Assembly (NCBI GenBank): GCA_963832745.1
Contig: CAWHVC010000004.1
Span: forward strand, 192,001-256,000
Direction: 5' to 3'
Source of the DNA: Candidatus Bathyarchaeota archaeon
GTDB taxonomy: Archaea > Thermoproteota > Bathyarchaeia > Bathyarchaeales > Bathycorpusculaceae
Length of the DNA: 64,000 nucleotides
The notes beneath the pieces were generated by a model. It saw only the letters and a list, made by a program, of their open reading frames with translations. It made no database searches and was not told the DNA's origin. How positions within the stretch are numbered: the stretch's first letter is position 1; every line of letters begins with the position of its first letter. Of the stretch, positions 1 through 64,000 are shown piece after piece. The position numbers were made by a program, and so were the translations under genes.

Positions 1-1270
1 AAGACTTGATGTTACAGGAAAAACATTGCTTGGTCTTGGCGAAATCGGGGAATACACGCCTGATCGGGTGCGTGAAGCGTTTGCAAAGTTGGGTTTAACC
101 GACAAAGCCCCGTCTCCAACTACTGTGGATTTGCCCCCAAGACCCCCAAATCTTTGCCCCGGCTGTACACACCGCGCCTTCTATTACGCCCTCAACTCAG
201 TCAATCAACATGTTGCTTGTGACAACACCAAATGCGTCGGCTGCGGCATCTGCGAATACATCTGCTCCTTTGAAAAAGAACAGGCCTTCAATCCCCTTAA
301 ATCAAGAATCCGTGCTATCCGCATTAACCAAATTAACAACACAGCAACAACCTGCAGAGCCTGCTTGGACGCTCCTTGCGTTGCTTCATGCCCCCATAAT
401 GCGCTTTCTAAATCAGTGAAAACCGGCACAATCCTTGTTGATGAAACCAAATGTACAGGTTGTGGCTGGTGTATTGAATCATGCCAATACGGCGCCGTAA
501 CTTTAGACCCAAGCAAAAGAAAAGCAATCATCTGCGACACCTGCCAAGGCGACCCAGCATGTGTAAAATACTGCCCCGAAAACGCCTTAACTTTGGTCGG
601 CAAATCAAACGACAAAATCGTAACAGGTGACATTGGCTGCTATACCCTTGGTGTTTTGCCGCCGTTAAGCACAGTTCAAACCTGTTTATGTATGGGCGGC
701 GGTATCTCGCAGGCTGCAGGGATGATTCATGCAGGCGTAAAAGACAAAGTCTTCGCTGTTCTTGGCGACTCCACGTTTTTCCACGCGGGCATGCCGGGAC
801 TGCTAAACATCGCTTATAACAAGGCTAACGTCTGCGTTATCGTTTCAGATAATCATATAGTTGCAATGACAGGACATCAGCCGACGCCGGCTTCAGGAAA
901 AACCGCTATGGGTGACGACGCCAAAATTGTAAGCATACAAGAAATCGCCAAAAGCGTCGGCATCGACAAAGTCATAACCGTTGACCCCTATGATGTTAAA
1001 GCCACAACAAAAGCTGTCCGAGAAATAATGACGTATGATGGCCCATCAGTAATTGTTTCCCAACGACCCTGCCCACTCCTAAGTGAACGTGGTGCACCCA
1101 GAGAAGTCACAGACAAATGTGGCGGCTGTGGCGTATGCACCACCAACTTTGGTTGCCCCGCAATCACCCAAAACGGTGACCGTGCAGAAATTGACCCAAC
1201 CCTATGCAACGGCTGTGGGGTATGCGAGTCAGTTTGTACTCATGAAGCTATACGGAGGAAGCCCCAGTGA
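1..1270 (+). CDS. iorA: Indolepyruvate:ferredoxin oxidoreductase alpha subunit, 5'-truncated by the window edge, with an inserted polyferredoxin domain
   Basis: RPPNLCPGCTHR, GDIGCYTLG, TPP motif GDSTFFHAG...DNHIVAMTGHQP, C-terminal 2x[4Fe-4S]; frame is open from the window start; followed by iorB. Confidence 0.93.
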   Translation, partial: RLDVTGKTLLGLGEIGEYTPDRVREAFAKLGLTDKAPSPTTVDLPPRPPNLCPGCTHRAFYYALNSVNQHVACDNTKCVGCGICEYICSFEKEQAFNPLKSRIRAIRINQINNTATTCRACLDAPCVASCPHNALSKSVKTGTILVDETKCTGCGWCIESCQYGAVTLDPSKRKAIICDTCQGDPACVKYCPENALTLVGKSNDKIVTGDIGCYTLGVLPPLSTVQTCLCMGGGISQAAGMIHAGVKDKVFAVLGDSTFFHAGMPGLLNIAYNKANVCVIVSDNHIVAMTGHQPTPASGKTAMGDDAKIVSIQEIAKSVGIDKVITVDPYDVKATTKAVREIMTYDGPSVIVSQRPCPLLSERGAPREVTDKCGGCGVCTTNFGCPAITQNGDRAEIDPTLCNGCGVCESVCTHEAIRRKPQ

Positions 1271-1854
1271 AGCTTGATGTTGTCTTTACAGGAGTCGGCG
1301 GTCAAGGCGTAGTGGTTTTAAGTGACATTTTCTGTGAAGCAGCCATGCTTGACGGTTTCGACGTGGCTAAAGCAGAGATTCACGGCATGGCACAACGTGG
1401 CGGCTCAATTGTAGCTTTTGCACGGATAGCTGAAAAAGTTGAAACTCCTCTTATTGAAACTGGCCAGGCAGATGCAGTTGTGGGTTTTGAAATTCTTGAA
1501 ACCGCACGGTCGCTGCCTATGCTAAAACCAGCCGGTACAGTAATCGTAAACACCAAATACATTGCGCCCAGCAGCTTTTCTAAAACAGTAAAACCGAAAA
1601 CAGCACAGGAACTGCTTGACTTAATCAAAAGCCACGCTCAAATGGTTCATGAAGTAGACGGGTCAGGCATCGCAAAACAAGTGGGAAACAACTTGGTCGT
1701 GAACACCGTTTTGCTTGGCGCATTGTCAGCGTTGCCCACCATGCCGATTAAACGTGAATCCTTTGAAACTGCAATGGCAGGACGGCTAAAAGAAAAGTAT
1801 CTCCAAGTTAACCTGAAAGCTTTTGAACTGGGCAGACAAAGGGTATTGAAGTGA
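1267..1854 (+). CDS. iorB: Indolepyruvate:ferredoxin oxidoreductase beta subunit
   Basis: GVGGQG and EIHGMAQRGGS motifs; GTGA overlap with the iorA stop. Confidence 0.93.
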   Translation: MKLDVVFTGVGGQGVVVLSDIFCEAAMLDGFDVAKAEIHGMAQRGGSIVAFARIAEKVETPLIETGQADAVVGFEILETARSLPMLKPAGTVIVNTKYIAPSSFSKTVKPKTAQELLDLIKSHAQMVHEVDGSGIAKQVGNNLVVNTVLLGALSALPTMPIKRESFETAMAGRLKEKYLQVNLKAFELGRQRVLK

Positions 1855-2228
1855 GCGTAATGAACGGTAAAGACCTCTTCGCTGAAACACTTGGCATCCA
1901 AATCATCGACGTTAAAGACGGCTACGCCAAAGTAGAAATGACCGTAAAGAAAACTCACACAAACGCTTTAGGCTTCACACATGGCGGCGCAATCTTTTCA
2001 CTTGCCGATTACGCTTTCGCAGAAGCTTGCAACTTTGGAGACAACATAGCGGTTGCGCTTCAGGTAAGCATCAATTTCTTGCGTCCAACTGTGGAAGGCG
2101 ATGTTTTGATTGCGGAGGCGTCAAGGGTTTCGGACGGTAAAACAACTGGCCTGTACAATGTAATTGTTAAGTGTGGAGAAAAAACGGTTGCTTTCTTTTC
2201 TGGTGTAGCATACAAAAAGTCTGCTTAG
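1851..2228 (+). CDS. paaI: PaaI-family hotdog-fold acyl-CoA thioesterase
   Basis: NALGFTHGGAIFSLAD motif; coupled to iorB (aryl-acyl-CoA context). Confidence 0.85.
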   Translation: MSVMNGKDLFAETLGIQIIDVKDGYAKVEMTVKKTHTNALGFTHGGAIFSLADYAFAEACNFGDNIAVALQVSINFLRPTVEGDVLIAEASRVSDGKTTGLYNVIVKCGEKTVAFFSGVAYKKSA

Positions 2229-2311
2229 CCGGCAAGCGGTTGCGTGTTTTACCCACAAAAGTAATTAAGCCGCCGCAAATATTTTTATTTAACTTATACG
2301 CAGTTTGCGAT

Positions 2312-2387
2312 GCTGGGGTGGCCGAATCGCTGAGGCGGTAGCCTGCAGAGCTGCTTTATATGGGTTCAATTCCCATCCCCAGCTCCA
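2312..2387 (+). tRNA. tRNA-Cys(GCA), intronless, CCA encoded
   Basis: Acceptor stem GCTGGGG/CCCCAGC; anticodon arm GTAGC-CTGCAGA-GCTGC (GCA at 2345-2347); T arm ATGGG-TTCAATT-CCCAT; U73 discriminator then CCA; AT-rich TATA-like element about 25 nt upstream. Confidence 0.95.
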
Positions 2388-2452
2388 ATCGTAAATTATT
2401 CTGAATAATCGATAAAACAAAAAGAAGAGACGTTGAATCTTCAAAATAAGAC

Positions 2453-2680
2453 TTAGCTTTGTCCAGTGACTTTTATGGCGTTTACAGGGCAAGACTCTTC
2501 GGCTTCTTGAGCATCCTCTACTTTGTCATCATCGAAACTTCCTTCAGATTTCCCATTGGTCGTTCCATTGATTACTTTCGATTTTCGGGTTTCATCAGGT
2601 TCAAAATGGGCTGGATCCACAAGGTAACAGGTTCCGCATGCAATGCATTTTTCTCTATCAACTTCAATTTTGTAATTCAA
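2453..2680 (-). CDS. Monocluster ferredoxin
   Basis: CIACGTC ... CPVNAI; 75 aa, acidic. Confidence 0.88.
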   Translation of the reverse strand: MNYKIEVDREKCIACGTCYLVDPAHFEPDETRKSKVINGTTNGKSEGSFDDDKVEDAQEAEESCPVNAIKVTGQS

Positions 2681-2767
2681 CAGGCATTCCTACTATAGAT
2701 TGATATCTTGCTAACATGTAATTATAACTTACATAGCAAGGGTTCATTTAACTAAAAACTTAGGCAA

Positions 2768-3182
2768 ATGAATAACGTGCCAAGTGGTAATGTGAATAAA
2801 GATGAGCTTCCTTCAGCGCTTATCGATGCGAGAATTCAGGGAACTAGGCGACTGGCGTGGAGAAACGTTAGCCAAAGCGCGTCAACTTATAATGGAGGCA
2901 GACCCCACAGTAGTTGAAGAATGGAAGTGGGCAAAGTCAACAAACCCTGGGATTCCAGTTTGGTCCCATAACGGTGGCATTTGCACATGGGAGACTTACA
3001 AGAGCGTTGTCAAGCTCACTTTCTTCAAGGGTGCTTCGCTGGAGGACCCCTTCCACCTTTTCAATCAGCCGGGGACTGTTAGACGCGCCATCGACATCCA
3101 TGAAGGCGAGAAGATTGACGAGGAAGCCTTCAAGAATCTAATTCATGCCGCTGTGAAATTGAACACTTCCAAATCTCGCTGA
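2768..3182 (+). pseudogene. DUF1801/YdhG-like protein with a +1 frameshift near 2838-2841 (pseudogene or sequencing error)
   Basis: ATG 2768 frame reads ...PSALIDARIQ; the next frame continues ELGDWRGETLAKARQLIMEADPTVVEEWKW; removing one G from CAGGGAACTA joins them. Confidence 0.7.
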
Positions 3183-3214
3183 AACCTTTTTTCATCTATT
3201 TGATAAGCATTAAC

Positions 3215-4657
3215 CTAATGTTGTTCTTTTGACGTTTCTACTTTACTTGGGCTTGATTTAGCTCCTAAAATTGCAAAGGGAATTGCGAATATGTTGATTA
3301 TCATCATGGCAAAATAGGTTGATTGCAAACCGTTGAGAAATAGAAGTTTGTTTGCAGCAGAAATGGTAGCAGGGTTTGCGGTTCCGATTATGTTTGTTAT
3401 TATTTCGTAGGGAACGGTAAAAGACATGAAAAGTATTGCCAAATTTAAGCTCAAGGTTAAGCCGATATTGAACATCAAGACGAATACTGCTGAGCCTATT
3501 CCACGCCTGTTTGCTGGAAGAGAACCCATCACAGCTTTCATGTTAGGCGCTAAAAACAATCCTATGCCTACCCCAAAAAGTATCATGTAAATGGCATGCG
3601 CGATGTACGGTGTAGTTATGTTTGCGGTTGAAAACAAGTACAATGCTATTGTTGCCACTATTAAGCCCGAGAGAGTAAACCATTTATGACCATACTTGTC
3701 GGATAATCTGCCGCTTAATGGTCCAACTGCCAAAAATGCCACCTCAAAGGGCAGTATTCGTAAGCCTGCTGAAAGGGGTGATTCGTTGTTGATAAGCTGA
3801 AATTGCAGGCTTAAAAGCAGTAATACTGTTGCTAAAGTGATAATGTTAAAGAACCGAGCAAAAGACCCGCCTACGAACTCTTTTATTTTGAACAAATTTA
3901 AATCTACAAGCGGTTGCCTGGTTCGTCTTTCCCATAGGCCAAACAGGAGCAAGAAAACTCCAGAAACCGGCAATAAAACATAGACGATTTCTAACATGCT
4001 TGAGCCGTATGTTGCAAAAGTTAACCCCAACATTAAACTCAGCAGAAAGACAGTAAATAGTACAAAGCCAATCCAGTCTACTTTGGCATTTTTTTCGAGT
4101 TCACCAATTTCTTTGAGAGACCTATGAGCCCAGTAAGTACCAAAAATCCCTATGGGTATATTAATTAAAAATAGCGCCTGCCAAGCAAAAAAGGACAAAA
4201 TTAATCCGCTCAAAACTAAGCCCAGAATGGCTCCTGCTCTGAAAGAAATCTGGTTAATGCCCACTGCAAAGCCGAGTTGGTTTTTTGGGGTTGCGTCTGT
4301 CACTATAGTAAGGGCGTTTGCTAAAATCATTGATGCACCGAACCCTTCTACACCTCTGAAAATAATGACTTCTAAAGGAGTAGTGCCGGCAGCAATCAAC
4401 CCTGAGCCTATAGTGAATATGGCAAAGCCGTAAACAAAGAGTCTTACCCGCCCTATAATGTCTACTAACCTTCCGATTAACACTAGCATTATGGTAGTGG
4501 CTAAAACGTAGGATTGAGTAATCCAAATGGCTTGCACAGCGTTGGCATGTAACTGCTCAGCAACTTGAGGCAAACCCACAATAACTATTCGAAGATCGAT
4601 GCCCACCATCAAAACTCCGATGGTAGTTACCGTCAATGCGATCCATTTATACTGCAA
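3215..4657 (-). CDS. MFS transporter, 14-TM DHA2/EmrB-like
   Basis: GRLVDIIGR motif A, WQALFLINIPIG, GRLSDKYG; many TM segments. Confidence 0.9.
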   Translation of the reverse strand: MQYKWIALTVTTIGVLMVGIDLRIVIVGLPQVAEQLHANAVQAIWITQSYVLATTIMLVLIGRLVDIIGRVRLFVYGFAIFTIGSGLIAAGTTPLEVIIFRGVEGFGASMILANALTIVTDATPKNQLGFAVGINQISFRAGAILGLVLSGLILSFFAWQALFLINIPIGIFGTYWAHRSLKEIGELEKNAKVDWIGFVLFTVFLLSLMLGLTFATYGSSMLEIVYVLLPVSGVFLLLFGLWERRTRQPLVDLNLFKIKEFVGGSFARFFNIITLATVLLLLSLQFQLINNESPLSAGLRILPFEVAFLAVGPLSGRLSDKYGHKWFTLSGLIVATIALYLFSTANITTPYIAHAIYMILFGVGIGLFLAPNMKAVMGSLPANRRGIGSAVFVLMFNIGLTLSLNLAILFMSFTVPYEIITNIIGTANPATISAANKLLFLNGLQSTYFAMMIINIFAIPFAILGAKSSPSKVETSKEQH

Positions 4658-4935
4658 CGCGTCAACTCCACGTCAAAAAAAGGATATCCAGTTTTTTGAT
4701 AATCCCAAAAGAAGATAATTGAGCGTGTTTATTTCTGTGTTTGCTTGGCTAATAAATTATGTTAAATAAAACGGTTTTCTGCAGTTACACTTAGGGGCAA
4801 AATGTTAATTTACTTTCCGTTCGACTGGCAATATTTCTGTATTTTAGAACGGTTTTAAGTATTATATAAGAGAAAAACAATAGATAGACCCTTGGTCTAG
4901 CAAGTTAGATAGCCTATAATTTATGGGTGCTAAAC

Positions 4936-6531
4936 ATGAACGCTGATGGCAAAAGATTCCGAGATGCAATAATCGAGTTTTTACCTGATGCCACGTTTGT
5001 CATCGATTTGGACGGTAAAGTCATTGCTTGGAACAGCGCTATGGAAATGCTAACCAGCATTCCCCGAAGCGACATGCTTGGAAAAAGCAATTACGAATAT
5101 GCCCTTCCATTCTACAAAGAACGCAGACCCATGCTGGCAAACCTAATTTTCTTGCCTCAAGTTGACTTTGAAACGAAATATGACTCTATAGAAAGAATCG
5201 GCGACGCGCTTGTTGTAGAAATTTATTTACCCGATTTTAGACCAGGCGGCGTATACCTCTGGGCTAAAGCCAGTCCACTCTATGATTCACAGGGCGAAAT
5301 CGTCGGTGCCATCGAAACAATCAGAGACATAACAGACCGGAAACGAGCAGAAGAAGAAATTATTCGATCACGCCGCAGTCTTGCAGACATTCTCAGCTTC
5401 CTTCCCGATGCCACGTTTGTCATCGATTTGGACGGTAAGGTCATTGCTTGGAACAGCGCCATGGAAATGTTAACCAGTATACCTGCAGACTCCATGCTTG
5501 GAAAAGGTGACTATGAGTACGCAATCCCATTCTATAAGAAGCGGCGACCAATGTTGGCGGACCTAGTTTTCATGCCTGAAACAGAATTAAAAGAGAAATA
5601 TAACAATGTTGAACGCAACATGGACACTCTTGTTGTCGATGTTTTTATTCCAGATTTTCGGGTGGGCGGTGCCTACTTCTGGGCTAAGGCAAGTCCCTTG
5701 TATGACCCTAACAGTGGAAATGTAGTGGGCGCAATTGAAACAATCCGGGACATAACCGAACGCCGAGAACTTGAAGGACGGCTTGCCCGTTCAAATGCCG
5801 AGCTACAGATTGCTGCAGAAATACAGAAAAGCTTTCTACCCGAGGCGATTCCTCAAATTCCAGGTTTTGATGTCGCAGCCCGCACCGTTATGGCAAAGGA
5901 AGTTGGAGGAGACTTCTTTGACGTAATCCCATATGAAGTTATGACTCTTGATAAGGGCATGCATGGCATGCTCGTCGCGGATGTATCGGGAAAAGGTGTT
6001 CCAGCAGCCCTCTTTATGGCGTTGTCAAGGATTGTTGTTCGAGTGAACGCTCTTTGGCATCATGACCCCGCGAAAGTAATTTACAGTTCCAACAACACCA
6101 TAACCCAAGATTCAAAATCCGGCATGTTCGTAACCCTCTTTTTCGGACTGCTAAACGAGACAAACCGGTCCCTTACCTATGTTAACGCTGGACACAACCC
6201 GCCGCTAGTATTCCGGAGCCATGATGGGTCAGTTGAGAAGCTCATGCCTACAGGAATCGTGCTTGGGGCAGTCGAGAATTTGGAGTATAAGTCCAGAAGC
6301 GTAAAGATTGCGGAAGGCGACGTTGTTGTCATGTTTACCGATGGCGTTACGGAATCAATCAATTCGCAGAGTGAACTGTTTGGAGAAAAGCGGCTTATAG
6401 CGGTTATTCAGAAAAACGCTGGCCTTTCGGCTCAGGGGATTCTTGAGCAGATTTTGGTTGAAGTAAACGCGTTTGCGGGAGATATGCCGCAGGCAGATGA
6501 TATCACGTTACTTATTATCAAGGGGACCTGA
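4936..6531 (+). CDS. PAS-PAS SpoIIE/RsbU-type PP2C serine phosphatase
   Basis: Two PAS repeats, coiled linker, then EVGGDFFD, ADVSGKGVPAALFM, NAGHNPP, FTDGVTE and DDIT motifs. Confidence 0.92.
   Translation: MNADGKRFRDAIIEFLPDATFVIDLDGKVIAWNSAMEMLTSIPRSDMLGKSNYEYALPFYKERRPMLANLIFLPQVDFETKYDSIERIGDALVVEIYLPDFRPGGVYLWAKASPLYDSQGEIVGAIETIRDITDRKRAEEEIIRSRRSLADILSFLPDATFVIDLDGKVIAWNSAMEMLTSIPADSMLGKGDYEYAIPFYKKRRPMLADLVFMPETELKEKYNNVERNMDTLVVDVFIPDFRVGGAYFWAKASPLYDPNSGNVVGAIETIRDITERRELEGRLARSNAELQIAAEIQKSFLPEAIPQIPGFDVAARTVMAKEVGGDFFDVIPYEVMTLDKGMHGMLVADVSGKGVPAALFMALSRIVVRVNALWHHDPAKVIYSSNNTITQDSKSGMFVTLFFGLLNETNRSLTYVNAGHNPPLVFRSHDGSVEKLMPTGIVLGAVENLEYKSRSVKIAEGDVVVMFTDGVTESINSQSELFGEKRLIAVIQKNAGLSAQGILEQILVEVNAFAGDMPQADDITLLIIKGT
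4984..5480 (+). repeat. Intragenic tandem PAS duplication (unit about 420 nt); about 75-nt near-identical cores at 4984-5060 and 5404-5480
   Basis: gatgccacgtttgtcatcgatttggacggtaa(a/g)gtcattgcttggaacagcgc(t/c)atggaaatg occurs twice, 420 nt apart. Confidence 0.9.
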
Positions 6532-6579
6532 GCCTGTTATGTCAGAAGAAAACCCTAAAAACCCTGGAAGGAGACAACC

Positions 6580-7005
6580 GTGAAAAGCTTTGAGCTTACC
6601 GTGGAGAGCAGGCTGGAAAGTCTTCCTAAGATAAGCGCGTTTATTGATGAAGCAATGCAGCACTATAACGTACAAAACGTAAAAGAAGTGTATGCAGTCC
6701 AGTTGTCGGTTGATGAAGCCTGCACTAACATAATTAAACATGCATACGCGAACAAAAGCGATGGAAAAATTGTTATTCGCTGCACGCTGTGTAAGGCACC
6801 TGACAAGTTTGTAGTGGAAATAATGGATTGGGGTTGCCCTTTTGACCCAACAACTCTGCCGACGCCTAATACGAAAAGCGGTTTGGATGAACGAAAGGAA
6901 GGCGGTTTGGGCATCTTTTTTATAAGAAAATTCATGGATGAAGTTAGCTATCGTAGAAGTGGCGATATGAATTTATTAACAATCGCCAAGTATATAAAAA
7001 AATAA
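6580..7005 (+). CDS. RsbW/SpoIIAB-like anti-sigma-type serine kinase (HATPase_c_2)
   Basis: LSVDEACTNIIKHAY (N box), DWGCPFDP (G1), GGLGIFFIRKFMDEV (G2). Confidence 0.9.
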   Translation: MKSFELTVESRLESLPKISAFIDEAMQHYNVQNVKEVYAVQLSVDEACTNIIKHAYANKSDGKIVIRCTLCKAPDKFVVEIMDWGCPFDPTTLPTPNTKSGLDERKEGGLGIFFIRKFMDEVSYRRSGDMNLLTIAKYIKK

Positions 7006-7023
7006 TTACTGGAGAAAGAATAC

Positions 7024-7359
7024 ATGGAAACAAGGACAGAAGGAAATACAACCATCGTAGTAATGGTTCCCAGATTCGACGCTTATACTGCCAATGACGT
7101 TGATACAGCATTAAAAGAGTTACTTGCGAAGGGCACCAAAAAAATAATCTGTGATTTCTCCCAAACCGATTATGTAGCCAGTGCTGGCCTTAGGGTTCTT
7201 TTGTCTTCAGCTAAAACCCTGCAAAGGCAAGGCGGCCAAATTGTTTTATGCTCAATGAAACCTTACGTTCATGAAGTTTTTGAAATATCTGGGTTTACTC
7301 AGATTTTCAAAGTTTTTGAATCTAAAGAAGAAGCCTCTAAAAGCCTCAACCAACCATAA
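7024..7359 (+). CDS. STAS-domain anti-anti-sigma factor (RsbV/SpoIIAA-like)
   Basis: DFSQTDYVASAGLRVL carrying the phosphoacceptor Ser; VFEISGF. Confidence 0.9.
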   Translation: METRTEGNTTIVVMVPRFDAYTANDVDTALKELLAKGTKKIICDFSQTDYVASAGLRVLLSSAKTLQRQGGQIVLCSMKPYVHEVFEISGFTQIFKVFESKEEASKSLNQP

Positions 7360-7380
7360 AGAGGAGAAGCAAGCAGTTAA

Positions 7381-8607
7381 ATGTCAACTATAAAGTCTGA
7401 AGCAGAACGATGCCTAAAATGCAAAGTGCCCAGCTGTTCCAAGGGTTGTCCTGTTGGAACTCCTATCCCTCAGGTTACGACAAAGTTCTTGGAAGGCAAA
7501 TTGGAAGAAGCAGGCAGGCTGCTTTTCAACAACAACCCCCTATCCGCCATAACCTCAATCGTTTGTCCGCATGACAGAAACTGCAAGGGTCACTGCATAC
7601 TAAACAAGAAAGGTCAACCGGTTGAATTCTATAAAATAGAGCAATACATCTCACGTTTCTATTTGGAAACCTTCCAGCCACCGCAGGTTGAGAGAAACGG
7701 CAAAAAAGTAGCAGTTGTAGGCGCTGGCCCAGCTGGAATAACAGCGAGCATAATTTTAGCGAAAAAGGGTTATTCAATCACTTTATTTGAGGAAATGGAC
7801 AGCATCGGTGGAGCCATGCGTTATGGCATTCCAGAGTTTAGGCTACCTAGAAGCATCTTTGAGTTTTACAGAAAAATTCTTGACTCTTTAAATGTTAAAT
7901 TCCGTCCCAACACCCAGATAGGCACCAATTTTAGCGCTGAAGACATGTTTCTTGATGGTTATGACGCTGTCCTTATTTGCACGGGCACAAACCGACCGAA
8001 CCGTTTCGGTCTTTTAGGTGAAACTTTAGGGCACGTGCATTTTGCTGTTGACTACTTGAGGTCTCCTGACGTCTATAAGCTGGGAAAGAACCTTGTGATT
8101 CTTGGAGCAGGAAACGTGGCTATGGATGCCGCAAGAACCGCCATCAGAAAGCAACACGTCGACGTTACCATTCTCAATTACAGGGCACCAGAGGATGTAA
8201 CGGCAGATAAAGCGGAAGTGGAAATGGCAATGATTGACGGCGTAAAACTGCTTCATAACTGCCAAGTCGTCCGTATCATGGATAATTCTGTCAAGTGCGT
8301 AAAAGTTGATAAAATCATCGCTGAAGACGGTTCAGTGAGTATAAAAGAGGATTTTAAATCTGCGTTTGAATTACCTGCTGAAGCTGTAATTATTGCGATC
8401 GGTCAAGGTCCCGGTTCAGACGTAGTAAGCGTCGGAGGCGCCAAAGTCACACAGAAAGGACTTTTACAGGCGGACGAGTTTGGTCAAACGTCACAAGAAG
8501 GAGTATTCGCTGCAGGAGACGTCGTTACTGGCCCTAGAACGGTAATCGAAGCCATTGCGTCCGCAAAAAAAGCATCAGAAAAAATTGAAGAATACTGTAG
8601 CAAATAA
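7381..8607 (+). CDS. GltD/SudA-like FAD/NAD(P)-dependent Fe-S oxidoreductase
   Basis: EAERCLKCKVPSCSKGCP, VCPHDRNC, GAGPAG, RYGIPEFRLP, GAGNVAMD, FAAGDVVTGP. Confidence 0.88.
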   Translation: MSTIKSEAERCLKCKVPSCSKGCPVGTPIPQVTTKFLEGKLEEAGRLLFNNNPLSAITSIVCPHDRNCKGHCILNKKGQPVEFYKIEQYISRFYLETFQPPQVERNGKKVAVVGAGPAGITASIILAKKGYSITLFEEMDSIGGAMRYGIPEFRLPRSIFEFYRKILDSLNVKFRPNTQIGTNFSAEDMFLDGYDAVLICTGTNRPNRFGLLGETLGHVHFAVDYLRSPDVYKLGKNLVILGAGNVAMDAARTAIRKQHVDVTILNYRAPEDVTADKAEVEMAMIDGVKLLHNCQVVRIMDNSVKCVKVDKIIAEDGSVSIKEDFKSAFELPAEAVIIAIGQGPGSDVVSVGGAKVTQKGLLQADEFGQTSQEGVFAAGDVVTGPRTVIEAIASAKKASEKIEEYCSK

Positions 8608-8788
8608 TTATATTCAATTAGTCGACCAGCAACTAATCTTCAAAATAAGCGTGGATAATGCTCATTTTTCCTCTAGCTTCAATCGTTACCTTTTGTTTCT
8701 TTTTTATTGTCAGGCATTAAATCGGTTAGCTGATTGACCAAAATCTTAATACAAATTAACATGTCTTTTTATCCGACTGGAATTTAAC

Positions 8789-10681
8789 ATGGAGTATGAA
8801 ATCTTTCTGCTTCTTGCAGCCATCTTGCTAATCTTCTTAGATATAGCAGTTTTTTCAAGAACTAAATTTTCTTCTAACCGCTTAAATTATGCGGGCTTTA
8901 TAGCGGCTGCATTTGCTTTCTTGTTGATATTAAGCTCTTACCTGTTGCTTTTGATTGCTTTTGTGAATAACGACTTTTCATTTGTCGGCGTCTACTCTTT
9001 TAGCTCATCAAACTTGTCCCTGTTATCAAAAATTTACGCCAGCTGGGCAGGCGCAGGTGGTTCAATGCTTTTACTAACCATAATTTTAAGCACGTTCTAT
9101 TTTGGGCTCAAAATTGCATCCTTAAAGAACACAGAGAAATTTAAAACACTAACTTGTCAGGTAATGGGTTTTGTTGTTATTGTCTTTACATTGGTATGTT
9201 TACTGAGAAACCCCTTTGAACGACTTCCAGTAGCCGCTGTTGAAGGTTTTGGGCTTAACCCTCAACTGCAGAGTGTATGGATGGCTATTCATCCTCCAAT
9301 TGTCTTTTCAGCTTACGCTTTTGTTGTACTTGCGTTTGCTTTGACAATTGCAAGTTTAAAAACCAACAAAGACATTGATACTTCAAAACTTTTCAAAGTA
9401 TCAACTTATGCTTCTTGGATGCTGCTTACTGTTGGAATAGCTTTAGGCGGTGTTTGGGCGTATGAAGTTTTAGGTTGGGGTGGATATTGGGCTTGGGATC
9501 CAGTAGAAACAGCATCACTATTACCCTGGCTTATTTTAACAGGTTACTTTATTGTAAAATCTATTACAAAAAATCTAAGTCTTACTCGGGAAACACTGAT
9601 TATGCTTACCTTTGCCAGTCTTGTTTTCCTAAGTGCCCTAACCCGTGGAGGGTTAACTCAATCTGTTCACTCGTATGCTGCCTCAGCAATTGGTCCAATA
9701 ATGCTACTGTTTGCTGTAGGTATGATGGGTTACTTTTTTTACTTGGCAAAAAGCAAAAGGAAAAGTTTCTTCAAATTAACGGTTGACAGGAAATCTTTGA
9801 CTTCCCGGTCATCTTTTGTTGGGTTTTGGGCGTTGATTTTTATTTCAATTGTGTGCTTGGTTGGGTTAGCTGTTCCGGATTTTGCTTACAGTTACTGGAC
9901 TTATCCATTTGTCTTGTTGTTTGTTATATCGTTGGTTGGTTTCAGTCTTAACGATAAAATGCATTATGCACGCCAATTCATAATCGTAACCGTAGGGTTG
10001 GTTGCTGGAGTTATTTTTACCTTGTTGGGTTTTGCTTCAGTAAATGTGCTTGTCACTTTAACTGTTCCTTTAATGGTTATAACCTTAGGTGCATTGTTCT
10101 ACAAGCTCGCAACTTCGATAAGGCGACGAACTCTTCTTTGGCAATACCTTTTCGGTATAGCAGTTGTCGTGCTGCTTTTAGGCGTATTTGTAAGTTCAGG
10201 AGCCAAAACTTCTACAACACTTCAAAATGTTAACGTTAACTCTCCAGTACATGCTTCGGACTTAACGGTAACTTTAAGCGATTTGCATGTAAGCAACAGC
10301 ACCACAAGGGTTTACAATACTCAAGTCGAAGGCGTTTTTCCTGAATATTCAATTGTTACTGCAGATGTTTCTGTTCAGGGCTCTGGTTTAAATTATAACG
10401 GTAACTTGCAAGCGGCTTTCTATCCGAATTATGGATTAGTAATTAACCCCCTAATTATCTCCACAATCACAGGTGACATTTACATTCATTTTGAATACAC
10501 TGATTCACTTTACAACTCTTTAACTCAGAATTTGATTGGACAAAGTGTACTTCCCGACAATTTAGCATTAACTATCCAAAATAATCCATTGATTTACTTG
10601 GTTTGGGCAGGTGTGATTCTCATGTTGTTGGCATTGACTGCTGAGTTTATACTTGGAAATAAACAAACAATTAGCCTTTAA
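8789..10681 (+). CDS. ccmF: Cytochrome c maturation haem lyase, CcmF family
   Basis: GLNPQLQ, IHPP, WWD motif WAYEVLGWGGYWAWDPVET, SVHSY; many TMs. Confidence 0.88.
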   Translation: MEYEIFLLLAAILLIFLDIAVFSRTKFSSNRLNYAGFIAAAFAFLLILSSYLLLLIAFVNNDFSFVGVYSFSSSNLSLLSKIYASWAGAGGSMLLLTIILSTFYFGLKIASLKNTEKFKTLTCQVMGFVVIVFTLVCLLRNPFERLPVAAVEGFGLNPQLQSVWMAIHPPIVFSAYAFVVLAFALTIASLKTNKDIDTSKLFKVSTYASWMLLTVGIALGGVWAYEVLGWGGYWAWDPVETASLLPWLILTGYFIVKSITKNLSLTRETLIMLTFASLVFLSALTRGGLTQSVHSYAASAIGPIMLLFAVGMMGYFFYLAKSKRKSFFKLTVDRKSLTSRSSFVGFWALIFISIVCLVGLAVPDFAYSYWTYPFVLLFVISLVGFSLNDKMHYARQFIIVTVGLVAGVIFTLLGFASVNVLVTLTVPLMVITLGALFYKLATSIRRRTLLWQYLFGIAVVVLLLGVFVSSGAKTSTTLQNVNVNSPVHASDLTVTLSDLHVSNSTTRVYNTQVEGVFPEYSIVTADVSVQGSGLNYNGNLQAAFYPNYGLVINPLIISTITGDIYIHFEYTDSLYNSLTQNLIGQSVLPDNLALTIQNNPLIYLVWAGVILMLLALTAEFILGNKQTISL

Positions 10682-10687
10682 TTTCTT

Positions 10688-11134
10688 TTAACCAAAGCTT
10701 AAGTGAAGCGCATAATACAGCAGCCCAAGTCCTAGAGATAACAACCAGATTGCCAATATTTTCCACATTAGCTTTTTTCTTGGAGCACAAAATTGTGTAC
10801 TGCTTGATTCATTTATTGCCCAAACCCAAACAAGCCATACGCCCAAAATTAATCCGACAGCTCCAATTACTCCATGAATTACGCCCATAGCAGCGACTAT
10901 ATTGAATGCGTTAAATGTTTCTGCGAAAGCAGAAACAAATGATGGCCCCATGTGCGAAAGTAACAGTAAAGCTGTGATTATCATAACAATAATCATTGAG
11001 TTGCCATGCCATACCGGTTTCCGTTTTTTTAATAGGTACAAGCTTAACCCTATCAAAGCTAAAGCAACAAGAAAGATGACAACGTTTGTTTCTGCCATCC
11101 ATTCGTGAACTACTTCAAATGAAACCATAAGCAA
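10688..11134 (-). CDS. DUF420-like 4-TM membrane protein (oxidase-associated)
   Basis: KKRKPVWHGNSM, HGVIG and IWLLSLGLGLLYY patterns; divergent from ccoN. Confidence 0.6.
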   Translation of the reverse strand: MLMVSFEVVHEWMAETNVVIFLVALALIGLSLYLLKKRKPVWHGNSMIIVMIITALLLLSHMGPSFVSAFAETFNAFNIVAAMGVIHGVIGAVGLILGVWLVWVWAINESSSTQFCAPRKKLMWKILAIWLLSLGLGLLYYALHLSFG

Positions 11135-11213
11135 CCCCTTTCTGCTGCTTTACCTTGTTAAATCCAGTTAATTTACTTTAAATTAGTCTTTGGCAATAGG
11201 TGCATTACTGAAA

Positions 11214-11224
11214 AGTTTTTTATA
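11214..11224 (+). promoter_or_regulatory. Probable TATA box of the cco operon
   Basis: AAAAGTTTTTTATAG about 45 nt upstream of the ccoN ATG. Confidence 0.4.
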
Positions 11225-11266
11225 GTAAGTTAGCGTTTGGTAATTAAATCTATTTTGTGGTAAGTT

Positions 11267-12697
11267 ATGTCTCAACCCCAAGACGCTAATGTAGTGGTTC
11301 CTGAAAAAATCGATTACAAAACTTCAGATTCAGTATCTAAATACTGGCTGTACTCTGCTATACTATGGTTTCCAATTTTTGCCACTTTTGGCTTCATAAT
11401 GGCAATCAAATTTTTTTATCCTACATTTCTAATCGATTCAGCTTTTGATACATTTGGAAGAATCCGGCCAGCACACGTTAACGGGTTGCTTTTTGGCTTT
11501 TTATCTTCAGGCCTTATCGGCGCCATGTATTACGTTGTTCCCCGATTAAGCCACGTATCTCTGTATAAGCCACAGATTGGAAAAATATCTGCTGTATTGT
11601 GGAATGTTGCGGTTTTAACTGGTGTGCTTCTCATTATGGGTGGGGATACTCAGGCTAGAGAATACGCCGAGATGCCTTGGATAATTGATGTTCTTGTAGT
11701 CATTACATTAATTCTAATAGGAATCACAATAATTGGAACAATACTGAAACGGAAAGAACGTAAACTTTATGTGAGTTTATGGTTTTTCGCGGCTATTTTC
11801 CTTTGGTTCCCCATAGTCTATTTCATAGGAAACGTAATGTGGAATCCTCCAACAGGTGCACTTTATGGCTTAACAGACGCCATCGTCAACTGGTTCTACG
11901 GACACAACGTGTTAGGCTTATGGTTTACTCCTTTCGGGTTAGCTTTATGGTATTACTTTATACCTAAACTTACTAAAAGAGCATTATACAGCGTAACATT
12001 ATCGTTGATTAGCTTCTTTGCATTAGCGTTTTTCTACACTGGAGTTGGCGGTCATCACTTGCTTCAATCCTCAATTCCTGAATGGCTAAAAACAATCGCT
12101 GTTGCAACAAGCGGTCTTATGATGCTTTCAGTTCTAACTTTCGCCACTAACATAGGCATGACAATGCGTGGCGCTTGGCATTCATTTTTAAGCAATGTAC
12201 CTTTAAGGTTCATTCTTTTCGGTTTTATCTGCTACATATTTGTCTCTATTCAAGGAACCTTTCAAGCACTTCGCGATATGAACCTCTACTTGCATTACTC
12301 TCAATGGACTGTAATGCATTCACATTTGGCATTATACGCATCATTCGGTATTACCATAATGGGCATAATGTTCTACGTTATCCCAAAAATTTCCGGAAAA
12401 CAGCTTTACAGCAAAAAATTGATGGATGTAACTTGGTGGGTTTCACTGCTTGGTTTTGTAATTTTCATGATGGGCATGTTACTGGCTGGATTAGTAGCTA
12501 ACGCAGGTTGGTTTACAAGTCAAACAATAGCGCAAGTTTTGCCACTGCTCCCTCCTTACTTTATTATACGAGCAATAGGCGGCGGAATAGTTGTTGTATC
12601 TGCTTTCCTGTTCGCTATTAACATTATAATGACAATTTTGTCCAAACCAACAGGTGAAGAGTTGACTAAACAAACAATGGTGGTGCAGCAGGCATGA
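11267..12697 (+). CDS. ccoN: cbb3-type (C-family) haem-copper oxidase subunit I
   Basis: FGRIRPAHVN, REYAEMPW, NWFYGHNVLGLWFTP, helix-VII FY..GGHHL, WTVMHSH: six His ligands plus the C-family Tyr. Confidence 0.9.
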   Translation: MSQPQDANVVVPEKIDYKTSDSVSKYWLYSAILWFPIFATFGFIMAIKFFYPTFLIDSAFDTFGRIRPAHVNGLLFGFLSSGLIGAMYYVVPRLSHVSLYKPQIGKISAVLWNVAVLTGVLLIMGGDTQAREYAEMPWIIDVLVVITLILIGITIIGTILKRKERKLYVSLWFFAAIFLWFPIVYFIGNVMWNPPTGALYGLTDAIVNWFYGHNVLGLWFTPFGLALWYYFIPKLTKRALYSVTLSLISFFALAFFYTGVGGHHLLQSSIPEWLKTIAVATSGLMMLSVLTFATNIGMTMRGAWHSFLSNVPLRFILFGFICYIFVSIQGTFQALRDMNLYLHYSQWTVMHSHLALYASFGITIMGIMFYVIPKISGKQLYSKKLMDVTWWVSLLGFVIFMMGMLLAGLVANAGWFTSQTIAQVLPLLPPYFIIRAIGGGIVVVSAFLFAINIIMTILSKPTGEELTKQTMVVQQA

Positions 12698-14280
12698 ATG
12701 GCTTCGAGAAAAAACTAGAAAAGAACTTTGAAAGAATAGAAAATGCTGTAACTAATCAAACAAAACATCGTAAAAAACTAAGCTTCAAAAATCTTTTCCC
12801 GTTAGTAGCTGGTGGGGTGGCTGTCTTCCTGCTTATGGTCAGCATGGTTGTAGTTGCTCCTTACATGTTCCTCTTAGATGTCCCCCCAACCGACACTGCA
12901 CACGTTTACACCACGCAAGAAGCTGAAGGCAGAAGCCTTTACATGAGTTTAGGTTGCTTCTACTGCCATTCTCAACAAGTTCGAGCCTCTGACTGGGGAC
13001 TAGGCAATGTTTCTCAAGAAGGCGACTACGTGTATGACAGCCCGAACTCTTTAGGAACAGAAAGAACTGGTCCTGACCTTGCTCAAATAGGCGGTATGCG
13101 TCCAACTGCTTGGCATCAAATGCATTATAGAGATCCAAGAAGCGTATCTCCCGGTTCAATAATGCCCAACTTTGAATTCCTAACAGACCAACAAATCGAT
13201 TCCTTAATCACCTACATACAGAACCTCGGTCAAGAAAACCTACAAGTTCAACAATCAATAACTAACGGCTCCGCCTATCACCCGGTAGTTCCTGAAGAAT
13301 ACATAAACGCAACCAACCAGTTTGAACCAATGTATCTAACCGTTTTATCACAATATGATGCAACAAATGATGTTTACAATGGCAATGCCTCACTTGCAGA
13401 TCAATGGGCTGCGATTTATGACGTTGCCAAAGCCGATTACACCCAACGATGCTTACCTTGCCATGGCTGCTCTGGAAATGCTCAGGGCCCATACGCTCGG
13501 CATGTGGTAACTCAACCCGCTAACCTGCATGAAAGAATCGCTACTTTTCCAGGTGATAACTATCATATCTGGCGAGTGAGTGAAGGTGTGCCTGGAACTG
13601 CAATGCCTGCATGGAAGCTTTCTCTAAACAGCACCGAGATTCAGTTAATCGCAATTTACGAAATGAGCTTTGTTTTTGGTTCAGCAAGAACTTTTCCAGG
13701 AAGCACCTCAGACGATGAAGGCGACAATTACGCATTGACTGTTTTGAATACGCCGCCAATAAGCGGTACTCAGCAAGATTTCCAGTCAGGACAAGACATT
13801 TTTAATTTATACTGCGCTCAATGTCACGGTTCAGATGGTCAAGGTGACGGTCCAGCATCCATCAATGTTCCTGGCGGATATATCAGCCCTGCTCCAGCCA
13901 ACTTTACAGAGTCAGGAAGCGACTTCCAATATTATGGCAGATACGTCTGGAAAGTAAAAGAAGGAGTAGAAACGACCAACATGCCACCATGGAAATACGC
14001 CTTATCAGACAACGAAATCTACCAAGCAGTCTTATACGTTCAAAGCTTTTCAACAGCACAAGATTACAATTCAAAATGGGCACCACAATACACAGACCCC
14101 TATGCAAGAAACCTCAAGATTAACGCTGCATCAAGTAGCTTCACAAGTATAGAAACTAACCCTGTTGCCGTAATAGCGGTATTGTCCGCTGCTGTGCTTT
14201 GGAATCTGCAGGTAAATCGCCAAATTTTACGAACCAAAAATTTAACCTGTTTTTTACGTTTTAGGAGGAACCTGAAGTGA
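12694..14280 (+). CDS. ccoO: CcoO subunit fused to two further c-type cytochrome domains (trihaem CcoO/P-like)
   Basis: GCFYCHSQQVR, GTERTGPDLA and PGSIMP (CcoO); extra CLPCH..TAMP and CAQCH..TNMP; N- and C-terminal TM segments; ATGA overlap with ccoN. Confidence 0.88.
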   Translation: MNGFEKKLEKNFERIENAVTNQTKHRKKLSFKNLFPLVAGGVAVFLLMVSMVVVAPYMFLLDVPPTDTAHVYTTQEAEGRSLYMSLGCFYCHSQQVRASDWGLGNVSQEGDYVYDSPNSLGTERTGPDLAQIGGMRPTAWHQMHYRDPRSVSPGSIMPNFEFLTDQQIDSLITYIQNLGQENLQVQQSITNGSAYHPVVPEEYINATNQFEPMYLTVLSQYDATNDVYNGNASLADQWAAIYDVAKADYTQRCLPCHGCSGNAQGPYARHVVTQPANLHERIATFPGDNYHIWRVSEGVPGTAMPAWKLSLNSTEIQLIAIYEMSFVFGSARTFPGSTSDDEGDNYALTVLNTPPISGTQQDFQSGQDIFNLYCAQCHGSDGQGDGPASINVPGGYISPAPANFTESGSDFQYYGRYVWKVKEGVETTNMPPWKYALSDNEIYQAVLYVQSFSTAQDYNSKWAPQYTDPYARNLKINAASSSFTSIETNPVAVIAVLSAAVLWNLQVNRQILRTKNLTCFLRFRRNLK

Positions 14281-14429
14281 ATATTGACATGTTGATATAT
14301 ACTATAGGCGCTTTTCTCATTACTCTAATAACGGCTGGTTTTGTAGTTTGGGCTTTCAAGACTAAACAGTTTGAAGCCAACGACTTTTTACGTTACATGC
14401 CACTTGAGGAGGACGCAGACGAAGAATGA
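14277..14429 (+). CDS. ccoS: CcoS/FixS-like cbb3 assembly peptide (50 aa, absent from the ORF track)
   Basis: MNIDMLIYTIGAFLITLITAGFVVWAFKTKQFEANDFLRYMPLEEDADEE; single TM then WAxxxxQF(D/E); AGGAGG SD; GTGA and ATGA overlaps on both sides. Confidence 0.72.
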   Translation: MNIDMLIYTIGAFLITLITAGFVVWAFKTKQFEANDFLRYMPLEEDADEE

Positions 14430-14716
14430 CGTGGCCATTTTACTTAACTGCATATATTGTCTATCTTGATCCAACTTACGTTTACTTTACGTTATTCTTA
14501 ATTGCAGCAGTTTCAATTGTCATCTACTTAGTTGTCAGAAGTTCGAACGATTTCTCAGTTGAAGAGACCGAAAAAAACTCTGAAGATTTTGCCGGAGAAG
14601 TTCGTGACTCAAACGGTCCAGTGACCAAATGGCTCTGGGTAGTTTATGCTGGATTAATAATTTGGGCATTAGCTTATTTGGTTCAGCATTGGAGCGAATT
14701 TGCGGTTTTCCCATAA
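14426..14716 (+). CDS. Stand-alone CcoP N-terminal-like membrane protein (no haem)
   Basis: EDFAGEVRDSNGPVTKWLWVVYAGLIIWALAYL resembles the CcoP N-terminal DGIxExxNPxPxWW helix; last gene of the cco operon. Confidence 0.55.
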   Translation: MTWPFYLTAYIVYLDPTYVYFTLFLIAAVSIVIYLVVRSSNDFSVEETEKNSEDFAGEVRDSNGPVTKWLWVVYAGLIIWALAYLVQHWSEFAVFP

Positions 14717-14808
14717 AATCTATTTTTTCAATTTCTACCTGCGCGCTTTTTTTGATTTCAGAAAACTAATAAATTGGTTTGTTACGTTACTTTCAATGGT
14801 GTCCTTGT

Positions 14809-16104
14809 TTGGTTACTGAAAAAGTTACTCGATTTTACGGCTGCCAATTAACCACTACTCATTCAGCAAAACAACATAAACTAAGCAAACTAATCGCTTG
14901 GCTTTCTGATAAAGAAGCGCCAGACCGAGAATTTATTTCTCTTTACATTCCCCCGCATATTTCAATAGAGCAAGTGGTAGCAAACATCAAAAAAGAAGCA
15001 GAATCAGCAGTTCTTGACTCAAAAAACGCTACTGACCGCCTACAAACCGCAGTAAAAAACATGCTCCAACATGTCAAAGCAAAAACTGAGTTGCCGGAAA
15101 ACGGCTTAGCCATTTTTGCAGGAACTTTCCTTGGGAATAACCAAGATAAGCCTGTTTTAAACGTGGAAGAACTTGTTCCACCTCAACCGATTGCGACGTA
15201 TCTTTGTAAGGCCGATAACCAGTTCGAGTTAGAACCACTGAGGCAAATGTTAAGAGATGAACGTATTATTGGTTTGATTTCGTTGGATTCTAAACAGGCA
15301 AGTTTTGGGTTGGTTGTAGGTGAACGTTTTGAGCCTCTGAAAAGCATTTCTTCGGGGGTTATGGGAAAAACTGGTAAGGGTGGCCAAAGCCAGAGACGCT
15401 ATGAAAGGGAACGTGACATGTCTATCGGTTTCTTTTTTCGCCGAATCGCAGAGCACGCGACAAAAGAGTTTCTTGAAAACCGCAGCATTACCTTGCTAAT
15501 AATCGGCGGGCCTGGACAAACAAAAAATGATTTTCTAAAAGGTGATTACCTAAATTACATGTTAAAAGATGCTCTTTTTGGCATGTTTGACGTTCAATCA
15601 GCAGGTCCAGAGGGCGTCAGGGAAATTTTTGAAAAATCATCTGATAGCCTAAAAAATGTTTGTTTGCCGGTTGAGCGGAAAGTTATGCAGCGGTTACAGA
15701 TTGAACTTAACAAGGATGCAGGGTTAGCCATAACCGGTTTAGACCCAGTGCTTGAAGGCTTAAAAACTGGCGAAGTTGAAGTGGCACTTGTCACGGACTC
15801 AACTGATCTGATACAAGCAGATGCTACATGCAAAAAATGTGGTTTAACAAAAAATGAACTGCTGCATAAGTCATACATTCAGGGTCTGCAGGAGTTCCTT
15901 TCAACGCCCTGTACCCGTTGCAACGCAGTGGATTTCGAGTTGGCTGAAAAAGACATCATCGACGTCTTAGAAGACTTGGCTGCACAAACAAAGGCAAGCG
16001 TTGAAGTGATATTTACAGGGTCAGACGAAAAGGCGCAGCTTACTACTCTGGGCGGATTTGCAGCTTTACTAAGATATCGCTCTAACAATGAGGGCCTAGC
16101 CTGA
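14809..16104 (+). CDS. Archaeal release factor aRF1 paralog (start uncertain)
   Basis: FISLYIPP, ENGLAIFAG, KGGQSQRRYER, GGPG.TK, Zn-ribbon CKKC..CTRC, LGGFAALLRY. Confidence 0.85.
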   Translation: MVTEKVTRFYGCQLTTTHSAKQHKLSKLIAWLSDKEAPDREFISLYIPPHISIEQVVANIKKEAESAVLDSKNATDRLQTAVKNMLQHVKAKTELPENGLAIFAGTFLGNNQDKPVLNVEELVPPQPIATYLCKADNQFELEPLRQMLRDERIIGLISLDSKQASFGLVVGERFEPLKSISSGVMGKTGKGGQSQRRYERERDMSIGFFFRRIAEHATKEFLENRSITLLIIGGPGQTKNDFLKGDYLNYMLKDALFGMFDVQSAGPEGVREIFEKSSDSLKNVCLPVERKVMQRLQIELNKDAGLAITGLDPVLEGLKTGEVEVALVTDSTDLIQADATCKKCGLTKNELLHKSYIQGLQEFLSTPCTRCNAVDFELAEKDIIDVLEDLAAQTKASVEVIFTGSDEKAQLTTLGGFAALLRYRSNNEGLA

Positions 16105-16158
16105 AAAGCGTTAAACAAAAAAAATAAAAGGGGATTATTTGGGGCCTATTTTTTTATT

Positions 16159-18756
16159 TTAGGGTTTTCTGTAGAGTAATGCGCCGACTATTGCTACAAC
16201 AACCATTACTGCTATACCCATAGCTACAATGGTCATTGTGTAGTCTGGTACCGAAATTTCCTGTTGCTGGCTTGATGGTGATGGTTGTGCTGCGCCTACC
16301 ACTACTGAAGTTGATGCGGAAGAGCTGCCGTACGAGTCGTCGCCCATAAAGGATACAATAATTTGGTAAGTTCCTTCCAAGTCTGGTGTCCAATCAATGC
16401 TGAAGGTTCCATAGTAACCGTTGGTTGTAACTTGGCCAATGTCTACTGTGTTTCCATTGGGATCAATAGCTGTGAGTATTACTTGAACGCCGTCTATTGT
16501 TTTATTATTCCAGATTCCGCCAATTGGGTACTGTAAATGCAAGTACTCCATTTGTGTCGACATTGAATCTGCAGAAACGCACGGTGTGCCTGGCTGCGCT
16601 GGTGACATGTCTAAAACAGTGCCCTTGATTACTACTCCGTTGCCTTTTGCAATTACAATATCTGGAGCGGTTACGGTGGTTTGGGTTTCGCCTTTGCCGA
16701 AAACAAATTCATAGCCGTTTCTTGAGTCAGCTGCGGCCAAGTATCCATCTGCTAAACCGCCAATTGCCATGGGGTTTGCTATTCGCCAAATTAGCTCGCC
16801 AGTTGTAGCGTTGATGCATAAAGTTCCCCAACCTCTTGTCAAGGGTTGGCTTTCAGTATGTTCAGTGTTGTATGTGTACATTTTGCCATCCACAATCTGG
16901 GCGCCAGTATTAATCGAGTATACAGTTGTTCCGTTTTTGTCTGTGTAAGGGCTTTCGTACATACTTAATGCATAGTCAACGTAATGCCAAACTATGCTAC
17001 CATCAGTCCAGTCAAAAGCGTAGACGCCGTCGTATGCTTCGCGGTATAACATGCCGTAAGCTGATTGTATAGCGTAGGCTCCGAATGCTGGCTCAGCCCA
17101 TGGGTAATCCATTGCTTCACCTTTCCACGCTAGATTGCCTGTAGCTAAATCCCACGCCATAAAGTATCCGCCCATCATCAGGACTGCCACTTTGCCATGA
17201 TCAGCTACACACACTGTCATGCTGTAGCAAGTATCTTTAACGGTTGTGTTCCAAAGTACTGCTCCAGTGTATAGATTGAAGCCTACAACGTTTGTTCCAT
17301 ACCATGCGCCGACTTCCGGGGGTGTAAGTGACGTAACTGTTGCGCCATAACCTGTTTGCCAATCTATTAATGAAGGCAAACTAGCACTCGCATATGAGGT
17401 GTTGCTTATTATTCTTGAAGTAAAGTTAGTTGATGAACCTTTTGTAGTCCAGTTAATCAGCCGATAGTTAGGGTTAGCTGCGTTGCCAGCATTTTGGACA
17501 CTTAAAACGTAGCCGTCCATCTGATTGTATAGTGTTCCACTGGTTAAAGGTGCAATTGAAGTATTGAGTGTCAAAGCGCCCGTGGCTGGATTCCATTTGT
17601 ATAGACGACCGTTGCTTATTGTTAGCAACTCTATTGAGTAAGTTCCTACGGCTGCTGCTCCAGGTACTTCTAAGTTGCCACTTTGCGTGTAAACTATTGT
17701 GTTTGGCACTAAAGCAGTTGTGAACATCATTCCAAACATTGAAGCTGTCGTTGTTGCTGCAGGCTGTTCAAAGTAGACTTCTCCAGTGCGTAGATCACTA
17801 CATCGCCAATATGTTGCCCCGTTTTCTCCAGGTTTAGTATAACTGTCATAAACTTTTCCTGCATAAATCAAGTTAATGCTGCCGGGGCTGCTGGTTGTGG
17901 CTAAATTACCTGCTGGTCCACCGATTAAGCCTGCTATTGTATCTGAACGCTTCCAGACTATGTGCCCAGTTTCTGGTCCTTGAACCCATGGATGAAAATT
18001 GTATTGTGCACTCCACATTGGATTGGTGTCTGGGTAAAGCATGTCCCACATTGGACCGCCACCTTGATAGCCTGTGCCTGGATAGTTGCCAAGTATTGGC
18101 CACCATTCTCTATTTTCTAGTGCTACGGGTCTTGTCCAATAGTCTGTTGGTAATGGTGATTCAGGCCATGGCCAAACTGGGTCTTCTTGTACTGTTAGGG
18201 TTTGTTCTGCAGTTGAGCTTGGTTCGTAGTAGCAATCTCCGTTGAAGCTTACATAGCCTGAACCGAAAACTGCTCCTGGGTCTGCTGTGTAGTTTCCTGC
18301 CGGGAAGTATCCGCCTGGGAATTCAAATTTAAGTTTCCATTCACCGAGTTGGTCTGGTGCAAATTCAAACCAAGCGGTAGTGTCAGCTTCATAAGAATCC
18401 ATCACTCTTACGTCTGTGTGTCCTTGGGGGTCTGTGATTGTCACTTTGTAATCTGACATGTATCGGCTAACATGTGTTGCTGGGTTAAGCCAAACGTTGA
18501 CTAGGACTGTTTGGCCTTTGCCGACTGGGTTTGGTCTAAAGCTTAGAAACGCGTGAGTTTCAATGGTTACGTCTGGAGTTATGCCTGATGCTAAGGGTCC
18601 TGGTATTGAACCGCCTTCTTGCAAGTTTGTTGGTGTAACGCCGGGTGGTAAAAAGGTTGATTGTGCTTGTGCTGGCGTTAACATTGCTATGGAGGAAATG
18701 ATGAGAATTGCGGTGATAATCATTGAAAAGGTTGCTTTTTTGATAATTTTCTGCAT
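16159..18756 (-). CDS. Secreted PQQ-like beta-propeller surface protein with C-terminal TM anchor
   Basis: Signal peptide, repeated (D/N)xxTGxxxW motifs, Ig-like ends, Ser/Gln linker and C-terminal TM ending LYRKP. Confidence 0.8.
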   Translation of the reverse strand: MQKIIKKATFSMIITAILIISSIAMLTPAQAQSTFLPPGVTPTNLQEGGSIPGPLASGITPDVTIETHAFLSFRPNPVGKGQTVLVNVWLNPATHVSRYMSDYKVTITDPQGHTDVRVMDSYEADTTAWFEFAPDQLGEWKLKFEFPGGYFPAGNYTADPGAVFGSGYVSFNGDCYYEPSSTAEQTLTVQEDPVWPWPESPLPTDYWTRPVALENREWWPILGNYPGTGYQGGGPMWDMLYPDTNPMWSAQYNFHPWVQGPETGHIVWKRSDTIAGLIGGPAGNLATTSSPGSINLIYAGKVYDSYTKPGENGATYWRCSDLRTGEVYFEQPAATTTASMFGMMFTTALVPNTIVYTQSGNLEVPGAAAVGTYSIELLTISNGRLYKWNPATGALTLNTSIAPLTSGTLYNQMDGYVLSVQNAGNAANPNYRLINWTTKGSSTNFTSRIISNTSYASASLPSLIDWQTGYGATVTSLTPPEVGAWYGTNVVGFNLYTGAVLWNTTVKDTCYSMTVCVADHGKVAVLMMGGYFMAWDLATGNLAWKGEAMDYPWAEPAFGAYAIQSAYGMLYREAYDGVYAFDWTDGSIVWHYVDYALSMYESPYTDKNGTTVYSINTGAQIVDGKMYTYNTEHTESQPLTRGWGTLCINATTGELIWRIANPMAIGGLADGYLAAADSRNGYEFVFGKGETQTTVTAPDIVIAKGNGVVIKGTVLDMSPAQPGTPCVSADSMSTQMEYLHLQYPIGGIWNNKTIDGVQVILTAIDPNGNTVDIGQVTTNGYYGTFSIDWTPDLEGTYQIIVSFMGDDSYGSSSASTSVVVGAAQPSPSSQQQEISVPDYTMTIVAMGIAVMVVVAIVGALLYRKP

Positions 18757-19084
18757 TATTTGTTTTTCTCTCCTAAAAATATTTTATAAAAATCTATATG
18801 TTGCTTTCTCCTTTTAAGCTTTAGCGATAGCTTTAAATGCGATTTGCGCCAATTTCATGGGCATGTTTTGTATTTTAAGCGATGCAAATACTTTAAAACG
18901 TATTTGCTCGATGTTAACCGGGTCTTGTTTTTGAAACTTAGCATATGCCTACAATTTCAATTGTTGATGTAAACTGTTCGAGACAACCCTTAGGATGAAA
19001 ATTTTTCACCAGTCCATATCGTATCAATAGTTTTATAAGATTGGTTCATGCGTAAAAACTGCTTATGACTAGGGAGATTTCACC

Positions 19085-19759
19085 GTGAAAAGTATCAAAA
19101 ACATCCTCGTAGTTGGAGAAAAAAACATCTTCGGCGAAATTGCCCAAATCATAACTGTTGCCCAGGAAACAAACGAGATACTATATGAAATGCTCGGTGA
19201 ATGTAAAAATGAGCAAACCCTTGACCAAGACATGCAAGCAATACGTGTCCTCGAGAAAAAATCTGACGACATCGCCTTCAAAGTTAACGAGGATATAACA
19301 ACCGGCGCGGTTAGCCCAAGCATTATTGATAACCTTTTAAAATGCGTAGGCGTTGCCGACGATATTGTTGACAACTACTATTACCAGAGTCGCCAGCTTA
19401 GCCGTATGTGCAAAGCCAAATTTCCCTATTCCGATGCGCCTCAAGAAGCTGAATGGATTAAACTTTTCAAAACAATGCTGGATTTAGCAGGTCAAGCTTT
19501 AGTTAAAGTTAAGATGACCCTGTCCTTGTCTGACTTGTCTGAAATTTTGAAGCTTAGAAAGGAAATAGAAGAATTAGAGCAGCAGGGTGACGACATAAAA
19601 GACAAGGGCTTTGACTGGCTCTACCATGAAGCCCCCCGAATGCATTACCTGCAATTCTACCATTACAGTGAATTGCTGCATAAATTTGACGATATCCTTG
19701 ACGGTTGCGAAGACCTTTCAGACCTGATTTTATCAGTTATAACATCAATCCTAAAGTGA
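19085..19759 (+). CDS. DUF47/PhoU-like phosphate transport regulator
   Basis: LEKKSDD, LEQQGDDI and DGCEDL repeats; upstream of a PiT gene. Confidence 0.85.
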   Translation: MKSIKNILVVGEKNIFGEIAQIITVAQETNEILYEMLGECKNEQTLDQDMQAIRVLEKKSDDIAFKVNEDITTGAVSPSIIDNLLKCVGVADDIVDNYYYQSRQLSRMCKAKFPYSDAPQEAEWIKLFKTMLDLAGQALVKVKMTLSLSDLSEILKLRKEIEELEQQGDDIKDKGFDWLYHEAPRMHYLQFYHYSELLHKFDDILDGCEDLSDLILSVITSILK

Positions 19760-19766
19760 GATTGTC

Positions 19767-20669
19767 TTGATTCTTGAAGTCTTGCTTGTAGTTTTGGTTT
19801 TTCTTGCCGTTGCATTAGTTGCAGGAAATAATCTTTCTGCTTGTGTGGGACCTGCAGTTGGTGCACGGATAATTTCTAAACGTACAGGCGCATTGTTGGG
19901 ACTTACAGGTTTTTCGGCTGGTTTAATAGTGCAGGGTTCAGGCATGTCTCATTCAGTGGCTACTTTGTTGCCTAACTCGACAATTGAGCTTCAAGTCATC
20001 GCGTTGCTAGTTGCTACTGCTATTTTTGGGGTTGCAAATTATGCGAGGGTTCCATTATCCTTAAGCATGTCGCTTGTAGGGTTGCTTGCGGGCTTATCAT
20101 TTTCCCAAGGAATTACAACTAGTTTAACCTACCTTTCTGGGGTTGCTTCAATGTGGTTTATTGCTCCCGCGGTGGCAGCGCTCATCTCGTTTTACATGAT
20201 ACGAATCATAAATAAACGAAAAGTGATTGATATTTGGCGTAGAATACGTTTTTACAAGGCATTGCTAATCGTGCTCTCATTTACGACAGCGTTCGGTTTG
20301 GGCGCTAACACGTTGGGTTTGATTGTGGCAACAGCAGGCTTTAACCTAATAACTGTGGCTGTTGCTGTGGGCGGAATTTTTGTTGGCACATTTTATCTTG
20401 CTGAAGGTTCAATCCGTAGAATGTCACAAGAGTTTTACTTAATGCGGTATTCTAACGCTGTTGTTGTTCTTGCAACCTCAACAATTTTGGTGGAATTGGC
20501 GGCTTTTCTGAATATTCCGTTATCTAACACGCAGACAACTGCTGCAGCGGTTTTCGGAACCGGCGTTTCCTACAAAGCGAAGTTTATGTCGTTAAAACCA
20601 TTTCTGGTTATCATTGCAGGTTGGGTTTTAGCGCCATTGCTCAGTTTCTTGATAGGCTGGATAATTTAA
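19767..20669 (+). CDS. PiT-family inorganic phosphate transporter
   Basis: AGNNLSACVG and GANTLG signatures, PLSLS/PLSNTQ; hydrophobic. Confidence 0.85.
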   Translation: MILEVLLVVLVFLAVALVAGNNLSACVGPAVGARIISKRTGALLGLTGFSAGLIVQGSGMSHSVATLLPNSTIELQVIALLVATAIFGVANYARVPLSLSMSLVGLLAGLSFSQGITTSLTYLSGVASMWFIAPAVAALISFYMIRIINKRKVIDIWRRIRFYKALLIVLSFTTAFGLGANTLGLIVATAGFNLITVAVAVGGIFVGTFYLAEGSIRRMSQEFYLMRYSNAVVVLATSTILVELAAFLNIPLSNTQTTAAAVFGTGVSYKAKFMSLKPFLVIIAGWVLAPLLSFLIGWII

Positions 20670-20825
20670 GTAGCGTTAAATTTTAAGTTGTTTTAGGCAA
20701 TTGTTATGTTGCTTTTTCTGGTTGCTGCTCTTTTTGAAACTGATATTTTCATGTTTATCACTGCCGATAAGCCGAGAAATAAGCCAGTTTTTATGGTGAG
20801 AAGACAAAGCCGTCAGCATTGACGC

Positions 20826-21113
20826 TTATTTTTTGAGCATTTTTAGAAAGTCGTCAATTGGTTTTGCAGGCATGCTCATTATATGAACGGTTCCTCTTGA
20901 GCCTAACTCGATTGAGACGCGTGTGATTGTGTCATTGTCTGGAGCTTCGACTATGCTGACAAAATCGTATCTGCCGATTGTTGCATATTGTTCGAGGACT
21001 TTGGCGCCGAGTTTTTCAACTTCTTTATTAACTTCTTTGATGCGGTCAGGGCGTTCTTTGATTGTTTTTCTGCCTTCAGAAGTGAGGGTGGACATCATAA
21101 TGTAGATTGCCAT
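20826..21113 (-). CDS. GYD-domain protein
   Basis: YATIGRYDFVSIVEAPD motif. Confidence 0.85.
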   Translation of the reverse strand: MAIYIMMSTLTSEGRKTIKERPDRIKEVNKEVEKLGAKVLEQYATIGRYDFVSIVEAPDNDTITRVSIELGSRGTVHIMSMPAKPIDDFLKMLKK

Positions 21114-21295
21114 TAAAAATTCCTCAATTAAAATGAGGTTTCATAATGATTTAAGGTTTTTTACAATGGGTATTGTTGCTGTTTAGTGCCTGTTTGGTTT
21201 ATACTGTGTTGATTGGTGCGAATAATTTTTATTATTTATTGTTTGATATAATCTTAATTAGGTTAAGTGAGAAGTACTATATTGAGGAAGATTTT

Positions 21296-22132
21296 ATGGG
21301 GATAATTAAAAACTCTAAAAAAGAGTTTCCGAGCGTCCTCGACAGTGCATATGAACAGTATAAACGAGATTTAGAACGTTACAAGCTTGTAGAAGAAATA
21401 ATGACTCCTAAAGTAATCACTATCGCGCCTGAAGAGTCAATGGATAAAGCCGCAAGAATCATGGGAGCCAAACATATCGGCAGCTTAATTGTCAAAAAAT
21501 ATGATACCCCAGTTGGTATAGTAACAGAGCGAGACCTGCTAACCAAAGTTTTTGCTCAAAATAAGGAGCCAACACAAGAGAAAGTAGAAAACCACATGTC
21601 TTACCCGCTTGCAACTATTTGTTACACTGCCAAAATTAAAGAAGCTGCACAGGTTATGATTCAGAAAAAGTGTCGCTTGGGCGTTTTTGATTGTGGAAAA
21701 ATGATGGGAATTGTTACTGCTTCTGATTTGATTCGAAGCTTGCCTGATATTCCAGAAACTGAAGCGTTGGTTGACAACTTTATGACTACGGACGTAATCA
21801 CCGCTGACGAGTCGACACCTATACGTGTTATCGCTATGACTATGGGCGAAAAACGTGTAGGAAGCGTTCTTGTCACAAAAAAAGAAAAGATTTCAGGAAT
21901 TTTTACCGAACGCGATTTGCTTAACACTTTTATCAATGAAGTTGACGGTTTAGAATCAAACGTTGGGAAACACTCGACAGCAGAGTTAATCACGATACCT
22001 TCGGGGACAAGTGTTCATAATGCAGCAACAACCATGACGATGAAACAGATACGTCGTTTGCCTATTATGAAAGATGACAAGTTTGTGGGAATAATCACTG
22101 CGCGTGATCTAGTAGAAGCATACGCAAAATAA
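21296..22132 (+). CDS. Tandem CBS-domain protein (4 CBS)
   Basis: GIVTERDL, GIVTASDL, GIFTERDL, GIITARDL; ATG 21296 after GAGG. Confidence 0.88.
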   Translation: MGIIKNSKKEFPSVLDSAYEQYKRDLERYKLVEEIMTPKVITIAPEESMDKAARIMGAKHIGSLIVKKYDTPVGIVTERDLLTKVFAQNKEPTQEKVENHMSYPLATICYTAKIKEAAQVMIQKKCRLGVFDCGKMMGIVTASDLIRSLPDIPETEALVDNFMTTDVITADESTPIRVIAMTMGEKRVGSVLVTKKEKISGIFTERDLLNTFINEVDGLESNVGKHSTAELITIPSGTSVHNAATTMTMKQIRRLPIMKDDKFVGIITARDLVEAYAK

Positions 22133-22152
22133 ACCCATGTAGTAACTCATTT

Positions 22153-22959
22153 TTATTTTCGTTTGTTTTTTTGGGTAAATAGTATTAGGCATCCAAAAAT
22201 GAATACTGCGAAGCTGATTATGTAAAGAATCCAAAGAGTTGTGCTACCTAATGTTTCGAGTTCTCTTTGCCACTGCCAAAAATAAGGTCCCTCTGGAAAG
22301 TCAGGGCTGACTGGAACGTCTGGCCAAGCTCCAATTAACAAATAAGTAAATCCGCTTAGTGTTAGAATTAGGCCGATAGCGGTTTTTTTGTTTGATTTAA
22401 TTGGCTCTTTTATGATTGTGATGTATTCTTGGATGTCATTTTTTACGTTTTTCATGCTTGTTGCCGAGTAGCCTTTTGTTAAACCAAACGCTACAAGTAA
22501 CGTTATTCCTGTTGTTATTAAGATGAGGCTGGTTACGAAAAATTCGATGTATAATGCTCTAATCAGCCATGTTGAGGTTAGGTATTTTTGTACATCATTT
22601 GCAAAGGCGAAGGGGTAGGCGGAGTTTGCTGTTAATAATGTGATTAAGCTTAGGCCTATAATTGTTGTCGTTGTCCCGTAAAATAAAAAATGATTTTTAA
22701 TGTGTCTGAATAGGCTTTTTGCTGAAATAGCAAATCCTGTGAATATGATGATTACGCCTGAATCATAAAGGGCTGAGACGTAGCCATTAAGCGTCCATCT
22801 GTTAATGTTCAATATTATGTCTTTTTGCCATCTGAACCAAAACCAATCCGGCTCCAGACTCAAAAATCTTCCAGCTATAACTAGTGCTATGCCACCGACT
22901 ATTAAGAAAATGCTCAAAACTTGCCTCTTAGTTAGGGGTCCTATCTGGTCTTGTTCCAT
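22153..22959 (-). CDS. Hypothetical multi-pass membrane protein with internal repeats
   Basis: Three TM-hairpin units; PDWFWFRWQKD and PYFWQWQRE are similar. Confidence 0.65.
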   Translation of the reverse strand: MEQDQIGPLTKRQVLSIFLIVGGIALVIAGRFLSLEPDWFWFRWQKDIILNINRWTLNGYVSALYDSGVIIIFTGFAISAKSLFRHIKNHFLFYGTTTTIIGLSLITLLTANSAYPFAFANDVQKYLTSTWLIRALYIEFFVTSLILITTGITLLVAFGLTKGYSATSMKNVKNDIQEYITIIKEPIKSNKKTAIGLILTLSGFTYLLIGAWPDVPVSPDFPEGPYFWQWQRELETLGSTTLWILYIISFAVFIFGCLILFTQKNKRK

Positions 22960-23172
22960 TATCTGTTAGTCACCAGCCGGGTTGGTGCTATAATTTAGCC
23001 AAGTTAATATGTATTTGGAGTTATATTGATTTTGGTTTAGCTAGAATTTGCTTTTTTAGATGATTTTGTTCTGCGTTAGGAAAAGTTTTTGAATCCTTAA
23101 TTTCAAGAGATTCTTTATTTTTTGTCCAAACACCTAAATCTTTGTTTTGAACCTTATTTTTTGGTGAAAAAT

Positions 23173-23376
23173 ATGGGCCGATGTACCAAGACTGTTGGCG
23201 AACGTAGGCTTGGCAGAACCATCTACAAGCTTGGAAACAGCGTTGAATTCAGCAGCAAAGAATGTAACGTCAAAATGTCTGAAACAAAGACCAAAAAGCA
23301 GATTCAAGAAGAGCAAGGCTACACGGATGATTCGCCAGTTCAGAACCTGCGTGATCCTAAAAGCTACAAAAAGTAG
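23173..23376 (+). CDS. Small hypothetical protein (67 aa)
   Basis: GGTGA SD before ATG 23173; MGRCTKTVGERRLGRTIYKLGNSVEFSSKEC...; T-rich run downstream. Confidence 0.45.
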   Translation: MGRCTKTVGERRLGRTIYKLGNSVEFSSKECNVKMSETKTKKQIQEEQGYTDDSPVQNLRDPKSYKK

Positions 23377-23508
23377 TCATAGCTTTTTTGTTGTTGCTCA
23401 GGGGCATTTTCTTTTTGTCTTGAATTAACTTTATGTAGTTTGTTTTGCTTTGAGTTGTAACTAAGCACGCACAGTTTACATAAGCCTAAACTGTCTGGGT
23501 GAAACTTT

Positions 23509-24075
23509 ATGACTGAGACACCAGCAACTCAAGCTTCTAATGGGGAACAGCCGATAAAAGCTTCTGAACTGGACCCCAAGTTTAAGTATGAACTTGTAAA
23601 GATGCATGGAAGCGAAAATATCCTCAAATGCTTCCAATGTGGAACCTGCACCAGCGATTGCCCCGTTGCACGTTTCAGTGACAGTTACCGACCGCGTACT
23701 TTGATTCATATGGCAACTCTTGGCTTAAGAGACCGCGTGCTAAAAAGCGACACACTCTGGTTATGCGCAGCTTGCTTCACGTGTACCGACCGTTGCCCAC
23801 AGGACGTTGAAGTGGCAAGCGTAATTCGTGTATTCCGCAACTTAGCCGTTGAAAACGGTTGCATACCCCAAGTTTTCAAAGACCAATTTGGGTCAGTTCT
23901 CGAGTCAGGTTACGCTTACAAAATCCCTGAATTACGCATTAAAAAGCGTGACTCCCAGGGGCTTCCACCGTTGCCTAAAGGTGACGCAGACAAAGTCCAA
24001 AAAGTCCTAAAAGGCTTAAAAATAATTGACAAAATCCAAAAACCTCAAGGAGAAAACGCAAATGCAAAACAATAA
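23509..24075 (+). CDS. hdrC: Heterodisulfide reductase subunit C-like
   Basis: CFQCGTCTSDCP and WLCAACFTCTDRCPQ; adjacent to hdrB. Confidence 0.9.
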   Translation: MTETPATQASNGEQPIKASELDPKFKYELVKMHGSENILKCFQCGTCTSDCPVARFSDSYRPRTLIHMATLGLRDRVLKSDTLWLCAACFTCTDRCPQDVEVASVIRVFRNLAVENGCIPQVFKDQFGSVLESGYAYKIPELRIKKRDSQGLPPLPKGDADKVQKVLKGLKIIDKIQKPQGENANAKQ

Positions 24076-24958
24076 GTACCTGATTTTTTTGGGCTGCGCT
24101 ATTCCTTACCGTGTTTCCAGTTACGAAATTTCTTCACGCAAAGTGTTAGCTAAACTTGGGGTTGAACTGGTTGAAATGCCTGAATTCAACTGTTGCGGTT
24201 TACCACTTGACCCCGTCAGCCATGAAGCAATGCTTGTGTTAGCTGCAAAAAATTTGGCGCTTGCAGAAAAGGAAGGCTTAAACATCCTAACGTTATGCCC
24301 AGGCTGTGCAGGGACACTTAAGAAAGTTAACAAAATCCTAAAAGAAGACCCCTCGTTAAAGCAGAAAATTAACGAGCACCTTAAAGAAGCAGGTTTAGAA
24401 TTTAAAGGAACAGTCGAAACCAAACATCTGCTTCAGTTTCTAAAAGAAGACGTTGGCTTAGAAAAAATCAAAGCAGCCGTCACAAAACCGTTAACAGGCC
24501 TAAAAGTTGCCGAACATAACGGTTGCCATATTCTGCGGCCTAAACAGTACATTGGGTTTGATGATCCTGAAGACCCGCAAACTCTTAAAATGCTGGTTGA
24601 AGCAACTGGCGCCACCTGCCTTGACTATGTTGACGAGACTGAATGTTGTGGTGCACCCAGCGTTGGGGTTAGCGATAAGGTTGCGTTGTCGCTTGCAAGA
24701 GATAAACTTAGCCACGTAAAAGATGTTCAAGCTCAAGCCTTGATAACTATCTGTCCATTCTGCCACATAATGTATGACACTAACGAGTTACGCATAGAGA
24801 AGATGTTCAACGAAGCATACGGCATTCCTATTCTGCATTACCCACAACTACTCGGCTTAGCCATGGGCATGAATCCTGACGAGTTAGCATTCAAAGACCT
24901 CCGAGTCGACGCTTCAAACATTCTAAAACAGGTTGCTGCAATTCCCGACAAAGTGTAA
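24062..24958 (+). CDS. hdrB: Heterodisulfide reductase subunit B-like
   Basis: Two CCG domains: FLGC..NCCG..CPGC and HNGCH..ECCG..CPFC; HYPQLLGLAMG. Confidence 0.9.
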   Translation: MQNNKYLIFLGCAIPYRVSSYEISSRKVLAKLGVELVEMPEFNCCGLPLDPVSHEAMLVLAAKNLALAEKEGLNILTLCPGCAGTLKKVNKILKEDPSLKQKINEHLKEAGLEFKGTVETKHLLQFLKEDVGLEKIKAAVTKPLTGLKVAEHNGCHILRPKQYIGFDDPEDPQTLKMLVEATGATCLDYVDETECCGAPSVGVSDKVALSLARDKLSHVKDVQAQALITICPFCHIMYDTNELRIEKMFNEAYGIPILHYPQLLGLAMGMNPDELAFKDLRVDASNILKQVAAIPDKV

Positions 24959-25054
24959 TCTTTTTTCTTTCATGTGACTTTTTTGGCGATTACTTTATTT
25001 TGCGATGATAAGTAATTAGACTTGACAGCTTACGTTATAATTTGGGGTTTAAAA

Positions 25055-26536
25055 TTGGCTCAAAAAAGCGTGTTAATTATCGGTGCAGGCATCGGCGGCT
25101 TATCCGCAGGTTGCTATGCCCAAATGAACGGTTTTCAAACACAAATTTTTGAAATGTATACTCTCCCCGGCGGCCAATGTACTGCTTGGAAACGTGGCAG
25201 CTACATTTTCGACGGCTGCATCCACCACCTTGCAGGCTGCAAACCCGGAAAACTCCTCTATGAGATGTGGGAAGAACTAGGCGCCCTGCCGCAAAGACCA
25301 TTAATTTACCCCGCAGACCTATGCCAAGTTGAAGATGAATCGGGCAAACGGTTTACCGTTTACGTTAACCTTGACCAGCTACAGCAGCACATGCTTGAAC
25401 TTGCACCCCAAGACAAGTCCGCCATTGAAGGCTACATTAACGCAGCTAAAAGCTTCATGGACTTGGACTTCTTGGAAACTGCGTTGCTTGAAGGTGCCGC
25501 TTTCACTCGGCGGTTCCTCAAAATGGGTACAGTTCTAACTAAGTACGGTGCAAACATGACCAAGTACGCCGAAAAGTTTACTGACCCTTTTCTACGCAAG
25601 GTTTTTCCAACCATTCAGTATGACTGGACAGACATCCCCCTGTTCATTCACCTTAACATGATTGGCAACTGCGCCAGCAACAACTACGCTGTTCCAGCAG
25701 GCGGCTCACTCGAGTTTGCCAAAGCAATAGAGCAAAGATTCCTCAAACTCGGCGGCATTATCAATTACGGCAAAAAAGTCGACAAGATCCTTGTTGAAAA
25801 CGATAAAGCCGTTGGCGTCCGCCTAAAAGACGGCACAGAGCACCGTGCAGACATTGTGGTTTCTGACGCGTTTGGCTACACAACCATCTTCAGCTTGCTT
25901 GACGGCAAATATGTAGATGACAAAATAAAGAAGCAGTACGCTAAGCATCAAGAAAACATGGTTATGGGTATTCACGTTTCATTTGGAGTGAATCGTGACC
26001 TTTCAAAAGAGCCCCGTGCGTTGGTGTTGTTTCTTGAAAACCCTGTAACTATCGCCGATCGGGAACACGCTAAGCTAGATTTGGAACTATTTGGTTACGA
26101 CCCAAGCCTTGCACCAAACGGGAAATCAGTCATTAAAGCCCTCATAAACACAAACTACAGTTACTGGAAACAACTTTACAGTGACCCTGCAAAGTACAGG
26201 GCTGAAAAACAAAAAGTCGCTGACACTGTCCTGAAACTCCTGGAAAAACGGTTCCTCGGCATCCAAGGGCAAGTAGAAGTAGTCGACGTTGCCACGCCAA
26301 TTACTACTGAACGTTTTGTCGGTGTCGGTCAAGGGTTCGAATCCAACTGGGGTTTCTCTGACGCGGTAAGCATGATGCGTGGTCAACCCAAAACCCTGCC
26401 TAAACTGCAAAACTTCTACATGGTTGGTTTCTCTGTTGGAGGCGGAGGCATTCCCGGTTGTGCCGCTATGGGACGCAACCTAGTCAAAAAACTCTGCAAG
26501 CAAGAACACGTTAGCTTTAATGCTTCAAAACCTTAA
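25055..26536 (+). CDS. Phytoene desaturase-like FAD-dependent oxidoreductase
   Basis: IIGAGIGGL, PGGQCTAWKRGSYIFDG, DVATPIT, GGGGIP. Confidence 0.8.
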   Translation: MAQKSVLIIGAGIGGLSAGCYAQMNGFQTQIFEMYTLPGGQCTAWKRGSYIFDGCIHHLAGCKPGKLLYEMWEELGALPQRPLIYPADLCQVEDESGKRFTVYVNLDQLQQHMLELAPQDKSAIEGYINAAKSFMDLDFLETALLEGAAFTRRFLKMGTVLTKYGANMTKYAEKFTDPFLRKVFPTIQYDWTDIPLFIHLNMIGNCASNNYAVPAGGSLEFAKAIEQRFLKLGGIINYGKKVDKILVENDKAVGVRLKDGTEHRADIVVSDAFGYTTIFSLLDGKYVDDKIKKQYAKHQENMVMGIHVSFGVNRDLSKEPRALVLFLENPVTIADREHAKLDLELFGYDPSLAPNGKSVIKALINTNYSYWKQLYSDPAKYRAEKQKVADTVLKLLEKRFLGIQGQVEVVDVATPITTERFVGVGQGFESNWGFSDAVSMMRGQPKTLPKLQNFYMVGFSVGGGGIPGCAAMGRNLVKKLCKQEHVSFNASKP

Positions 26537-26635
26537 CGCGTTTTTCTTTTTGCTTGTTCTTGGTAAAAATTGTCAAAAAATTCTTGTTAAAAACCGTTTT
26601 AGCCTGCATCACTCAATAGCGTTGTTGGTGAAAAT

Positions 26636-27199
26636 ATGTCTACTCAAAATGAACAAATTGAAACTGTTACTTTTCAAGCTTTAGCCCATCCTATTCGGCG
26701 GACAATAATTAGACTTGTTCAGTCTCACAGTCAAGGCGTCACCTACACGGAATTACTTACTGACCTGGGGTTGCCTACTGGAAAACTGAACTATCATTTA
26801 GAACAACTTAAAGGGGTAATTGAAAAGGACAGCAGTAGCGCATATGTTTTAACTTCGTTTGGCAAAAAAGCCGTTGAACATCTCAACCTAATAGAGCAGC
26901 GAACTAACAGTGAAGACCAAAAATACGTTCAAATTGCCAGTTTATCCCACAAAGGCAGCCTTCAACCAATAATCAAAAGCTTCCTGATACTAACAATCAT
27001 AATGATGACGGTTTTCACGGGTTTATGGGTTTACATTGGCTGCATCGCATACATAGAGGGTGCTCCATCAGTGGTTTTTGTGCTGCTGCCAATAGGGATT
27101 ACTGTTGGACTTGGTGTGCTTTCAGTTTCAGTCTATGCTTTACTAAAAACGCCAATGTGGCTTAGACGTTTCGAGCAAAGGTTCTTTGGTGAAAGCTAA
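26636..27199 (+). CDS. ArsR-like winged-HTH protein with two C-terminal TM helices
   Basis: FQALAHPIRRTII..GKLNYHL..YVLTSFG; hydrophobic C-terminus. Confidence 0.8.
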   Translation: MSTQNEQIETVTFQALAHPIRRTIIRLVQSHSQGVTYTELLTDLGLPTGKLNYHLEQLKGVIEKDSSSAYVLTSFGKKAVEHLNLIEQRTNSEDQKYVQIASLSHKGSLQPIIKSFLILTIIMMTVFTGLWVYIGCIAYIEGAPSVVFVLLPIGITVGLGVLSVSVYALLKTPMWLRRFEQRFFGES

Positions 27200-27210
27200 C
27201 TCGCCAAAAT

Positions 27211-27945
27211 CTACCATCTTCCGCCTGCTCCACCACCGCCTGAACGTCCGCCACCAATTCTTCCCCTACCTGCAACAGGCACAAAAATGCCAAGCACAAC
27301 TATGACCACAATTAGCCAAAGGGGCATTCCGAAAAAGTACCAATCCCAGAATGGTGACGGCGTTTGGACGGGTTCGTTGGTGCTTTCGTAATAGTAGATG
27401 CCTCTTGCTGGAAGGTTGTTTGGTGTGGTTTGGGGTGGGATTTGTTCTCCTAAGGCTATGACTGTGTAGTACAAGCCTTTGCCATAATTGTTTTGCTGGA
27501 ACTCTGGGACCAAATATTCTTGGGCAATCAGGTTGGCTTCAACGTCGGTTATGTCTCCTTCAAGCCCGTACCCAACTTCTATACGCCATTCCCGTTCCTC
27601 CAACGCTACCAGAACCAGTACGCCGTTGTCTTTGCCGCTTTTACCAATGCCTGTTTGTTCTCCATCCCAAACTTCCAATGGTTCATCGTTTAAAATTTGG
27701 ACACCAAGCTGAACAATGTCATGGATTTCGTTGCCAGATTTGTCAGTTACTCCGTGACCAGAAAGTGAAGGCAGTACCACAACTACTATTTCAGCGGTTG
27801 TGTTCAGGTCAATTGAGTACGCGTAGTCTTCAATGCTTGCAACCCAATCGTTTTCAATATATTGAGCTTGACAGGGAATAGTAAACAGGACAGGGCTTAC
27901 GATAAGGAACAAAAGCAAAAAAGGAATGAAACGGTTTTTTTGCAA
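27211..27945 (-). CDS. TPM-domain (YgcG-like) membrane protein
   Basis: GIGKSGKDNGVLVLVA..RIEVGYGLEG; C-terminal GGGRSGGGGAGGRW. Confidence 0.9.
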   Translation of the reverse strand: MQKNRFIPFLLLFLIVSPVLFTIPCQAQYIENDWVASIEDYAYSIDLNTTAEIVVVVLPSLSGHGVTDKSGNEIHDIVQLGVQILNDEPLEVWDGEQTGIGKSGKDNGVLVLVALEEREWRIEVGYGLEGDITDVEANLIAQEYLVPEFQQNNYGKGLYYTVIALGEQIPPQTTPNNLPARGIYYYESTNEPVQTPSPFWDWYFFGMPLWLIVVIVVLGIFVPVAGRGRIGGGRSGGGGAGGRW

Positions 27946-27969
27946 ACCTTAGCCTTTACCTCAAACCGT

Positions 27970-28560
27970 TTAAAGGTTAACTTGGGGCGCAGTGTAAGCG
28001 GCTACTTGTGCTTCAAAGAATGCTCTGCTTTCATAGCCCCATCCTGCCGCCCAAAGGTTTGCAGGGAATACTTTGATGGCGGTGTTGTAGTCGCCGACTG
28101 CTTCGTTGTAACGCATGCGTTCTGTTGATATGCGGTTTTCTGTGCCTTCCAATTCAATGATTAATGATTGGACTACGTCTGAGGCTTTTAGGTCTGGATA
28201 GGCTTCGACGCTTATGATTAACTGGGAAACGCCTGACTCCAAATTGTCTGTTGCGTTGCTGATTTCGTCGACGTTGCCGCCTGCTACTGCAGCATCCCAT
28301 TGAGCACGTAAGCGCGTAACGTTTTCCAGCACGGAGCCTTCATAGGTCATGTAGGCTTTAGCTGCTGTTACAACGTTGGGTATCAAGTCGTAACGTCTTT
28401 GTAGTTCCTGATCAATCTGCGCCCACTTCTCGTCAACAGTAACGTTGAGGTTGACAAGGTTGTTGTAGGTTGTAAAGTATAATGCAGCAAAACTTGCCAC
28501 GATAATTATTGCGATAACCGCTATGGTTGCTACTACTATTTTGGTTTTCATGCCAAGCAT
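27970..28560 (-). CDS. lemA: LemA-family protein
   Basis: QRRYDLIPN, EAYPDLKA, LEGTENRISTERMRYN, FPAN. Confidence 0.92.
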   Translation of the reverse strand: MLGMKTKIVVATIAVIAIIIVASFAALYFTTYNNLVNLNVTVDEKWAQIDQELQRRYDLIPNVVTAAKAYMTYEGSVLENVTRLRAQWDAAVAGGNVDEISNATDNLESGVSQLIISVEAYPDLKASDVVQSLIIELEGTENRISTERMRYNEAVGDYNTAIKVFPANLWAAGWGYESRAFFEAQVAAYTAPQVNL

Positions 28561-28646
28561 CTCTCCCTGCCGAAAATATCGGTGAATACATATATTTACT
28601 GATTGGTAAAAAAGCGAAATATTACCAGAACAGAAAGCGCAAAGTA

Positions 28647-29315
28647 TCAACTACGCAACTTTTTTACCAGTTTCTGCAGCCTCTGAGCCGTCAACTTGAC
28701 ATTAAGGCTTGCTGGAACAGGATGTCCATGCGCTTCACAATGCCCATCCACAATAGCTTTAGCGATAGCCTCCACAGTCGGCTCCTCCACGTCGATTGTT
28801 GTGTAGCCGAAACCGATTTGGGGACCATAATGCGCATCCGTGCCTGCAACTCTGGATAGATTGAATTTTTCTGCGGCTTCCGTGGCTTTTTTTACGCTTC
28901 TGCCAAACGGGAACGCTCTGGCATTGATGATTTCGATGGCGTCAAATTCTGCGCAGACCGCGTTGTTAAGGCATCCTTTTAGGAACACGTAGGGGTGACA
29001 TGCAATTGCAACTCCTCCTGCCTCATGAATGCGCTGCACGGTTTCAACGGCTGTTAACCCTTTGGGAATAAGCTGGTTAACGTTTAAAGCTACGATGTGG
29101 CCTTCGCTGCTGGAAACCTCCATGCCAGGAATCACCAAGAAGTCTTTGGTTTCTTTGGCGATTTTTACTGCACCATCAAAATAGTTGTGGTCAGTGACTG
29201 CAACCGCGTTGAGCCCATTCTTTTTAGCGTAAAAGATGAGGTCTTTTGGGGTGATCAGTGAATCGTTGGAGTAGGTGGTGTGTACGTGGAGATCAGCGCG
29301 GATTTGAACAGTCAT
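28647..29315 (-). CDS. PHP-domain metallophosphoesterase
   Basis: DLHVHT, AVTDHN, PGMEVS, CHPY, GTDAH. Confidence 0.88.
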   Translation of the reverse strand: MTVQIRADLHVHTTYSNDSLITPKDLIFYAKKNGLNAVAVTDHNYFDGAVKIAKETKDFLVIPGMEVSSSEGHIVALNVNQLIPKGLTAVETVQRIHEAGGVAIACHPYVFLKGCLNNAVCAEFDAIEIINARAFPFGRSVKKATEAAEKFNLSRVAGTDAHYGPQIGFGYTTIDVEEPTVEAIAKAIVDGHCEAHGHPVPASLNVKLTAQRLQKLVKKLRS

Positions 29316-29364
29316 AATTAACCCTGTTTTCAAATGTTCACCGTTTAATATCTGTATTGCCACG

Positions 29365-30636
29365 TTAAACCATCAAAGGTTTAGGCGAAAAAACTGCTTT
29401 CCGCTTTATGATTAGTGTGACTGCGGCTAACGCAACCGTGGTTGCCAAGACTGCGATAATCCAGATTGTTGATGGTGAACTGGTTGGTTGAGCGGTTTCT
29501 GAATGGGTGGATTCGGGGTTGCTAATGGGTGTGAGAGTTGGTGCTGGTTCTGGGGTTGGAGTTGATGGCACTAACGAGTTTGGTCTAACGCTGTAAAGGG
29601 TGATATACGCTATTTCTTTGGTGTCTCCCCACATTTGTACTTGAACGCCTTGATGGTTGCTAATAGGTTTGAAATAAAATGTTGCTGACCAGTAAGGGTA
29701 CAGTTTCAGCGGGTCTCGCGTAGCATTACCTTCGTTAACGCCGCTATCGCTAAGCGCGTTGTTAAGTTCATTGCTGAATTGTCGTCCAAGAATCATGTTT
29801 AAGCCGATGTCTACTGTTGTCCAGTTAGGCGTAATATTTATGGGACCACTGGTTGTGCCAACTTGTACTGTGGCGGCATAGTTTTTGGCTGCCGCGAACA
29901 TCAAAGCTTGAGCTTCCTCTTGGTTGACAACGCTTAGGCACCCGATGCTGTAGAGGTTCCATAAATCAGTAAAAATGAACGTATTAGTGTTAAAAGTGAT
30001 ACTCATGCCCTTGTTTGGCATGTCAACGCCATCAAGAGTGTAGCACCAACCAATACTTGATTGCCCTATGCTCATCTTCATGTTGCCTTCTGTTATGTTG
30101 GTTGGAGTGAAGTCGCTTATGCCATTAAAGTTGGTTGGAGACCCATATGGTGGAGCGTTTGGGGTACTGCGAATCAGGCTTAGGGCTTGGGTAACCTGTG
30201 AAGCGTTTATACCATACTGCTCGGTAAAGTTTTGGTATCTTTCAAGAATATTTTTTGTTTCAACCAAAGCGTCATTTGACGGTTGCTTTGACCAAAAAAT
30301 CGAGCCATTCATGGCGTTAACGTGTATCCACCAAATAAAGCCGTTATAGAAAATGCCTGAAACCGATAAACTGCCACTGTTGGATTCAAGATTAAAGGTT
30401 GTACCTTCGTTTTTCACTTGACCACCAAACTCTGAAGGATAAGTGAGAGCATAACCCTCATTTGTTATGTTGTACTGTGAGACGTCAATACCCATAACGT
30501 CGCCGACAAAAGCTAAAACCTCTTTTTCTACCGCTTTTACTCCTTCGGGCTGGTCTGCTTGGGAAGACTGAACAAGCACAGCTGAAAAAACAAGGACTAC
30601 AACCACAAAGGCGCATGTTAACTTAGCTTTCCGCAA
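29365..30636 (-). CDS. Secreted/surface hypothetical protein with C-terminal TM anchor
   Basis: Signal peptide, Pro/Thr linker, C-terminal TM plus basic tail. Confidence 0.7.
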   Translation of the reverse strand: MRKAKLTCAFVVVVLVFSAVLVQSSQADQPEGVKAVEKEVLAFVGDVMGIDVSQYNITNEGYALTYPSEFGGQVKNEGTTFNLESNSGSLSVSGIFYNGFIWWIHVNAMNGSIFWSKQPSNDALVETKNILERYQNFTEQYGINASQVTQALSLIRSTPNAPPYGSPTNFNGISDFTPTNITEGNMKMSIGQSSIGWCYTLDGVDMPNKGMSITFNTNTFIFTDLWNLYSIGCLSVVNQEEAQALMFAAAKNYAATVQVGTTSGPINITPNWTTVDIGLNMILGRQFSNELNNALSDSGVNEGNATRDPLKLYPYWSATFYFKPISNHQGVQVQMWGDTKEIAYITLYSVRPNSLVPSTPTPEPAPTLTPISNPESTHSETAQPTSSPSTIWIIAVLATTVALAAVTLIIKRKAVFSPKPLMV

Positions 30637-30704
30637 TCTTTACTCTCCCAGTATCTCAAGAATCAAAAGGAAAAAGTAAAGATAAAAAAGTTGCCTAGAA
30701 AAGC

Positions 30705-32414
30705 CTATTTCGGAAGGGTGCCGAGTTTTGAGCGGGTTTGTGCAAGTTGCTCGTCAAGTTTTGCTTCGTCTGTTTCGATTTTGTGGAATAGCGGTGTGGG
30801 TTTAGCGATTTTGTGTCCTCCTTCAATTGGCACGGTAGCGTCACTCCATTTTGAAACGTTTCCTGGCAGTTGCAGTGTGTGCCATAGCTGTTCAGCGGTT
30901 TGTGGCATGAACGGTGCTGAAACGACGGTGCATGCTTTGACCACTTGTGCTGCAACATAGAATATTGTGCCTGCTTTCTCCTTGTCGGTCTTCATGAGGT
31001 TCCATGGTTCTTTGGTGTTAAGGTACTGGTTACCAATTCGGCTAATGCTGATGAGCGTAGTGGCGGCTGATTGTAGCCATCCGTCTTCAAATTCTTTAGC
31101 GGCTTGCTCAACCTTCGCTTTTACAGCGTCGAGAACTGCTTGGTCATCCGCCTCAAGCTTGGTTGGCGCTGGAATGGTACCTTCAAACTTGCTTGTGATA
31201 AACGAGAGTGTGCGGTGAATGAAGTTGCCAAAGGTGTCGTTTAGGTCATTGTTGATTTTGTCTGCAAAGGCGCTCCATGTGAAGTTAGTGTCTTTGCTTT
31301 CGGGGCGGGTTGCCATGAGGAAGAAGCGCCAGTAGTCCACTGGGAACATTTCTAAGGCTTCGTCTATCCAGATGCCGACACGTTGACTTTTAGAGGCTTT
31401 CTGGCCGCGGAACTGCAGGAATTCTGTCGCGGAAACGTTCCATGGCAGGTTGTAGCCTTGACCAGACGCCAACAGTAGCGCGGGCAGGATGATGGTGTGG
31501 AACGGAATGTTGTCTTTGCCTACAAAATAGAGTGTTTTAGCTTGGTTGTTTAGCCAGAACTCCCGCCATTTCTCAGGCTGTCCTAACTGTTGAGACCGCT
31601 CAATCGTTGCCGAAACGTAGCCCAGCACGGCGTCTACCCAAACGTAGATGGTTTTTCCTTCTGCGCCCTCAAACGGTGCAGGGATGCCCCAGTCAATGTC
31701 TCGGGTGACAGCTCGGGGTTTTAAGCCTTCTTTTATCCAGTTTAGGCTGAAACTTTTCACGTTAGCGGGCAGTTGCTGGTTAGTTTTAAGATACTCGGTT
31801 AAGGGTTCGGCGAGTTTGGAGAGGTCAATGTACCAGTGCTTGGTCGTTTTGACTATTGGCTTGTTTTTGCAAATTGTACAGTACGGTTCCACGAGCAGTG
31901 TGGGTTCAAGCAGTTTGCCGCATGCGTCACATTGGTCACCTCGGGCTTTCTCGCAGCCGCAGTAGGGACATTTGCCTTCCACGAAACGGTCAGGCAAGAA
32001 GCGTTGGTCATGTTCACAGTAGAGCATTTGGGTTTCTTGCTCGAAAATATAACCATTTCTTTGAATTTCAAGAAGCGTTTTTTGGACGAATTCCTTGTGA
32101 ACTGGGCTTTCAGTACAGGTGTAATTGTCATAGGAGGCGCCCCAGCGGCGGAAAAGTTCTGCAACTTTGGCGTGGTTGCGGTCTGTTAACTCTTTTGGGG
32201 TTATGCCCTGTTTTATGGCTTCCACTTCGATTGGGGTGCCATGTTCGTCTGAACCGCTGACAAACAGGACGTCGTCGCCTTTTAGTCGATAATAGCGTGC
32301 AGTGACATCCGCGGATAATACGGAGCCGACGAGGTTTCCAAGGTGCGGCGTCACGTTAATGTAAGGCCATGCTGAAGTAACTAAAACTTTATCTGGCAAA
32401 CTATGTGTCTCCAA
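30705..32414 (-). CDS. metG: Methionine--tRNA ligase (start approximate)
   Basis: TSAWPYIN..HLGN, GSDEHG, Zn knuckles, YVWVDA, GKDNIPFH, KASKS. Confidence 0.95.
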   Translation of the reverse strand: METHSLPDKVLVTSAWPYINVTPHLGNLVGSVLSADVTARYYRLKGDDVLFVSGSDEHGTPIEVEAIKQGITPKELTDRNHAKVAELFRRWGASYDNYTCTESPVHKEFVQKTLLEIQRNGYIFEQETQMLYCEHDQRFLPDRFVEGKCPYCGCEKARGDQCDACGKLLEPTLLVEPYCTICKNKPIVKTTKHWYIDLSKLAEPLTEYLKTNQQLPANVKSFSLNWIKEGLKPRAVTRDIDWGIPAPFEGAEGKTIYVWVDAVLGYVSATIERSQQLGQPEKWREFWLNNQAKTLYFVGKDNIPFHTIILPALLLASGQGYNLPWNVSATEFLQFRGQKASKSQRVGIWIDEALEMFPVDYWRFFLMATRPESKDTNFTWSAFADKINNDLNDTFGNFIHRTLSFITSKFEGTIPAPTKLEADDQAVLDAVKAKVEQAAKEFEDGWLQSAATTLISISRIGNQYLNTKEPWNLMKTDKEKAGTIFYVAAQVVKACTVVSAPFMPQTAEQLWHTLQLPGNVSKWSDATVPIEGGHKIAKPTPLFHKIETDEAKLDEQLAQTRSKLGTLPK

Positions 32415-32545
32415 CAAATCGTTAAGTCTCAACCTTATTAAAATTGCTATCCAAACAAAAAATTCAACTTTTAAGTGGTAATTAGCCAGCTGTTTGGCAA
32501 CGCTTAAATCCAGATTCAAAAATACATTTACATCAGGTCAAACTT

Positions 32546-33649
32546 ATGCCTTACTGCCGAAGATGCGGAGCCAAACTTGCTGACGATGCACAATACTGTT
32601 ACAACTGCGGCGCCCCAGTTATTCCTCCAACAACCCAGACTTCGTCTCCTCCTCCACAGTCAAGAGCCTACGAAAGCCCCCATAGTCGCCCCCTGCGAAA
32701 GAATCCTCTATTCATTCCCGTCATGGTCATAATCGCCATTACCATTTCAGCCTTGGTTATAGCCGCTTTTGCTGCTGCACCGATTAACCCTGTAAATTTC
32801 AAAGAGCAAAGCCAAATCCCAATATCAGGTCAAAACAAGTTAAACCTAGATTTTCAAGCTGACATCGGCGACATCAACGTTTACACCAACCTCACCGGCG
32901 ATAGCATGTTGCTTATGGATGTTTCAGCAACCGGTGGCACCAGCATTTTTGGGTCAGATCAACCTGTAAAGTTTGATGTTCAAAACAGCACTGCTAATGG
33001 CACGCAAATGGTTACGGCCGTTGTTTCTTCACCGATGAATTTCCCGTTCGCCGGAAACCTGCATGTGATCTGCAACATCTATGTTAACCCTCAAGCAAAC
33101 TTGGCACTTAACGTGCATTCGGATGTTGGTGAAGTCTACATGGAAGCGGGTTTGAACGCAAAAATTGAGTTGCTTAAGCTTGAAACAATCACTGGCAGCA
33201 CAAATTTGAATCTTCAGAAAGGCGCTACTGTTAAAGGTGGTTTAACGCTTTCAACAGCAACAGGCACTGTTTGGTTTAGTATTAACCAAGTTAATGTTAA
33301 TGGAAATGTAACTATCGATTTAGGTTCAGGTACTGGTAACGTGGAAATGGACATTAATCAAACGCAGAAGTTTAACGGTAACCTACAATTAAACGCTCAC
33401 ACTGGCACCGGTAACGTAAACCTTAATCGAATGCTAATAGATGGTGAAGTAGCCACAAAAATTCAATCTAACACTGGTCTTGGCCAAATACACGTTAACG
33501 TGCAAAACTTTAACGGGAACCAGTCGCCGATTCAATCAAACAATTACCCATCCAACTGCAACATCAACATGAACCTAAACACTGGCGTAGGCAACATCAA
33601 CTTAAACGCTGTATACCAGACAACGATGGCGCCTACCCTTAGAGTTTAA
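32546..33649 (+). CDS. Zinc-ribbon + TM + DUF4097-like beta-repeat protein
   Basis: YCRRCG..YCYNCG, single TM, repeated TGxGxVxL units. Confidence 0.75.
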   Translation: MPYCRRCGAKLADDAQYCYNCGAPVIPPTTQTSSPPPQSRAYESPHSRPLRKNPLFIPVMVIIAITISALVIAAFAAAPINPVNFKEQSQIPISGQNKLNLDFQADIGDINVYTNLTGDSMLLMDVSATGGTSIFGSDQPVKFDVQNSTANGTQMVTAVVSSPMNFPFAGNLHVICNIYVNPQANLALNVHSDVGEVYMEAGLNAKIELLKLETITGSTNLNLQKGATVKGGLTLSTATGTVWFSINQVNVNGNVTIDLGSGTGNVEMDINQTQKFNGNLQLNAHTGTGNVNLNRMLIDGEVATKIQSNTGLGQIHVNVQNFNGNQSPIQSNNYPSNCNINMNLNTGVGNINLNAVYQTTMAPTLRV

Positions 33650-33713
33650 GCTGGTTAACGCCTTAACGTTTAAAACCTTGCCTAACCATTAGAAAAAGTG
33701 AAGGTGCATTTTT

Positions 33714-33956
33714 TTGGCAGAAAGAAAAATTTCTAAACAAGAGTTAGAAGAAAATAATGGAAAAGAAGGTAAACCAGCATATTTTGCGTATAAAGGAAAA
33801 GTTTACGAAGCTACCGATAGTGCAATGTGGATGGATGGAGAACACATGGGCATGCATCAAGCCGGCAAAGACTTAACTGACGACATGGATATGGCGCCTC
33901 ACGGTCCAGAAAATGTTGAACGCGTAAAATACATCGGCGAATTAGCCGACTCCTAA
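33714..33956 (+). CDS. Cytochrome b5-like haem/steroid-binding protein
   Basis: NGKEGKPAYFAYKGKVYE..W..GEH..HQAGKDLT..APHG. Confidence 0.85.
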   Translation: MAERKISKQELEENNGKEGKPAYFAYKGKVYEATDSAMWMDGEHMGMHQAGKDLTDDMDMAPHGPENVERVKYIGELADS

Positions 33957-35194
33957 AACAGACACTGCAACACGCCATCAACCCGAAGCAAGTTCTCGGT
34001 TATTTTCTTTTTATCTTCAACACCAATTTTCTCTTTAAATCCTTCAAGTTCAATCATGGTTTCGTATAAGCTGTCAAAGGCTGTTTTTAAGTCTAAATTG
34101 TCATTCATGGCCTCTTCGAAACCTGAAACAATTTTTTCCACAAGCACTTTGACCTTTTCTGATTCCTGTTTACTGTTAGGCTCTGTCTTTTGTAGGTCAG
34201 CAATTTTCGCCTTTAAATTATCCAATTTTTTGGTTGTTTCGGCAAGCTTTTCAAAAGTGAAGTCCAACGTTTCCCTGTAGCAGCCGTAAATCAAAAAGAA
34301 TCTCATCTTTCCGCCACTGTAACCATTTGCTTGTAGATCTTTGGGGTAATACACGTTGCCTTTGCTTTTAGACATCTTTTCCCCATCCACGTACAGGTGG
34401 CCACCGTGAAGCCAGTAACGGGAAAACTGTCGCCCCGAAACCGACTCTACAACCGCAATAGTGTAATCATGATGCCTAACCAAATTGTCAACTCCACCAC
34501 AGGCAACATCAATCTCGAAACCCAAATGTTTAGTTACAATCGCTGGGTCCTGAACGTTCCAAGCTGGTCTGCCAGTACCGACAGGAGTTTTGTAGCAGAT
34601 GTCACTTTTTGGGCAGCCATGCCAAAGAATAAAGTCACCCATGTTCCAAGGTGTACCTGGATACGTGTCCTTATGGAATCTACGCCGTTTTTTTGGCCAT
34701 TTGCTCATGTCCAGATGCGCCAGTTTACCAAACCCTTCAAATTTAAGAGGGTCAAAATACACGTTTTCTTCTCCCTTGTAACAGTAATAATAGGCTGCTC
34801 CACAATCGACAAGTTTGGTGATAAGCATAGCCGCTTGGTCCACCGCCGTGGACGCCCTAACCGCGAAGTTAGGCGTTTTGATTCTCAGGAATTTAAAATC
34901 GTTAAAAAAAGTTTTTTCGTTTCGGCTTGATAGTTCCTCGACTGTAAGGTTTTCTTTTTTTGCTTGCTCGATGGCTTTGTCTTCCACATCGGTTAAAGTG
35001 ATTAGCCGCGTTACTTTGTAGCCTAAATATTCAAGGTACCTTTGCAGGATGTCTTCAAAAAGAAACGTGCGGTAGTTGCCAATGTGCGCTGGCTGATAAG
35101 TTGACGGCCCGCAAGTGTACATTTTAACTTGCCCTTCTTCTCTGGGTTTGAAGGGCTCAACTTTTTTGGTCAGGGTGTTGTAAATGTTTAGCAA
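33953..35194 (-). CDS. Cysteine--tRNA ligase-like protein (divergent, truncated paralog)
   Basis: YTCGP, HIGN, DFILW, GRPAW, KMSKS and DALR-type helices; no C-terminal anticodon-binding domain. Confidence 0.85.
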   Translation of the reverse strand: MLNIYNTLTKKVEPFKPREEGQVKMYTCGPSTYQPAHIGNYRTFLFEDILQRYLEYLGYKVTRLITLTDVEDKAIEQAKKENLTVEELSSRNEKTFFNDFKFLRIKTPNFAVRASTAVDQAAMLITKLVDCGAAYYYCYKGEENVYFDPLKFEGFGKLAHLDMSKWPKKRRRFHKDTYPGTPWNMGDFILWHGCPKSDICYKTPVGTGRPAWNVQDPAIVTKHLGFEIDVACGGVDNLVRHHDYTIAVVESVSGRQFSRYWLHGGHLYVDGEKMSKSKGNVYYPKDLQANGYSGGKMRFFLIYGCYRETLDFTFEKLAETTKKLDNLKAKIADLQKTEPNSKQESEKVKVLVEKIVSGFEEAMNDNLDLKTAFDSLYETMIELEGFKEKIGVEDKKKITENLLRVDGVLQCLF

Positions 35195-35211
35195 TACGGC
35201 GTGGTTCTCCG

Positions 35212-35688
35212 TTATGTGGCAGCGGCTTGTTGTGTCTCTATTTCTTTTAGGGCTTTTTCTGCTTCTTGTACGTGTTGTTCAGCGTGGGTTTGGCTCTCAA
35301 AAATGCTGCGGACAATGCCTTGCTTGTCGATGACGTAGGTGACTCTACCTGGAACGATTCCCATAGTTGAATGCACCCCATATAGTTCCCTAACCTTGTG
35401 GTCAGCATCGCTTAACAGGATAAAGGGTAAACCATAATGAGTGGCAAATTTCATGTGAGATTCGATGCTTTGGCTGCTAACGCCGAGCACTTCTGCTCCT
35501 AGACTTGTTAATTCTTGGTAGTTGTCGCGGAAACTGCAGGCTTCTTTGGTGCAGCCCGGTGATTCATCTTTAGGATAAAAATACAGGACAATATTTTTTT
35601 TGCCAAGAAACTCTGAGAGGGTTACGTTGTCGCCCATTTGGGATGGAAGCGTAAAATCGGGTGCTTTATCGCCTACTTTAACAGCCAA
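35212..35688 (-). CDS. bcp: Peroxiredoxin Q/BCP
   Basis: [16 protein letters not shown]. Confidence 0.92.
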
Positions 35689-35804
35689 AAAATTTCACCA
35701 CAAACAAAAAGCCACTGTCAGCTATTATCTTTTTCGCAGATTATAAAATGGCAAATAGGGTTTTTAAGCGTCATCAGTGTTAACCAAAACATAGGCAGAT
35801 CCTT

Positions 35805-36410
35805 ATGGAAAAAAAGTTATCCTTAAACGGTTACAAATGCCCCGCACTTGTAAATAAGGTGCCCGGTGTTCCAATAGTTTTCTTGCATGGTTTATCTTAT
35901 AACATTGAAATCTGGAACCGAATCGGCATAACTGATGTTCTTGACGAAAAACATGTACCCTACCTTGCTTTAGACATGCCATACGGCGAGAAAAGCCAAT
36001 GCAAACCAAAAACTCGTGACCCAGAAAAAAACGTAACCTTCGTCTATGAGGCTATAGAAAACGTTTTTGGAGGTCCATTACCTCCTGTTCTGGTTGGCGC
36101 AAGCATCGGCGGTAACATGGCGCTTCATTTTGCTTCCCGATTTCCGGTGAAGGGGCTCGTGCTTGTTGGTCCTGCCCGGGCGCTCGAAGAAGATTTAGTG
36201 CATGCTTACGGCAGCTTTAAGTTTCCGTCAACCATTATTTGGGGTTCTGAAGACACCATAATTGCCAGCGAAAACATGCGGACCTTGGCTGACAAGTTGC
36301 CGAATTCTAAACTGATTGTCTATCAGGGCGCGAAGCATTCAGCTTACAAGGATGAACCAGACAGGTTCAAACGTGACTTGTTGGAGCTTTACATTAACGC
36401 TGAAATTTAA
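35805..36410 (+). CDS. Alpha/beta hydrolase
   Basis: FLHG, GASIGG nucleophile elbow, WGSED, AKH. Confidence 0.85.
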   Translation: MEKKLSLNGYKCPALVNKVPGVPIVFLHGLSYNIEIWNRIGITDVLDEKHVPYLALDMPYGEKSQCKPKTRDPEKNVTFVYEAIENVFGGPLPPVLVGASIGGNMALHFASRFPVKGLVLVGPARALEEDLVHAYGSFKFPSTIIWGSEDTIIASENMRTLADKLPNSKLIVYQGAKHSAYKDEPDRFKRDLLELYINAEI

Positions 36411-36973
36411 AGGCCTTTTCTTGCCAGTACCAAGTAATGGTAGGGTCCAACATCAAAGCTGCATTGAACCATTAAACCGTGTGAACGCATCATGTTAGTC
36501 ACGGTTACTTCATCAAATTTAATGTCCAACGGTGGACCCACCGGTATTTCTTCTTTCTTCCAGTCTAAATCAGCAACGATGCCATCCATTTTTAACATGT
36601 CCCTCGCGTTAGACAGAACTTGTTCAGGATAATCAAAATCGTGCAAGTCCATGCTAAAGAACACAATGTCGGCGCAGTTTTTGCAGAAAACCGTTTCCTC
36701 TGCTTTGCCCGCGGTTGCAGTGATGTTGTTGTAGCCTTCTTCTTTGGCTCTCTTTTGAATTTTCTCAATTGACTTTGGGTCAATATCGACTGCGTAGACT
36801 TTGCCTTTTTCGCCTACAATTTTTGCCGCTAAAAAGGTGAAATAGCCATCGCCGCAGCCTACGTCAACAAAAGTCATGCCTTCCCCTAGTTCAACCGCTT
36901 CTAAGATATCGTCCGGATTATACCATGAACGCCGTTTAGCCTCATCTAAGCTGAATCCACCATGACAAACCAT
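36407..36973 (-). CDS. Class I SAM-dependent methyltransferase
   Basis: DVGCGDG motif I, VYAVDID. Confidence 0.85.
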   Translation of the reverse strand: MVCHGGFSLDEAKRRSWYNPDDILEAVELGEGMTFVDVGCGDGYFTFLAAKIVGEKGKVYAVDIDPKSIEKIQKRAKEEGYNNITATAGKAEETVFCKNCADIVFFSMDLHDFDYPEQVLSNARDMLKMDGIVADLDWKKEEIPVGPPLDIKFDEVTVTNMMRSHGLMVQCSFDVGPYHYLVLARKGL

Positions 36974-36985
36974 AACATTGCCTCT

Positions 36986-37285
36986 TTACTGTTGTCCAAG
37001 CATTTCCTTAATTTGCTTTTCGTGGGTTTGCCTGGTTGTTAACGGGTAAATTTCTCGTTCGCACTCAAAGAACAGTGGGTCTTGCCCAATAATTTTTGGG
37101 AGTGCCTCGTCAGATTCAGCGTTAACGATTAGCATGCTGCCTTGATGCCCAATCAGGTGATAGCATGATTCTAAAGTTTTGGCTTTTTCTAAGGATTCAA
37201 AATATCGGAATTGTAACGGTAAAAACCGTGACCATTTTTCTAGGGGAACTTCACGTTTTACTTTTTGAATAATCAAGAATTTCAT
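36986..37285 (-). CDS. Muconolactone isomerase-like/DUF3303 dimeric barrel protein
   Basis: MKFLI..GSMLIVNAESDEAL..DPLF..EIYPL pattern; GGAGGT SD. Confidence 0.55.
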   Translation of the reverse strand: MKFLIIQKVKREVPLEKWSRFLPLQFRYFESLEKAKTLESCYHLIGHQGSMLIVNAESDEALPKIIGQDPLFFECEREIYPLTTRQTHEKQIKEMLGQQ

Positions 37286-37387
37286 AAATAAGGTACCTCC
37301 TTAGACAAAGCACTATAAAATATAAAACATTTATGAAAAAAATTCAAAAGTAAGAAAACAAAAAGATGCTTAAGTCACTCTTGCACT

Positions 37388-37543
37388 TTATTCTTTCTTT
37401 TCGTTGCTTTTCATCATTTCTGGAATCTTTGTGCCTGCCTTAGACATTGCCTCTTTGACCACGTCCATTAGTTCGTCGTTGACTTCCATTTCGATGGTGA
37501 GTTTTAGTTTTCCGCTTTTTGAGGGCATTGCTGTTTCAGTCAT
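37388..37543 (-). CDS. Small hypothetical protein (51 aa, absent from the ORF track)
   Basis: MTETAMPSKSGKLKLTIEMEVNDELMDVVKEAMSKAGTKIPEMMKSNEKKE; strong GGAGGTGG SD; overlaps the upstream stop. Confidence 0.65.
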   Translation of the reverse strand: MTETAMPSKSGKLKLTIEMEVNDELMDVVKEAMSKAGTKIPEMMKSNEKKE

Positions 37544-37847
37544 GGAACCACCTCCTGAACCGTTTTAGCTGTTTTGGAAAAATGTTACCGACAAGCCGAA
37601 TTGCCTGCTTTCCTGTTAAATCTAAATCCATGGAGATTCGGTAATGGAACTTGCCAAGCCTTTTAGTATGCGCCTTGTAACTGCATATTGCGCCTAACTC
37701 TTTATACCGCCGCAACCGCTGGTTAAGGTAAAATGTGATTGCAGTAGGCGCTAACGGTTCAAACACTAACACAATGCGAAACAAAACTCGCGTCGCGCTC
37801 TCCATCAGCGACTCAGAAACAGATTCTTCCAAAACAGGCAACCTCAC
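37536..37847 (-). CDS. Hypothetical basic protein
   Basis: ORF coupled to the downstream 51-aa ORF; no recognised motif. Confidence 0.55.
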   Translation of the reverse strand: MRLPVLEESVSESLMESATRVLFRIVLVFEPLAPTAITFYLNQRLRRYKELGAICSYKAHTKRLGKFHYRISMDLDLTGKQAIRLVGNIFPKQLKRFRRWFHD

Positions 37848-37963
37848 ATTTTAAAACTTAGCGCTCAAATTGAGAAACTGGCTTGCAAAACTCAAATCTA
37901 GTTGAAGGGCGCGAATTTTTTAAGGATGTGTGACTGTCAATATGCAACTACAAGACGGGTTGG

Positions 37964-38476
37964 TTGTTTGTGTCACTCGAAGAAATCAGCATGCAGGTTC
38001 AACAATGTAAAAAGTGCCGTTTGTGGCAAACCGCAAAGCATGGGGTTCCTGGAGAAGGTCCCTTTAACGCAAAAATCATGATAATTGGGCAAAATCCTGG
38101 CGCCGAAGAAGATCAAACCGGACGCCCCTTTGTTGGTAGGGCAGGCAAATTCTTAACCAAAACTTTGGCAGAGTTTGGCATAAAACGTGAAGAAGTCTTC
38201 ATAACCAACATTGTTAAGCACACTTCGCCAGAAAACCGCAAACCCTACAATGACGAGGTCGCCGCGTGCCTGCCATACCTGAATCAGCAAATTGCCATAA
38301 TAAAACCGAAAATTGTTGTGCTGCTTGGTGCAAGCGCAAAAGAAACCCCGCGTGTGGAAGGTATTGAGTATTTTGAGATTGTTCATCCCTCAGCGGCTAT
38401 GAGGTTCACAAAGATGCGTGAAAAATTCCGAGCGCAGCTTGTAGAGCTTGCAAAGCTGATTCAAGAGTTCAAATAG
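37964..38476 (+). CDS. udg: Family-4 uracil-DNA glycosylase
   Basis: CKKCRL, GQNPG.EED.TGRPFVGRAG, TNIVK, HPSA. Confidence 0.9.
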   Translation: MFVSLEEISMQVQQCKKCRLWQTAKHGVPGEGPFNAKIMIIGQNPGAEEDQTGRPFVGRAGKFLTKTLAEFGIKREEVFITNIVKHTSPENRKPYNDEVAACLPYLNQQIAIIKPKIVVLLGASAKETPRVEGIEYFEIVHPSAAMRFTKMREKFRAQLVELAKLIQEFK

Positions 38477-38589
38477 TGTTGGATTTAATTGATAGTTACG
38501 AGGTAAATCTGGTCAATAAAGTTTGACTAACCTTAGTCAAGAATCCTTTACAAAAATCCTTTTCAATATTAATTGATTAATCGCTAACT

Positions 38590-39927
38590 ATGAATAAACC
38601 TGCCGTTTCCGTCCTCTTGTTTTGCTTATTGTTATCATGTTTAGTAATGGTGCAAACTGGTAAGGCAGATTCTAGAACAATTGTTGTTCCCACTGATTAT
38701 TCAACAATCACTGAAGCTATTAACAACGCTGTGGACGGTGATTCAGTGTTTGTTAAAAGCGGCGTTTATCATGAAAACATGTTAGCAGTGAATAAGTCTA
38801 TATCACTTATCGGTGAGAACGTTAACAATACAATAGTTTACTTTAACCCGCCTGTACTTAACGTGACAGTTTTTTCAACACCCTTTCAAATAACTGATAA
38901 TTCAATAAAAATTAACGCTGACAACGTTACCCTATCAAATTTCAGCTTCTTCTGTCCAGATGTTATCTCTTCAATTGCAGGCCCCGGCGGCATTGCTTCA
39001 ATTACAGGCAACAGTGTCACACTTGTCGGAAACAGTTTCCCGACAGGGCTTAAACTTGTTGGCTCATGCTCAACTATCATTGATAATGTTATAAAAGGTG
39101 GAAAATTCGAATTAATCGGTTCAAACAATATTTTAATAGAAAACACAATAATGGCTTCGGAGACTCCTGCAGTTTCCTGTGAAGGCTCATACAACATAAT
39201 CGCTGGAAACAACGCAACAGGTTCCACAAGCTTCTATGTAGAAGGCTACTCCAATGTTCTGTTTAACAATACGCTGAACTTTGTGGATGGTTTAGATTTA
39301 GACGGCACAGAGTGCGTTATAGCAAAAAACAGTTTGACATCTCTAATTGTCTTAGGTTCAAACAATACCGCTTATGGAAACAAGGTTACTCAAGGAATGA
39401 CAATATGCTGTTCGAACAGCGTTTTTTATGCAAACACTTTTTCGCTGATTTATTCTATTGTCTGGCGTAATGATGCAAATAACCAATTTTACCATAACAA
39501 TTTTGACTGCAACATAACCTTTCGGGAAGACCAAGAAGTTGCTTCTTACTATTGGGACAATGGGCAGGAAGGCAATTATTGGCAGAATTACTCAGGTCAT
39601 GATTTTAATGGCGACGGTATCGGGGATGTACCTTTTAGTGTAAGTAATAACACTGTTGACCGTTATCCACTCATGCTGGCCTTTGATGTTATTAATACAA
39701 CAATAGACTTGCCTGACTGGGTAAGTATCTTTTTGGGGGATCAGCCAGCATATTCAATTATTCCACCAAAAGAAGTTCAAACTGCGTCGCCCATAGAAAC
39801 TAATGATGAGTTATCCTCTTATGTTTCGGTAATGTTGGTTAGCGTTTTAGTGGTATTGAGTATAGGCGTCGTTTTTGCTATCTTGGTTAAATCTGGCAAA
39901 ATTCGCAACCTATTTGGATCCTATTAG
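38590..39927 (+). CDS. NosD/CASH right-handed beta-helix surface protein
   Basis: VPTDYSTI.EAINNA, GNYWQNY.G.D.NGDGIGDVPF, DRYPL; signal peptide and C-terminal TM. Confidence 0.82.
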   Translation: MNKPAVSVLLFCLLLSCLVMVQTGKADSRTIVVPTDYSTITEAINNAVDGDSVFVKSGVYHENMLAVNKSISLIGENVNNTIVYFNPPVLNVTVFSTPFQITDNSIKINADNVTLSNFSFFCPDVISSIAGPGGIASITGNSVTLVGNSFPTGLKLVGSCSTIIDNVIKGGKFELIGSNNILIENTIMASETPAVSCEGSYNIIAGNNATGSTSFYVEGYSNVLFNNTLNFVDGLDLDGTECVIAKNSLTSLIVLGSNNTAYGNKVTQGMTICCSNSVFYANTFSLIYSIVWRNDANNQFYHNNFDCNITFREDQEVASYYWDNGQEGNYWQNYSGHDFNGDGIGDVPFSVSNNTVDRYPLMLAFDVINTTIDLPDWVSIFLGDQPAYSIIPPKEVQTASPIETNDELSSYVSVMLVSVLVVLSIGVVFAILVKSGKIRNLFGSY

Positions 39928-39998
39928 AAATAGTATGCAGAAACCTATAGGGGGTAGGTGCTAATGGCTGAAAAATAAGCCATTAACATGTTGAAGAG

Positions 39999-40607
39999 CT
40001 ATTTCATTGGTTGCCTAATGACGGTTTTTAGTTTCTCGGGTGCGACTTTGGCTGCGTTATTTAGATAGATTTCGTGGTGTTTGCCGCTCAGTTGGTGTCC
40101 GCTTTTGTGGATGTAGTCGTGGATTTTGGCTACTGTGGAACCTTCTTCTGAGTATGGTCCAACGTAGAAGATTTGCGCCGATAAGCCCTCCTTAAAGCTT
40201 TCAAAACGGATTTTATCGATTGCCGGCAGATCCTTCTTTTTGCGTGCCTGTTCAATGGTGGCTTTTACGTCGGCTTCTTTGACGTATTGGAGCTGCATAA
40301 TCATGCTTGTCCATTTCCACTCGTCCTTGCGTTCCGTGCTGAATTCAGCCATGTTATCCATCCACCATAAGCCCTCAAGAGGCATAACCGCGTAATCGAT
40401 GCTTTTGGCTTTTTTGACCATGAATTTTAGGGTGTAAGACACTGTGAAAAGCGCTTCAATGGATTGCATGTACTCTGTTGAGGAAGGAGCGCCTTGTCCG
40501 TCAACCATCAAAAAATTCATTTCTGGAACATCAACAGTGCTAACCTCTTTAGCTGACGGGTTATACAACTGTCTTAGTTCCTTTTTTAAGTCAATTTTAG
40601 TGCCCAA
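39999..40607 (-). CDS. GyrI-like small-molecule-binding protein
   Basis: KIDLKKEL..LY, FLMVDGQG, PLEGLWW, GPYSEE, GKHHEIYL. Confidence 0.85.
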   Translation of the reverse strand: MGTKIDLKKELRQLYNPSAKEVSTVDVPEMNFLMVDGQGAPSSTEYMQSIEALFTVSYTLKFMVKKAKSIDYAVMPLEGLWWMDNMAEFSTERKDEWKWTSMIMQLQYVKEADVKATIEQARKKKDLPAIDKIRFESFKEGLSAQIFYVGPYSEEGSTVAKIHDYIHKSGHQLSGKHHEIYLNNAAKVAPEKLKTVIRQPMK

Positions 40608-40671
40608 ATAAGTGAACGCTCCAGTTTTCTGTAGCCTTATTGAAAATAAAAAGAAATTGCACAGGTTTATG

Positions 40672-41166
40672 CTAAAGCGGCGAAAGCAACTCTTTAAGCC
40701 AACATTCAACCTGTTCCGAAGCCGCCACAAGCTCAGCCGACAAGCCTTCGCCAAACTCTATTTTTTTAGGTTGAATCAAAAGCAAAGCAATCTTGGCGCC
40801 CGTGGCTTCTTTAAGGTAATCACTAAAAACTCGTAAAGGCAAAACATGTGTGCTAAACGCTGAGAAACCCGCAACCTGCTCGGGAAAAACCAGCCGCGCC
40901 TCTCCAGGCACCAACTCTAACATTGCAGCGTCAATCAGCAGCACGTGTGAAGGTTTGAATTCTTCGATTTCGAGGATATAATTTTCGGGTATGGTCTCGC
41001 ATTCGATTAGGCATATGTTGGCTGAGAGTTTGTCCTGGAGTTGCTGGACTATTTTTGTTCCCACGAAATCGTCGCTACGTATGGGGTTTCCAATGCCTGC
41101 AATAACCACTCTGTCAGCGTTGCTGAACCAGTTTTTAAGTTGCCTATAAATTTCAGTTTGAGGCAT
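40672..41166 (-). CDS. Hydrogenase maturation endopeptidase, HycI-like
   Basis: GIGNPIRSDDFVG, ETIPEN, IDAA, STHVLPL. Confidence 0.88.
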   Translation of the reverse strand: MPQTEIYRQLKNWFSNADRVVIAGIGNPIRSDDFVGTKIVQQLQDKLSANICLIECETIPENYILEIEEFKPSHVLLIDAAMLELVPGEARLVFPEQVAGFSAFSTHVLPLRVFSDYLKEATGAKIALLLIQPKKIEFGEGLSAELVAASEQVECWLKELLSPL

Positions 41167-41214
41167 AAACTCCACAAAACATTAAGCGCGAGAGGCAAGA
41201 AAAATGTTGCTTGC

Positions 41215-41565
41215 TTATTCTTCTTCTTGGCCGATGAAGCGTCTTATGGTTTCCACGATTTCTTGAACTTCAGAAGGCTTAAGCGGTGGGTCATAAGGAA
41301 TCCTGAGAACTTCCCATCCTTGCAGTTCAAGCAACTCTACGATTTCTTCGTCTTTCTGTAGTTGCTTGTCTTTCTTGTGAACCTGTCTCCCGTCAAGGTA
41401 AACGACTTTCTTAAGGTTGACCCAACAGAAGTCAGGAATTGTTGCTTTGAGGATGATGGGTTGCTGTGTTACCATGTTTGTGGTTAATCCTGCTGCGCTT
41501 AGGGCTGAGAAAACGCTGATTTCGCCTTTGCTGACTTTTGGATGCATGCGTTCTTTGTAACTCAC
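41215..41565 (-). CDS. DUF559/Vsr-like PD-(D/E)xK nuclease-fold protein
   Basis: SKGE, IPDF, YLDG..H, D..L...GWEVLRI. Confidence 0.75.
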   Translation of the reverse strand: MSYKERMHPKVSKGEISVFSALSAAGLTTNMVTQQPIILKATIPDFCWVNLKKVVYLDGRQVHKKDKQLQKDEEIVELLELQGWEVLRIPYDPPLKPSEVQEIVETIRRFIGQEEE

Positions 41566-41630
41566 CGTTAACTACCAAAGGATGCATGTGTAACATATCC
41601 TTAATAAACAATCAACAAGATGGCGCGTTA

Positions 41631-41790
41631 AAAAGTGATGATGTAACTGGGGAACTAAAAGGAGGCTTGGACAAGTCGCCCCTCGTACCAAACCGCAGAC
41701 CAAAAAAAGCCCCGAGCAGTTAGGTCCACCAGTCGTGCGGCTTGCGTAACAGCTGACCTGCCAAGCGTGGGTGTATCTCTTGGATGGCTA
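41631..41790. ncRNA. Candidate structured non-coding RNA (strand unresolved)
   Basis: GC-richer intergenic block with C-box GTGATGA, D-box CTGA, two hairpins and a possible pseudoknot; no credible ORF. Confidence 0.35.
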
Positions 41791-41918
41791 TTTCTCTCGC
41801 AAATAAACAACTATTTTGCAGGTATAAATGGAGTTGTGGTTGTGTCGGTGCAACAACAAGCGTGTAAGCTCTGCCGTATTTGACTTAAAAATAAGGGGTA
41901 ACGTTTTGATTTTTTACC

Positions 41919-42137
41919 CTAATTTGCCAAGATTTCTTGGTTTTCTTCAAACGGAATGGCGCCGATGGTAACGTGGTCTTTGGTTTGTTTTGTCTGCTTA
42001 ACTTGTGGTTTTGCTGAACTGGATTGGCCTGCTACATACATTACCCAGCCTATGGCAAATAAGCAAACTACTAGTGGGAGAAGTAAAACCATTAATGGCT
42101 TGTTCCGTTTAATTTTGTTTAATGCTGCCAACTTCAA
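41919..42137 (-). CDS. Small single-TM hypothetical protein
   Basis: Basic N-terminus, one TM (VLLLPLVVCLFAIGWVMYVAG). Confidence 0.6.
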   Translation of the reverse strand: MKLAALNKIKRNKPLMVLLLPLVVCLFAIGWVMYVAGQSSSAKPQVKQTKQTKDHVTIGAIPFEENQEILAN

Positions 42138-42240
42138 ACCCTAGTAACCCCTTTTCTGTTTGTTATAAGATAAGGGTTGCTTGCTTAAAATCTTAACTCA
42201 AAATACATACGATACATAAAAAAGGAAAGTGTTGGCTGCA

Positions 42241-44655
42241 TTAATGTTCTAACCGTTTTTCCTCGCCAAAAGGCGAAAACTGCCTAAGCCGCTCCGCCAT
42301 AACCCCCAACTGCTTATCAACCAAATAATTCACTGTGCCCTCCTCAAAACTGCCATCCTCACGTCGCACACCAGCTTTTCTGCCAGTCAGCACTTCAATG
42401 CCCTCGTCAATAGTTTTAACGGAGTAAATGTTGAATTTGCCAGCCTTCACCGCTTCAACAACCTCTTCCTTAAGCATTAAATTCTGCACGTTACTTTCAG
42501 GAATCATAACTCCTTGCTGACCCGTTAAGCCTTTAAGTTTGCAGACTTCAAAGAAGCCCTCAATTTTTTCGTTAACTCCGCCTATTGCTTGAACTTCACC
42601 TTTCTGGTTTACTGAACCTGTAACTGCAAGGTTTTGCTTAATTGGTAGCCCCGAAAGCGCGGAGAGAATCGTGTACAGTTCTGTGCTTGATGCGCTGTCG
42701 CCTTCGACGCCTTCATAATTCTGTTCAAACACTAACCTTGCTGAGAGGCTTAATGGTTTGTCGCGGGCGTATTTGTCGTTGATGTAGCCGCTCAGTATCA
42801 AGACGCCTTTGGTGTGGATTGGACCGCCCATTTTGGCTTCACGTTCAATGTCAACTACGCCTTCTCTGCCAAGGCCGATGCTTGCAGTTACGCGTGAAGG
42901 CATTCCAAACGTGAAGTCACCCAACCCAGCTACTGATAAACCGTTTGTTTGACCCACGCGTTCCTCCACTGTGTCAATTAAGAAGAAGCCGCGTTGAATC
43001 ATTTCCTGAATCTTTTCCTGCACAAGTTTTGAACGGTAAATTTTTTCTTCAATAGCATTTTTTACATGTTGGCTGGTTACATATTCCGAGTTTTCTTGGT
43101 CAGCGTAAAAACTGGCTTCTCTAGCTAAATCGCTAATGAGCGAGAATTGTGTGGAAAGTTTGTATTGGTCTTCTGCTAGTCTTGAGCTGTATTCGATTAT
43201 TTTTGCTAAGGCTGAGCTTTCAAAATGTTTTAGGTTTTCTTTACTGCAGAGCATGCAGACAAAAGCTGCGTATTGTCGGACGTTTTCGTCATTGCGGTTC
43301 ATTGTTGTATCGAATTCTGCTTTTACTTTGAAGAGTTCCCGAAAGTCGGTGTCCATTGAAAACATTAACTGGTAAAGGTATGGGGTGCCGATTAGCATGA
43401 TTTTGGCGGTTAACGGGATTGGTTGGGGCTTTATCGTTTTTATGCTGATGAAGCCGTAGCGTTCTTCGGGTTCTTCGATTACAATGTTTTGGTCTCTTAT
43501 GCACCGTTTTAAGCCGTCATACGAGAAAGGGTTTCTAAGAAGGTCTTCAACTTGCACTATTAGGTAGCCTCCGTTTGCTTTATGCAGGGCGCCGGCGCGG
43601 ATCATGGTGAAGTCGGTGGTTAAGGCGCCGAATTGGGCTTCTTTTTCTGTTCTGCCAAAAAGGTTATGGTAAGTAGGGTTTACCTCTATTACTAATGGTG
43701 CCCCTTTAGTGTCTGAGTTGTCTACGATGACGTTGACTTCATATTTTTTGAAGGGTTCTTCTCGTGCCCAAGGAACGGGGAACGGTAACTGCTGTTGCTG
43801 AGCGCTGCCTCGACGGGTGAATTGGGTTAAATTGTCTAAAATGTCGTTTTGTACTTCTTTAAGGTAGCCTGTTACTTCTGTTACTTCACGGTACTTCATC
43901 ATTAAACTGTCAATCTGGGAACCTGTAGCGTACAATGCAACTTCCCGGTTTAGTTTCTTTACTGCTTCATGTATTTGCCGTTCCATATCGATAAGTTGCC
44001 TCATCGTGTTTTGTAGTTCAGCTTCAAGCTTGTCATGTTTTTCTTGAAGGCTCTGTTTGGTTTTTTGTGGAAGAGCTAAAATTTCTTCTTCTGTTAATGG
44101 TCTGCCGTCTAAAACTGGGATAAGCAGCAGTCCGACTGGGGAGCTTTGAATTATGAAGCCTTCATTTTGGGCTTTTGCGGTTAATTCGTCAATTAAGTTT
44201 TTGCGTTGAACTTCTAAGCCTTTAAGTGTAGATTCTCGGCGTTTAACGTAGTCTTCGCTTTCAAAAGCTTTAGGTAATGAGGATTTGATGTTTTCAATAA
44301 AATTTTTCATGTCTGTTTGGAAGTCTTTTCCTTTTCCAGAGGGCAATTTTATGGCTTTAGGTTCATACTGGTTACCGAAATTGTTAACGTAGCACCAGTC
44401 AGGGGGAACCGGCTGGGTTTTGGCGGTTTGGTCGATAAAGCTTTTTACTGCAGTTTTTCGGCCCGTGCCGGGGTAGCCTGAAACGTAAATGTTAAAACCG
44501 TGATTTTTGATGCCTATACCAAACTTTAAAGCTCTAATCGCTCGTTCTTGGCCTACAATTTCGGCGAGCGGTTTTAGGTCTTTGGTTGATTCACACTGTA
44601 AACTTTTAGGGTCACAAGTATTACGCAGTTTCTCTAGTGGTACTTGGGTTACCAA
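42241..44655 (-). CDS. Lon-family (S16) protease, soluble LonC-like
   Basis: EGDSAS catalytic Ser, GGVNEKIEGF Lys, GALHKANGGYL, long coiled-coil insert, no TM. Confidence 0.9.
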   Translation of the reverse strand: MVTQVPLEKLRNTCDPKSLQCESTKDLKPLAEIVGQERAIRALKFGIGIKNHGFNIYVSGYPGTGRKTAVKSFIDQTAKTQPVPPDWCYVNNFGNQYEPKAIKLPSGKGKDFQTDMKNFIENIKSSLPKAFESEDYVKRRESTLKGLEVQRKNLIDELTAKAQNEGFIIQSSPVGLLLIPVLDGRPLTEEEILALPQKTKQSLQEKHDKLEAELQNTMRQLIDMERQIHEAVKKLNREVALYATGSQIDSLMMKYREVTEVTGYLKEVQNDILDNLTQFTRRGSAQQQQLPFPVPWAREEPFKKYEVNVIVDNSDTKGAPLVIEVNPTYHNLFGRTEKEAQFGALTTDFTMIRAGALHKANGGYLIVQVEDLLRNPFSYDGLKRCIRDQNIVIEEPEERYGFISIKTIKPQPIPLTAKIMLIGTPYLYQLMFSMDTDFRELFKVKAEFDTTMNRNDENVRQYAAFVCMLCSKENLKHFESSALAKIIEYSSRLAEDQYKLSTQFSLISDLAREASFYADQENSEYVTSQHVKNAIEEKIYRSKLVQEKIQEMIQRGFFLIDTVEERVGQTNGLSVAGLGDFTFGMPSRVTASIGLGREGVVDIEREAKMGGPIHTKGVLILSGYINDKYARDKPLSLSARLVFEQNYEGVEGDSASSTELYTILSALSGLPIKQNLAVTGSVNQKGEVQAIGGVNEKIEGFFEVCKLKGLTGQQGVMIPESNVQNLMLKEEVVEAVKAGKFNIYSVKTIDEGIEVLTGRKAGVRREDGSFEEGTVNYLVDKQLGVMAERLRQFSPFGEEKRLEH

Positions 44656-44743
44656 AATTAAAAACTCCTTCTATAAATTATCAGGAACTGTTACTTTTAT
44701 GCTTTAACCCTGCCAACCAACCTGCAAAAGAAAACGGCGGAAG

Positions 44744-45292
44744 TTACAGTTTTAACGTTAAAAACCGTTTTAAAATGTCTGGGTTTCTGACTTCAGGATG
44801 GAAAAGCACGCCATAAACGTTTTTTTGTTTGTGTTTTATGGCTTGAATATGTTTACCTGACTGTGCAAGCACTTCAAAGTTGTCTGATGGGACAACACTG
44901 TAGTTGTGTAGTGTGTAAACGTTAAAGTTGCCTTCGAAAAGCGGGTTGTCTTTTACGGTTTGGATTTCGGTCATTCCAATTTTCAGGCAGGGCGTCAATG
45001 GGTTATCGAAGAGGAGGCTGATGGTTTGCATTCCTGCGCAGATGCCCAGAATTGGGTTGTCAAAATTTTTTATCCAGTTGAATTTGTCGAGGTGTTTTTG
45101 TGTTTCGTGGTCTTTTAGGGTGTTTCCCGAAAGAATGATTTTGTCTGCTTTTTCAAGTTCGGCGGGTTTAATTTCCATGTAATGCTTACTTGTGCATTCT
45201 TCCAGTGGCTCCACCACGTTGACTATGGCTTGGACAAACTCGTTAAAAGCCAAAGAATCTCTTTTCCAATTCATGTCAACAACAAGAATCAT
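44744..45292 (-). CDS. Class I glutamine amidotransferase (stand-alone)
   Basis: IILSG, PILGICAGMQ (Cys), LFHPE (His-Glu). Confidence 0.88.
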   Translation of the reverse strand: MILVVDMNWKRDSLAFNEFVQAIVNVVEPLEECTSKHYMEIKPAELEKADKIILSGNTLKDHETQKHLDKFNWIKNFDNPILGICAGMQTISLLFDNPLTPCLKIGMTEIQTVKDNPLFEGNFNVYTLHNYSVVPSDNFEVLAQSGKHIQAIKHKQKNVYGVLFHPEVRNPDILKRFLTLKL

Positions 45293-45981
45293 TTCTGCAC
45301 CAACCGCGCCTTCTTGATAACGTAGACTCCTGAACTATAATTCCACATTACATCCGATTCAGCTACTTGGATTTTCTGCTTGAACATGGGGGCATCAAGC
45401 ACGGTGGTTTCGATTTCTCCACCTTCACCCGTAACGCTGATGCCGTATTTTTCTGCCAATTCTGAAAGCTGCTCAATCATGCTGTAGTCTAACGGTTTGC
45501 CCAGCCACGACTCGTTTAACGGGTACGCAAACACGCCCGAAATAACCACTTCAAAACGGCGTTCAAGCAACGTTTCAAGCAGCGCTTTCTGGTTATGTTT
45601 CCAAAGAGGGTTGAAACACCACAGATCCAACTTGTTACAAATCCGTTGCACCCTTGAGGCTTGATAAACAGACTCTACCGCGCCAGTAACCACGCCTTCG
45701 ATGCCATACTGGGTTTTGGCTTGCAAAATCGCGCATTCCAAGTCGGCAAGCTCCTTCTCTTTGCGTCCTTGCGTTTCAACCGTGACAAGCGGCAAATCCA
45801 AAGCTTGCGCCTGAAGCTGAGTCATGTCAACGTTGGGCGTGTGAAACATGTAACTTTCCTTGTTGACGGAAACCACTGTTATAAGGCAGGTTACCTCTTC
45901 TTTTTCCGAGGCCAAATGCAAGGCAAGCGTGGAATCCTTGCCGCCTGAAAACAACACGCCAAGCTTCATTTGAGTAGTCAT
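45289..45981 (-). CDS. dph6: Diphthine--ammonia ligase (Dph6/DUF71 PP-loop ATPase)
   Basis: FSGGKDS, SYMFH, GAVESVYQ..R, PLW, GEGGEIETTVLDAP. Confidence 0.88.
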   Translation of the reverse strand: MTTQMKLGVLFSGGKDSTLALHLASEKEEVTCLITVVSVNKESYMFHTPNVDMTQLQAQALDLPLVTVETQGRKEKELADLECAILQAKTQYGIEGVVTGAVESVYQASRVQRICNKLDLWCFNPLWKHNQKALLETLLERRFEVVISGVFAYPLNESWLGKPLDYSMIEQLSELAEKYGISVTGEGGEIETTVLDAPMFKQKIQVAESDVMWNYSSGVYVIKKARLVQK

Positions 45982-46026
45982 ACATGAAAACCTGCTTATA
46001 TACACTCCAACATGTACCCTGCCATT

Positions 46027-46623
46027 CTAGCCAGCCTGTTGATTTAATTCAATCAAAATATTGTCACGATTAGAAATGCTGATTTTGCAGACGGCGTTTG
46101 CTGTTCCATCGTCCATGTCTGCGTTAAGCGTGGTATAAGCGCTTCCATTAACAACTAAGGTTTCTCCAGCATTGATTCGATCAATATTGAATGTTCCTTG
46201 CTGTCCAATTTGGGCGCCGCTTTCCTTATCAAAAAAACAGAACTTTGCAGTTAACCCACAGAGGGGCAACACGTCGCTGTTATGGATGGTGACATTTACT
46301 GGATGGCTAACTGTAACACCTCCAAGTGGGTACCAGCCTTTATTCCAATACGCCTGAGTAATCTTAACATTCAGGTGACGTTCAAGAGCAAGCTGGTAAG
46401 TAAACTCGCTTAAATCCTCTTGGTTTAGGGTTTGAAGCTCATTCATTTGGGCTTGCAGAGTGCTGTTTTGGGTGCTTAGTTCAATGTTTTGCGTTTCAAG
46501 CTGGTTTACTTTTGCTTGTAGTTCACCAAATTGGCTGTAAATGGCAATTGAGATTACCGATAAGATGACAATGACTGCGGTTAATATGACGGTTAAGGTT
46601 TTACTTTTCATGTTCAAACCCAT
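46027..46623 (-). CDS. Membrane-anchored coiled-coil hypothetical protein
   Basis: N-terminal TM, heptad Q/L repeats, beta-rich C-terminal domain. Confidence 0.65.
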   Translation of the reverse strand: MGLNMKSKTLTVILTAVIVILSVISIAIYSQFGELQAKVNQLETQNIELSTQNSTLQAQMNELQTLNQEDLSEFTYQLALERHLNVKITQAYWNKGWYPLGGVTVSHPVNVTIHNSDVLPLCGLTAKFCFFDKESGAQIGQQGTFNIDRINAGETLVVNGSAYTTLNADMDDGTANAVCKISISNRDNILIELNQQAG

Positions 46624-47013
46624 TTAACCCTTGGTTTAAGTTACGTTAAATTGTTTTCTGTTCAGTTTCTATTTGATTAATTTGTTGATTTCTATCAGAG
46701 GCACGGGTGCTGTTTACTGCTTTTCACTGCCTGTTCTGCTGATTGTTTTTGATTTACTTGTCTTTTATTGACGCTAGCCGCCTTTTTTTGACGCACTTTG
46801 ACGTGCTCTGCAAACGTTTCGGGTTTAGAATCAAAAAAGCAACCCAAAACAAACCCTACAAAAACACAAAAAATTTTGCTGAAAAAGCAAAGAAAACAAA
46901 AGTAATAAAAAAACCAAAAAATCTCTAGAAGGGTAGCTCCGTATTAGCATTTTTTCTTGCCATTGGTATGTTGGAAAACAGTAAAAAATAAAGTTGAAAG
47001 GGAAAAAAGTCCC

Positions 47014-48201
47014 TTAGTATTTGACGTTGCAGACGTTGGGTACTGCTTTTAGTTGTGCCACAATTTCTGGTGTGGCTTGTTGATGCAAGACATAGACGCT
47101 GATTGCATAGCCAGTGTTGATTTGGCGGCTGTAGTTTGCGCGGATGTTAATGTTGTTATCGCCGAGAACCTTGTCAATGTTTGCAAATACACCTGGGATG
47201 TCTTTGTGGTGGATGAAGAGTGTAAAGACTTGCTTTTCTTCTACTTCGATGCTTTCGCCTGCGTTTACGGCGTTGGTGAAGTCTCCGCCTTGAAGGTATG
47301 CTGATAGGACACGGGCGATTTCGGTTGATGTTGCTACTTGAGCTTCAACAGTTGATGCGCCAAGGTGGCTGCTTAGCACGACGTTGTCAAGTTCTTTGAG
47401 TTTATCATTAAATGCGTCGCCTTCAGCTTTGGGCTCTTCCTTGTAAACATCCGTTGCGTAACCGCCAAGCTTCTTCTCCTTAAGCGCCGTGAACAAAGCA
47501 TCTTGGTCGATGTTATTGCCCCTTGAAGTGTTCACAATAAAAGCTGTCGGCTTCATCATAGCCAATTCTTCTGCCCCAACAATAATGTTTTTGCCGCCCG
47601 TATGAATGCTGACGTAGTCGGCTTTAGCAAGAACCTCTTCTTTTGTCATGAACTTAATACCGCTTTCCTGATTAGGACAAATATCATACCCGACAACTTC
47701 CATGTCAAAACCGCGTTTCGCGATTTGAGCAAGCTTCTGCCCAATCCTACCGCAGCCAATAATGCCCAACGTTTTGTAGGCAAGCTCCCTACCTTCAAGC
47801 TTCTTCTTAATCCAAACACCATTCTTCAATGAATGATGCGCCTGAGGCGTATTACGAGAAATACTAAGCATCAAATCAATCGCCAACTCCGCAACCGCAT
47901 TAGTGCTCCCGTACGGTGCAATCTTTACAACGATACCGTTTTCTGAAGCCGCCGCCGCGTCAATGTTGTCAAAGCCGACTCCTGCACGTCCAATAATTTT
48001 GAGTTTTCCTTTTGCGCCTGCTTCAATAACTTCTCGTGTAACTTTGGTGGCGCTTCTAACTACTAAAGCGTCAAACTGGCCTATTTCAGCGATTAACCCG
48101 TTTAAATCGCGTTTTTTAGTGTCAGTTTCTATGCCAGCTTCTTGGAAGATTTTTATGCCTTCCTTTTCTAATCCATCGTTTAAGAGTACTTTCAACTGCA
48201 A
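47014..48201 (-). CDS. serA: D-3-phosphoglycerate dehydrogenase with ACT domain
   Basis: VVRSATKV, GRAGVGFDNID, GCGRIG, NTSRG, HLGAST.EAQ, HKDIPGV ACT. Confidence 0.9.
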   Translation of the reverse strand: MQLKVLLNDGLEKEGIKIFQEAGIETDTKKRDLNGLIAEIGQFDALVVRSATKVTREVIEAGAKGKLKIIGRAGVGFDNIDAAAASENGIVVKIAPYGSTNAVAELAIDLMLSISRNTPQAHHSLKNGVWIKKKLEGRELAYKTLGIIGCGRIGQKLAQIAKRGFDMEVVGYDICPNQESGIKFMTKEEVLAKADYVSIHTGGKNIIVGAEELAMMKPTAFIVNTSRGNNIDQDALFTALKEKKLGGYATDVYKEEPKAEGDAFNDKLKELDNVVLSSHLGASTVEAQVATSTEIARVLSAYLQGGDFTNAVNAGESIEVEEKQVFTLFIHHKDIPGVFANIDKVLGDNNINIRANYSRQINTGYAISVYVLHQQATPEIVAQLKAVPNVCNVKY

Positions 48202-48278
48202 GAGTCTCCTTTAGAGATTAACAGAAAGTTGATTGTATTTGTTGATTAATAAAGTTCTCCTTAAACAAGAAGACGGTT

Positions 48279-48551
48279 TTATGCTTTCTTTCTAACTTTC
48301 GGCTTACTAACCCTTGTTGAAGCAATATCAAACGTGTTTACTTCATGACAATAAGGACATTTGAGGCGTCGCCTGTTCCCATACCGTAATGAGGTCAAGG
48401 TTGCTCCTGGAATCCAATGGAAATTAAACACTTTCCGACAGTTTGGACAAACCAGCCTTGAAGTATAATGCGGGCCGTACCGTGGCAGCAAAATAAAAAA
48501 GATAAAGAAACCAATCACCACGATGGGCATTAGAACATAAATTAAGTCCAT
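48279..48551 (-). CDS. Small TM + zinc-ribbon protein
   Basis: N-terminal TM, CPNC and CPYC. Confidence 0.7.
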   Translation of the reverse strand: MDLIYVLMPIVVIGFFIFFILLPRYGPHYTSRLVCPNCRKVFNFHWIPGATLTSLRYGNRRRLKCPYCHEVNTFDIASTRVSKPKVRKKA

Positions 48552-48644
48552 GAATTTTCAGCATCAAAAAACATTACTTGACCTAATTAATGTTTAGGAA
48601 AAAAACAAAACTAAAACCTGAAAATAAAGAAAGAAAATTTAGAG

Positions 48645-49979
48645 TCACGCCTTAACATAATTTAGGGCTTCCTCAACGCTTTGGAAGCCAAACTTTACTT
48701 GACTAAACTCCTTCTTAAGCGCCATAACATCAACTTTAACCTGCTCCGGCGTACGCTTACCCTTGATAATATCCAGCATCAAATCACAAAGATGCTTAAT
48801 ATCACCCTCACCCATACCATGACGCGTCACATCCTGGAAGCCAATACGCAAACCAGCAGGGTTCTCTTTATCACTCTGGTCATCGTAAGGCAACAAGTTC
48901 TTGTTAAGAATAATATTCGCATCCTCAAGCTCTTGAGCAATCTTGTTGCCGCCGCCAAAACCTCTAACATCAAGCGCAAGCTGATGCGACTTAGTAAAGC
49001 CTTTATGCTCCGCAACCACTTTAACGCCGTTCTCATACAGGTACTGACCTGCAGTTTGCGCGTTTTTAACGATTTGCGACGCCAACTGTTGACCAAAAAC
49101 CTTCATTTCAAGGCAGGCAATGCCTAACGCAGGTAACCTGCCAAGATGAGTACTTGAAGCAGTTAATGGAAATATGGAATACTGGATTTTTCTAACAGCC
49201 TTCTCTTTTGCCGGCGTATCGGGCACGCCCATGATGACGCCGCCTTGAGGGCCTGGAAAAGTCTTGTGGGTGGATGCTGTGATAAAGTCTGCGCCTTCAC
49301 GAAGTGGATCCTGGAATTGGCCACCTGCAATCAAACCCAGCACGTGGGCTGCGTCGTAAGCTATGTATGCGCCTACTTCGTCACAGACTTCTTTAAGTTC
49401 CTTAATTGGATGTGGAAACAGGAATAGACTGCCGCCAAATGTTACGATGCCCGGTTTAGCGGCGCGGATAACGTAAGCGGATTTTTCTGGATCAATATTA
49501 AACTCGTTAATGTCATAAACATGGTTGATGTTGTCAATGCCCAAGATGCTGCCTGCAAGCCCTGTGTAATCGTGGCTAATGTGTGCGCCGCAGCTAAGTG
49601 GTGTGACAACCATTTTGTTGTTTTTTGAAGCTAAAGATAAGCCTTTGAACGTGGCAGTGTTTGCGTGAGTGCCAGAAATCAAGCGGACATCAGCCCATGT
49701 AGCGCCAAACAAGCTCTTTACTGCGTCAGTTGCATCGTCTTCGATTTGGGACATGTATTTTTGGCCTTGGTAAAAACGTTTCTTTACATGGCCTTCTCGG
49801 TCGTTTTCGCCTTCTGCGTACCGTGTGGCAAGGTCATGTGACATGTCGAGCATTTGGGAAACAGCGGGTGATTTGATGCCTTCGCTGGCGATCATGTTTA
49901 TGCATTCTTTATCGCGGTATTGTTCGTGTTTTTTTGATGCTTCTATTAGGTCATGGACTATGTTTGGCAGGTCTTTCAT
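48645..49979 (-). CDS. glyA: Serine hydroxymethyltransferase
   Basis: NMIASE, RYAEG, GAHISH, YDAAHVLGL, STHKTFPGPQGG (PLP Lys). Confidence 0.95.
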   Translation of the reverse strand: MKDLPNIVHDLIEASKKHEQYRDKECINMIASEGIKSPAVSQMLDMSHDLATRYAEGENDREGHVKKRFYQGQKYMSQIEDDATDAVKSLFGATWADVRLISGTHANTATFKGLSLASKNNKMVVTPLSCGAHISHDYTGLAGSILGIDNINHVYDINEFNIDPEKSAYVIRAAKPGIVTFGGSLFLFPHPIKELKEVCDEVGAYIAYDAAHVLGLIAGGQFQDPLREGADFITASTHKTFPGPQGGVIMGVPDTPAKEKAVRKIQYSIFPLTASSTHLGRLPALGIACLEMKVFGQQLASQIVKNAQTAGQYLYENGVKVVAEHKGFTKSHQLALDVRGFGGGNKIAQELEDANIILNKNLLPYDDQSDKENPAGLRIGFQDVTRHGMGEGDIKHLCDLMLDIIKGKRTPEQVKVDVMALKKEFSQVKFGFQSVEEALNYVKA

Positions 49980-50121
49980 TGTTTGGTTCCCACGCTGATT
50001 ACCCAACGGATTGGGGTTTGCAGTATTTAGCCGTTACTGGCGGGTGTGGTATGTTCAGAGGGTGTGTGGTTGAGGATTTTATTGTTTGGTGAATTTTAAA
50101 ATGTTTTGTTGTGTGAACTTT

Positions 50122-50137
50122 TTTAGGTGCTCCTAAA
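50122..50137. promoter_or_regulatory. DtxR-family operator box 1
   Basis: Palindrome TTTAGG-TGCT-CCTAAA immediately upstream of TATA box TTTATAT (50140-50146). Confidence 0.75.
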
Positions 50138-50163
50138 TGTTTATATGGGTCCAAAACAAGAAG

Positions 50164-50179
50164 TTTAGGTGAACCTAAA
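50164..50179. promoter_or_regulatory. DtxR-family operator box 2
   Basis: Palindrome TTTAGGT-GA-ACCTAAA over the expected transcription start, 42 bp from box 1. Confidence 0.8.
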
Positions 50180-50196
50180 TTAAGGTTGGGGAACAA

Positions 50197-50916
50197 ATGC
50201 AAAAATCAACACAAGACTACCTAAAAGTCGTATATAGCCTATCCAAAAACGGCGACTTAGTAAGCAACACAGACATCTCCCAAAAACTAGACGTTGCCCC
50301 AGCCAGCGTAACAGAAATGCTAAAAAAACTATCTGAAGAAGGCTACGTAAAATATTCGCCCTACCATGGCAGCACCCTAACAGACAAAGGCATACAAGAA
50401 GCCCAAAAAGTAACCCGAAAACACCGACTTCTCGAAAGCTTTCTATCAAACGTGCTACACATAGGCAAAGACAAAGTACACCTCGAAGCCTGCCAAATGG
50501 AACATGCACTGTCTGATGAAGCAGAAGAATCATTGTGCCGTTTTCTGCAGCACCCTGACACTTGCCCAGATGACGGTAAAATCATTCCCGCTTGTGATTT
50601 GCCATTTTCAAGCTGTGAAGAATGTATCCAACTTCACAAAAAGGGTTTAGAACAAGTTGGGCGCCGAGACAAAAACCTTACTTCAATTCGTGATTTAAAG
50701 GATGGTAAGTATGGTAAAATCAGTTTCATTCGGGGAGAACATAAAGTGCTTCAGCGTCTTTTAGATATGGGCCTTACCCCTGGAACACGCATTCGTATTG
50801 TTAAAGTTGCGCCGATGGATGGACCCGTTGAAGTTGCTGTTCGAGGCTCCAAACTGGCTTTAGGCCAAGACATAGCCTGTAACGTGTTCGTGGAAGTAGA
50901 ACCCGTATCAGACTGA
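50197..50916 (+). CDS. DtxR/IdeR-family metal-dependent repressor with C-terminal FeoA domain
   Basis: QDYLK..Y, ASVTEMLKKL, RKHRLLE.FL, EAC.MEH; FeoA RLLDMGLTPG..GPVEVAVRG. Confidence 0.92.
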   Translation: MQKSTQDYLKVVYSLSKNGDLVSNTDISQKLDVAPASVTEMLKKLSEEGYVKYSPYHGSTLTDKGIQEAQKVTRKHRLLESFLSNVLHIGKDKVHLEACQMEHALSDEAEESLCRFLQHPDTCPDDGKIIPACDLPFSSCEECIQLHKKGLEQVGRRDKNLTSIRDLKDGKYGKISFIRGEHKVLQRLLDMGLTPGTRIRIVKVAPMDGPVEVAVRGSKLALGQDIACNVFVEVEPVSD

Positions 50917-50934
50917 AAAGGAGGTCCAAATTAG

Positions 50935-52935
50935 TTGTCATCAAACAAGCAAACTGTTTCTGACAGTAAACAATCTACAGTTAACCAGTCAACATCAACT
51001 ATGGCTGGAAAGCATCTGACTTTTGCACTTGCCGGAAACGCAAACGTAGGTAAAAGCGTAATCTTTAATCAACTTACAGGGTCAAATCAAATAATCGGTA
51101 ACTGGCCAGGGAAAACCGTTGACCGAGCAGAAGGCACATTGAGTTTTGAAGGTTATGAAATAAAAATCATCGATTTGCCTGGCATTTACTCTTTCTCTAC
51201 ATTTTCTATGGAAGAGATTGTTTCACGAGATTACGTGGCTTTGGAGAAGCCGGATGCTGTTATCAACGTAGTTGACGCATCTGTTTTGGAACGTAACTTG
51301 TTTTTCACTTTGCAGCTTCTGGAAATGAATGCACCGCTTGTACTGGTTTTAAACCAGATAGACGTTGCCAAAAACAAAGGTATTCTCATCGATAAAGACA
51401 AACTCTCAAAAACCTTGGGCGTTCCAGTTGTCTTTGCTACGGCTACTCGTGGAGAAGGAATTTATGAAGCGGTTAAAGAGGCAGTAAAAGTCGCTGTAGA
51501 AAAACCCAAACCCGCGCATCTGAACTACCGAAAAGACATTGAAGAACAAATCGAAAAACTTCAACATACAATAGAAAAAGAAAACCTCAACCTGCAGTAT
51601 CCCTCACGTTGGTTAGCCATCAAACTGCTTGAAGGCGACACTGAAATCAACAAACTTGTTGCCGAAAAATCAAAGACAGTTATCCTACAAACGAAACTAG
51701 TAACTGCTGAACTTGAAAAAAGTTGCCACGAAAAATGTTTCTCAGTAATTGCTTCTGAACGGTATGCCCTTGCAAGCTCTATTGTGGCTTCAGCACTGCA
51801 GCAAGATGAAATTTGGCATCCATTTACTGACAAGCTGGACTGGTTCACGACTCACCGAGTTTTTGGGTATGTAACCGCGGTAGGTGTGATTGGTGGGTTG
51901 CTGCTTTGGACCTTCTTTGTAGGCAACTGGTTGTCTGGCTTGATATCGGATGGTTTAAGCATTATTCAGCCTGTAGACCCAGCATTGTCTGCTTCCGCTC
52001 CAATATTGAGCATTATTCTTAACGGGTTCTGGAGTGGATTCAACGCAGGTTTAACGTTGATTATACCTTTCGTTATTCCATTCTATGTGCTATTAGCAAT
52101 GATTGAAGACTCAGGGCTCCTAACCCGCGTTGCCTTTATGATGGACAGCGCAATGCACAAAATCGGTTTACACGGTAAAGCATTAATCCCAATAATTCTT
52201 GGATACGGTTGTAGTGTTCCAGCAATTCACAGCTGCAAAATCATGGAAACCCGACGCGAACGACTCCTTGCAGCCTTTGCCATCACATTTGCTCCCTGTT
52301 CAGCACGCACTATCGTGCTCTTTGGCATGGTAGGCTTATTTGTTGGCATACAATGGGCTCTGCTACTGTACGTTGTTAATCTCGCTATAATCTTTGCTAT
52401 GGGTAAAATAGCTATGAAAGCTGTTCCTGGAAAATCAACCGGGTTAATCATGGAAATGAGCAGTTTCAAACGGCCATCCATGAAAGTGGTTCTAAAACAG
52501 ACGTGGACCCGAACTAAAACAATCATTTACGTTGTCTTCCCAATCTACATCGTTGGCAGCGCTCTTATTCAAGCATTATATGTTTACGACATATTGACGC
52601 CGATAAGTAATGTACTTGCACCCCTAACTGTTCTATGGCTAGGCTTACCTGCATTCGCTGGTGTACTGCTAATACTTGGTACCGTTCGTAAAGAACTCAT
52701 AATCTTGGGTTCAGTAGCAATACTTGGAACAACCAACTTGTTAGTCGGCTTCACTCCAGTACAGTTGGTTGTCATGGCTTTGGTAGCAATGCTTTACATT
52801 CCATGCGTTTCAACGATGGCTATACTTGGCAAAGAATTTGGCTGGAAAGCCGCAGCAGTAATCTCATTGGCAAACATTGTTACTGCATTAATAATTGGAG
52901 GCCTAGCTTACCAGTTATTAACCCTGTTTGTTTAA
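50935..52935 (+). CDS. feoB: Ferrous iron transporter FeoB
   Basis: [43 protein letters not shown]. Confidence 0.95.
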
Positions 52936-53054
52936 AACCGCTGTTGCGCTTTCTCAGTTGGGTTCTTCTCAATCGGCATTTTTCTTTTAGAATGTATGCT
53001 GGATCACTTGAACAGCCTGAAAGCCGTGGAACCTAAACTTCCAATGATTACTTG

Positions 53055-53675
53055 TTACTCATTTTCTTTTTTAGGATTCTTAGGTATAACCCAGTAATCA
53101 ATAATGGAGCCTTTTACCCATTTGCCGCCAATGCTTTTCACCGTATCGTTGATGTCTTCCCATTCGGTTTTTAGAAACTGGATTGGCTTAACTATAACGT
53201 ATTCTCCGTCAACTGCAAAACGAAGTAATTTACGTTGATCCTTCGTGAATTCATCTTCCAAACCGCCTGTATCTTGGTTTGCTTCTGGTTTAGGTCCAAG
53301 CGTTTTTACTCCGGTGCCGATGCTGGCTGAGGCGGACGCTTGAGTTGAAGTAGTTAGAGTTTGGATGAGTGACTTTTGTGGTGATGTGGGTGCTGGCTGG
53401 GCGAGCACTGGTGTTTTTGGGGTTTCAATTGGTGCTGGTATTGGAGTAGGCTGCTGAGTTTGTGTAGCAGTGTCATGGGTTAGTTCTGGAGTCGGCATGT
53501 TTTCAGCAACATCTTCAAAGGTATCGCTTCGCACAACCGCAGTTACTTGCTTGTTAAAAGCGTCATATTTTATGTCTATAAGCTCCAAGTCTGCTGGGAG
53601 GCTGAGTTGAGCTGGTTTGCCTTGGATTGCCCGTATGACCTCTTCAGGGGTGAGCTTTAGAATTCTTTGCTTCAT
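53055..53675 (-). CDS. Hypothetical two-domain protein with Pro/Thr/Gln linker
   Basis: Long ORF; low-complexity central linker. Confidence 0.65.
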   Translation of the reverse strand: MKQRILKLTPEEVIRAIQGKPAQLSLPADLELIDIKYDAFNKQVTAVVRSDTFEDVAENMPTPELTHDTATQTQQPTPIPAPIETPKTPVLAQPAPTSPQKSLIQTLTTSTQASASASIGTGVKTLGPKPEANQDTGGLEDEFTKDQRKLLRFAVDGEYVIVKPIQFLKTEWEDINDTVKSIGGKWVKGSIIDYWVIPKNPKKENE

Positions 53676-53749
53676 TCGCGGTTTACCTGTGACTTGTGTT
53701 TTATGGTTTAGTGCTTAAAAGCATTGTTGAATTATGTCACTCAGCAAGG

Positions 53750-55428
53750 TTAAGTGGATAATAATTCAATCATTTTCTTGTTAACGTCTATTCCTGAAAT
53801 TACTCCGATGAGTTTCCGGTCTTGGTCAATAACGAAAATGTGGTCTTGCTGTTTATCCATCATCACGTGTACCATGTTTGTCAGGTTGGTTTGAGGCTGA
53901 ATGAGTGTGGGTTTGTGCATTACTGTGTCTGAAAGGCTCATTGATTGCCGGTAAACATCAACATACCCTAAATCTTCAAGGTTAACAGCTCCGATAACAT
54001 GGTTCTCTTCGTCAACAACTGGAAACACTCTGAATTTAGTGCCTTCGAACAATTCTAAAGCTTCTTTTACGCTAGCGCCTTTATGTAATACTACTGGATC
54101 TTTTGTCATTACATCTGACGCAAAGGTTGTTTGCAGTTTTTCTGGTGCTATTTTTTCTGCTTTGCTGAAGAACCTTTCAAGAGCAAGTTCTTCTGCTTTT
54201 AGTCTTGTACGCGGTTGCAGTGAATAGAATGAGTATCTGCCTGAAACCACGTAACTAACACTATTGGCTAACAATGCTGGAATGGCAAATAAACCGCCTA
54301 AGGTTTCCATAATGAATGCGATGGGTGTTAGCAGTATTTTGTGTGTTCCCGCCTAAAAGCGCTGCCATGCCTACAGCGATAAACATTACTGGGTAGTTAG
54401 CGTGGAAGACCTGTGCGAATATGCAGCCTATGCCTGCGCCGATAACAATTGAAGGGAAGAACAATCCGCCGTTTCCTCCAAAATTCAACGTTACCGCTGT
54501 TATGACTGTTTTTAACAGGACAACTGCGACTAGTACCGCTAAACTGAATGATGTTGTCTGAATTATTGCGCTAGTAAATGTTAATCCAATCCCGATGGTG
54601 TAAAGCGAAATTGCTCCCAGAGAAGCTAATTAAAAGTGCCGCTGTAGTAATGACCGCTTTAATTCCATATTTTTTCTTGATTTTTAATGCCAGATTTCCT
54701 GTCCAACTGAACAATTTGGTGAAAAAGATTGCGTATAATCCGCAAATTAGGCCTAACAGTAGTGACAGAGCAATTTCAGTCCATGAAATGGTTGCGTTTA
54801 ATGTTAAACCGAAAAGGGGTTCACTGCCAAGAACAGTTATTGAAAGTAGATAAGCTGGAACCGAAGCAACTACTGCTTCAATGAAGGTTTCTCGATCTAA
54901 ATCGTTCTTGTAAGGAATTTCTAAAGCAAAAAGAATGCCTGTTAATGGCGTGCGAAAAGTTGCTGCTAAGCCTGCCGCTGCACCTGCAACAAATAATCGT
55001 CTGCGCAGGTCGGCATGAATGTGAAAACGTTTGGATAATTCTGAGGCAACTCCGCCGCCTGCAAGTAAACTTGGGCCTTCTGGTCCTGCGCTTCCACCTA
55101 AACCTATTGTTAGCATGCCTGCGATGGGTTTAACGATGGTGTCCCTGAGGCTGATTTCGCCGTTTGTTAAATGGTAAGCTTCAAGCACTGAGTGGGTGCC
55201 TGAACCGGTTGTTTTGGTTTTAGCGAAGCGTTTAACGATTACGTACGGTAGTCCGATGGCTAAGAAGGATAATGGAACAATAATGAGTATGGAGTAACCT
55301 AAGGCTTCTTGTGTTAAATTCCAAATCTGCTGGTACAGTAAATAAAAACCAATTGAAACGGACGCCGCAATCAAACCGACTCCTGCCACCAAAAGGTAGT
55401 ACTGGACACCGTCGCTGTATTTACTCAT
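53750..55428 (-). pseudogene. ClC chloride channel/antiporter + CBS pair, split by two +1 frameshifts (about 54617 and 54349)
   Basis: GSGTH, GPEGP, GAAAGLAATFRTP, FALE, GGLFFP, SFY and CBS domains spread over three frames; deleting one G at each site restores a single ORF. Confidence 0.8.
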
Positions 55429-55567
55429 GTGGAGCGCACAAATTACGCTATGTAATATAAGTTTAATGTTTCAAATGTTCAATTCGAAAAGGTGCTTTAA
55501 GCCGTGATGTTTAAATTTTGAAAAAGAAGAAAATTGATAAGTCCATCGGGCTACTAACTTGTGTTAA

Positions 55568-56890
55568 ATGAAGACCAGTAAAACCATAAGCGTTAAGGTT
55601 GCAACTGCAGTAGGGCTAGGTGCTATAATTGGCGCTGGAATATTTGTTCTAAGCGGAACCGCTATTGCTCTTGCTGGTACAGCGGCTCTTATTGCGTTTG
55701 TTATTGTGGGCGTAATTGCTTTGATAGTGGCTTTTGAACTTGGCGAGTTAGGCTCAATTATGCCTTCTGCTCAGGGTGGGTCATACTCTTATGTTTACGA
55801 AGCATTCGGAAGCGAATTGGGTTTCATAACGGGAATAATGCTGTATTTCAGTTACGCTTCATCTATAGCGCCTATTGCGCTTGGTTTTGGCTCTTACCTG
55901 TCTGGTTTACTTGGGCTTTCAACAAGTTTTTATTCAACAGCGTTTGCTATAGGTTTGATTCTTGTTCTTGCTGTCGTTAACATTTTAGGCGTTAGTAAAG
56001 CTGCTAAAGCAGATTTTGTGCTGGTCATCATAAAAATAGGCATATTAATCATCTTCATCATATTTGCACTAATTTTTGCAGTAAACAACGGCTCGGCAAC
56101 TGCTTCACATTTTACGTTTGATTCTAGCTTTTTTAATGTGAACGCAATTTTTGCTTCAAGCGTTGTTATCTTTTTTGCATACTCAGGATTTCAGGCAATA
56201 TCAACAATTACCCAGGACGTTAAAGGGGGTGGTTCAGGCGCTGCTAAAGCAATTGTTTCTTCGGTTCTAATCAGCATGGCACTTTACATTCTTGTAGTGG
56301 TCTCACTGTTGCTAATGGTTCCCGCGAACCTTTTCACCATATCATCCGACCCTTTATCATTCGCGTTACAGGCAGCAGGCGCACCTAACTGGCTATTTAC
56401 TGCAGTTTCAATAGGCGCATTAATAGCGACAACATCAGCGGCTCTCGCAATGATTCTTGGGTCATCCCGAGTCTTACGCCAAATCGGTTCAGACAAACTA
56501 TTGCCTAAATTCGTACGTAAATATGACAAGAAACGTGATGTTGCAGTAAACGGGGTTTTGATTTCTTCAGCTATCGGCGTTGTGATGCTTTTTTCGGGCG
56601 ACATTTACGTTATGGCTTCAATAAGCAATTTTGGTATCCTGTTTTGTTATCTTATGGCAAGCTTTTCTCTTATTCATTTCAGACGCAAGAAAGCTGCCGC
56701 CGACTTTAAGGTTCCACTTTACCCATTAATTCCTGCAATCGGAATTGTGGGTTTGATGGCTTTGTTGGTTGGTATGCCCCGTGAAGCTCTGATTGTCGGC
56801 GTCGCCATGATTCTAGCGTTAATAGCTGTCTATTACCTGCTGGTTGAAGCTGAGTCACGAAAGGTTGAGAAAATAAAACTTTTCAACTAG
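55568..56890 (+). CDS. APC-family amino acid permease
   Basis: GAIIGAGIF, GGSYSYV, FFAYSGFQ; 12 TM. Confidence 0.9.
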   Translation: MKTSKTISVKVATAVGLGAIIGAGIFVLSGTAIALAGTAALIAFVIVGVIALIVAFELGELGSIMPSAQGGSYSYVYEAFGSELGFITGIMLYFSYASSIAPIALGFGSYLSGLLGLSTSFYSTAFAIGLILVLAVVNILGVSKAAKADFVLVIIKIGILIIFIIFALIFAVNNGSATASHFTFDSSFFNVNAIFASSVVIFFAYSGFQAISTITQDVKGGGSGAAKAIVSSVLISMALYILVVVSLLLMVPANLFTISSDPLSFALQAAGAPNWLFTAVSIGALIATTSAALAMILGSSRVLRQIGSDKLLPKFVRKYDKKRDVAVNGVLISSAIGVVMLFSGDIYVMASISNFGILFCYLMASFSLIHFRRKKAAADFKVPLYPLIPAIGIVGLMALLVGMPREALIVGVAMILALIAVYYLLVEAESRKVEKIKLFN

Positions 56891-56908
56891 CCGGGCTTGA
56901 GGTTAGGT

Positions 56909-57322
56909 TTACTTGAATTTACTAAGCGCCTCTTCAAGAATATCAAAACTTTTGATTATCACGTCTGAATGAACTTTAATCCATGGGCTAAGACGCTCCA
57001 TGTCTGAAACGACGATGACTTTTTTGCCTTTACGTTTAGCGTAAAACATTTCCATGCAGGCACCCGCACTAAGTTTAGGCAGGTAAACCACCATTATATC
57101 ACATCGGTCGGCGTCTTCAAGGTCACGTTGCACGAAATCGTAGGTTTCGTAAGTGTTCCACCAGCACTCCTCGTCTCCTTTGTATAGGCATTTTTCCCGT
57201 TTCCAAGGGTCAATGACTTCAAAGCCAAGTTTATGACTGACGGTTGTGATAGTGTTTCGGTAGTGGTCTTGATTGTTTTCCATGCCAAGAATTGGGCCTG
57301 AAATGAATACTTGCTTTTTCAT
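56909..57322 (-). CDS. Nucleoside 2-deoxyribosyltransferase-like protein
   Basis: VFISGPI, IDPW, RDLEDADRCD, SAGACMEMFYA. Confidence 0.8.
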   Translation of the reverse strand: MKKQVFISGPILGMENNQDHYRNTITTVSHKLGFEVIDPWKREKCLYKGDEECWWNTYETYDFVQRDLEDADRCDIMVVYLPKLSAGACMEMFYAKRKGKKVIVVSDMERLSPWIKVHSDVIIKSFDILEEALSKFK

Positions 57323-57478
57323 AGCTTAACGTTCATAGAATTATCGAAACGGTTTAATTTGCATTTGCTAACCTGACGCTGAATTTTGTTAAAATTAGAT
57401 AATTTAAAAAATTTTGATTTGTAAAGATCAATAAAGTAAAAAACGTTCTTAATGTTTTTTTGTTTAGTGATGTCTTTT

Positions 57479-57625
57479 TTAGGCTGCTTGTGCTTTTGCT
57501 CTTTCTAATTTTTGCAACATCTTCTTTGTTGTTGGTTTGGGCTTAGATTTTACGCGGTATACGGTGCCGTGAGTGTTTTTGTAAAGTTTGTGTCCTTTTG
57601 CTTTTAATTGTGCTTTTCTTGGCAT
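57479..57625 (-). CDS. Small very basic protein (48 aa)
   Basis: MPRKAQLKAKGHKLYKNTHGTVYRVKSKPKPTTKKMLQKLERAKAQAA; GAGGTGA SD upstream of ATG. Confidence 0.65.
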   Translation of the reverse strand: MPRKAQLKAKGHKLYKNTHGTVYRVKSKPKPTTKKMLQKLERAKAQAA

Positions 57626-57829
57626 TATATCACCTCTAAATTGACGTAGACAATATTGCGTCACTTTATATGGCTACATGCCTAATTGCCTATTTGAATA
57701 TGCATGTAAAAACGTGAGAATTGATCATTACTAAAGTGTTGTAAAAATTTTTGTTTATAAGTACGGGTTGAGTATTTTATTAGGACTTGTAAGAGGAGCT
57801 TTTTGCAGGGACAACTGGAGAAAGATGTC

Positions 57830-57964
57830 ATGTTTAATTCCAAGAAATTGTTTGAAGTAACCTATAAATGTAGAGTGTGCTCTGCTCGTTTTAATAATCC
57901 TGACGAATTGAGAATTCACAGCATGGTCAGTCATAAAGGGCATATGCTTGTAATTAAACGCTAA
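57830..57964 (+). CDS. Single C2H2 zinc-finger microprotein (44 aa, absent from the ORF track)
   Basis: MFNSKKLFEVTYKCRVCSARFNNPDELRIHSMVSHKGHMLVIKR fits Y-x-C-x2-C-x3-F-x5-L-x2-H-x4-H; GGAG SD; T8 run after the stop. Confidence 0.75.
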   Translation: MFNSKKLFEVTYKCRVCSARFNNPDELRIHSMVSHKGHMLVIKR

Positions 57965-58593
57965 TTTTTTTGGTTTTGCTTTTTCGAGATTTAATTTAAT
58001 TCCCTTTTTAGTTATTCGACAAAAACTGAAAAAAAGATTTGCAAAAAGAACAAACAAAAAATTGAGCAAAAACGCTTCTATGCTGATGTTGTTGCTGTCT
58101 TCTTTTTGACGTTATCAGTAAAGACCTTTTTTGTAGGTTTCTTCCTGTAGGTGCAATTAAGCCGAATTGATGATTTACATCTGCGGCAATTTTTTACTAA
58201 ACCTGCTCGTAGCATACACAAATTTGTTTACCTCTTGATTTTTTTGAAAAGAATCAGTTATACGGTTAAGCTCAATTTCCTCAAGGGGATAAGAGAAACT
58301 CTTCAGCTTTATGTTTATGTCTTGCTCCCTAATAAAGACGGCAATTCAAGTTTTTTTGAAAATTAAAAAAATTTTGGCTTTTTTGGGTAAAAAGAGTTGG
58401 TATTAAAAATTATTTTCGAAATTTAAGCCTAAAAAAAGGTGTTTTTTTATAGTCACGCTAATATACTCGGGAAAGCCATTATTGTATACTTAGGATTCTT
58501 TAGAGAAAGAGTTATCTCTCTGCTAAATGGTTTGCTTACTTTTTCTCCGATTTATTCTATAAAAGTTGGCAAAAAGCCAAATAGGTTATCTGG

Positions 58594-58899
58594 ATGGGTA
58601 GAAAAAAAATAACTAATGAAGGCAGTCTCGATAATATGGTGCTTCCTTCAGCAAATGATGTTTTAGGCGTTGCAGTAAAAATGCTGGGTGCCGATAGAGT
58701 CACAGTTAAATGTCAAGACGGAAAAGAACGCTTATGCCGAGTTAGAGGCAAACTGAAAAAGCGTGTTTGGATTCGTGAGGGTGACATAGTTCTTGTTTCA
58801 CCTTGGGATTTCCAGCAAGAAACACGCGGAGACATTTTCTGGCGATACAGGAAAAACCAGTCTGATTGGTTAAGAAATCACAATTATCTTACAATGTAA
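58594..58899 (+). CDS. eif1a: Translation initiation factor aIF-1A
   Basis: KMLGADR..C.DGKERLCRVRGKLKKRVWIREGDIVLVSPWDFQ..RGDIFWRY. Confidence 0.95.
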   Translation: MGRKKITNEGSLDNMVLPSANDVLGVAVKMLGADRVTVKCQDGKERLCRVRGKLKKRVWIREGDIVLVSPWDFQQETRGDIFWRYRKNQSDWLRNHNYLTM

Positions 58900-58910
58900 G
58901 GTTTTGACTT

Positions 58911-59075
58911 ATGATTTTGAAATGTACTGAATGTGGGAACACCTTTTCGCGGGAAGTAAAAGACGGCGAGATTGTTTCTTGCCCCATTTGTGAAGCTGCG
59001 TTTAAGGCTACAATTAAAGATGGAAAGGTTCGCTTAGAAGACTTTATTGACGAAGAAGATTTAGGCGAACTCTAA
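58911..59075 (+). CDS. LysW-like zinc-ribbon protein (54 aa, absent from the ORF track)
   Basis: MILKCTECGNTFSREVKDGEIVSCPICEAAFKATIKDGKVRLEDFIDEEDLGEL; CxxC..GEIVxCPxC plus acidic tail. Confidence 0.7.
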   Translation: MILKCTECGNTFSREVKDGEIVSCPICEAAFKATIKDGKVRLEDFIDEEDLGEL

Positions 59076-59095
59076 ATTAGAAACAGGTAATTATT

Positions 59096-59503
59096 TTGGA
59101 TTGCAAATTAAAAATAATGAAAGTAGAACCAAACAAGGATAGTTTTCAAAGTAATTACCGTTTCGCAGTAGTCGATTTTAGCCGATCCGAGAGTTACCCT
59201 TCAAACTTTGTTTGTATGTTACCTGTAAAAATTGCTAAAGGAAAGAAAACTAACATTTTTGAACAAGTTTTTGGGGATGACAGTTTAGTTAAAGCCAAAC
59301 TGCTTTTAAACGATTCTTTAAAGCATGAGCCTGATTTAGCTGTTAAAGCTGAAATAAATAGGCGGCTAGTTTTGCTTGAGCCTAAACTGGTACGTCTTGT
59401 TAGGTGTAGTGGATGTGGTAAACAGTTTAAGCCTAAAGGGTTGCGTAGGTTTAAACGGCATTTCTGTTCAGAGTGTCTGCGTAAAAGATTCGCTTCAAAA
59501 TAG
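59096..59503 (+). CDS. Hypothetical protein with C-terminal C4 zinc finger
   Basis: CSGCGKQF..FCSECLRKR; follows the LysW-like ORF. Confidence 0.7.
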   Translation: MDCKLKIMKVEPNKDSFQSNYRFAVVDFSRSESYPSNFVCMLPVKIAKGKKTNIFEQVFGDDSLVKAKLLLNDSLKHEPDLAVKAEINRRLVLLEPKLVRLVRCSGCGKQFKPKGLRRFKRHFCSECLRKRFASK

Positions 59504-59578
59504 TATGCTTTTTCGCAATATCTTCTAAAGCTTCATAGAGTAGCATTAACTAAACTAAGTGATTGAATTGGTGGTGTT

Positions 59579-59949
59579 GTGAGTTCTAACGCAACTTTAG
59601 GTCTGTTACTGAATATGTTGCCTCTCAACCCGTAACTGTGCAGCCACTTTTGCAGCAGATTCGACAAGCAATCAAAGAAGCCGCACCTGACGCTCAAGAA
59701 GTAATCAGTTACCAAATGCCTGCCTTTAAGCAAGGTGAAGTATTGGTTTGGTATGCAGCTTTCAAAAACCACATCGGCTTTTACCCTAAAACTTCAGTAA
59801 TGGAGCAATTCAAAGACAAATTAGTGCCGTACAAGACAAGCAAGGGCACAATCCAGTTTCCTTATGATAAGCCTCTTCCACTGGGGTTAATTAAAGAAAT
59901 AGTTCAGTTTAGGCTAAAAGAAACTTCTCGGAAAGACTGGCCCGCTTAG
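59579..59949 (+). pseudogene. DUF1801/YdhG-like protein with a -1 frameshift near 59588 (pseudogene or sequencing error)
   Basis: Body ..SVTEYVASQP..IRQAIKEAAPDAQEVISYQMPAF..HIGFYP..SKGTIQFP; adding one A in TCTAACGC joins it to GTG 59579 (MSSKRNF). Confidence 0.65.
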
Positions 59950-60062
59950 AGTCTACTAAATTTTCCTGAGCAAAAATGTGGCTGACGTTTCGCAGTCACA
60001 TATTGTTAAGTAAGTACAGCAGAATTTTTTATTTGCTTTAGATCTTGATGGAGGTGAATTTT

Positions 60063-60494
60063 ATGCCTGATATTATTGATGCTGTCGTAGCCGAGGGTTC
60101 GTTCAAAACTCTTGTTGCAGCAATAAAAGCGGCAGGACTAGTCGATACCCTAAAAAATGGTGGTCCATTCACGGTTTTTGCGCCAAACGACGCTGCTTTT
60201 GCGCGTCTACCCCTTGGAACCGTTGATAATCTGCTTAAGGATATTCAACGTTTAAAGTTGATTTTATCCTATCATTTAGTTGCAGGCAAAATAATGTCTG
60301 ATGACATTCTAAGAATGAATAATGCAATAACCGTTGAAGGTGACGCTTTAAATTTTGATTCTTCCTTGTGGGAAATGCGTCGGAACCTCAGGGTTGACAC
60401 GGCAGAAATCATTAAGCTAGATATTGCCGCTGACAACGGAGTTATTCACGTTATTGACCGAGTTTTGATGCCGCCGATTGAAATGACCCATTAA
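60063..60494 (+). CDS. Fasciclin (FAS1) domain protein
   Basis: FKTLVAAI.AAGL, GPFTVFAPNDAAF, ILSYH, NGVIHVIDRVL. Confidence 0.92.
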   Translation: MPDIIDAVVAEGSFKTLVAAIKAAGLVDTLKNGGPFTVFAPNDAAFARLPLGTVDNLLKDIQRLKLILSYHLVAGKIMSDDILRMNNAITVEGDALNFDSSLWEMRRNLRVDTAEIIKLDIAADNGVIHVIDRVLMPPIEMTH

Positions 60495-60651
60495 GTAAAT
60501 TTCCATTTTTCCTTATTTTTGGAATTAGTTTTTTATTATTTTTTCGAACTCGCATGTTTGCTTTGCTTCTTATTTTCAGGTGAAAAACGTGAAGGTTATC
60601 AGAAATCCTTAAAATCATTTGTTATCATGTAATTGAGAAAGTGAAGGCTTT

Positions 60652-60882
60652 ATGGCTGAATCAATCAAAAAAAGAGTACAAGAAGCACTTGACCAGATTA
60701 GGCCACAAATACAAGGTGACGGCGGAGACGTGGAACTAGTAGCAGTCGAAGGCAATATTGTGAAGGTTCGACTTGTCGGTCACTGTGTAGGTTGTCCTAT
60801 GGCTCAATTGACGCTTAAGAATGGTATTGAAGCTTACGTTAAAGAGCGCGTGCCAGAAATCGAAGCAGTTGAATCAGTATAA
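60652..60882 (+). CDS. NifU C-terminal/Nfu Fe-S carrier domain protein
   Basis: IRPQIQGDGGDVELV..GHCVGCP. Confidence 0.92.
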   Translation: MAESIKKRVQEALDQIRPQIQGDGGDVELVAVEGNIVKVRLVGHCVGCPMAQLTLKNGIEAYVKERVPEIEAVESV

Positions 60883-61049
60883 ATTAATCTGACTCAGCTT
60901 CATGCGCTTTTCTTAAGCATTTTTAGTCTGTTTTTCATTTTTTATCCTAATTCGGCTGGTTTATGTGTGTTTAATTTGGCTAAAAATCTTTAAGCGTTCA
61001 CTTCTTATACTTGTGTTCTAAACTGAATTGGATAGTGGATATTCAACCC

Positions 61050-62489
61050 ATGTCAAATTCGACCTCGAAATATTTCCGCTTAAAGCTTTGGCAACGTGAA
61101 TCCGGCGCACTTTGGCTACCATTTGAGCATGAAAGAATCAGAGAATTCTCAAACATAAAAGTCAACGAGCAAGTCACCGTAAGCGGATACGTAAAATGGG
61201 TTGACAGCGCCGTGTTTGCCTTGGTGCCCACTCCTTTTTCAAACCAGACTTTCCTGTCCTGTATTAATTATTCGAAATCTTGCCCAGCAGAAAACGAGTA
61301 TGTAACTGTCTCGGGGCATTCCAAACTAGCTAATTATAGACCATTATCATCTCGTTCACGCCGTTTCAACGGTGACTTAATCATTGAAGTATACAATTGG
61401 GTAAACGACAAACCAGCTATGGAACTGCCCCAACTCAATTTTGACTACAAAAATTTCCGTCAAGGCTTAACCTCCCGTATAGAAGGCTTAGAACCGCAAA
61501 TCTGCGATTTCATTGCTTTTTCCGCCATAAGCTCACCAGCTTTTCTTGATAGTTTGGGCGGATTAAACATGACAATGTACGACTCTACAAAGGCAAATTT
61601 GCCAGCTAAAGTCGTACGCGAACTCAAGGCAATTATTCCCCAGGACATGGGTAGCATGCAACGTGTTGAAACCCCTTATGGCAGGTTCCAGTTGCGTTAC
61701 AAGTACGCTTTTATTTCCCAAGACGCCGATAAACCCCTATCCGCGAAGACTGCAGATTTGCTTAGTCACAAAAACTCTAGACTACCCCCAGACACTGAAC
61801 TGTCTATGTCACTTTTTAGCAAGAATAGCCAACCCGTTTCCATAGAGGACCCCTCATGCAGCCTCAGCGACGTTCCAACTGTTCTTCCCGAGGACACCAG
61901 CGTTAACCGTTCAAGACCTGTAATTGACCAGTTCGACGCCCTCAAATTCATGATGGTTAACCACATGAAAACCCCTGTGATCAACGATTTGCAGTCTTCA
62001 CAGGAACAGATTGTTGATGGCTTAGAAAAACTGGTCGATAGCTACGGTCTCGACCCAGCGCATCTGAGCAAGTATGGGTTTTTAAGCGCCAGTTACAACG
62101 CCAAACCGCAATCGGTGCTGAGGGAATCCCTTGCGTATGCTCGGGCAAACGACGTCCATGTTGCGGGTCCAGATTTGACTGGAAAAGTGTTTAAGGATTT
62201 TTTTGAATGGAACTTCAAATACGTTTACGAAATCTGGGAAGACCTGCTTGCCACAAAAATAACTACCCAGAAAAACCTTGCTTCACTCAACATCAAGTAC
62301 AGAGATATTATTCGTATCATCAGAAAATATCATTCAACCCATGAGCCGGGAGCCAAAAAAATCTGTATCTTAAAAGAAGCAAAAACTCCACCTCACGAAA
62401 CTGAAAACCTGCTTAAAGAGTGCTTAAACGAGGGCATCATTTATGAGCCAATGTTTGAAGTCTACCGTTTAACAAGAGAACTCGCCTAA
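61050..62489 (+). CDS. Hypothetical protein; degenerate MCM-like architecture (OB fold, inactive AAA+, winged helix)
   Basis: OB-like VTVSGYV/VTVSGH strands; SRIEGLE..IAFS, GGLNMTMYD, QSVLRESLAYAR, LNEGIIYEP resemble MCM segments. Confidence 0.55.
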   Translation: MSNSTSKYFRLKLWQRESGALWLPFEHERIREFSNIKVNEQVTVSGYVKWVDSAVFALVPTPFSNQTFLSCINYSKSCPAENEYVTVSGHSKLANYRPLSSRSRRFNGDLIIEVYNWVNDKPAMELPQLNFDYKNFRQGLTSRIEGLEPQICDFIAFSAISSPAFLDSLGGLNMTMYDSTKANLPAKVVRELKAIIPQDMGSMQRVETPYGRFQLRYKYAFISQDADKPLSAKTADLLSHKNSRLPPDTELSMSLFSKNSQPVSIEDPSCSLSDVPTVLPEDTSVNRSRPVIDQFDALKFMMVNHMKTPVINDLQSSQEQIVDGLEKLVDSYGLDPAHLSKYGFLSASYNAKPQSVLRESLAYARANDVHVAGPDLTGKVFKDFFEWNFKYVYEIWEDLLATKITTQKNLASLNIKYRDIIRIIRKYHSTHEPGAKKICILKEAKTPPHETENLLKECLNEGIIYEPMFEVYRLTRELA

Positions 62490-62556
62490 ATAGTACACAA
62501 AAAACCAAACAACGCCGCCGAAGTCTTATATAGCGCCCAAGAATAGGGCAGACGAT

Positions 62557-63543
62557 ATGAATACTGATTACGTTATTGAAACAAAACAGTTGAGAAAAAC
62601 ATTTGTTTCAAAAGAACACGGCGAAAAAAAGACACTTGAAGCCGTAAAAGGCGTAGATTTAACAGTTAAAAGAGGTCAAATTTTTGGTTTTCTTGGTCCA
62701 AACGGCGCTGGAAAATCAACTACACAAAAAATGCTTTCCACACTTATGCGTCCAAGTAGTGGTGAAGCAAAAGTTTTGGGTTACGATTTAGTTGAGCAGC
62801 AAGAACAGATTCGGCAAAACGTCGGTTTTGTAAGTCAAGCTGGCGGCGCTGATTTAGCTTCTACTGGAACAGAGAACCTGATTTTACAAGCCCAACTCTT
62901 CGGTATTGACGAAGTAACTGCTAAAAAATCTGCAGAAGAATTTTCACAACGATTCCAAATGACCAGCTATGTAAGTCGTCCAGCATCGACTTATTCGGGT
63001 GGTCAGAAAAGACGTTTAGACATCGCTCTTGGCATGATTCATCATCCAAAGCTACTATTGCTTGATGAACCAACTACGGGTCTTGACCCTCAAAGCCGAG
63101 CGTACCTATGGATAGAAATCCAGAAGCTCAAAACCGATGGCATCACCATATTCTTAACTACACAGTACATGGATGAAGCCGATAAGCTCTGTGATTCAAT
63201 CGCAATTATTGACCACGGCCAAATCATAGTAATTGGTACACCTGACGAGTTAAAAAGTTCCGTAGGCGGCGACACAATCGTTTTTAGTTTTGATTCTTCT
63301 GGGGTTGCATGTAAAGCTGAAGCGTTGCTTAATGAGCATGTTAAATTTGAGAGGCTTCAAGTCACTGAAAATTCAGTTTATCTCACAATTAAGGATGGCG
63401 AGCGCACCCTGCCCGATTTACTGCGTTTGCTTGACGGTTCCGGTTTGCAGGTACAGGGTGTAACGCTTTCTCGGCCAAGTTTGGATGATGTTTTCCTAAA
63501 ATATACTGGTCGCTCACTTCGAGAGGATGGTAAAAAACAATGA
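62557..63543 (+). CDS. ABC exporter ATP-binding subunit, DrrA-like
   Basis: GPNGAGKST, YSGGQKRRL, LLLDEPTTGLDP, C-terminal SLDDVFL..TG. Confidence 0.93.
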   Translation: MNTDYVIETKQLRKTFVSKEHGEKKTLEAVKGVDLTVKRGQIFGFLGPNGAGKSTTQKMLSTLMRPSSGEAKVLGYDLVEQQEQIRQNVGFVSQAGGADLASTGTENLILQAQLFGIDEVTAKKSAEEFSQRFQMTSYVSRPASTYSGGQKRRLDIALGMIHHPKLLLLDEPTTGLDPQSRAYLWIEIQKLKTDGITIFLTTQYMDEADKLCDSIAIIDHGQIIVIGTPDELKSSVGGDTIVFSFDSSGVACKAEALLNEHVKFERLQVTENSVYLTIKDGERTLPDLLRLLDGSGLQVQGVTLSRPSLDDVFLKYTGRSLREDGKKQ

Positions 63544-64000
63544 AGCTACTGCGCGATATCCGTTTAATGTTCATCAATAACATGCAGCACACTCTTAAGA
63601 GTCCAATATTTGTTTTTGTTAGCCTGTTCCAGCCGTTAATGTACCTTATTTTGTATATGCCATTACTAATGAATGGTTTAGGTAGCATGCCTGGATTCAC
63701 TGGCGTTAATCCTGCAAACGTTTTCATTCCTGGGCTTCTGGTGATGCAAGCCATTTTTGGATGCGCTTTTGTAGGCTTTCCCCTTATTGACGATATTCGT
63801 TCAGGTGTTATCCAACGTTACTTGGTTACTCCTGTGAGTCGCTCGGCGATTCTGCTTGGGAAGGTCTTGCGTGATGTCGTTGTATTACTTGCTCAGTGTT
63901 TGCTGATAACGTTGGCTGCTCTTCCATTTGGTTTAACCGTAAACATTCCAGGTCTTGCTTTGTCTCTGCTAATGTATGCTTTGATAGGTATCACTATGTC
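63540..64000 (+). CDS. ABC-2 type permease, 3'-truncated by the window edge
   Basis: ATG overlaps the ATPase stop; MKLLRDIRLMF..SLFQPLMYL..FIPGLL..RYLVTPVSRSAILLGK. Confidence 0.88.
   Translation, partial: MKLLRDIRLMFINNMQHTLKSPIFVFVSLFQPLMYLILYMPLLMNGLGSMPGFTGVNPANVFIPGLLVMQAIFGCAFVGFPLIDDIRSGVIQRYLVTPVSRSAILLGKVLRDVVVLLAQCLLITLAALPFGLTVNIPGLALSLLMYALIGITM

Follow-up and report, generated by a model that had tools for sequence, protein, structure and literature searches.

Canonical cbb3-type oxidases (CcoNOQP), such as that of Pseudomonas stutzeri (PDB 3MK7/5DJQ) and that encoded by the ccoNOQP operon of Paracoccus, combine six His and a helix-VII Tyr in CcoN with a CcoO-type monohaem domain, two further c-haem domains and a CcoS-type small protein. 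A second group of C-family enzymes, found in Methanoperedens, Dehalococcoidia, Clostridia and Syntrophales (NF011053/NF011054), carries CcoN, CcoO and a dihaem cytochrome c as one fused polypeptide. In Bathyarchaeia, arguments for microoxic tolerance have so far relied on SOD and pyruvate oxidase, as far as the relevant passages of Pan 2020 go, and for another genus on Sulfolobus-like oxidases, according to the corresponding part of Hou 2023.

Here we describe a cassette of six conserved genes at positions 8789-14716 of a 64-kb stretch of Candidatus Bathyarchaeota DNA (GCA_963832745.1 CAWHVC010000004.1; hereafter the window). It shares the six His, the Tyr, the CcoO-type domain and the two further c-haem domains of the canonical enzymes and has a CcoS-like small protein, with CcoN ~33-36% identical to proteobacterial CcoN, but differs in that CcoO carries the haem domains of CcoP, the membrane part of CcoP is a separate 96-aa protein, the host is an archaeon, the locus has its own haem lyase-like and DUF420-like genes, and no ccoGHI genes lie nearby. 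The fused oxidases form the nearest clade (49-57% identity) and show the same three CxxCH motifs and the same order of oxidase, CcoS-like ORF and FixP_N ORF. Whereas all 28 fused-clade proteins are single polypeptides of 879-956 aa, CcoN and CcoO are encoded in all 13 Bathyarchaeia copies by separate genes that overlap by 4 nt at the point of the split. The fused-clade loci examined have no adjoining ccmF or DUF420 gene, and weak ccmF-like fragments (28-49% identity) occur some distance off in four of them. Judged from its sequence, the cassette probably builds and matures a functional, presumably high-affinity cbb3-type O2 reductase in a Wood-Ljungdahl host, and would serve mainly to remove trace O2.

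Gene content and layout of the cassette

All six ORFs of the preliminary description were recovered (Table 1). Neighbours among the last four genes, from CcoN to FixP_N, overlap by 4 nt each according to their ORF coordinates and are therefore translationally coupled, in agreement with the ccoN-ccoO/P-ccoS-ccoP(N) operon proposed earlier. The box in the divergent intergenic region, presumed to be the promoter region, recurs in several of eight aligned loci. Across 14 loci, gene conservation is limited to the six cassette genes, no other adjoining gene being kept, which bears out the view of the locus as self-contained. The six ORFs are intact in these 14 loci, and the accessory genes are kept in every locus with enough sequence. 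The surroundings were also as first reported: IorA/B-like, Fer4 plus CCG (HdrBC-like) and HycI proteins correspond to the IorAB, HdrBC and hydrogenase protease genes, and archaeal LonB, diphthamide synthase and an eRF1-family protein represent the archaeal core genes of the contig.

Table 1 Features of the oxidase cassette, with positions counted from the first nucleotide of the window
Feature	Position	Strand	Length and evidence
CcmF/NrfE-like haem lyase (putative)	8789..10681	+	630 aa; Cytochrom_C_asm 104.6 bits
DUF420/CtaM(YozB)-like four-helix membrane protein	10688..11134	-	148 aa; DUF420 21.8 bits vs cut-off 30.5
Divergent intergenic region, AT-rich, presumed promoter region	11135..11266	.	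TTTAAAAATTTT-like box; alignment of loci
CcoN, predicted catalytic subunit I of C-family haem-copper oxidase	11267..12697	+	476 aa; COX1 264.8 bits
CcoO domain fused to two cytochrome-c domains (CcoP-like)	12694..14280	+	528 aa; FixO 122 bits
CcoS(FixS)-like single-helix protein	14277..14429	+	50 aa; weak FixQ match in window copy
Stand-alone FixP_N piece, CcoP membrane helices	14426..14716	+	96 aa; FixP_N 20.0 bits
Whole cassette as insertion/deletion unit	8611..14762	.	blastn of flanks vs G080

Catalytic and cytochrome c subunits

In a HMMER alignment to P. stutzeri CcoN (3mk7_A, chain positions counted along the alignment), the ligand His of the window protein are H70, H213, H263, H264, H351 and H353, equivalent to P. 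stutzeri H60, H207, H257, H258, H345 and H347, and Y257 corresponds to the helix-VII Tyr Y251. We take two of these His to bind low-spin haem b, one haem b3 and three CuB, and the Y251 position to be the active-site Tyr that is able to cross-link to a CuB His. The earlier statement that all six His and the Tyr are intact is confirmed by this alignment, and all of them are invariant in the 13 Bathyarchaeia copies. Residues aligned with P. stutzeri T215, Y223, S240 and Y317, presumably of K-channel type, are kept as well.

Compared with solved structures, the window protein scored 230 bits against CcoN, 38.9 bits against NorB and ~41 bits against ba3. In a quick tree (LG+G4, branch support from SH-aLRT alone) with NorB as outgroup, it fell inside CcoN diversity; scores and tree thus agree with the C-family O2-reductase type assigned to it at the outset. 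The Bathyarchaeia cassette sequences were monophyletic in this tree and adjoined the fused CcoN-O-c-c oxidases of Methanoperedens and anaerobic bacteria. Scores for the NCBIfam equivalogs were 275.8 bits for ccoN (TIGR00780, cut-off 583), 109.6 bits for ccoO (cut-off 200.65) and 57.1 bits for ccoP (cut-off 179.95), and the CcmF/NrfE models matched the CcmF-like protein over its full length but below their cut-offs. As all four fall below the cut-offs, the cassette represents a divergent branch, and we know of no member of it that has been studied. On these scores CcoN is assigned to a branch of the cbb3 family outside the canonical equivalogs.

The three CxxCH motifs noted earlier all lie in the CcoO-dihaem-c fusion (CcoOP), at residues 88, 253 and 374, and CcoOP is the sole ORF with three such motifs in the host genome (G000). 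It has an N-terminal membrane anchor, matches Cytochrome_CBB3 with 82 bits in two stretches and scores 82-86 bits against CcoO chains. The CcoO monohaem and CcoP dihaem content is present but rearranged, with the O and P haem domains fused and FixP_N separate. The window copy of the FixP_N piece (PF14715) stays below the cut-off of 24.9 bits. Of its homologues 13/13 match at E <= 0.01 (best 2e-6), their alignment has 30 invariant columns, and the acidic E46 and E49 are kept in the loop. A separate FixP_N ORF also follows the fused oxidases of sister clades.

The CcoS-like protein of the window has no FixS match (PF03597) at E <= 0.01, and among 12 homologues FixQ is matched by eight and FixS by six (best FixS 2.6e-8). 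Its positional equivalent in a sister clade reaches 39.3 bits for FixS (cut-off 23.1), and the profile of the CcoS-like family aligns with this ORF at a hhalign probability of 96.6%. The original ccoS call therefore appears right at the family level; a CcoQ reading of the 50-aa protein is also possible.

A CcmF-like protein without transmembrane His ligands

The CcmF-like protein aligns with 6zmq_A at 128 bits. In all 16 cassette copies the WWD motif is invariant and the external P-His1 and P-His2 (H168, H294) are present, while TM-His1 is found in none and TM-His2 in one; the window copy has I255 and G456 in their place. All four His occur in 70/70 reference CcmFs and in 108 of 117 rows of a representative set. 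We take TM-His1 and TM-His2 to be the ligands of the accessory b-haem. By these residues the cassette CcmF is a variant without b-haem ligands, in a setting without CcmE, which is a new finding. Two Trp that occlude the channel of CcmF are numbered W214 and W251 in a review (PMC10663686). In the 6zmq_A chain the WWD motif opens with the Trp at position 251, kept as W230 in the query, and position 214 is an Arg by count, so that the two numberings could not be reconciled.

The search for maturation partners comprised CcmE, CcmC and CcmB. CcmE (PF03100) gave no match in the 61 genomes of the genus, with a control match found in M. acetivorans. PF01578 retrieved only the CcmF-like gene and a 134-aa mini-WWD protein from the host genome, and no CcmC-sized WWD protein; no true CcmB was found there, the sole 'CcmB' match being a DrrB-type permease. 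These searches thus gave neither a haem-export route nor a haem chaperone. The long CcmF-like gene and a C-type CcoN occur in the same 7/61 genus genomes and in 0/54 others. The mini-WWD gene is present in three of these seven (G000, G014 and G078). Six distant CcmF representatives also lack the TM-His (P0123, P0125, P0138, P0153, P0155 and P0167), and a genome scan with an alignment of P0138, P0153, P0155 and P0167 found nothing beyond the cassette loci of Bathyarchaeia and CcmFs with the usual four His. The nearest full-length relatives found outside the cassette are archaeal, and within it the gene shows dN of 0.27-0.32 with dS saturated.

Possibly, though we propose this tentatively, the CcmF derivative constitutes a new minimal route of c-type maturation, in which one membrane protein dedicated to CcoOP would work without b-haem, CcmE or CcmABC. 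If true, the six-gene cassette would suffice for an O2 reductase in an anaerobic archaeon, provided that the host makes haem b. We give about even chances to the alternative that the protein does not stand alone, but needs an unrecognised exporter or chaperone or the mini-WWD protein, or does something other than attach haem. In favour of this alternative, the studied CcmFs all take haem from holo-CcmE, and CcmABCEF is needed in Methanosarcina, according to the sections of PMC9084895 on maturation; the CcmF channel is described as occluded in the structural part of PMC10663686; and W230 is kept. The absence of CcmE from 61 genomes, the restriction of the mini-WWD gene to 3/7 cassette genomes and the lack of any other gene kept next to the cassette argue against such a partner.

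The DUF420-like protein

For the second accessory gene, the initial DUF420 call (PF04238) stands as to its presence, whereas family membership is weak, the 21.8 bits lying below the gathering cut-off. DUF420 is matched by 4/13 homologues at E <= 0.01, and JGI names YozB/DUF420 for 10 of 120 relatives among the matches listed. H43, H61 and H87 are invariant. Next to the A-type oxidase cassette of another genome of the genus (G012), a homologue occupies the equivalent place in the same divergent orientation; it scores 29.2 bits itself and is related to the window protein at a hhalign probability of 94%. The protein is probably an oxidase assembly factor. A complex prediction for CcoN and the DUF420-like protein (13-row alignments each) scored 0.00 against a mark of 0.32, which speaks neither for nor against binding.

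Haem supply, electron donors and proposed role

The genome check for haem synthesis recovered hemA/L/B/C/D, sirA and a sirC-like gene in the host, with ahbA and ahbB above cut-off and ahbC-like and ahbD-like genes below. Top-tier AhbD-like genes (>= 390 bits) occur in ~22/61 genomes and, among the seven cassette genomes, only in the host and G014, so that haem supply is less certain outside the host. AhbD and cassette presence show no correlation, and paralogy in this radical-SAM family is too extensive for a closer reading. The earlier observation that the window encodes neither bc1 nor alternative complex III can be extended to the whole genome (99% complete), in which no cytochrome b, NrfD/ACIII, plastocyanin-type cupredoxin or bd oxidase was found. 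The check for quinone synthesis likewise gave no clear quinone prenyltransferase in this genome, and its five Rieske proteins are of the small, soluble type. A Nuo-like cluster (A, B, CD, H, I, J, K, L, M and N homologues) lies at C1:123.5-133.5 kb. CdhC of the Wood-Ljungdahl pathway is present in the host and all 7/7 cassette genomes, consistent with the Bathyarchaeia host and anaerobic core metabolism assumed from the start.

In the working that we propose, CcoN would reduce O2 to water with a low-spin haem b and a haem b3-CuB centre with a His-Tyr cofactor, and would receive electrons on the outer face via the three c-haems of the CcoO-dihaem fusion. The separate FixP_N protein would provide the membrane helices that normally belong to CcoP, the CcoS-like and DUF420-like proteins may aid the loading of haem and copper into CcoN, and the CcmF-like protein would attach haem to the three CxxCH sites of CcoOP. 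The main use would be the consumption of trace O2 and thereby the protection of O2-sensitive enzymes, with opportunistic electron disposal and some proton-motive gain as a possible side use. These activities and roles are predictions. The negative donor and haem-export searches, the equivalog scores below cut-off and the scarcity of top-tier AhbD-like genes among the cassette genomes count against this reading.

Alternatively, the cassette could be the terminal oxidase of a full energy-conserving microaerobic chain, running from an 11-subunit Nuo/Fpo-like complex via a membrane carrier and an unrecognised carrier:cytochrome-c oxidoreductase, in true facultative microaerobes. The Nuo-like cluster would fit such a chain, as would the retained K-channel-type residues of CcoN, the acidic E46 and E49 of the FixP_N loop and the presence of some haem-copper oxidase in 17/61 genomes of the genus. 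We nevertheless consider it unlikely, given that searches of the host for complex III, ACIII, a cupredoxin or another c-type cytochrome carrier found none, that quinone synthesis is not evident and that the O2-sensitive CdhC is retained.

It is still less probable, and in our view a slim prospect, that NO or another small oxidant rather than O2 is the main substrate and that the cassette serves detoxification. According to the passages on this activity in Murali et al. 2024 (PMC11214002), NO at high concentration is reduced in vitro by C-family oxidases, and the clade lives in anaerobes. However, with its Tyr and three CuB His the active site conforms to O2 reductases, and the NorB score is low. 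In the family descriptions of the same source, cNOR/qNOR and the 'N2O red' family belong to the same C-branch and have a cytochrome-c-type second subunit, but differ in lacking the active-site Tyr. Membership of the NOR or 'N2O red' families was rejected because this Tyr is present; the distinction from cNOR/qNOR, which are also defined by a Glu-containing FeB site, was judged on the Tyr.

Host genome, distribution and origin of the cassette

The host genome comprises 3.02 Mb in five contigs. Among 1001 genome windows the tetranucleotide distance of the locus ranks at the 57th percentile, so that the check for compositional continuity gave a locus typical of its genome. Other Bathyarchaeia carry the same cassette on closed chromosomes or on contigs of megabase size, and the G014 genome consists of one contig. 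When the six genes were compared pairwise, dN was 0.11-0.38; dS was saturated or reached 1.75 or more in 24/24 comparisons, and dN/dS was 0.055-0.19 in the six computable pairs. The cassette is native to the Bathyarchaeia genome and under purifying selection. A search of sequencing runs found two DNA runs with small word shares (0.07 and 0.05) and no RNA run. That it is silent or decaying acquired DNA, or misbinned or misassembled bacterial DNA, is scarcely credible: patchy spread (7/61 genomes), many bacteria among the nearest non-Bathyarchaeia relatives and a contamination estimate of 4.3% would fit, but all six ORFs are intact in 14 loci and under purifying selection, and mis-assembly from a bacterium was rejected because composition is typical, the flanking genes are archaeal and follow the same order in a relative, and closed or megabase archaeal contigs carry the cassette.

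An A-type oxidase occurs instead or as well in 11/61 genomes of the genus, and oxidases are therefore not rare in it. Dataset S6 of Murali et al. 2024 (PMC11214002) contains 127 Bathyarchaeia rows. Relative to G080, the cassette is a 6.15-kb presence/absence difference: the flanks at 7300-8610 and 14763-16085 match this relative at 75.7% and 77.9% identity and are 127 bp apart there, and G080 has neither a CcmF-like gene nor an oxidase. No terminal repeats were found at the borders, only 14-16-nt chance-level matches around the cassette. The preliminary description had called the locus a horizontally acquired module, which is borne out only in part. The discrete indel and the differing neighbourhoods between loci support the module; as to acquisition, however, composition is native, synonymous sites between cassette copies are saturated, and the tree did not discriminate between bacteria and archaea (Methanoperedens) as the source (AU p = 0.56).

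Comparison with known systems and significance

A cbb3-type cassette in a Wood-Ljungdahl species would offer a concrete, testable mechanism for the reported microoxic tolerance and is relevant to the way in which abundant archaea of sediments and soils handle traces of O2. Similarly, a CcmF without b-haem ligands or CcmE would make the minimum machinery for a c-type cytochrome directly testable. System I CcmFs (E. coli; T. thermophilus, PDB 6ZMQ; Methanosarcina CcmABCEF) have the same full-length architecture, WWD motif, P-His1 and P-His2, but in the cassette CcmF both TM-His are replaced, and neither CcmE nor CcmC or CcmB was found in the genome. In its ligand set it rather resembles CcmC, which is without the TM His of CcmF in the comparison given in PMC10663686.

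The A-type (Cox/Sox-like) cassettes of soil Bathyarchaeia, found in Houtuousia and in G012 of this genus, likewise are oxidases of patchy occurrence in Bathyarchaeia, and that of G012 also has a DUF420 gene upstream in divergent orientation. The G012 cassette differs in encoding a COX1 of 439 bits, COX2, COX3, COX4, two cupredoxins, so that donors are encoded, and a UbiA-type gene. According to the metabolic description in Hou et al. 2023 (PMC10321748), Houtuousia lack the Wood-Ljungdahl pathway and PFOR, whereas 7/7 cbb3 genomes keep CdhC; identity with the published Houtuousia case was rejected on account of the different oxidase family and the CdhC kept here. The cassette looks assembled from parts of different ancestries, with a secondarily split oxidase of the fused anaerobe clade, a CcmF with archaeal relatives and a DUF420 gene shared with the A-type cassettes of the genus.

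An intact, native oxidase cassette

All six genes of the cbb3-type oxidase locus proposed in the preliminary description were present in the ORF list (table), and the last four follow one another with overlaps of 4 nt. The only ORF in the genome with three CxxCH motifs is CcoOP, a fusion of CcoO with a dihaem cytochrome c (motifs at residues 88, 253 and 374); one ORF, UvrA, has two motifs and 41 have one. These six genes are the only ones common to 14 Bathyarchaeia loci, whose flanks differ. The DUF420-like gene lies between ccmF and ccoN in most of them, upstream of ccmF in one (L014) and downstream of the last cassette gene in L044/L090. When the six genes were compared pairwise between the window and four other copies, dN was 0.11-0.38; in all 24 pairs dS either was saturated or reached 1.75 or more, and the six pairs that allowed dN/dS to be computed gave 0.055-0.19. 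All six ORFs are therefore genuine genes kept by purifying selection, and their copies are old. Among other Bathyarchaeia loci, the CcmF-like ORF of L015 has 1176 aa and is therefore a fusion with another part, and in L012 a second CcmF-like ORF lies 3' of the cassette.

Among solved structures, cbb3 CcoN chains matched the window's CcoN at 230 bits, as against 38.9 for NorB and ~41 for ba3, and in the tree described below the protein fell within CcoN diversity, with NorB as outgroup. Counted along the alignment, CcoN H70, H213, Y257, H263, H264, H351 and H353 correspond to H60, H207, Y251, H257, H258, H345 and H347 of 3mk7_A, to which we presumptively assign the functional roles given in the P. 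stutzeri structure literature, and all seven are invariant across 13 Bathyarchaeia copies. In kind, the earlier reading was borne out: the locus is that of a genuine, self-contained O2 reductase of the C family in an archaeon of anaerobic type. Residue Q329, also invariant in the 13 copies, is a Gln at the position of P. stutzeri CcoN E323, which we take to be the Glu discussed in proton handling of cbb3 oxidases.

The locus could in principle have been mis-assembled from a bacterium. The window (C4:192001-256000) belongs to a 3.02-Mb genome in five contigs (99.0% complete, 4.3% contamination) and encodes archaeal, anaerobe-like proteins, namely archaeal LonB, diphthamide synthase, IorA/B-like proteins, a Fer4+CCG protein (HdrBC-like) and HycI, together with an eRF1-family protein. 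Tetranucleotide make-up of the cassette falls at the 57th percentile among 1001 6-kb windows of the genome. In the species-representative genome collection, the loci nearest in CcoN (74-89% identity) are 16 Bathyarchaeota, Bathyarchaeia or 'uncultured archaeon' records, some on contigs of 1.5-2.9 Mb. Both flanks are collinear with G080, a genome of the same genus in which neither the CcmF-like gene nor an oxidase was found, and lie 127 bp apart there vs 6152 bp in the window. Typical composition, Bathyarchaeia closest loci and collinear flanks therefore exclude bacterial mis-assembly for practical purposes. No terminal repeats were found around the cassette, which behaves as a discrete insertion/deletion unit.

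The eRF1-family gene adjoining the cassette is a variable paralogue; contig C3 carries a second, 34% identical copy, whose type is found in nearly all genus genomes. Orthologues of the window copy carry one in-frame TAA in several relatives (e.g. G019, G030, G061, G062, G071, G078 and G082), and in G078 and L014 this gene also adjoins the cassette, on the opposite side. Just upstream of the cassette flank, a PAS-PAS-SpoIIE phosphatase is followed by ORFs of 141 and 111 aa that resemble, by eye, an RsbW-type kinase and a STAS anti-anti-sigma protein; the set would be an archaeal partner-switching module if these identities are right. In G022 (L013/L093) a direct neighbour of the cassette is a 32%-identical relative of the 865-aa beta-propeller protein, which also has a paralogue close to the Mbh-like cluster.

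Cassette genes and other features with their positions (G000, the window's own genome; L, single loci; C, contigs)
Feature	Position	Strand	Assignment
ccmF-like	window 8789-10681	+	Cytochrom_C_asm; full-length but sub-threshold CcmF/NrfE match (Pfam, NCBIfam)
148-aa membrane protein	window 10688-11134	-	weak DUF420 match (Pfam)
ccoN	window 11267-12697	+	COX1 265 bits; ccoN 276 bits vs cut-off 583
528-aa cytochrome gene (CcoOP)	window 12694-14280	+	FixO and two Cytochrome_CBB3 domains
50-aa ORF	window 14277-14429	+	weak FixQ match
96-aa ORF	window 14426-14716	+	weak FixP_N match
CcoN Q329	window 12251-12253		
Cassette flanks	window 7300-8610, 14763-16085		76-78% nucleotide identity to G080
Phosphatase and two ORFs	window 4927-7359		PAS-PAS-SpoIIE (Pfam)
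eRF1-family gene	window 14779-16104		
Second eRF1-family copy	G000 C3:317156-318397		
865-aa secreted protein	window 16159-18756		PQQ-like beta-propeller, Ig-like domain, C-terminal anchor
Beta-propeller paralogue	L111:2799-5327		
CcmF-like ORF, 1176 aa	L015:1875-5405		
Second CcmF-like ORF	L012:8031-9500		
134-aa mini-WWD protein and coupled 346-aa protein	L096:6243-7684 (G000 C3:172243-173683, outside window)		134-aa protein: Cytochrom_C_asm 73.5 bits; HPP and WWD motifs
NuoL-like gene	L110:8370-10303 (G000 C1:128370-130303)		
Phage-tail-sheath-like gene	L110:1554-2633		
A-type cassette	L206:4310-10193 (G012 C11, same genus)		DUF420 (divergent), cupredoxin, COX2, COX1 (439 bits), COX3, COX4_pro, cupredoxin, UbiA-type gene

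Distribution and ancestry

C-type CcoN (PF00115, 262-270 bits) occurs in seven of the 61 genus genomes (G000, G001, G014, G015, G022, G062 and G078), and the long CcmF-like gene in exactly the same seven and in 0 of the 54 others; CcoN was absent from 24 genomes of 11 other families in the order. A-type oxidases (PF00115 430-451 bits, or fragments) were found in 11 of 61, with both types in G015. Oxidases are fairly common in this genus, some type being present in 17 of 61 genomes, and CdhC occurs in 51, including all seven with the cassette. Identity to G000 was 79-86% for MetRS in five cassette genomes and 75-87% for CcoN in four, with differing rank orders (G022, MetRS 85% and CcoN 75%; G015, 79% and 85%), a single-marker comparison that does not separate loss from transfer within the genus.

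A quick LG+G4 tree of 76 sequences was built from the window, 72 of 80 loci (those with at least 380 aligned residues of the CcoN ORF) and three plasmid-borne named references: Paracoccus CcoN, a Ralstonia cbb3-like protein and, as outgroup, Chelatococcus NorB. The 13 Bathyarchaeia rows formed one clade (SH-aLRT 100). Beside it (support 96) lie 18 rows of Dehalococcoidia, Clostridia, Syntrophales, Actinomycetota and one Methanolobus-titled MAG, with ten Methanoperedens rows next out (support 98); an Anaerolineae/Actinomycetes clade of 32 rows stood apart, as did both proteobacterial references. Because long branches join the references, the deep order is unreliable. A clade of Bathyarchaeia and Methanoperedens was not rejected by the AU test (p = 0.56, the constrained tree being 4.4 log-likelihood units better), and a bacterial and an archaeal source are therefore not told apart. 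Of the proposed horizontal acquisition, what stands is a discrete, old and native-looking indel; its source does not follow from the tree.

In the two neighbouring clades every oxidase (28 of 28) is one continuous polypeptide of 879-956 aa that carries three CxxCH motifs, whereas Bathyarchaeia CcoN has 472-498 aa, lacks CxxCH and is followed by a separate CcoO-c-c gene (13 of 13). If Bathyarchaeia are nested among fused forms, as in the quick tree, whose order the AU test does not fix, this split would be secondary. Downstream of the fused gene the neighbouring clades carry a small ORF scoring 39.3 bits for FixS/CcoS (cut-off 23.1) and then a FixP_N ORF. The window's 50-aa family matched that FixS ORF with 96.6% probability in a profile comparison, in agreement with its earlier naming as ccoS.

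A CcmF without b-haem ligands

E. coli CcmF has His at 173, 261, 303 and 491 (verified in the K-12 record), which we take to be P-His1, TM-His1, P-His2 and TM-His2, respectively. This four-His scheme is set out in the available part of PMC10663686. When 86 proteins were aligned with MAFFT, each of the 70 references (E. coli, one ANME-1 archaeon and 68 bacterial MAG proteins) kept all four. All 16 distinct cassette proteins of Bathyarchaeia kept P-His1 and P-His2, with I, L, V or Y at TM-His1 in 16 of 16 and G, A, S, T or Y at TM-His2 in 15 of 16. A library-wide search gave 6143 relatives. Among 117 aligned rows (the 115 of the best 150 with at least 560 aa, E. coli CcmF and the window protein), 108 had four His, one had HHRH and eight, the window protein and seven representatives, lacked TM-His1; seven of these eight also lacked TM-His2.

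No CcmE was found in the 61 genus genomes, G000 among them, in a search whose Methanosarcina control was positive, and in G000 PF01578 matched only the cassette gene and a 134-aa protein. The sole 'CcmB' match in G000 proved to be a DrrB-type permease. In other Bathyarchaeia, ordinary four-His CcmF (L210, L211) has no ccoN nearby, and in another (L123/L217) ccmA and ccmB adjoin a split CcmF. The favoured reading is that the cassette CcmF would have lost its b-haem on losing CcmE and would now serve a single substrate.

The gene for the 134-aa minimal WWD protein is translationally coupled to that of a signal-anchored protein of 346 aa, which has a single CxxCH (residue 32), a linker rich in Pro and Thr, and a helix at the C terminus. 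The latter protein could be another surface cytochrome, a monohaem one, served by a very small haem-handling protein of its own. Genes of this mini-WWD kind are present in 11 of the 61 genus genomes.

Haem supply and electron input

A genome search for haem synthesis, suggested earlier as a check, recovered hemA, hemL, hemB, hemC, hemD, a uroporphyrinogen methyltransferase and a SirC-like gene in G000, together with an ahbA-ahbB-ahbC-ahbD-like cluster in which AhbA (153 bits) and AhbB (164 bits) score above and AhbC-like (551 bits) and AhbD-like (428 bits) below the cut-off; a P1B-type ATPase lies 3.5 kb away. Electron input is the gap in the enzyme's supply, and the missing donor is the weakest point of any functional account. 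Cytochrome b, NrfD, bd oxidase and plastocyanin-type cupredoxin were not found in G000, nor was a MenA/UbiA equivalog among its four UbiA-family genes; the lack of a bc complex or alternative complex III noted for the window thus extends to the whole genome. G000 does encode five small Rieske proteins, an 11-subunit Nuo/Fpo-like cluster and an Mbh/Mrp-like cluster. Unlike the window's cassette, the A-type cassette has two cupredoxins and a UbiA-type gene of its own; like it, it has a divergent DUF420-like gene in the corresponding place, homologous to that of the window (26% identity, hhalign probability 94%).

The NuoL-like gene of the Nuo/Fpo-like cluster reads as two or three overlapping ORFs, positions 1-143 of Proton_antipo_M lying in one frame and 141-285 in another; a frameshift, an error of assembly or a gene that is truly split could account for this. 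The cluster has a phage-tail-sheath-like gene 1 kb upstream.

Comparison with known systems

No cbb3-type oxidase assigned to Bathyarchaeia was found in the available portions of PMC7565565, PMC5264521, PMC13502194, PMC10386581 and PMC8280799. Dataset S6 of Murali et al. 2024 (PMC11214002), in its accessible rows, gives C = 1 for a Methanoperedens and a Thermoplasmatota genome, and of the two Bathyarchaeia rows seen among 127 one is all zero and one has A = 1. For the soil genus Houtuousia, the available text of Hou et al. 2023 (PMC10321748) describes Sulfolobus-like cytochrome c oxidases and (micro)aerobic life, without the Wood-Ljungdahl pathway and PFOR. Microoxic life of Bathy-6 was argued from pyruvate oxidase and SOD in the consulted sections of Pan et al. 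2020 (PMC7110647), whose main text lacks the word 'cytochrome', and excerpts of a 2025 review (PMC12694404) repeat the Houtuousia and Bathy-6 points. A limited search, covering parts of the literature, turned up no CcmF described as lacking TM-His or CcmE, and an archaeal CcmABCEF set is needed in Methanosarcina according to the accessible part of PMC9084895. What is new in the cassette is its CcmF without b-haem ligands and without CcmE, and its mosaic build.

Follow-up and report, generated by a model that had tools for sequence, protein, structure and literature searches.

A cysteinyl-tRNA synthetase paralogue with a rebuilt amino-acid pocket and no anticodon domain, encoded beside a peroxiredoxin gene in a Bathyarchaeia genome

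The locus

The window analyzed here is a 64,000-nucleotide stretch of a Candidatus Bathyarchaeota archaeon genome (assembly GCA_963832745.1, contig CAWHVC010000004.1, positions 192,001 to 256,000). Its reverse strand carries bcp, which encodes a BCP/PrxQ-type peroxiredoxin (Pfam PF00578, E=3.6e-40), followed after 17 nt by a gene for a paralogue of cysteinyl-tRNA synthetase (CysRS). The relevant features, in window positions, with substitutions numbered as in E. coli CysRS and residue ranges as in the paralogue, are as follows.

33714..33956, plus strand: cytochrome b5-like ORF, 80 aa, convergent with the paralogue and overlapping it by 4 nt at the paralogue stop codon
33953..35194, minus strand: CDS of the CysRS paralogue, 413 aa, TTG start (ORF list and translation)
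34364..34378, minus strand: KMSKS loop, residues 273-277, intact (translation)
34460..34477, minus strand: RHHDYT, residues 240-245, replacing canonical PHHENE (P233R, E236D, N237Y; E238 position variable)
34547..34561, minus strand: WNVQD, residues 212-216, replacing canonical WHIEC (H206N, E208Q, C209D)
34643..34702, minus strand: rebuilt, basic CP1 loop, KWPKKRRRFHKDTYPGTPWN, residues 165-184 (translation)
35075..35086, minus strand: HIGN signature, residues 37-40, intact (translation)
35111..35113, minus strand: Cys28, a kept metal ligand, invariant across the family (translation)
35195..35211, minus strand: spacer of 17 nt separating the bcp stop from the paralogue start, with GGAG inside
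35212..35688, minus strand: bcp, 158 aa, upstream of the paralogue on the same strand, with a PGCTKEAC motif
35741..35747, minus strand: TTTATAA, TATA-like box, about 55 nt ahead of the start of bcp (from sequence only)

The TTTATAA box is a possible promoter for bcp and the paralogue, and we infer that the two genes are co-transcribed because the 17-nt spacer is too short for a separate promoter. The cytochrome b5-like ORF is syntenic only in the same Bathyarchaeia lineage. A database gene call for the paralogue (P0001) begins at M25, giving 389 aa; since homologues and E. coli CysRS align from residue 1, we consider the TTG start to be right and the M25 call too short.

The paralogue comprises a Rossmann catalytic domain (PF01406, E=1.9e-72), a CP domain, a stem-contact fold and a helical bundle. 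Its C-terminal residues are ...DGVLQCLF*, with the stop at 33953, which corresponds in the alignment to L391/G392 of E. coli CysRS, and TIGR00435, the 466-position CysRS model, matches it from position 1 to 399 only; it therefore lacks the C-terminal anticodon domain. R423, D436, G446 and D451, conserved in canonical CysRS, have no counterpart in the paralogue. The description given in an earlier note on this DNA, of a 413-aa protein that ends after the helical bundle and lies 17 nt downstream of bcp on the same strand, with intact HIGN and KMSKS signatures and with WNVQD and RHHDYT where canonical CysRS has WHIEC and PHHENE, agrees with the translation, the alignment, the extent of the TIGR00435 match and the spacer coordinates.

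As modeled with AF2 (pLDDT 89, pTM 0.90), the paralogue is shown to keep the CysRS fold: Foldseek matched it to 8qhp with a TM score of 0.88 and to 1u0b, a CysRS-tRNA complex, with 0.86. Like the canonical enzyme (TIGR00435; 1li5/1u0b, 8qhp), it has the stem-contact fold and the helical bundle.

A paralogue beside a canonical CysRS

The same genome encodes a full-length cysS that scores 491.9 bits against TIGR00435, above the cut-off of 340 bits, while the paralogue, with 312.3 bits in one search and 313.1 in another, falls below it. The two proteins are 35% identical, and the canonical one also reads HIGN. Neither SepRS nor SepCysS was found in this genome, which has a single, ordinary tRNA-Cys(GCA). 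Canonical cysS genes above the cut-off were also present in four of five paralogue-bearing genomes of other taxa, the fifth having a partial match at a contig edge. The gene had been described earlier as a CysRS paralogue, with the proviso that it should not be the only route to Cys-tRNA, and the presence of the canonical cysS settles this point. We accordingly rejected the paralogue both as the sole CysRS and as part of an indirect Cys-tRNA route; it is not the housekeeping CysRS and would be an accessory enzyme. Two odd ARAGORN calls lie elsewhere in the genome, unlinked to the paralogue: one looks like a tRNA-Leu read wrongly, the other like a questionable ACU 'tRNA'.

Amino-acid pocket and metal site

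In the alignment to E. coli CysRS (1li5), whose zinc ligands are C28, C209, H234 and E238, the paralogue keeps C28, W205, H234 and H235 and has D at C209 and T at E238, so that two metal ligands, C28 and H234, are retained. The C209 position is D in all 71 family rows, and the E238 position varies among the 71 members (T in 28, N in 26 and I in 8, among others). MshC, the cysteine:GlcN-Ins ligase of mycothiol synthesis with a role in redox defense, also lacks E238 and reads HHEYS. Of the two zinc-ligand changes pointed out earlier, only C209D is invariant in the family, and it is the only unusual one.

The idea of a rebuilt pocket is well borne out by the concerted replacements H206N, E208Q, C209D, P233R, E236D and N237Y, fixed in the family as N213, Q215, D216, R240, D243 and Y244 in paralogue numbering. 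They belong to a set of ten positions that are conserved within both the family and canonical CysRS and differ between the two, the others being T31S, D71E, Y152F and G166K; in addition, conservation is lost in the family at H224, E238, Q241 and S242. In common with canonical CysRS, the paralogue has HIGN, KMSKS, C28, H234, H235 and the family-wide conserved G29, T68, D69 and W205, the last four presumably being the alpha-amino and side-chain contacts, and beyond the pocket almost every residue conserved in canonical CysRS is also kept. Because Asp binds zinc well and D also occupies position 209 in some full-length CysRS-like proteins (P0239, P0247 and P0250), cysteine may still be the substrate; a search for the identity of these full-length proteins returned nothing decisive.

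Conservation and distribution of the family

The substitutions are near-invariant over 131 homologous sequences, as the earlier note had asked to see: GRP[AS]WN[IVLM]QD is present in 129, HHDY and H[ILV]GN each in 130, and KMSKS in 125. The ratio dN/dS ranged from 0.06 to 0.13 in the 8 of 12 sequence pairs for which dS could be estimated. In a tree that left out MshC and CysRS* sequences, the 71 family rows formed one clade (SH-aLRT 100) on a stem of length 0.40. Beyond Bathyarchaeia, the family is carried by Methanofastidiosia-like archaea, Nitrospirota, Spirochaetes and Syntrophobacteraceae; it is encoded on at least 554 metagenome stretches and is abundant in metagenomes of wetland, peat and sediment. 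An ESM Atlas search with a homologue returned only family-level neighbors. No longer, fused form was established: one of 5794 candidates, 36% identical and with extra Pfam domains, offers weak evidence for it.

We weighed the possibility that the gene is a non-functional or non-catalytic duplicate, i.e., an incipient pseudogene or a scaffold protein. The distribution in Bathyarchaeia is patchy, with the paralogue in about 12 of 201 sampled genomes. Of 80 genome loci, 17 have no intact ORF that reaches 395 aa. In G102, a genome of the genus, the paralogue has been cleanly lost while bcp is kept, which indicates that the gene is dispensable. Contig ends or interruptions account for some of the 17 non-intact loci, and the remainder may include real losses; a single assembly series, with isolate names that begin with MFD, supplied many of the interrupted copies, which may be assembly errors. 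Against such a duplicate, the catalytic motifs are near-invariant in the 131 sequences, dN/dS is about 0.1, and the gene is kept in two domains of life. We consider this explanation very improbable; decay of the copy, the outcome that the earlier note had named as fatal to its reading, was rejected on the motifs, the dN/dS values and the single well-supported clade.

Public pipelines label these proteins 'class I tRNA ligase family protein' or, wrongly, 'cysteinyl-tRNA synthetase'. We searched the literature for an account of the family and found none in print. The 'WNxQD/RHHDY' family is an uncharacterized, CysRS-derived family of many anaerobic archaea and bacteria.

Gene neighborhoods

In the genus, bcp lies immediately upstream of the paralogue in 20 of 21 bcp-orthologue loci, and this adjacency is conserved in one Bathyarchaeia lineage only. 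The apparent operon with a peroxiredoxin proposed earlier is thus consistent with the 17-nt spacing in the window, but as a conserved arrangement it is lineage-specific. In other lineages, different antioxidant genes lie beside the family gene: SOD (L178, L182), thioredoxin (L079, L178, L206) and OsmC (L089, L173, L190); a disulfide reductase gene is found at L186. DinB adjoins it at 12 loci and a pair of HD and exonuclease III genes at 3, and the neighbors that handle RNA or DNA include DinB, Xth, LigT and a Mut7-C RNase. The enrichment of these neighbors is overstated, because the reference proteins were picked from the neighbors themselves and many loci are close kin.

Antioxidant genes recur in several lineages, and no partner gene conserved across lineages was found in 11 + 80 + 80 loci. 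The neighbors lend some backing to the redox side of the thiol or cofactor pathway suggested earlier. The genome has no mycothiol-type pathway (see below). At 91 loci, we found no consistent tRNA gene near the family genes, the eight tRNA genes at seven of these loci being of differing identity; among the family loci there is no selB-like neighbor cluster, and among the family neighbors no folE2, dksA2, COG0523/zigA or Zur gene. A zinc transporter gene lies nearby at one locus only (L076).

Comparison with known CysRS paralogues

MshC (TIGR03447; 3c8z, 8hfm) is likewise a CysRS paralogue of 413-414 aa without an anticodon domain, and the model of our protein superimposes on MshC structures with TM scores of 0.80-0.83 (0.83 for 8hfn). 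Over the stretch compared, E. coli residues 196-275, the two share Y at 237, S or T at 238 (S in MshC), i.e., the motif HH-x-Y-[ST], and the loss of H224, Q241 and S242. These likenesses would fit an MshC orthologue that joins cysteine to GlcN-Ins in a mycothiol pathway. MshC, however, keeps GRPGWHVEC and FPHHEYS, and with them a Cys/Cys/His site, where our paralogue has GRPAWNVQD and VRHHDYT. Against TIGR03447, whose cut-off is 485.1 bits, the paralogue scores 186.5-188.6 bits, below even the canonical CysRS of the genome (243.9 bits). MshA (best match 130.4 bits, cut-off 462.5) and MshB (20.5 bits, cut-off 224.35) are absent from the genome. The taxa also differ, MshC-type Atlas clusters being from Actinomycetota. 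Based on the scores and the absence of MshA and MshB, an MshC or mycothiol identity was rejected, and we give it next to no credence.

A second CysRS is also known from zinc starvation. CysS2 of Cupriavidus metallidurans is a second CysRS made under zinc starvation from the Zur-controlled cobW1 operon (PMC10882993). A Klebsiella plasmid island has cysS among folE2, dksA, a gene for a COG0523-type GTPase and zigA. With such systems our paralogue shares the presence of an extra CysRS gene beside a housekeeping copy and a tie to stress. It could be a stress-proof backup CysRS, making Cys-tRNA-Cys with a Cys/Asp/His site that, having one thiolate fewer, could withstand oxidants or a lack of zinc to which the housekeeping Zn(Cys)2 site succumbs; the antioxidant neighbors, the full-length D209 proteins and the canonical copy alongside, in its own genome and in four of five others, are consistent with this. 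Nevertheless, the Klebsiella island cysS encodes a full-length protein of 460 aa that has the canonical GRPGWHIEC, HHENE and KMSKS, a different solution from our truncated paralogue, whose pocket is rebuilt and which lies outside any zinc-starvation island. Six pocket residues have changed together, which goes beyond the thiolate alone; H224, Q241 and S242 are lost; and the anticodon domain, a major reader of tRNA-Cys identity in CysRS, is missing. The single zinc transporter locus does not help either. A backup role is, in our judgment, improbable, and identity with a Zur-regulated CysS2 was rejected because no zinc-starvation island genes are among the neighbors.

CysRS* of Desulfobacterales (Mukai et al., PMC5389517) is a second cysS copy without an anticodon domain and with an altered CP1 motif (PTVS), encoded directly downstream of a selC* tRNA and selB* and believed to charge a tRNA with cysteine. 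Our paralogue resembles it, as described there, in lacking the anticodon domain and having an altered CP1, although the CP1 motif differs from PTVS; it differs in that its family has no linked tRNA gene (91 loci) or selB and in its rebuilt side-chain pocket, a distinction drawn from the published description of CysRS*. We rejected a CysRS* identity, given the lack of selC*/selB* linkage and the one ordinary tRNA-Cys(GCA) of the genome. Another class I synthetase paralogue without an anticodon domain is GluQRS (YadB), a truncated GluRS paralogue that acts on RNA by glutamylating queuosine in tRNA-Asp (PMC9437257); its parent synthetase is a different one.

CP1 loop, surface charge and the case for an RNA acceptor

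The CP1 loop of CysRS touches the tRNA acceptor end. In the family, this loop is strongly basic and near-invariant in archaea and bacteria, and its low pLDDT in the AF2 model suggests that it is flexible. In the family, the CP domain carries a net charge of +6.2, compared with -0.6 in canonical CysRS, and the stem-contact fold one of +6.2, compared with +3.6; the median pI is 9.0 versus 6.2; some Spirochaete members are not basic overall (pI 5.7-7.3).

These charges argue for an RNA-directed enzyme, which would either charge a tRNA through the acceptor stem only, as CysRS* might with selC* tRNA, or modify a tRNA or rRNA nucleoside in the manner of GluQRS, the basic CP1 loop offsetting the lost anticodon domain. 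The canonical-conserved residues kept beyond the pocket point the same way, as do the neighboring DinB, Xth, LigT and Mut7-C RNase genes and a 413-aa 'cysteine--tRNA ligase' of Micrarchaeia that has all canonical ligands but no anticodon domain. Pulling in the opposite direction are the lack of a linked tRNA or selB-like gene, the single ordinary tRNA-Cys(GCA), and the loss of H224, Q241 and S242, which are invariant or nearly so in tRNA-charging CysRS and lost also in the tRNA-independent MshC. To our knowledge, moreover, a rebuilding of the pocket has not been reported for CysRS* or GluQRS. An RNA-directed enzyme is a serious, if somewhat unlikely, possibility.

Proposed function

The reading that we prefer, at a confidence just short of even, is that the family is a stress-linked, anticodon-independent adenylating ligase, i.e., a CysRS-derived accessory enzyme with altered side-chain or metal specificity. 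Such an enzyme would recognize cysteine, or a closely similar compound, through a Cys/Asp/His metal site and activate it as the aminoacyl-adenylate. Selection of the negatively charged acceptor that then receives the amino acid would fall to the CP1 loop and would not involve an anticodon. The role of the enzyme would lie in defense against oxidative or damage stress in anaerobes.

As for the acceptor, our analysis slightly favors a tRNA-independent one, a small molecule or nucleotide following an MshC-like logic, over RNA. The loss of the anticodon domain is no proof of tRNA independence, since CysRS*, believed to charge a tRNA, lacks this domain too, as does the Micrarchaeia protein. An RNA is an equally plausible ligand of the strongly basic CP1 loop, which, taken together with the kept stem-contact fold, helical bundle and non-pocket residues, would fit an RNA acceptor just as well.

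A bolder version of the adenylating ligase, to which we attach a rather low probability, is a novel aminoacylation enzyme of the anaerobe oxidative-stress response, spread by transfer between archaea and bacteria. The Cys/Asp/His site would activate a non-cysteine amino acid, e.g., an oxidized, seleno- or hydroxy-analogue, which would be loaded onto an anionic acceptor held by the basic CP1 loop, such as an RNA end, a nucleotide or the phosphorylated sugar of a new low-molecular-weight thiol or cofactor.

Significance

Synthetase paralogues outside translation, such as MshC, GluQRS, the amino acid:carrier-protein ligases and CysRS*, have each opened new biochemistry. The rebuilt amino-acid and metal pocket separates the present family from the known CysRS paralogues with which we compared it, CysRS* by its description only. 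Newly recognized here are the spread of the family, the lineage-specific adjacency to bcp, the rebuilt basic CP1 loop, and the distinctness from MshC, CysRS* and CysS2. Being held by purifying selection in both archaea and bacteria, the family is worth study. Finding its substrate could bring to light a new thiol or cofactor, point to an RNA modification not seen before, or show a new way in which strict anaerobes cope with oxidants, and would correct annotations that count the family gene as a second CysRS.

Gene, protein and predicted fold

The CysRS paralogue and the features discussed with it have the following window positions:

2312-2387, + strand, sole tRNA-Cys(GCA) gene of the genome (ARAGORN), ~31 kb from the paralogue
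30705-32519, - strand, MetRS-like ORF, 604 aa, 1.4 kb from the paralogue
33714-33956, + strand, cytochrome b5-like ORF, 80 aa (PF00173, E=1.7e-08)
33953..35194, - strand, CysRS paralogue ORF, 413 aa, TTG start (ORF list)
35195-35211, - strand, 17-nt bcp-paralogue spacer, coding strand CGGAGAACCACGCCGTA (from the sequence)
35212..35688, - strand, bcp ORF, 158 aa (ORF list)
36407-36973, - strand, methyltransferase-like protein, 188 aa
36986-37285, - strand, protein of unknown family, 99 aa

Translation of the exact coordinates bore out the earlier note's reading that HIGN and KMSKS are intact in the paralogue, and confirmed C28, WNVQD, RHHDYT and the C-terminus ...DGVLQCLF. The two pocket changes described there were recovered when HMMER was used to align the protein with E. 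coli CysRS (1li5): GRPGWHIEC becomes GRPAWNVQD and FPHHENE becomes VRHHDYT. The 413-aa length and the early stop also hold: the protein ends at the equivalent of E. coli L391/G392, matches positions 1-399 of the 466 of TIGR00435, and carries Pfam PF01406 (CysRS catalytic domain) at residues 15-321 (E=1.9e-72). The bcp gene lies, as reported, on the same strand at a distance of 17 nt; its product matches PF00578 (AhpC/TSA, E=3.6e-40), and its top NCBIfam model, thioredoxin-dependent thiol peroxidase, scored 115.6 bits vs a cut-off of 140. An AlphaFold2 model of the paralogue (pLDDT 89.0, pTM 0.90), obtained from 33 members of the family of homologues with WNxQD/RHHDY motifs, matched 8qhp (TM 0.88), the CysRS-tRNA complex 1u0b (0.86) and MshC 8hfn (0.83), leaving the C-terminal part of 1u0b unmatched.

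Housekeeping cysteine charging

In the paralogue's own genome (3.02 Mb, 5 contigs, 99% complete), in which the window is C4:192001-256000, a TIGR00435 scan gave two matches: a full-length cysS on another contig (C2:390539-391930; 491.9 bits vs a cut-off of 340; model positions 1-465) and the window paralogue, at 313.1 bits under the cut-off. The full-length enzyme (472 aa) has GRPGWHIEC and FPHHENE and shares 35% identity with the paralogue. The canonical cysS for which the earlier note had called is thus present elsewhere, and neither SepRS (top 53.4 bits vs 380.65) nor SepCysS (37.8 bits vs 365.25) had a match above cut-off in this genome. ARAGORN predicted 47 tRNA genes, including one tRNA-Cys(GCA) with an ordinary cloverleaf and U73. 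The paralogue is not the housekeeping CysRS, and the full-length cysS in the same genome rules it out as the sole route to Cys-tRNA; that it serves as a stress-proof backup CysRS we consider improbable. Among five family-bearing genomes tested, cysS scored above the cut-off in four (delta, Spirochaete, Nitrospirota and Bathyarchaeum, one each), and the fifth had only a partial match of 314.6 bits at a contig edge.

The tRNA search also returned a 76-nt 'tRNA-Ser(ACU)' lacking the long variable arm (G000 C1:545171-545246, own genome) and an 86-nt tRNA whose 'anticodon' has two bases, probably a tRNA-Leu read wrongly (G000 C5:85211-85296). In the related genome G007, a further ACU call lies ~2.5 kb upstream of the paralogue (L046:5412-5535).

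Conservation of the rebuilt pocket

The WNVQD/HHDY homologues were collected as the earlier note had suggested. Among 131 pooled sequences, comprising the 120 best database relatives (66-100% identity, 388-437 aa) and 11 copies from related genomes, GRP[AS]WN[IVLM]QD was found in 129, HHDY in 130, H[ILV]GN in 130 and KMSKS in 125. Nei-Gojobori dN/dS was 0.06-0.13 in the 8 of 12 family pairs with estimable dS, rough values at a dS of ~1 or more. Decay, with unconserved substitutions, had been raised as an alternative; it fails against these motif counts and ratios, and the pocket substitutions are fixed. We give little weight to a non-functional paralogue. In 17 of 80 genome loci, no intact ORF reaches 395 aa; some are cut by contig ends and some interrupted.

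Frameshifts or stops split the paralogue at L112, L122, L124, L126, L127, L128, L081, L138, L145 and L146. These split copies come mostly from one assembly series (isolate names MFD...) and may be assembly errors or real losses.

When 71 family members were contrasted with 65 other CysRS sequences, the same conserved residue was found in both groups at 56 positions (E. coli numbering), among them C28, G29, H37, G39, N40, R42, T68, D69, D72, K73, W205, H234, H235, K266, M267, S268, K269 and N273. At ten others each group is conserved, but with a different residue: T31S, D71E, Y152F, G166K, H206N, E208Q, C209D, P233R, E236D and N237Y. At H224, E238, Q241 and S242, where canonical CysRS varies little or not at all, conservation is gone; the Q241 position always holds I, V or T and the S242 position a hydrophobic residue. 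Purifying selection acts on the CysRS fold, and both the adenylate-forming signatures and the positions that bind the backbone are conserved.

Distribution and phylogeny

When 1.84 billion cluster representatives were scanned in full, 17 of the best 150 matches had RHHDY (40-67% identity, several of them fragments), and the remainder were ordinary CysRS with WHxEC/HHENE. In a quick-search maximum-likelihood tree (140 rows, LG+G4) of family and other CysRS proteins, MshC and CysRS* being outside its scope, the 71 family rows formed one clade with no outsider inside (SH-aLRT 100, stem length 0.40). The nearest outside rows were two short Micrarchaeota proteins. One, P0176 (405 aa), has family-like N206, Q208, T238 and V241 and keeps canonical C209, E236 and N237, and by these residues would be a half-way form between canonical CysRS and the family; the other, P0140 (413 aa), which is annotated as cysteine--tRNA ligase, has all the canonical residues. 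Both are single long branches, from which we draw no order of events.

The family is patchy in Bathyarchaeia: of 201 species genomes sampled, 11 have a match of at least 50% identity, and there is one split copy besides. A GTDB scan with one genome per species gave 86 relatives, of which the 80 kept were, by record title, mostly Bathyarchaeia; a few titles (e.g. Acidoferrum) look like mis-binned Bathyarchaeia contigs. Relatives at 44-52% identity were archaeal (Methanofastidiosia/'Thermococci'/Methanobacteriota MAGs) and bacterial (Nitrospirota/Thermodesulfovibrionales, Spirochaetes and Syntrophobacteraceae/'delta proteobacterium' MAGs). Bacterial members are interleaved with archaeal ones in the family tree, which implies that the gene has moved between the two domains. 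In metagenomes, two family-specific peptide patterns matched at least 598 stretches, at least 554 of them confirmed. In the ESM Atlas, one homologue has among its neighbours a cluster of 190 members named 'class I tRNA ligase family protein', which occurs most often in Spirochaetota; public names of family members are this one or 'cysteinyl-tRNA synthetase'.

Asp at the C209 position also occurs in the CysRS-like representatives P0239, P0247, P0250, P0162, P0192 and P0157, mostly of 455-462 aa (P0157, 858 aa). Some have no Cys nearby (HHEAE) and others have Cys at position 237 (HHECE or HHECV), as if a Zn thiolate had been lost or relocated naturally.

Genomic neighbourhood

With the window peroxiredoxin as query against 31 genus genomes, a bcp orthologue (at least 69% identity) was found in 21 loci, directly followed by the paralogue in 20; three of these paralogues have broken frames, and bcp is broken in a fourth locus. 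At the remaining locus (L131, genome G102), the paralogue is cleanly missing; bcp is kept there together with the hydrolase gene and the cytochrome b5-like ORF. Thus, the two genes usually travel together, and bcp does not need the paralogue. The pairing noted earlier stands within this lineage but not outside it, where the neighbours differ by lineage.

The cytochrome b5-like ORF is convergent with the paralogue, with a 4-nt overlap at the paralogue's stop codon, an arrangement present in 29 syntenic loci of the same Bathyarchaeia lineage and absent elsewhere. The 99-aa and 188-aa proteins (clusters c1 and c3, in 33 and 31 loci) belong with the hydrolase gene, bcp and the paralogue to a block conserved across the lineage. 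The MetRS-like ORF (cluster cl15), whose synteny is shared by some members of the genus, places two class I synthetase-family genes close together. A second bcp-like gene (G000 C1:363656-364096), 61% identical to the window bcp, has an in-frame TAA and may be a pseudogene.

In 12 loci, from G007 and another Bathyarchaeia genus, the next gene after the paralogue encodes a Y-family polymerase (DinB-like), at a gap of 11-15 nt or with a 13-nt overlap. Four Methanofastidiosia-like loci have the order HAD-like phosphatase, paralogue, HD-domain protein (4-11 nt downstream) and exonuclease III. The paralogue is preceded by a MATE transporter in seven Nitrospirota loci and by a CNNM/CorC transporter in 13 loci of a delta-proteobacterial/peat lineage, with an OsmC-hydrolase fusion close by. 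First or second neighbours elsewhere include Fe/Mn superoxide dismutase (L178, L182), thioredoxin (L079, L178, L206), OsmC (L190), pyridine-nucleotide disulfide oxidoreductase (L186), another AhpC/TSA (L223), SbcCD-like genes (L100, L201), methylpurine glycosylase (L118), a photolyase-related protein (L216), universal stress protein (L172) and Hsp20 (L219).

Based on BLAST against reference proteins in 153 loci, antioxidant genes made up 37/285 neighbours at rank 1 from the paralogue and 2/609 at rank 5 or more, and DNA repair genes 17/285 and 1/609; these counts are a pointer only, being biased by references picked from the same neighbours and by many closely related loci, and 31 of the 37 rank-1 antioxidant matches belong to the single bcp lineage. 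The survey of neighbours proposed earlier shows antioxidant or damage-repair genes adjoining the paralogue in at least five lineages that differ in gene order. It revealed no one partner gene common to all lineages and no linked tRNA gene (of 91 loci, seven had tRNA genes, eight in all and of differing identity). Among 5794 candidates for longer proteins, no fused form was found; the one hit was a 36%-identical protein with additional Pfam domains.

CP1 loop and surface charge

The CP domain of the window paralogue contains a basic loop, KWPKKRRRFHKDTYPGTPWN, in which W166, P167, R172, H174, D176, Y178, W183 and N184 (window protein numbering) are invariant in a Bathyarchaeia-centred alignment. 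The loop is also conserved in bacterial and other archaeal members, and is the lowest-confidence part of the model (pLDDT 52-73), as would be expected of a mobile loop. Net charge of the CP domain is +6.2 (sd 2.7) in the family vs -0.6 (sd 3.2) in other CysRS, that of the stem-contact fold +6.2 vs +3.6, and median pI 9.0 vs 6.2. Seven of 12 Spirochaete members have a pI <7.4; therefore, basicity of the whole protein is not universal. CP1 is the region changed in CysRS*, according to PMC5389517.

Comparison with known CysRS paralogues

Within E. coli residues 196-275, to which the MshC alignment was limited, MshC, unlike the family, keeps GRPGWHVEC and FPHH. It reads HHEYS; the H224 position is occupied by Q, position 241 by H and position 242 by A. 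Both have a Tyr at 237 and a Ser/Thr at 238, and both lack H224, Q241 and S242. The family shares six of seven MshC departures from canonical-conserved residues in this segment, with ~3.6 estimated by chance. These likenesses are suggestive only. MshC identity itself was ruled out: the paralogue scored 186.5-188.6 bits against the MshC model, whose cut-off is 485.1, less than the canonical CysRS of the same genome (243.9 bits), and model searches of this genome found neither MshA nor MshB. Orthology to MshC carries little weight with us.

CysRS* resembles the family in architecture, but its defining selC*/selB* linkage is missing from the family. The zinc-starvation CysS2 of Cupriavidus is encoded, according to PMC10882993, in a Zur-controlled operon. 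On a Klebsiella pneumoniae plasmid (NZ_CP090243.1, 153202-162575; L160), cysS has a putative repressor on one side and folE2, dksA, a GTP-binding protein gene and zigA on the other, in an island of the zinc-starvation type that also contains a carbonate dehydratase; cysS matches occur on 503 Klebsiella plasmid records. This cysS is full length with all canonical CysRS motifs and ligands, and therefore differs from the family's solution. The paralogue table of one review (PMC9437257) has only CysRS* and MshC, and no description of the family was found in the literature searched.

Proposed function

The residue roles used here are those we take to be assigned in CysRS and MshC. The paralogue would still make an aminoacyl-adenylate, and a metal would still be held by C28, H241 and the new D216 (window protein numbering), invariant residues at positions which we take, from E. 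coli CysRS, to be metal ligands. Six pocket residues changed in concert, including a new Arg and Tyr, would alter the side-chain or metal preference. The acceptor would be anionic, and the CP1 loop would select it with no anticodon involved. The losses in common with tRNA-independent MshC and the lack of a linked tRNA gene favour a small molecule or nucleotide as this acceptor; the basic surface and the tRNA-side architecture that has been kept favour RNA, which we hold somewhat less likely. We rate the family as a putative synthetase-derived ligase, set apart by the rebuilding of its pocket and the basic character of its CP1 loop, and tentatively propose, with a little less than even confidence, that the paralogue may be a tRNA-independent, stress-linked ligase.

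Follow-up and report, generated by a model that had tools for sequence, protein, structure and literature searches.

The present analysis reveals that the 479-aa product of the gene studied here is a catalytically dead, shortened paralogue of MCM, in which the OB fold, an AAA+-like core, the lid and the MCM-type winged helix are kept. The gene lies in a 64,000-nt stretch of Bathyarchaeota DNA, the whole of which is called the window below. The N-terminal subdomain A, the zinc finger, Walker A and Walker B have been lost, together with much of the sequence where MCM bears its DNA-translocating hairpins. Since the catalytic motifs and much of the hairpin sequence are gone, a motor role is impossible. 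The protein probably works by binding and not by unwinding, and in this it resembles the eukaryotic MCM-BP. In our literature search, the family was undescribed, and only the eukaryotic MCM-BP and a single inactive MCM2 of M. kandleri came up. An initial annotation of this DNA had read the gene as a degenerate MCM-like pseudo-ATPase and possible archaeal analogue of MCM-BP; its observation as a whole is confirmed, and its interpretation as a whole is partly supported.

The open reading frame is real according to the ORF list and the translation (Table 1). An in-frame TTG at 61011, upstream of the ATG, is unlikely to serve as start codon, because the orthologues open with MSNSSSKYF at the position of the ATG. 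Neither Pfam nor NCBIfam gave a family match for the 479-aa protein, and the sole Pfam match at E <= 10 was SHIRT, by chance. A total of 102 homologues were collected, mostly of 459 to 493 aa, with full-length conservation down to 36% identity, and representatives of the family were conserved over their full length down to about 22%. A second, word-indexed search with profile A2 gained just six distant proteins. The four strings previously singled out as MCM-like all occur in the translation, namely LTSRIEGLEPQICDFIAFSAISS at residues 140 to 162, GGLNMTMYDSTKANL..VVRELKAIIP at 170 to 197, KPQSVLRESLAYAR at 352 to 365, and LKECLNEGIIYEP..VYR at 454 to 473. Their presence goes beyond chance, as eight of their residues (G170, G171, Y177, D178, P197, P353, R358, and R365) are invariant across 51 homologues.

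Table 1. Features of the dead-MCM locus, in window coordinates
Feature	Position	Strand	Basis
NifU-like gene, left flank, one side of the insertion point	60652..60882	+	PDB sequence matches to NifU-like proteins, E 1.4e-25
Upstream intergenic region, putative promoter, with A+T-rich stretches and a 15-nt inverted repeat (60912-60926 / 60980-60994)	60883..61049	.	Sequence, repeat scan
Dead-MCM paralogue, whole CDS (ATG to stop)	61050..62489	+	479 aa plus stop; ORF list, translation
N-terminal segment, family-specific, residues 1-30, in place of MCM subdomain A	61050..61139	+	Conservation, model
OB fold resembling MCM N-terminal subdomain C, without zinc finger	61140..61412	+	Strands 41-119 in model
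Pseudo-AAA+ alpha/beta core, shrunken, residues 129-311	61434..61982	+	Structural alignment to MCM ATPase tiers
Walker A strand and loop remnant GGLNMTMYDSTKAN, residues 170-183, no GK[ST]	61557..61598	+	Conservation, hhalign extension
AAA+ lid-like helical domain, residues 312-400, including the KPQSVLRESLAYARA helix	61983..62249	+	hhalign to MCM from residue 354
Winged helix, C-terminal, MCM/RPA32 type, residues 411-476	62280..62477	+	Profile and structural matches
ABC-transporter ATPase gene, right flank, other side of the insertion point	62557..63543	+	GPNGAGKST, SGGQKRR and LLLLDEPT in translation

The kinship to MCM is carried by both fold and sequence. The AlphaFold model of the protein (pLDDT 78.8) matched MCM subunits over all four domains (OB fold, core, lid and winged helix), which follow one another in the same order. 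When the model was compared with the PDB by Foldseek, as the initial annotation had proposed, every match listed belonged to the MCM family (best E 5.8e-15). An independent search of 48,161 representative chains likewise returned MCM-family proteins for all of its top 11 (Z 14.1 to 18.2), and the VIA structural match to 8w0f_7 reached Z 20.1 (rmsd 9.1, 310 aligned). The N-terminal segment carries conserved residues (W14, R16, G19, W22, F25, and E26); its pLDDT is low to middling (42 to 74), and the MCM-aligned range begins only at residue 28 to 31. The OB region (model 31..121) matched the MCM N-terminal domains 4me3_A (Z 8.5, rmsd 3.2, 86 aligned) and 1ltl_A (Z 8.3). Model residues 129..397 matched the MCM ATPase tiers 8q6p_7 (Z 19.3, rmsd 3.2, 229 aligned) and 4r7z_A (Z 18.2, rmsd 4.0, 242 aligned). 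For the winged helix, structural matches were found to 2ma3 (Z 10.0, rmsd 1.9, 63 aligned) and 2m45 (Z 9.9), and profile searches with two family profiles found the S. solfataricus MCM winged helix 2m45_A at E 4.1e-6 and 3.3e-7.

In sequence, the last ~115 residues were aligned by hhalign with the MCM lid and winged helix (93%, E 2.8e-7, then 96%, E 2.3e-9), and PDB profile matches to this same part of MCM were obtained with profile A1 (E 4.1e-6) and profile A2 (E 5.6e-8). Run against 401 genomes, the family profile matched 37 canonical MCMs at E <= 1e-8; the canonical MCMs of other genomes were matched across profile positions 356 to 471, with E down to 3.2e-12. An Asgard member of the family matched positions 560 to 681 of the NCBIfam MCM model (E 4.5e-4), and PHROGs gave a match only to an MCM-like helicase family, restricted to its lid and winged helix. 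The Foldseek matches of an Asgard member were also all MCM (best E 1.1e-6), which is supportive at most, as the confidence of its model is low in the core (pLDDT 63.7, residues 174 to 293 mostly below 50). Fold matches and lid/winged-helix homology thus bear out the description of the protein as an MCM-like pseudo-ATPase with OB, AAA+-like and winged-helix parts. Within the core, motifs are assigned to single residues from an alignment of low confidence and from the order in which the secondary-structure elements follow one another. A low-stringency hhalign extension pairs the four strings with the MCM motifs named for them earlier, for example GGLNMTMYDSTKANLPAKVV with a 20-residue stretch of the host MCM, at low per-column confidence.

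The host has one canonical MCM, of 678 aa, on contig 3, and a genome-wide search with the MCM ATPase model PF00493 found this protein only, the window protein being unmatched. Walker A (G-x-x-G-x-G-K-[ST]) is absent at the aligned segment GGLNMTMYDSTKAN, which lies opposite a 17-residue stretch of MCM in the same low-stringency extension. The conserved lysine is missing there; G170, G171, Y177, and D178 are invariant, and position 181 is variable (K/E/T/Q). None of 29 distant members contains the Walker A pattern, and among 20 Asgard copies its sole match is in the C-terminal extension of one 716-aa frame. The candidate Walker B strand (hhhDE), whose equivalence we infer from element order, is ELSMSLFSK and has no conserved acidic pair. 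The Walker B pattern matched twice in the 29 distant members, both times at unrelated positions. Neither motif is therefore found where the alignment places it, as had been claimed from the first reading. No SRFD arginine finger is collinear; VIDQFDAL (residues 291 to 298) and A-[KR]-P (351 to 353) are possible remnants of the finger and of the sensor-2 arginine. Of the Cys4 zinc finger, the family has only C71 near-invariant; the Bathyarchaeial MCMs conserve C137, C140, C159, and C164.

Compared with canonical archaeal MCM, the window protein has the same domain order, a fold match of Z 17 to 20, and a homologous lid and winged helix. In contrast, the canonical protein has 678 aa, subdomain A, the Cys4 zinc finger, and both Walker motifs, and the core of the window protein is about 120 residues shorter, so that the protein is indeed much shorter than MCM, as first noted. 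Furthermore, the dead paralogue is sporadic and not universal in Thermoproteota. Other AAA+ proteins with a helix-2 insert superpose on the core (RavA of the RavA/MoxR group, Z 13.2; BchI, Z 10.1; BrxL, Z 9.9), with clearly lower scores than MCM and outside the context of an MCM-type OB fold and winged helix; RavA and BchI match model residues 129..397 as well, again less closely.

Two inactive relatives of MCM invite comparison. MCM-BP is described, in the passages cited, as a distant MCM relative that has no Walker A/B or arginine finger and acts via binding of MCM subunits (PMC10317167). The window protein is likewise MCM-like and devoid of Walker A/B, and to this extent the proposed analogy with MCM-BP holds. 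The MCM_bind model PF09739 gave no match to the window protein, however, even at E <= 10, and was absent among the matches listed for 46 members (25 of 50 families); the language-model similarity to MCM-BP (ESM-Atlas, 0.83 to 0.84) was sub-threshold. MCM-BP is also eukaryotic and longer. The likeness shown lies in shared motif loss, and the protein is a putative analogue of MCM-BP. M. kandleri MCM2 (PDB 3F8T) is an archaeal MCM homologue that is inactive and naturally carries internal deletions; its Walker A is not conserved, according to the cited part of PMC2933578. Its size is close to that of the window protein (459 residues in the PDB entry versus 479 aa), and the two match in fold (Z 16.7, rmsd 6.2, 298 aligned, 8% identity). 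Nevertheless, 3F8T was missing from the PDB sequence matches at E <= 10 with both profile A1 (12 matches) and profile A2 (58 matches), and the range of the present family differs from that of M. kandleri MCM2.

That range covers Bathyarchaeia, Methanomethylicia, and Asgard archaea. The gene occurs sporadically in Bathyarchaeia, where 301 genomes contained 8 full-length members, and a second sample of Thermoproteota had a full-length member in 8 of 401 genomes. Within the genus to which the host belongs, the majority of genomes have no family gene, and therefore the protein is not a general part of the replisome there. A synteny test based on orthologues of the ABC-transporter ATPase showed that the NifU-like and ABC genes adjoin in relatives devoid of the dead-MCM gene, which is thus a single extra gene, present or absent. 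Parts of the upstream region recur in the NifU-ABC spacer of one such relative, where no remnants of the dead-MCM gene were found, and no convincing direct repeats or target-site duplications flank the gene. Across 71 loci of the window type, no replication gene was a recurrent neighbour, and no neighbour was constant or recurred past close synteny groups. The branch of the window copy appears to move among Bathyarchaeia genomes as a stand-alone gene. The tree was a quick one, midpoint-rooted for drawing only and with long branches flagged. The sequences are under strong purifying selection, with dN/dS of 0.051 to 0.086 in 10 pairs and 0.059 to 0.105 in 6 pairs.

A distant branch of the family behaves differently. 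It is found in 85 of 87 genomes of one Asgard class (called Thorarchaeota where two of the cluster members come from) as a vertically inherited core gene with a fixed neighbourhood. In 19 of 20 Asgard loci, the next gene upstream is a co-directional one for a CcrM-like DNA methyltransferase; the two genes are separated by -74 to +59 nt, and in many cases they overlap or have at most 35 nt between them. This enzyme, a methyltransferase of the cell-cycle type, is of the N6_N4 class (PF01555, E 5e-37; NCBIfam CcrM model, E 1.7e-30, under its cut-off). No methyltransferase of this type adjoins any of the 71 window-type loci, and the window genome yielded no orthologue, its best match being 34% identical across 77 residues. 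The methyltransferase link was unforeseen in the initial annotation and points to a partly different biology.

We favor, at about an even chance of being right, a dead MCM paralogue that serves as a binding-based replication accessory, either regulator or adaptor, by the logic of MCM-BP. The protein would dock by its MCM-like surfaces on the single MCM of the host, on its loader Orc1/Cdc6, or on DNA, and would then act as a non-enzymatic accessory of replication. When the protein was co-folded with residues 100 to 600 of the host MCM, a check suggested at the outset, the median was 0.49 against 0.00 for the best of three controls. This passes the mark, which 116 of 157 solved complexes attained, as did 2 of 215 mismatched pairs; 18 of the 157 solved complexes and both mismatches that reached it stood at 0.60 or under. 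One of the three runs gave 0.00 (the others 0.49 and 0.54), with contact agreement of at least 0% and partner pLDDT of at least 71 over the runs. The model thus lends weak support to a contact between the protein and the host MCM, and the pass may mirror likeness to solved MCM-MCM interfaces.

Since the Asgard gene is a core gene and apparently co-transcribed with the CcrM-like DNA adenine methyltransferase, the ancestral job of the family may be the coupling of DNA methylation to the replication machinery. In a more specific and rather unlikely form of this idea, the Asgard dead MCM would tether methylation or licensing to MCM, and the Bathyarchaeial copy would be a horizontally spread, MCM-docking offshoot.

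The mobility of the window branch could also be that of a conflict gene: an MCM mimic of viral or plasmid origin with which mobile elements jam host replication initiation, or which the host keeps in variable, defence-island-like regions as decoy or sensor for invading replication proteins. The patchy distribution, the presence or absence of the single gene between NifU and ABC genes, and the divergent copies at different loci inside one genus would fit this. So would neighbours in other genomes, which include PIN, HepT/MNT, AbiEii, PLD/DrmC-like, Mrr, and NucS-like genes, IS200 and DDE transposases, a Cas1 fragment, and, directly upstream at two loci, a GajB-like UvrD helicase. Furthermore, one IMG/VR contig has a family member beside a PolA/primase-helicase/Sak4/exonuclease module, and the named ESM-Atlas clusters that come closest are those of viral MCM-like proteins (0.88 to 0.89, under the lead threshold of 0.9). 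However, none of these neighbours recurs outside close synteny groups, and PADLOC 2.0 gave no relevant match for any of 14 members, only one weak CARF_HEPN match (E 0.0018) in the winged-helix region. No match was found among 50,697 phage and 72,556 plasmid records, and a scan with profile A1 matched 1 viral contig of 2.9 million, in which the copy is cut by the contig end, has no first ~65 residues, and may be flanking host DNA. Considering also the vertical inheritance and fixed neighbourhood of the Asgard branch, we regard a conflict gene as a minority possibility.

A comparably small likelihood attaches to a partner of DNA methylation that has no dealings with MCM, and which targets or regulates the methyltransferase or reads methylated DNA via the OB fold and winged helix; the Bathyarchaeial copies would then work with an unlinked methyltransferase. 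The Asgard gene pair speaks for it, as does the viral contig, with an N6_N4 methylase about 5 kb upstream of its family member. The lack of such a neighbour or orthologue on the Bathyarchaeial side speaks against it, and the best-conserved resemblance to known proteins points to the lid and winged helix of MCM and to no methylation reader.

Across 46 sequences reaching down to 18% identity, G170, G171, D274, E250, P276, P353, S355, and R365 are among the (near-)invariant residues, and several such residues fall in the pseudo-AAA+ core. The old nucleotide pocket might have been rebuilt as a new active site from E250, D274, D178, and an SSP..GG motif. This appears improbable, as Pfam, NCBIfam, PADLOC, and PHROGs gave no match to a catalytic family, and the conservation is equally consistent with structural or interface roles. 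The sporadic decaying remnant of a mobile-element MCM, which the initial annotation had named as a refuting outcome, holds for sporadic occurrence and fails for decay: some contigs have split or fragmentary copies, but strong purifying selection (dN/dS 0.05 to 0.10), full-length conservation in the 102 homologues, and an old family near-universal in one Asgard class leave a functionless gene hardly any probability.

Archaeal MCM is commonly regarded as a single active homohexamer. A 2025 survey of the Asgard replisome reports, in the portion cited, that MCM is mostly single-copy (PMC12680538). A conserved dead MCM paralogue would give archaeal replication an added regulatory layer. With recombinant proteins, it would also make directly testable the origin of non-catalytic MCM relatives like MCM-BP and a possible coupling of methylation to the replisome in archaea. 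If an Asgard tether with an MCM-docking Bathyarchaeial offshoot were true, regulation of the MCM ring in the manner of MCM-BP would have a counterpart in prokaryotes, and this family could conceivably be its forerunner.

The gene at 61050-62489 on the forward strand encodes an MCM-derived scaffold without ATPase motifs (hereafter the dead MCM), and a normal MCM is retained elsewhere in the genome. Its open frame spans 479 codons. An in-frame TTG lies upstream at 61011, and the ATG at 61050 was taken as the start since orthologues begin MSNSSSKYF at that position. Our analysis confirms the observation made here by the initial annotation, and the four peptide strings it quoted are all found in the translation. 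Pfam and NCBIfam gave no significant match to the protein, and a PDB sequence search with the single protein gave no match. A word-indexed search returned 102 homologues at E <= 0.001, most of 459-493 aa and with identity down to 36%; no precomputed Pfam domain is recorded for any of them, and those that are named are 'hypothetical protein' from Bathyarchaeia MAGs. Exhaustive phmmer over 1.84 billion representatives gave 81 proteins, of which 59 reach E <= 1e-10; at 22-30% identity, full-length members still measure about 470-490 aa.

The best-preserved part of the dead MCM is the lid and winged helix. Over this part, a profile of the family (A1) matched the PDB MCM chains 2m45_A (4.1e-6), 4fdg_B (9.5e-5), and 8x7t_D (6e-4), and a broader profile (A2) reached 4fdg_B at 5.6e-8. 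Profile-profile comparison with 30 Bathyarchaeial MCMs gave a probability of 93% and an E of 2.8e-7 over 120 columns; corresponding values for the broader family were 96% and 2.3e-9 over 111 columns. Across 401 Thermoproteota genomes, A2 matched 37 canonical MCM genes at E <= 1e-8 (with frames of about 620-915 aa or truncated at a contig edge), on profile positions of about 356-471, with two matches beginning at 284 and 299. The motif pairings proposed in the initial annotation were reproduced as collinear with MCM by a low-stringency hhalign extension, where per-column confidence is low: NEQVTVSGYVKWV pairs with the first OB strand, FDYKNFRQGLTSRIEGLEPQICDFIAFSAISS with PYVHKKIMSAIAPSIFGNEHLKEAVMYLLFGG, and GGLNMTMYDSTKANLPAKVVRELKAIIPQDM with a 31-residue MCM stretch.

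The AlphaFold2 model of the dead MCM, built from a 51-sequence alignment, has a mean pLDDT of 78.8 and a pTM of 0.76. Foldseek against the PDB gave at least 457 matches at E <= 0.001 (best 5.8e-15), and among the matches listed, all are MCM-family chains (MCM2-7, archaeal MCM, MCM8/9), with 500-630 alignment columns. The VIA alignments are collected in the table; the extents in the archaeal chains indicate that the model begins at the OB fold, without subdomain A.

VIA structural alignments of the dead-MCM model with MCM chains
Chain	Z	rmsd	Aligned residues	Model residues	Chain residues
8w0f_7 (MCM7)	20.1	9.1	310	31..393	147..645
8q6p_7 (ATPase tier only)	19.3	3.2	229		
S. solfataricus / P. 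furiosus chains				31..397	107..603

A second structure search, which did not rely on Foldseek, covered 48,161 representative chains; its 11 top-ranked chains were all of the MCM family (Z 14.1-18.2), including the inactive M. kandleri MCM2 (3f8t_A; Z 16.7, rmsd 6.2, 298 aligned, 8% identity), followed by RavA (13.2), a MoxR-like ATPase (10.2), and BchI (10.1). The C-terminal domain matched MCM winged helices (2ma3, Z 10.0, rmsd 1.9, 63 aligned; 2m45, Z 9.9) and also RPA32 winged helices, and the N-terminal part matched MCM N-terminal domains (4me3_A, Z 8.5; 1ltl_A, Z 8.3). Both the model fold and the lid/winged-helix homology thus support the earlier view of a degenerate MCM.

In the family, YDSTK, YDATE or YDSTT stands at the P-loop position and the lysine is not conserved, the Walker A pattern occurs in 0 of 29 distant members, and the conserved acidic pair of Walker B is absent from the family alignment. 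These findings bear out what had been read from the window, namely a destroyed Walker A and no recognisable Walker B. Where MCM has four zinc-finger cysteines, the family has a short loop in which a single Cys is near-invariant. Furthermore, the stretch from the OB end to the lid measures roughly 180 residues, versus about 300 in MCM; from these lengths and the order of secondary structure in the model, much of the pre-sensor-1 hairpin region would have to be gone. The window genome has a single PF00493 gene, on contig 3, encoding the host MCM (678 aa), which carries SRFD and ARQLE. A canonical MCM was present in all 41 sampled genomes of the host class. Separately, the PF00493 match is in two pieces in the canonical MCM genes of G019, G031, G008, G002, and G039 (frames of 1100-1230 aa), as would be expected if an intein or another large insert interrupted the ATPase domain.

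The dead MCM would act by binding. In eukaryotes, the winged helices of MCM make contact with ORC/Cdc6 and Cdt1, and the archaeal MCM winged helix reportedly contacts Orc1 during loading. Co-folding of the dead MCM with host MCM residues 100-600 gave a median ipSAE of 0.49 (individual runs at 0.49, 0.00, and 0.54), against 0.00 for the best of three controls, with a contact agreement of at least 0% and a partner pLDDT of at least 71. Of 157 solved complexes, 116 attain the mark applied, as do 2 of 215 mismatches; at 0.60 or below, just 18 of those complexes attain it, together with both mismatches. Likeness to solved MCM-MCM interfaces could be the source of this pass, and the predicted complex points only weakly to an association. 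Therefore, we give about an even chance to a non-enzymatic adaptor or regulator docking on MCM, its loader or DNA.

Sections of PMC10317167 describe MCM-BP as a distant relative of MCM that binds MCM subunits and lacks both Walker A/B and the arginine finger. Sections of PMC2933578 describe M. kandleri MCM2 as an archaeal MCM homologue whose Walker A is not conserved. The dead-MCM family is of the same kind as MCM-BP and M. kandleri MCM2 and a member of neither. PF09739 (MCM-BP) does not match the window protein and is absent among the families listed for 46 members, and 3F8T gave no sequence match at E <= 10 with the A1 and A2 profiles against the PDB. By ESM-Atlas feature similarity, the nearest clusters are unnamed archaeal ones (0.96-0.97), followed by viral MCM-like clusters (0.88-0.89) and an MCM-BP cluster (0.83-0.84), every named cluster falling below the lead threshold of 0.9. 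The proposed likeness to MCM-BP in role would be plausible. No description of the family was found in the literature outside subscription journals.

The dead paralogue is rare in the host lineage. Its search matched 20 of 301 class genomes at E <= 0.001, comprising 8 full-length members, 1 partial, and 11 matches to the C-terminal part of canonical MCMs; in the phylum sample, 8 of 401 genomes hold members. Carriers seen in the host genus were only G000, G307, and G127, the copy in G127 being divergent and at a different locus. A NifU-like gene and an ABC-transporter operon flank the gene in the window, an order shared with four close relatives (L044, L045, L046, L051) and G307. Among 14 loci with an orthologous ABC ATPase (74-100% identity), the dead-MCM gene is upstream of the ABC gene in two (G000, G307), NifU directly adjoins it in three (G102, G305, G323; spacers of 320, 98, and 124 nt), and neither is inside the 1.5-kb flank in nine. 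The G102 spacer contains short stretches resembling the dead-MCM upstream region and the ABC promoter, and no remnant of the gene. These loci thus reveal a one-gene presence/absence polymorphism, for which gain at the NifU-ABC junction is the simpler reading, the alternative being loss in G102. No flanking repeats were found around the gene. The A+T-rich spacer upstream holds a 15-nt inverted repeat at 60912-60994, CTTAAGCATTTTTAG / CTAAAAATCTTTAAG, with arms 53 nt apart, and part of this spacer is also present in a relative without the gene. Elsewhere in the window, 57700-58590 has only short, unconvincing ORFs and the lowest G+C (0.367 for 58001-60000); a PDB-confirmed aIF1A gene (58594-58899) lies just downstream.

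The first alternative, which we consider unlikely, is that the protein serves in conflict or as a decoy in connection with mobile elements. Over 71 window-type loci (the window's own, 17 from genomes, and 53 from metagenomes), none of the neighbour families recurs in more than 5, those 5 being close synteny groups. Annotated neighbours mix metabolic genes with mobile or defence-type genes (PIN, HepT/MNT, AbiEii, PLD/DrmC-like, Mrr, NucS-like, IS200 and DDE transposases, Cas1 and PolB fragments). On two unrelated contigs (L056:368-3064; L059:5168-7937), a member or fragment is immediately preceded on its own strand by a GajB-like UvrD helicase, which in L059 is fused to a PD-(D/E)XK/Cas4-like nuclease. 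PADLOC and the phage and plasmid collections gave no match to the family. The IMG/VR contig L092 (9142 nt) ends in a member at 8512-9141 (42% identity, residues 69-275), downstream of a viral replication module of exonuclease, Sak4-like ATPase, SSB, N6_N4 methylase, UDG-PolA, and DUF3987 primase-helicase. No frame of this copy contains the first ~65 residues, and its other end is truncated where the contig stops; given the abrupt start of homology, it may be host DNA at a provirus-host junction.

A methylation-partner role, independent of MCM, is similarly improbable and draws on the Asgard branch of the family. Members named by their sources include Methanomethylicia (39% identity) and 'Asgardarchaeia' and Thorarchaeota (22-24%). 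Among 301 genomes of the Asgard phylum holding L056, A2 found full-length matches in 81 (E <= 1e-15), and in one class 85 of 87 genomes match. In a quick IQ-TREE of 79 sequences, the 20 genome-derived Asgard copies form one clade (SH-aLRT 100, long stem), which takes in a protein whose cluster contains Thorarchaeota-named members; several further deep branches hold TACK and metagenome sequences. As midpoint rooting served for drawing only and long branches were flagged, we claim no direction of transfer. The two 'Asgard'-labelled copies close to the window protein, on L053 and L056 (contigs of 2.8 and 6.5 kb), nest among Bathyarchaeial sequences.

The 20 Asgard loci (L105-L124) keep the order NYN-domain protein, Fe-S protein, DNA methyltransferase, and dead MCM, followed by gelsolin (other strand), Fpg/Nei glycosylase, M20 peptidase, luciferase-like enzyme, Ham1, and TrmB. 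In 19 of the 20, the methyltransferase gene directly precedes the dead-MCM gene on the same strand (gaps of -74 to +59 nt), often as an overlapping pair (e.g., L115:6937-9374). It matches PF01555 (N6_N4 type) at 5e-37, and NCBIfam CcrM (1.7e-30) and adenine-specific methyltransferase (8.2e-28) below the model cut-offs. No orthologue of it was found in the window genome. For the dead MCM of Asgard archaea, the match to the NCBIfam MCM model is confined to positions 560-681 (E 4.5e-4), and Walker A is missing at the aligned position; its AlphaFold model (pLDDT 63.7, weak in the core) has only MCM chains as top Foldseek matches (best E 1.1e-6). In L122 (G910:C1:156825-158048), the match stops at profile position 428 within a 716-aa frame with an ABC-type GPNGAGKS motif further on, which may be a fusion or read-through.

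A rebuilt active site is very improbable. Across 46 sequences down to 18% identity, G46, P79, G170, G171, D274, and R365 are invariant and E26, C71, E250, P276, P309, P353, and S355 are among the near-invariant positions. A dead remnant has a negligible probability. Split or fragmentary copies occur on other contigs (L052, L058, L059, L060, L139, L148, L165); the window copy is under strong purifying selection. The 51-sequence alignment has 43 invariant columns, and pairwise dN/dS was 0.051-0.086 in the group of the window gene plus four orthologues (10 pairs) and 0.059-0.105 for a second group of four (6 pairs). Between the groups, synonymous sites are saturated. Conserved homologues and these low ratios exclude, for the window copy, the decaying mobile-element remnant that the initial annotation had considered.

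Sections of PMC12680538 treat Asgard MCM as mostly single-copy and mention neither MCM-BP nor an inactive paralogue. It is the core-gene status of the dead MCM in Asgard archaea, along with its link to a methyltransferase, that lifts the interest of this finding.
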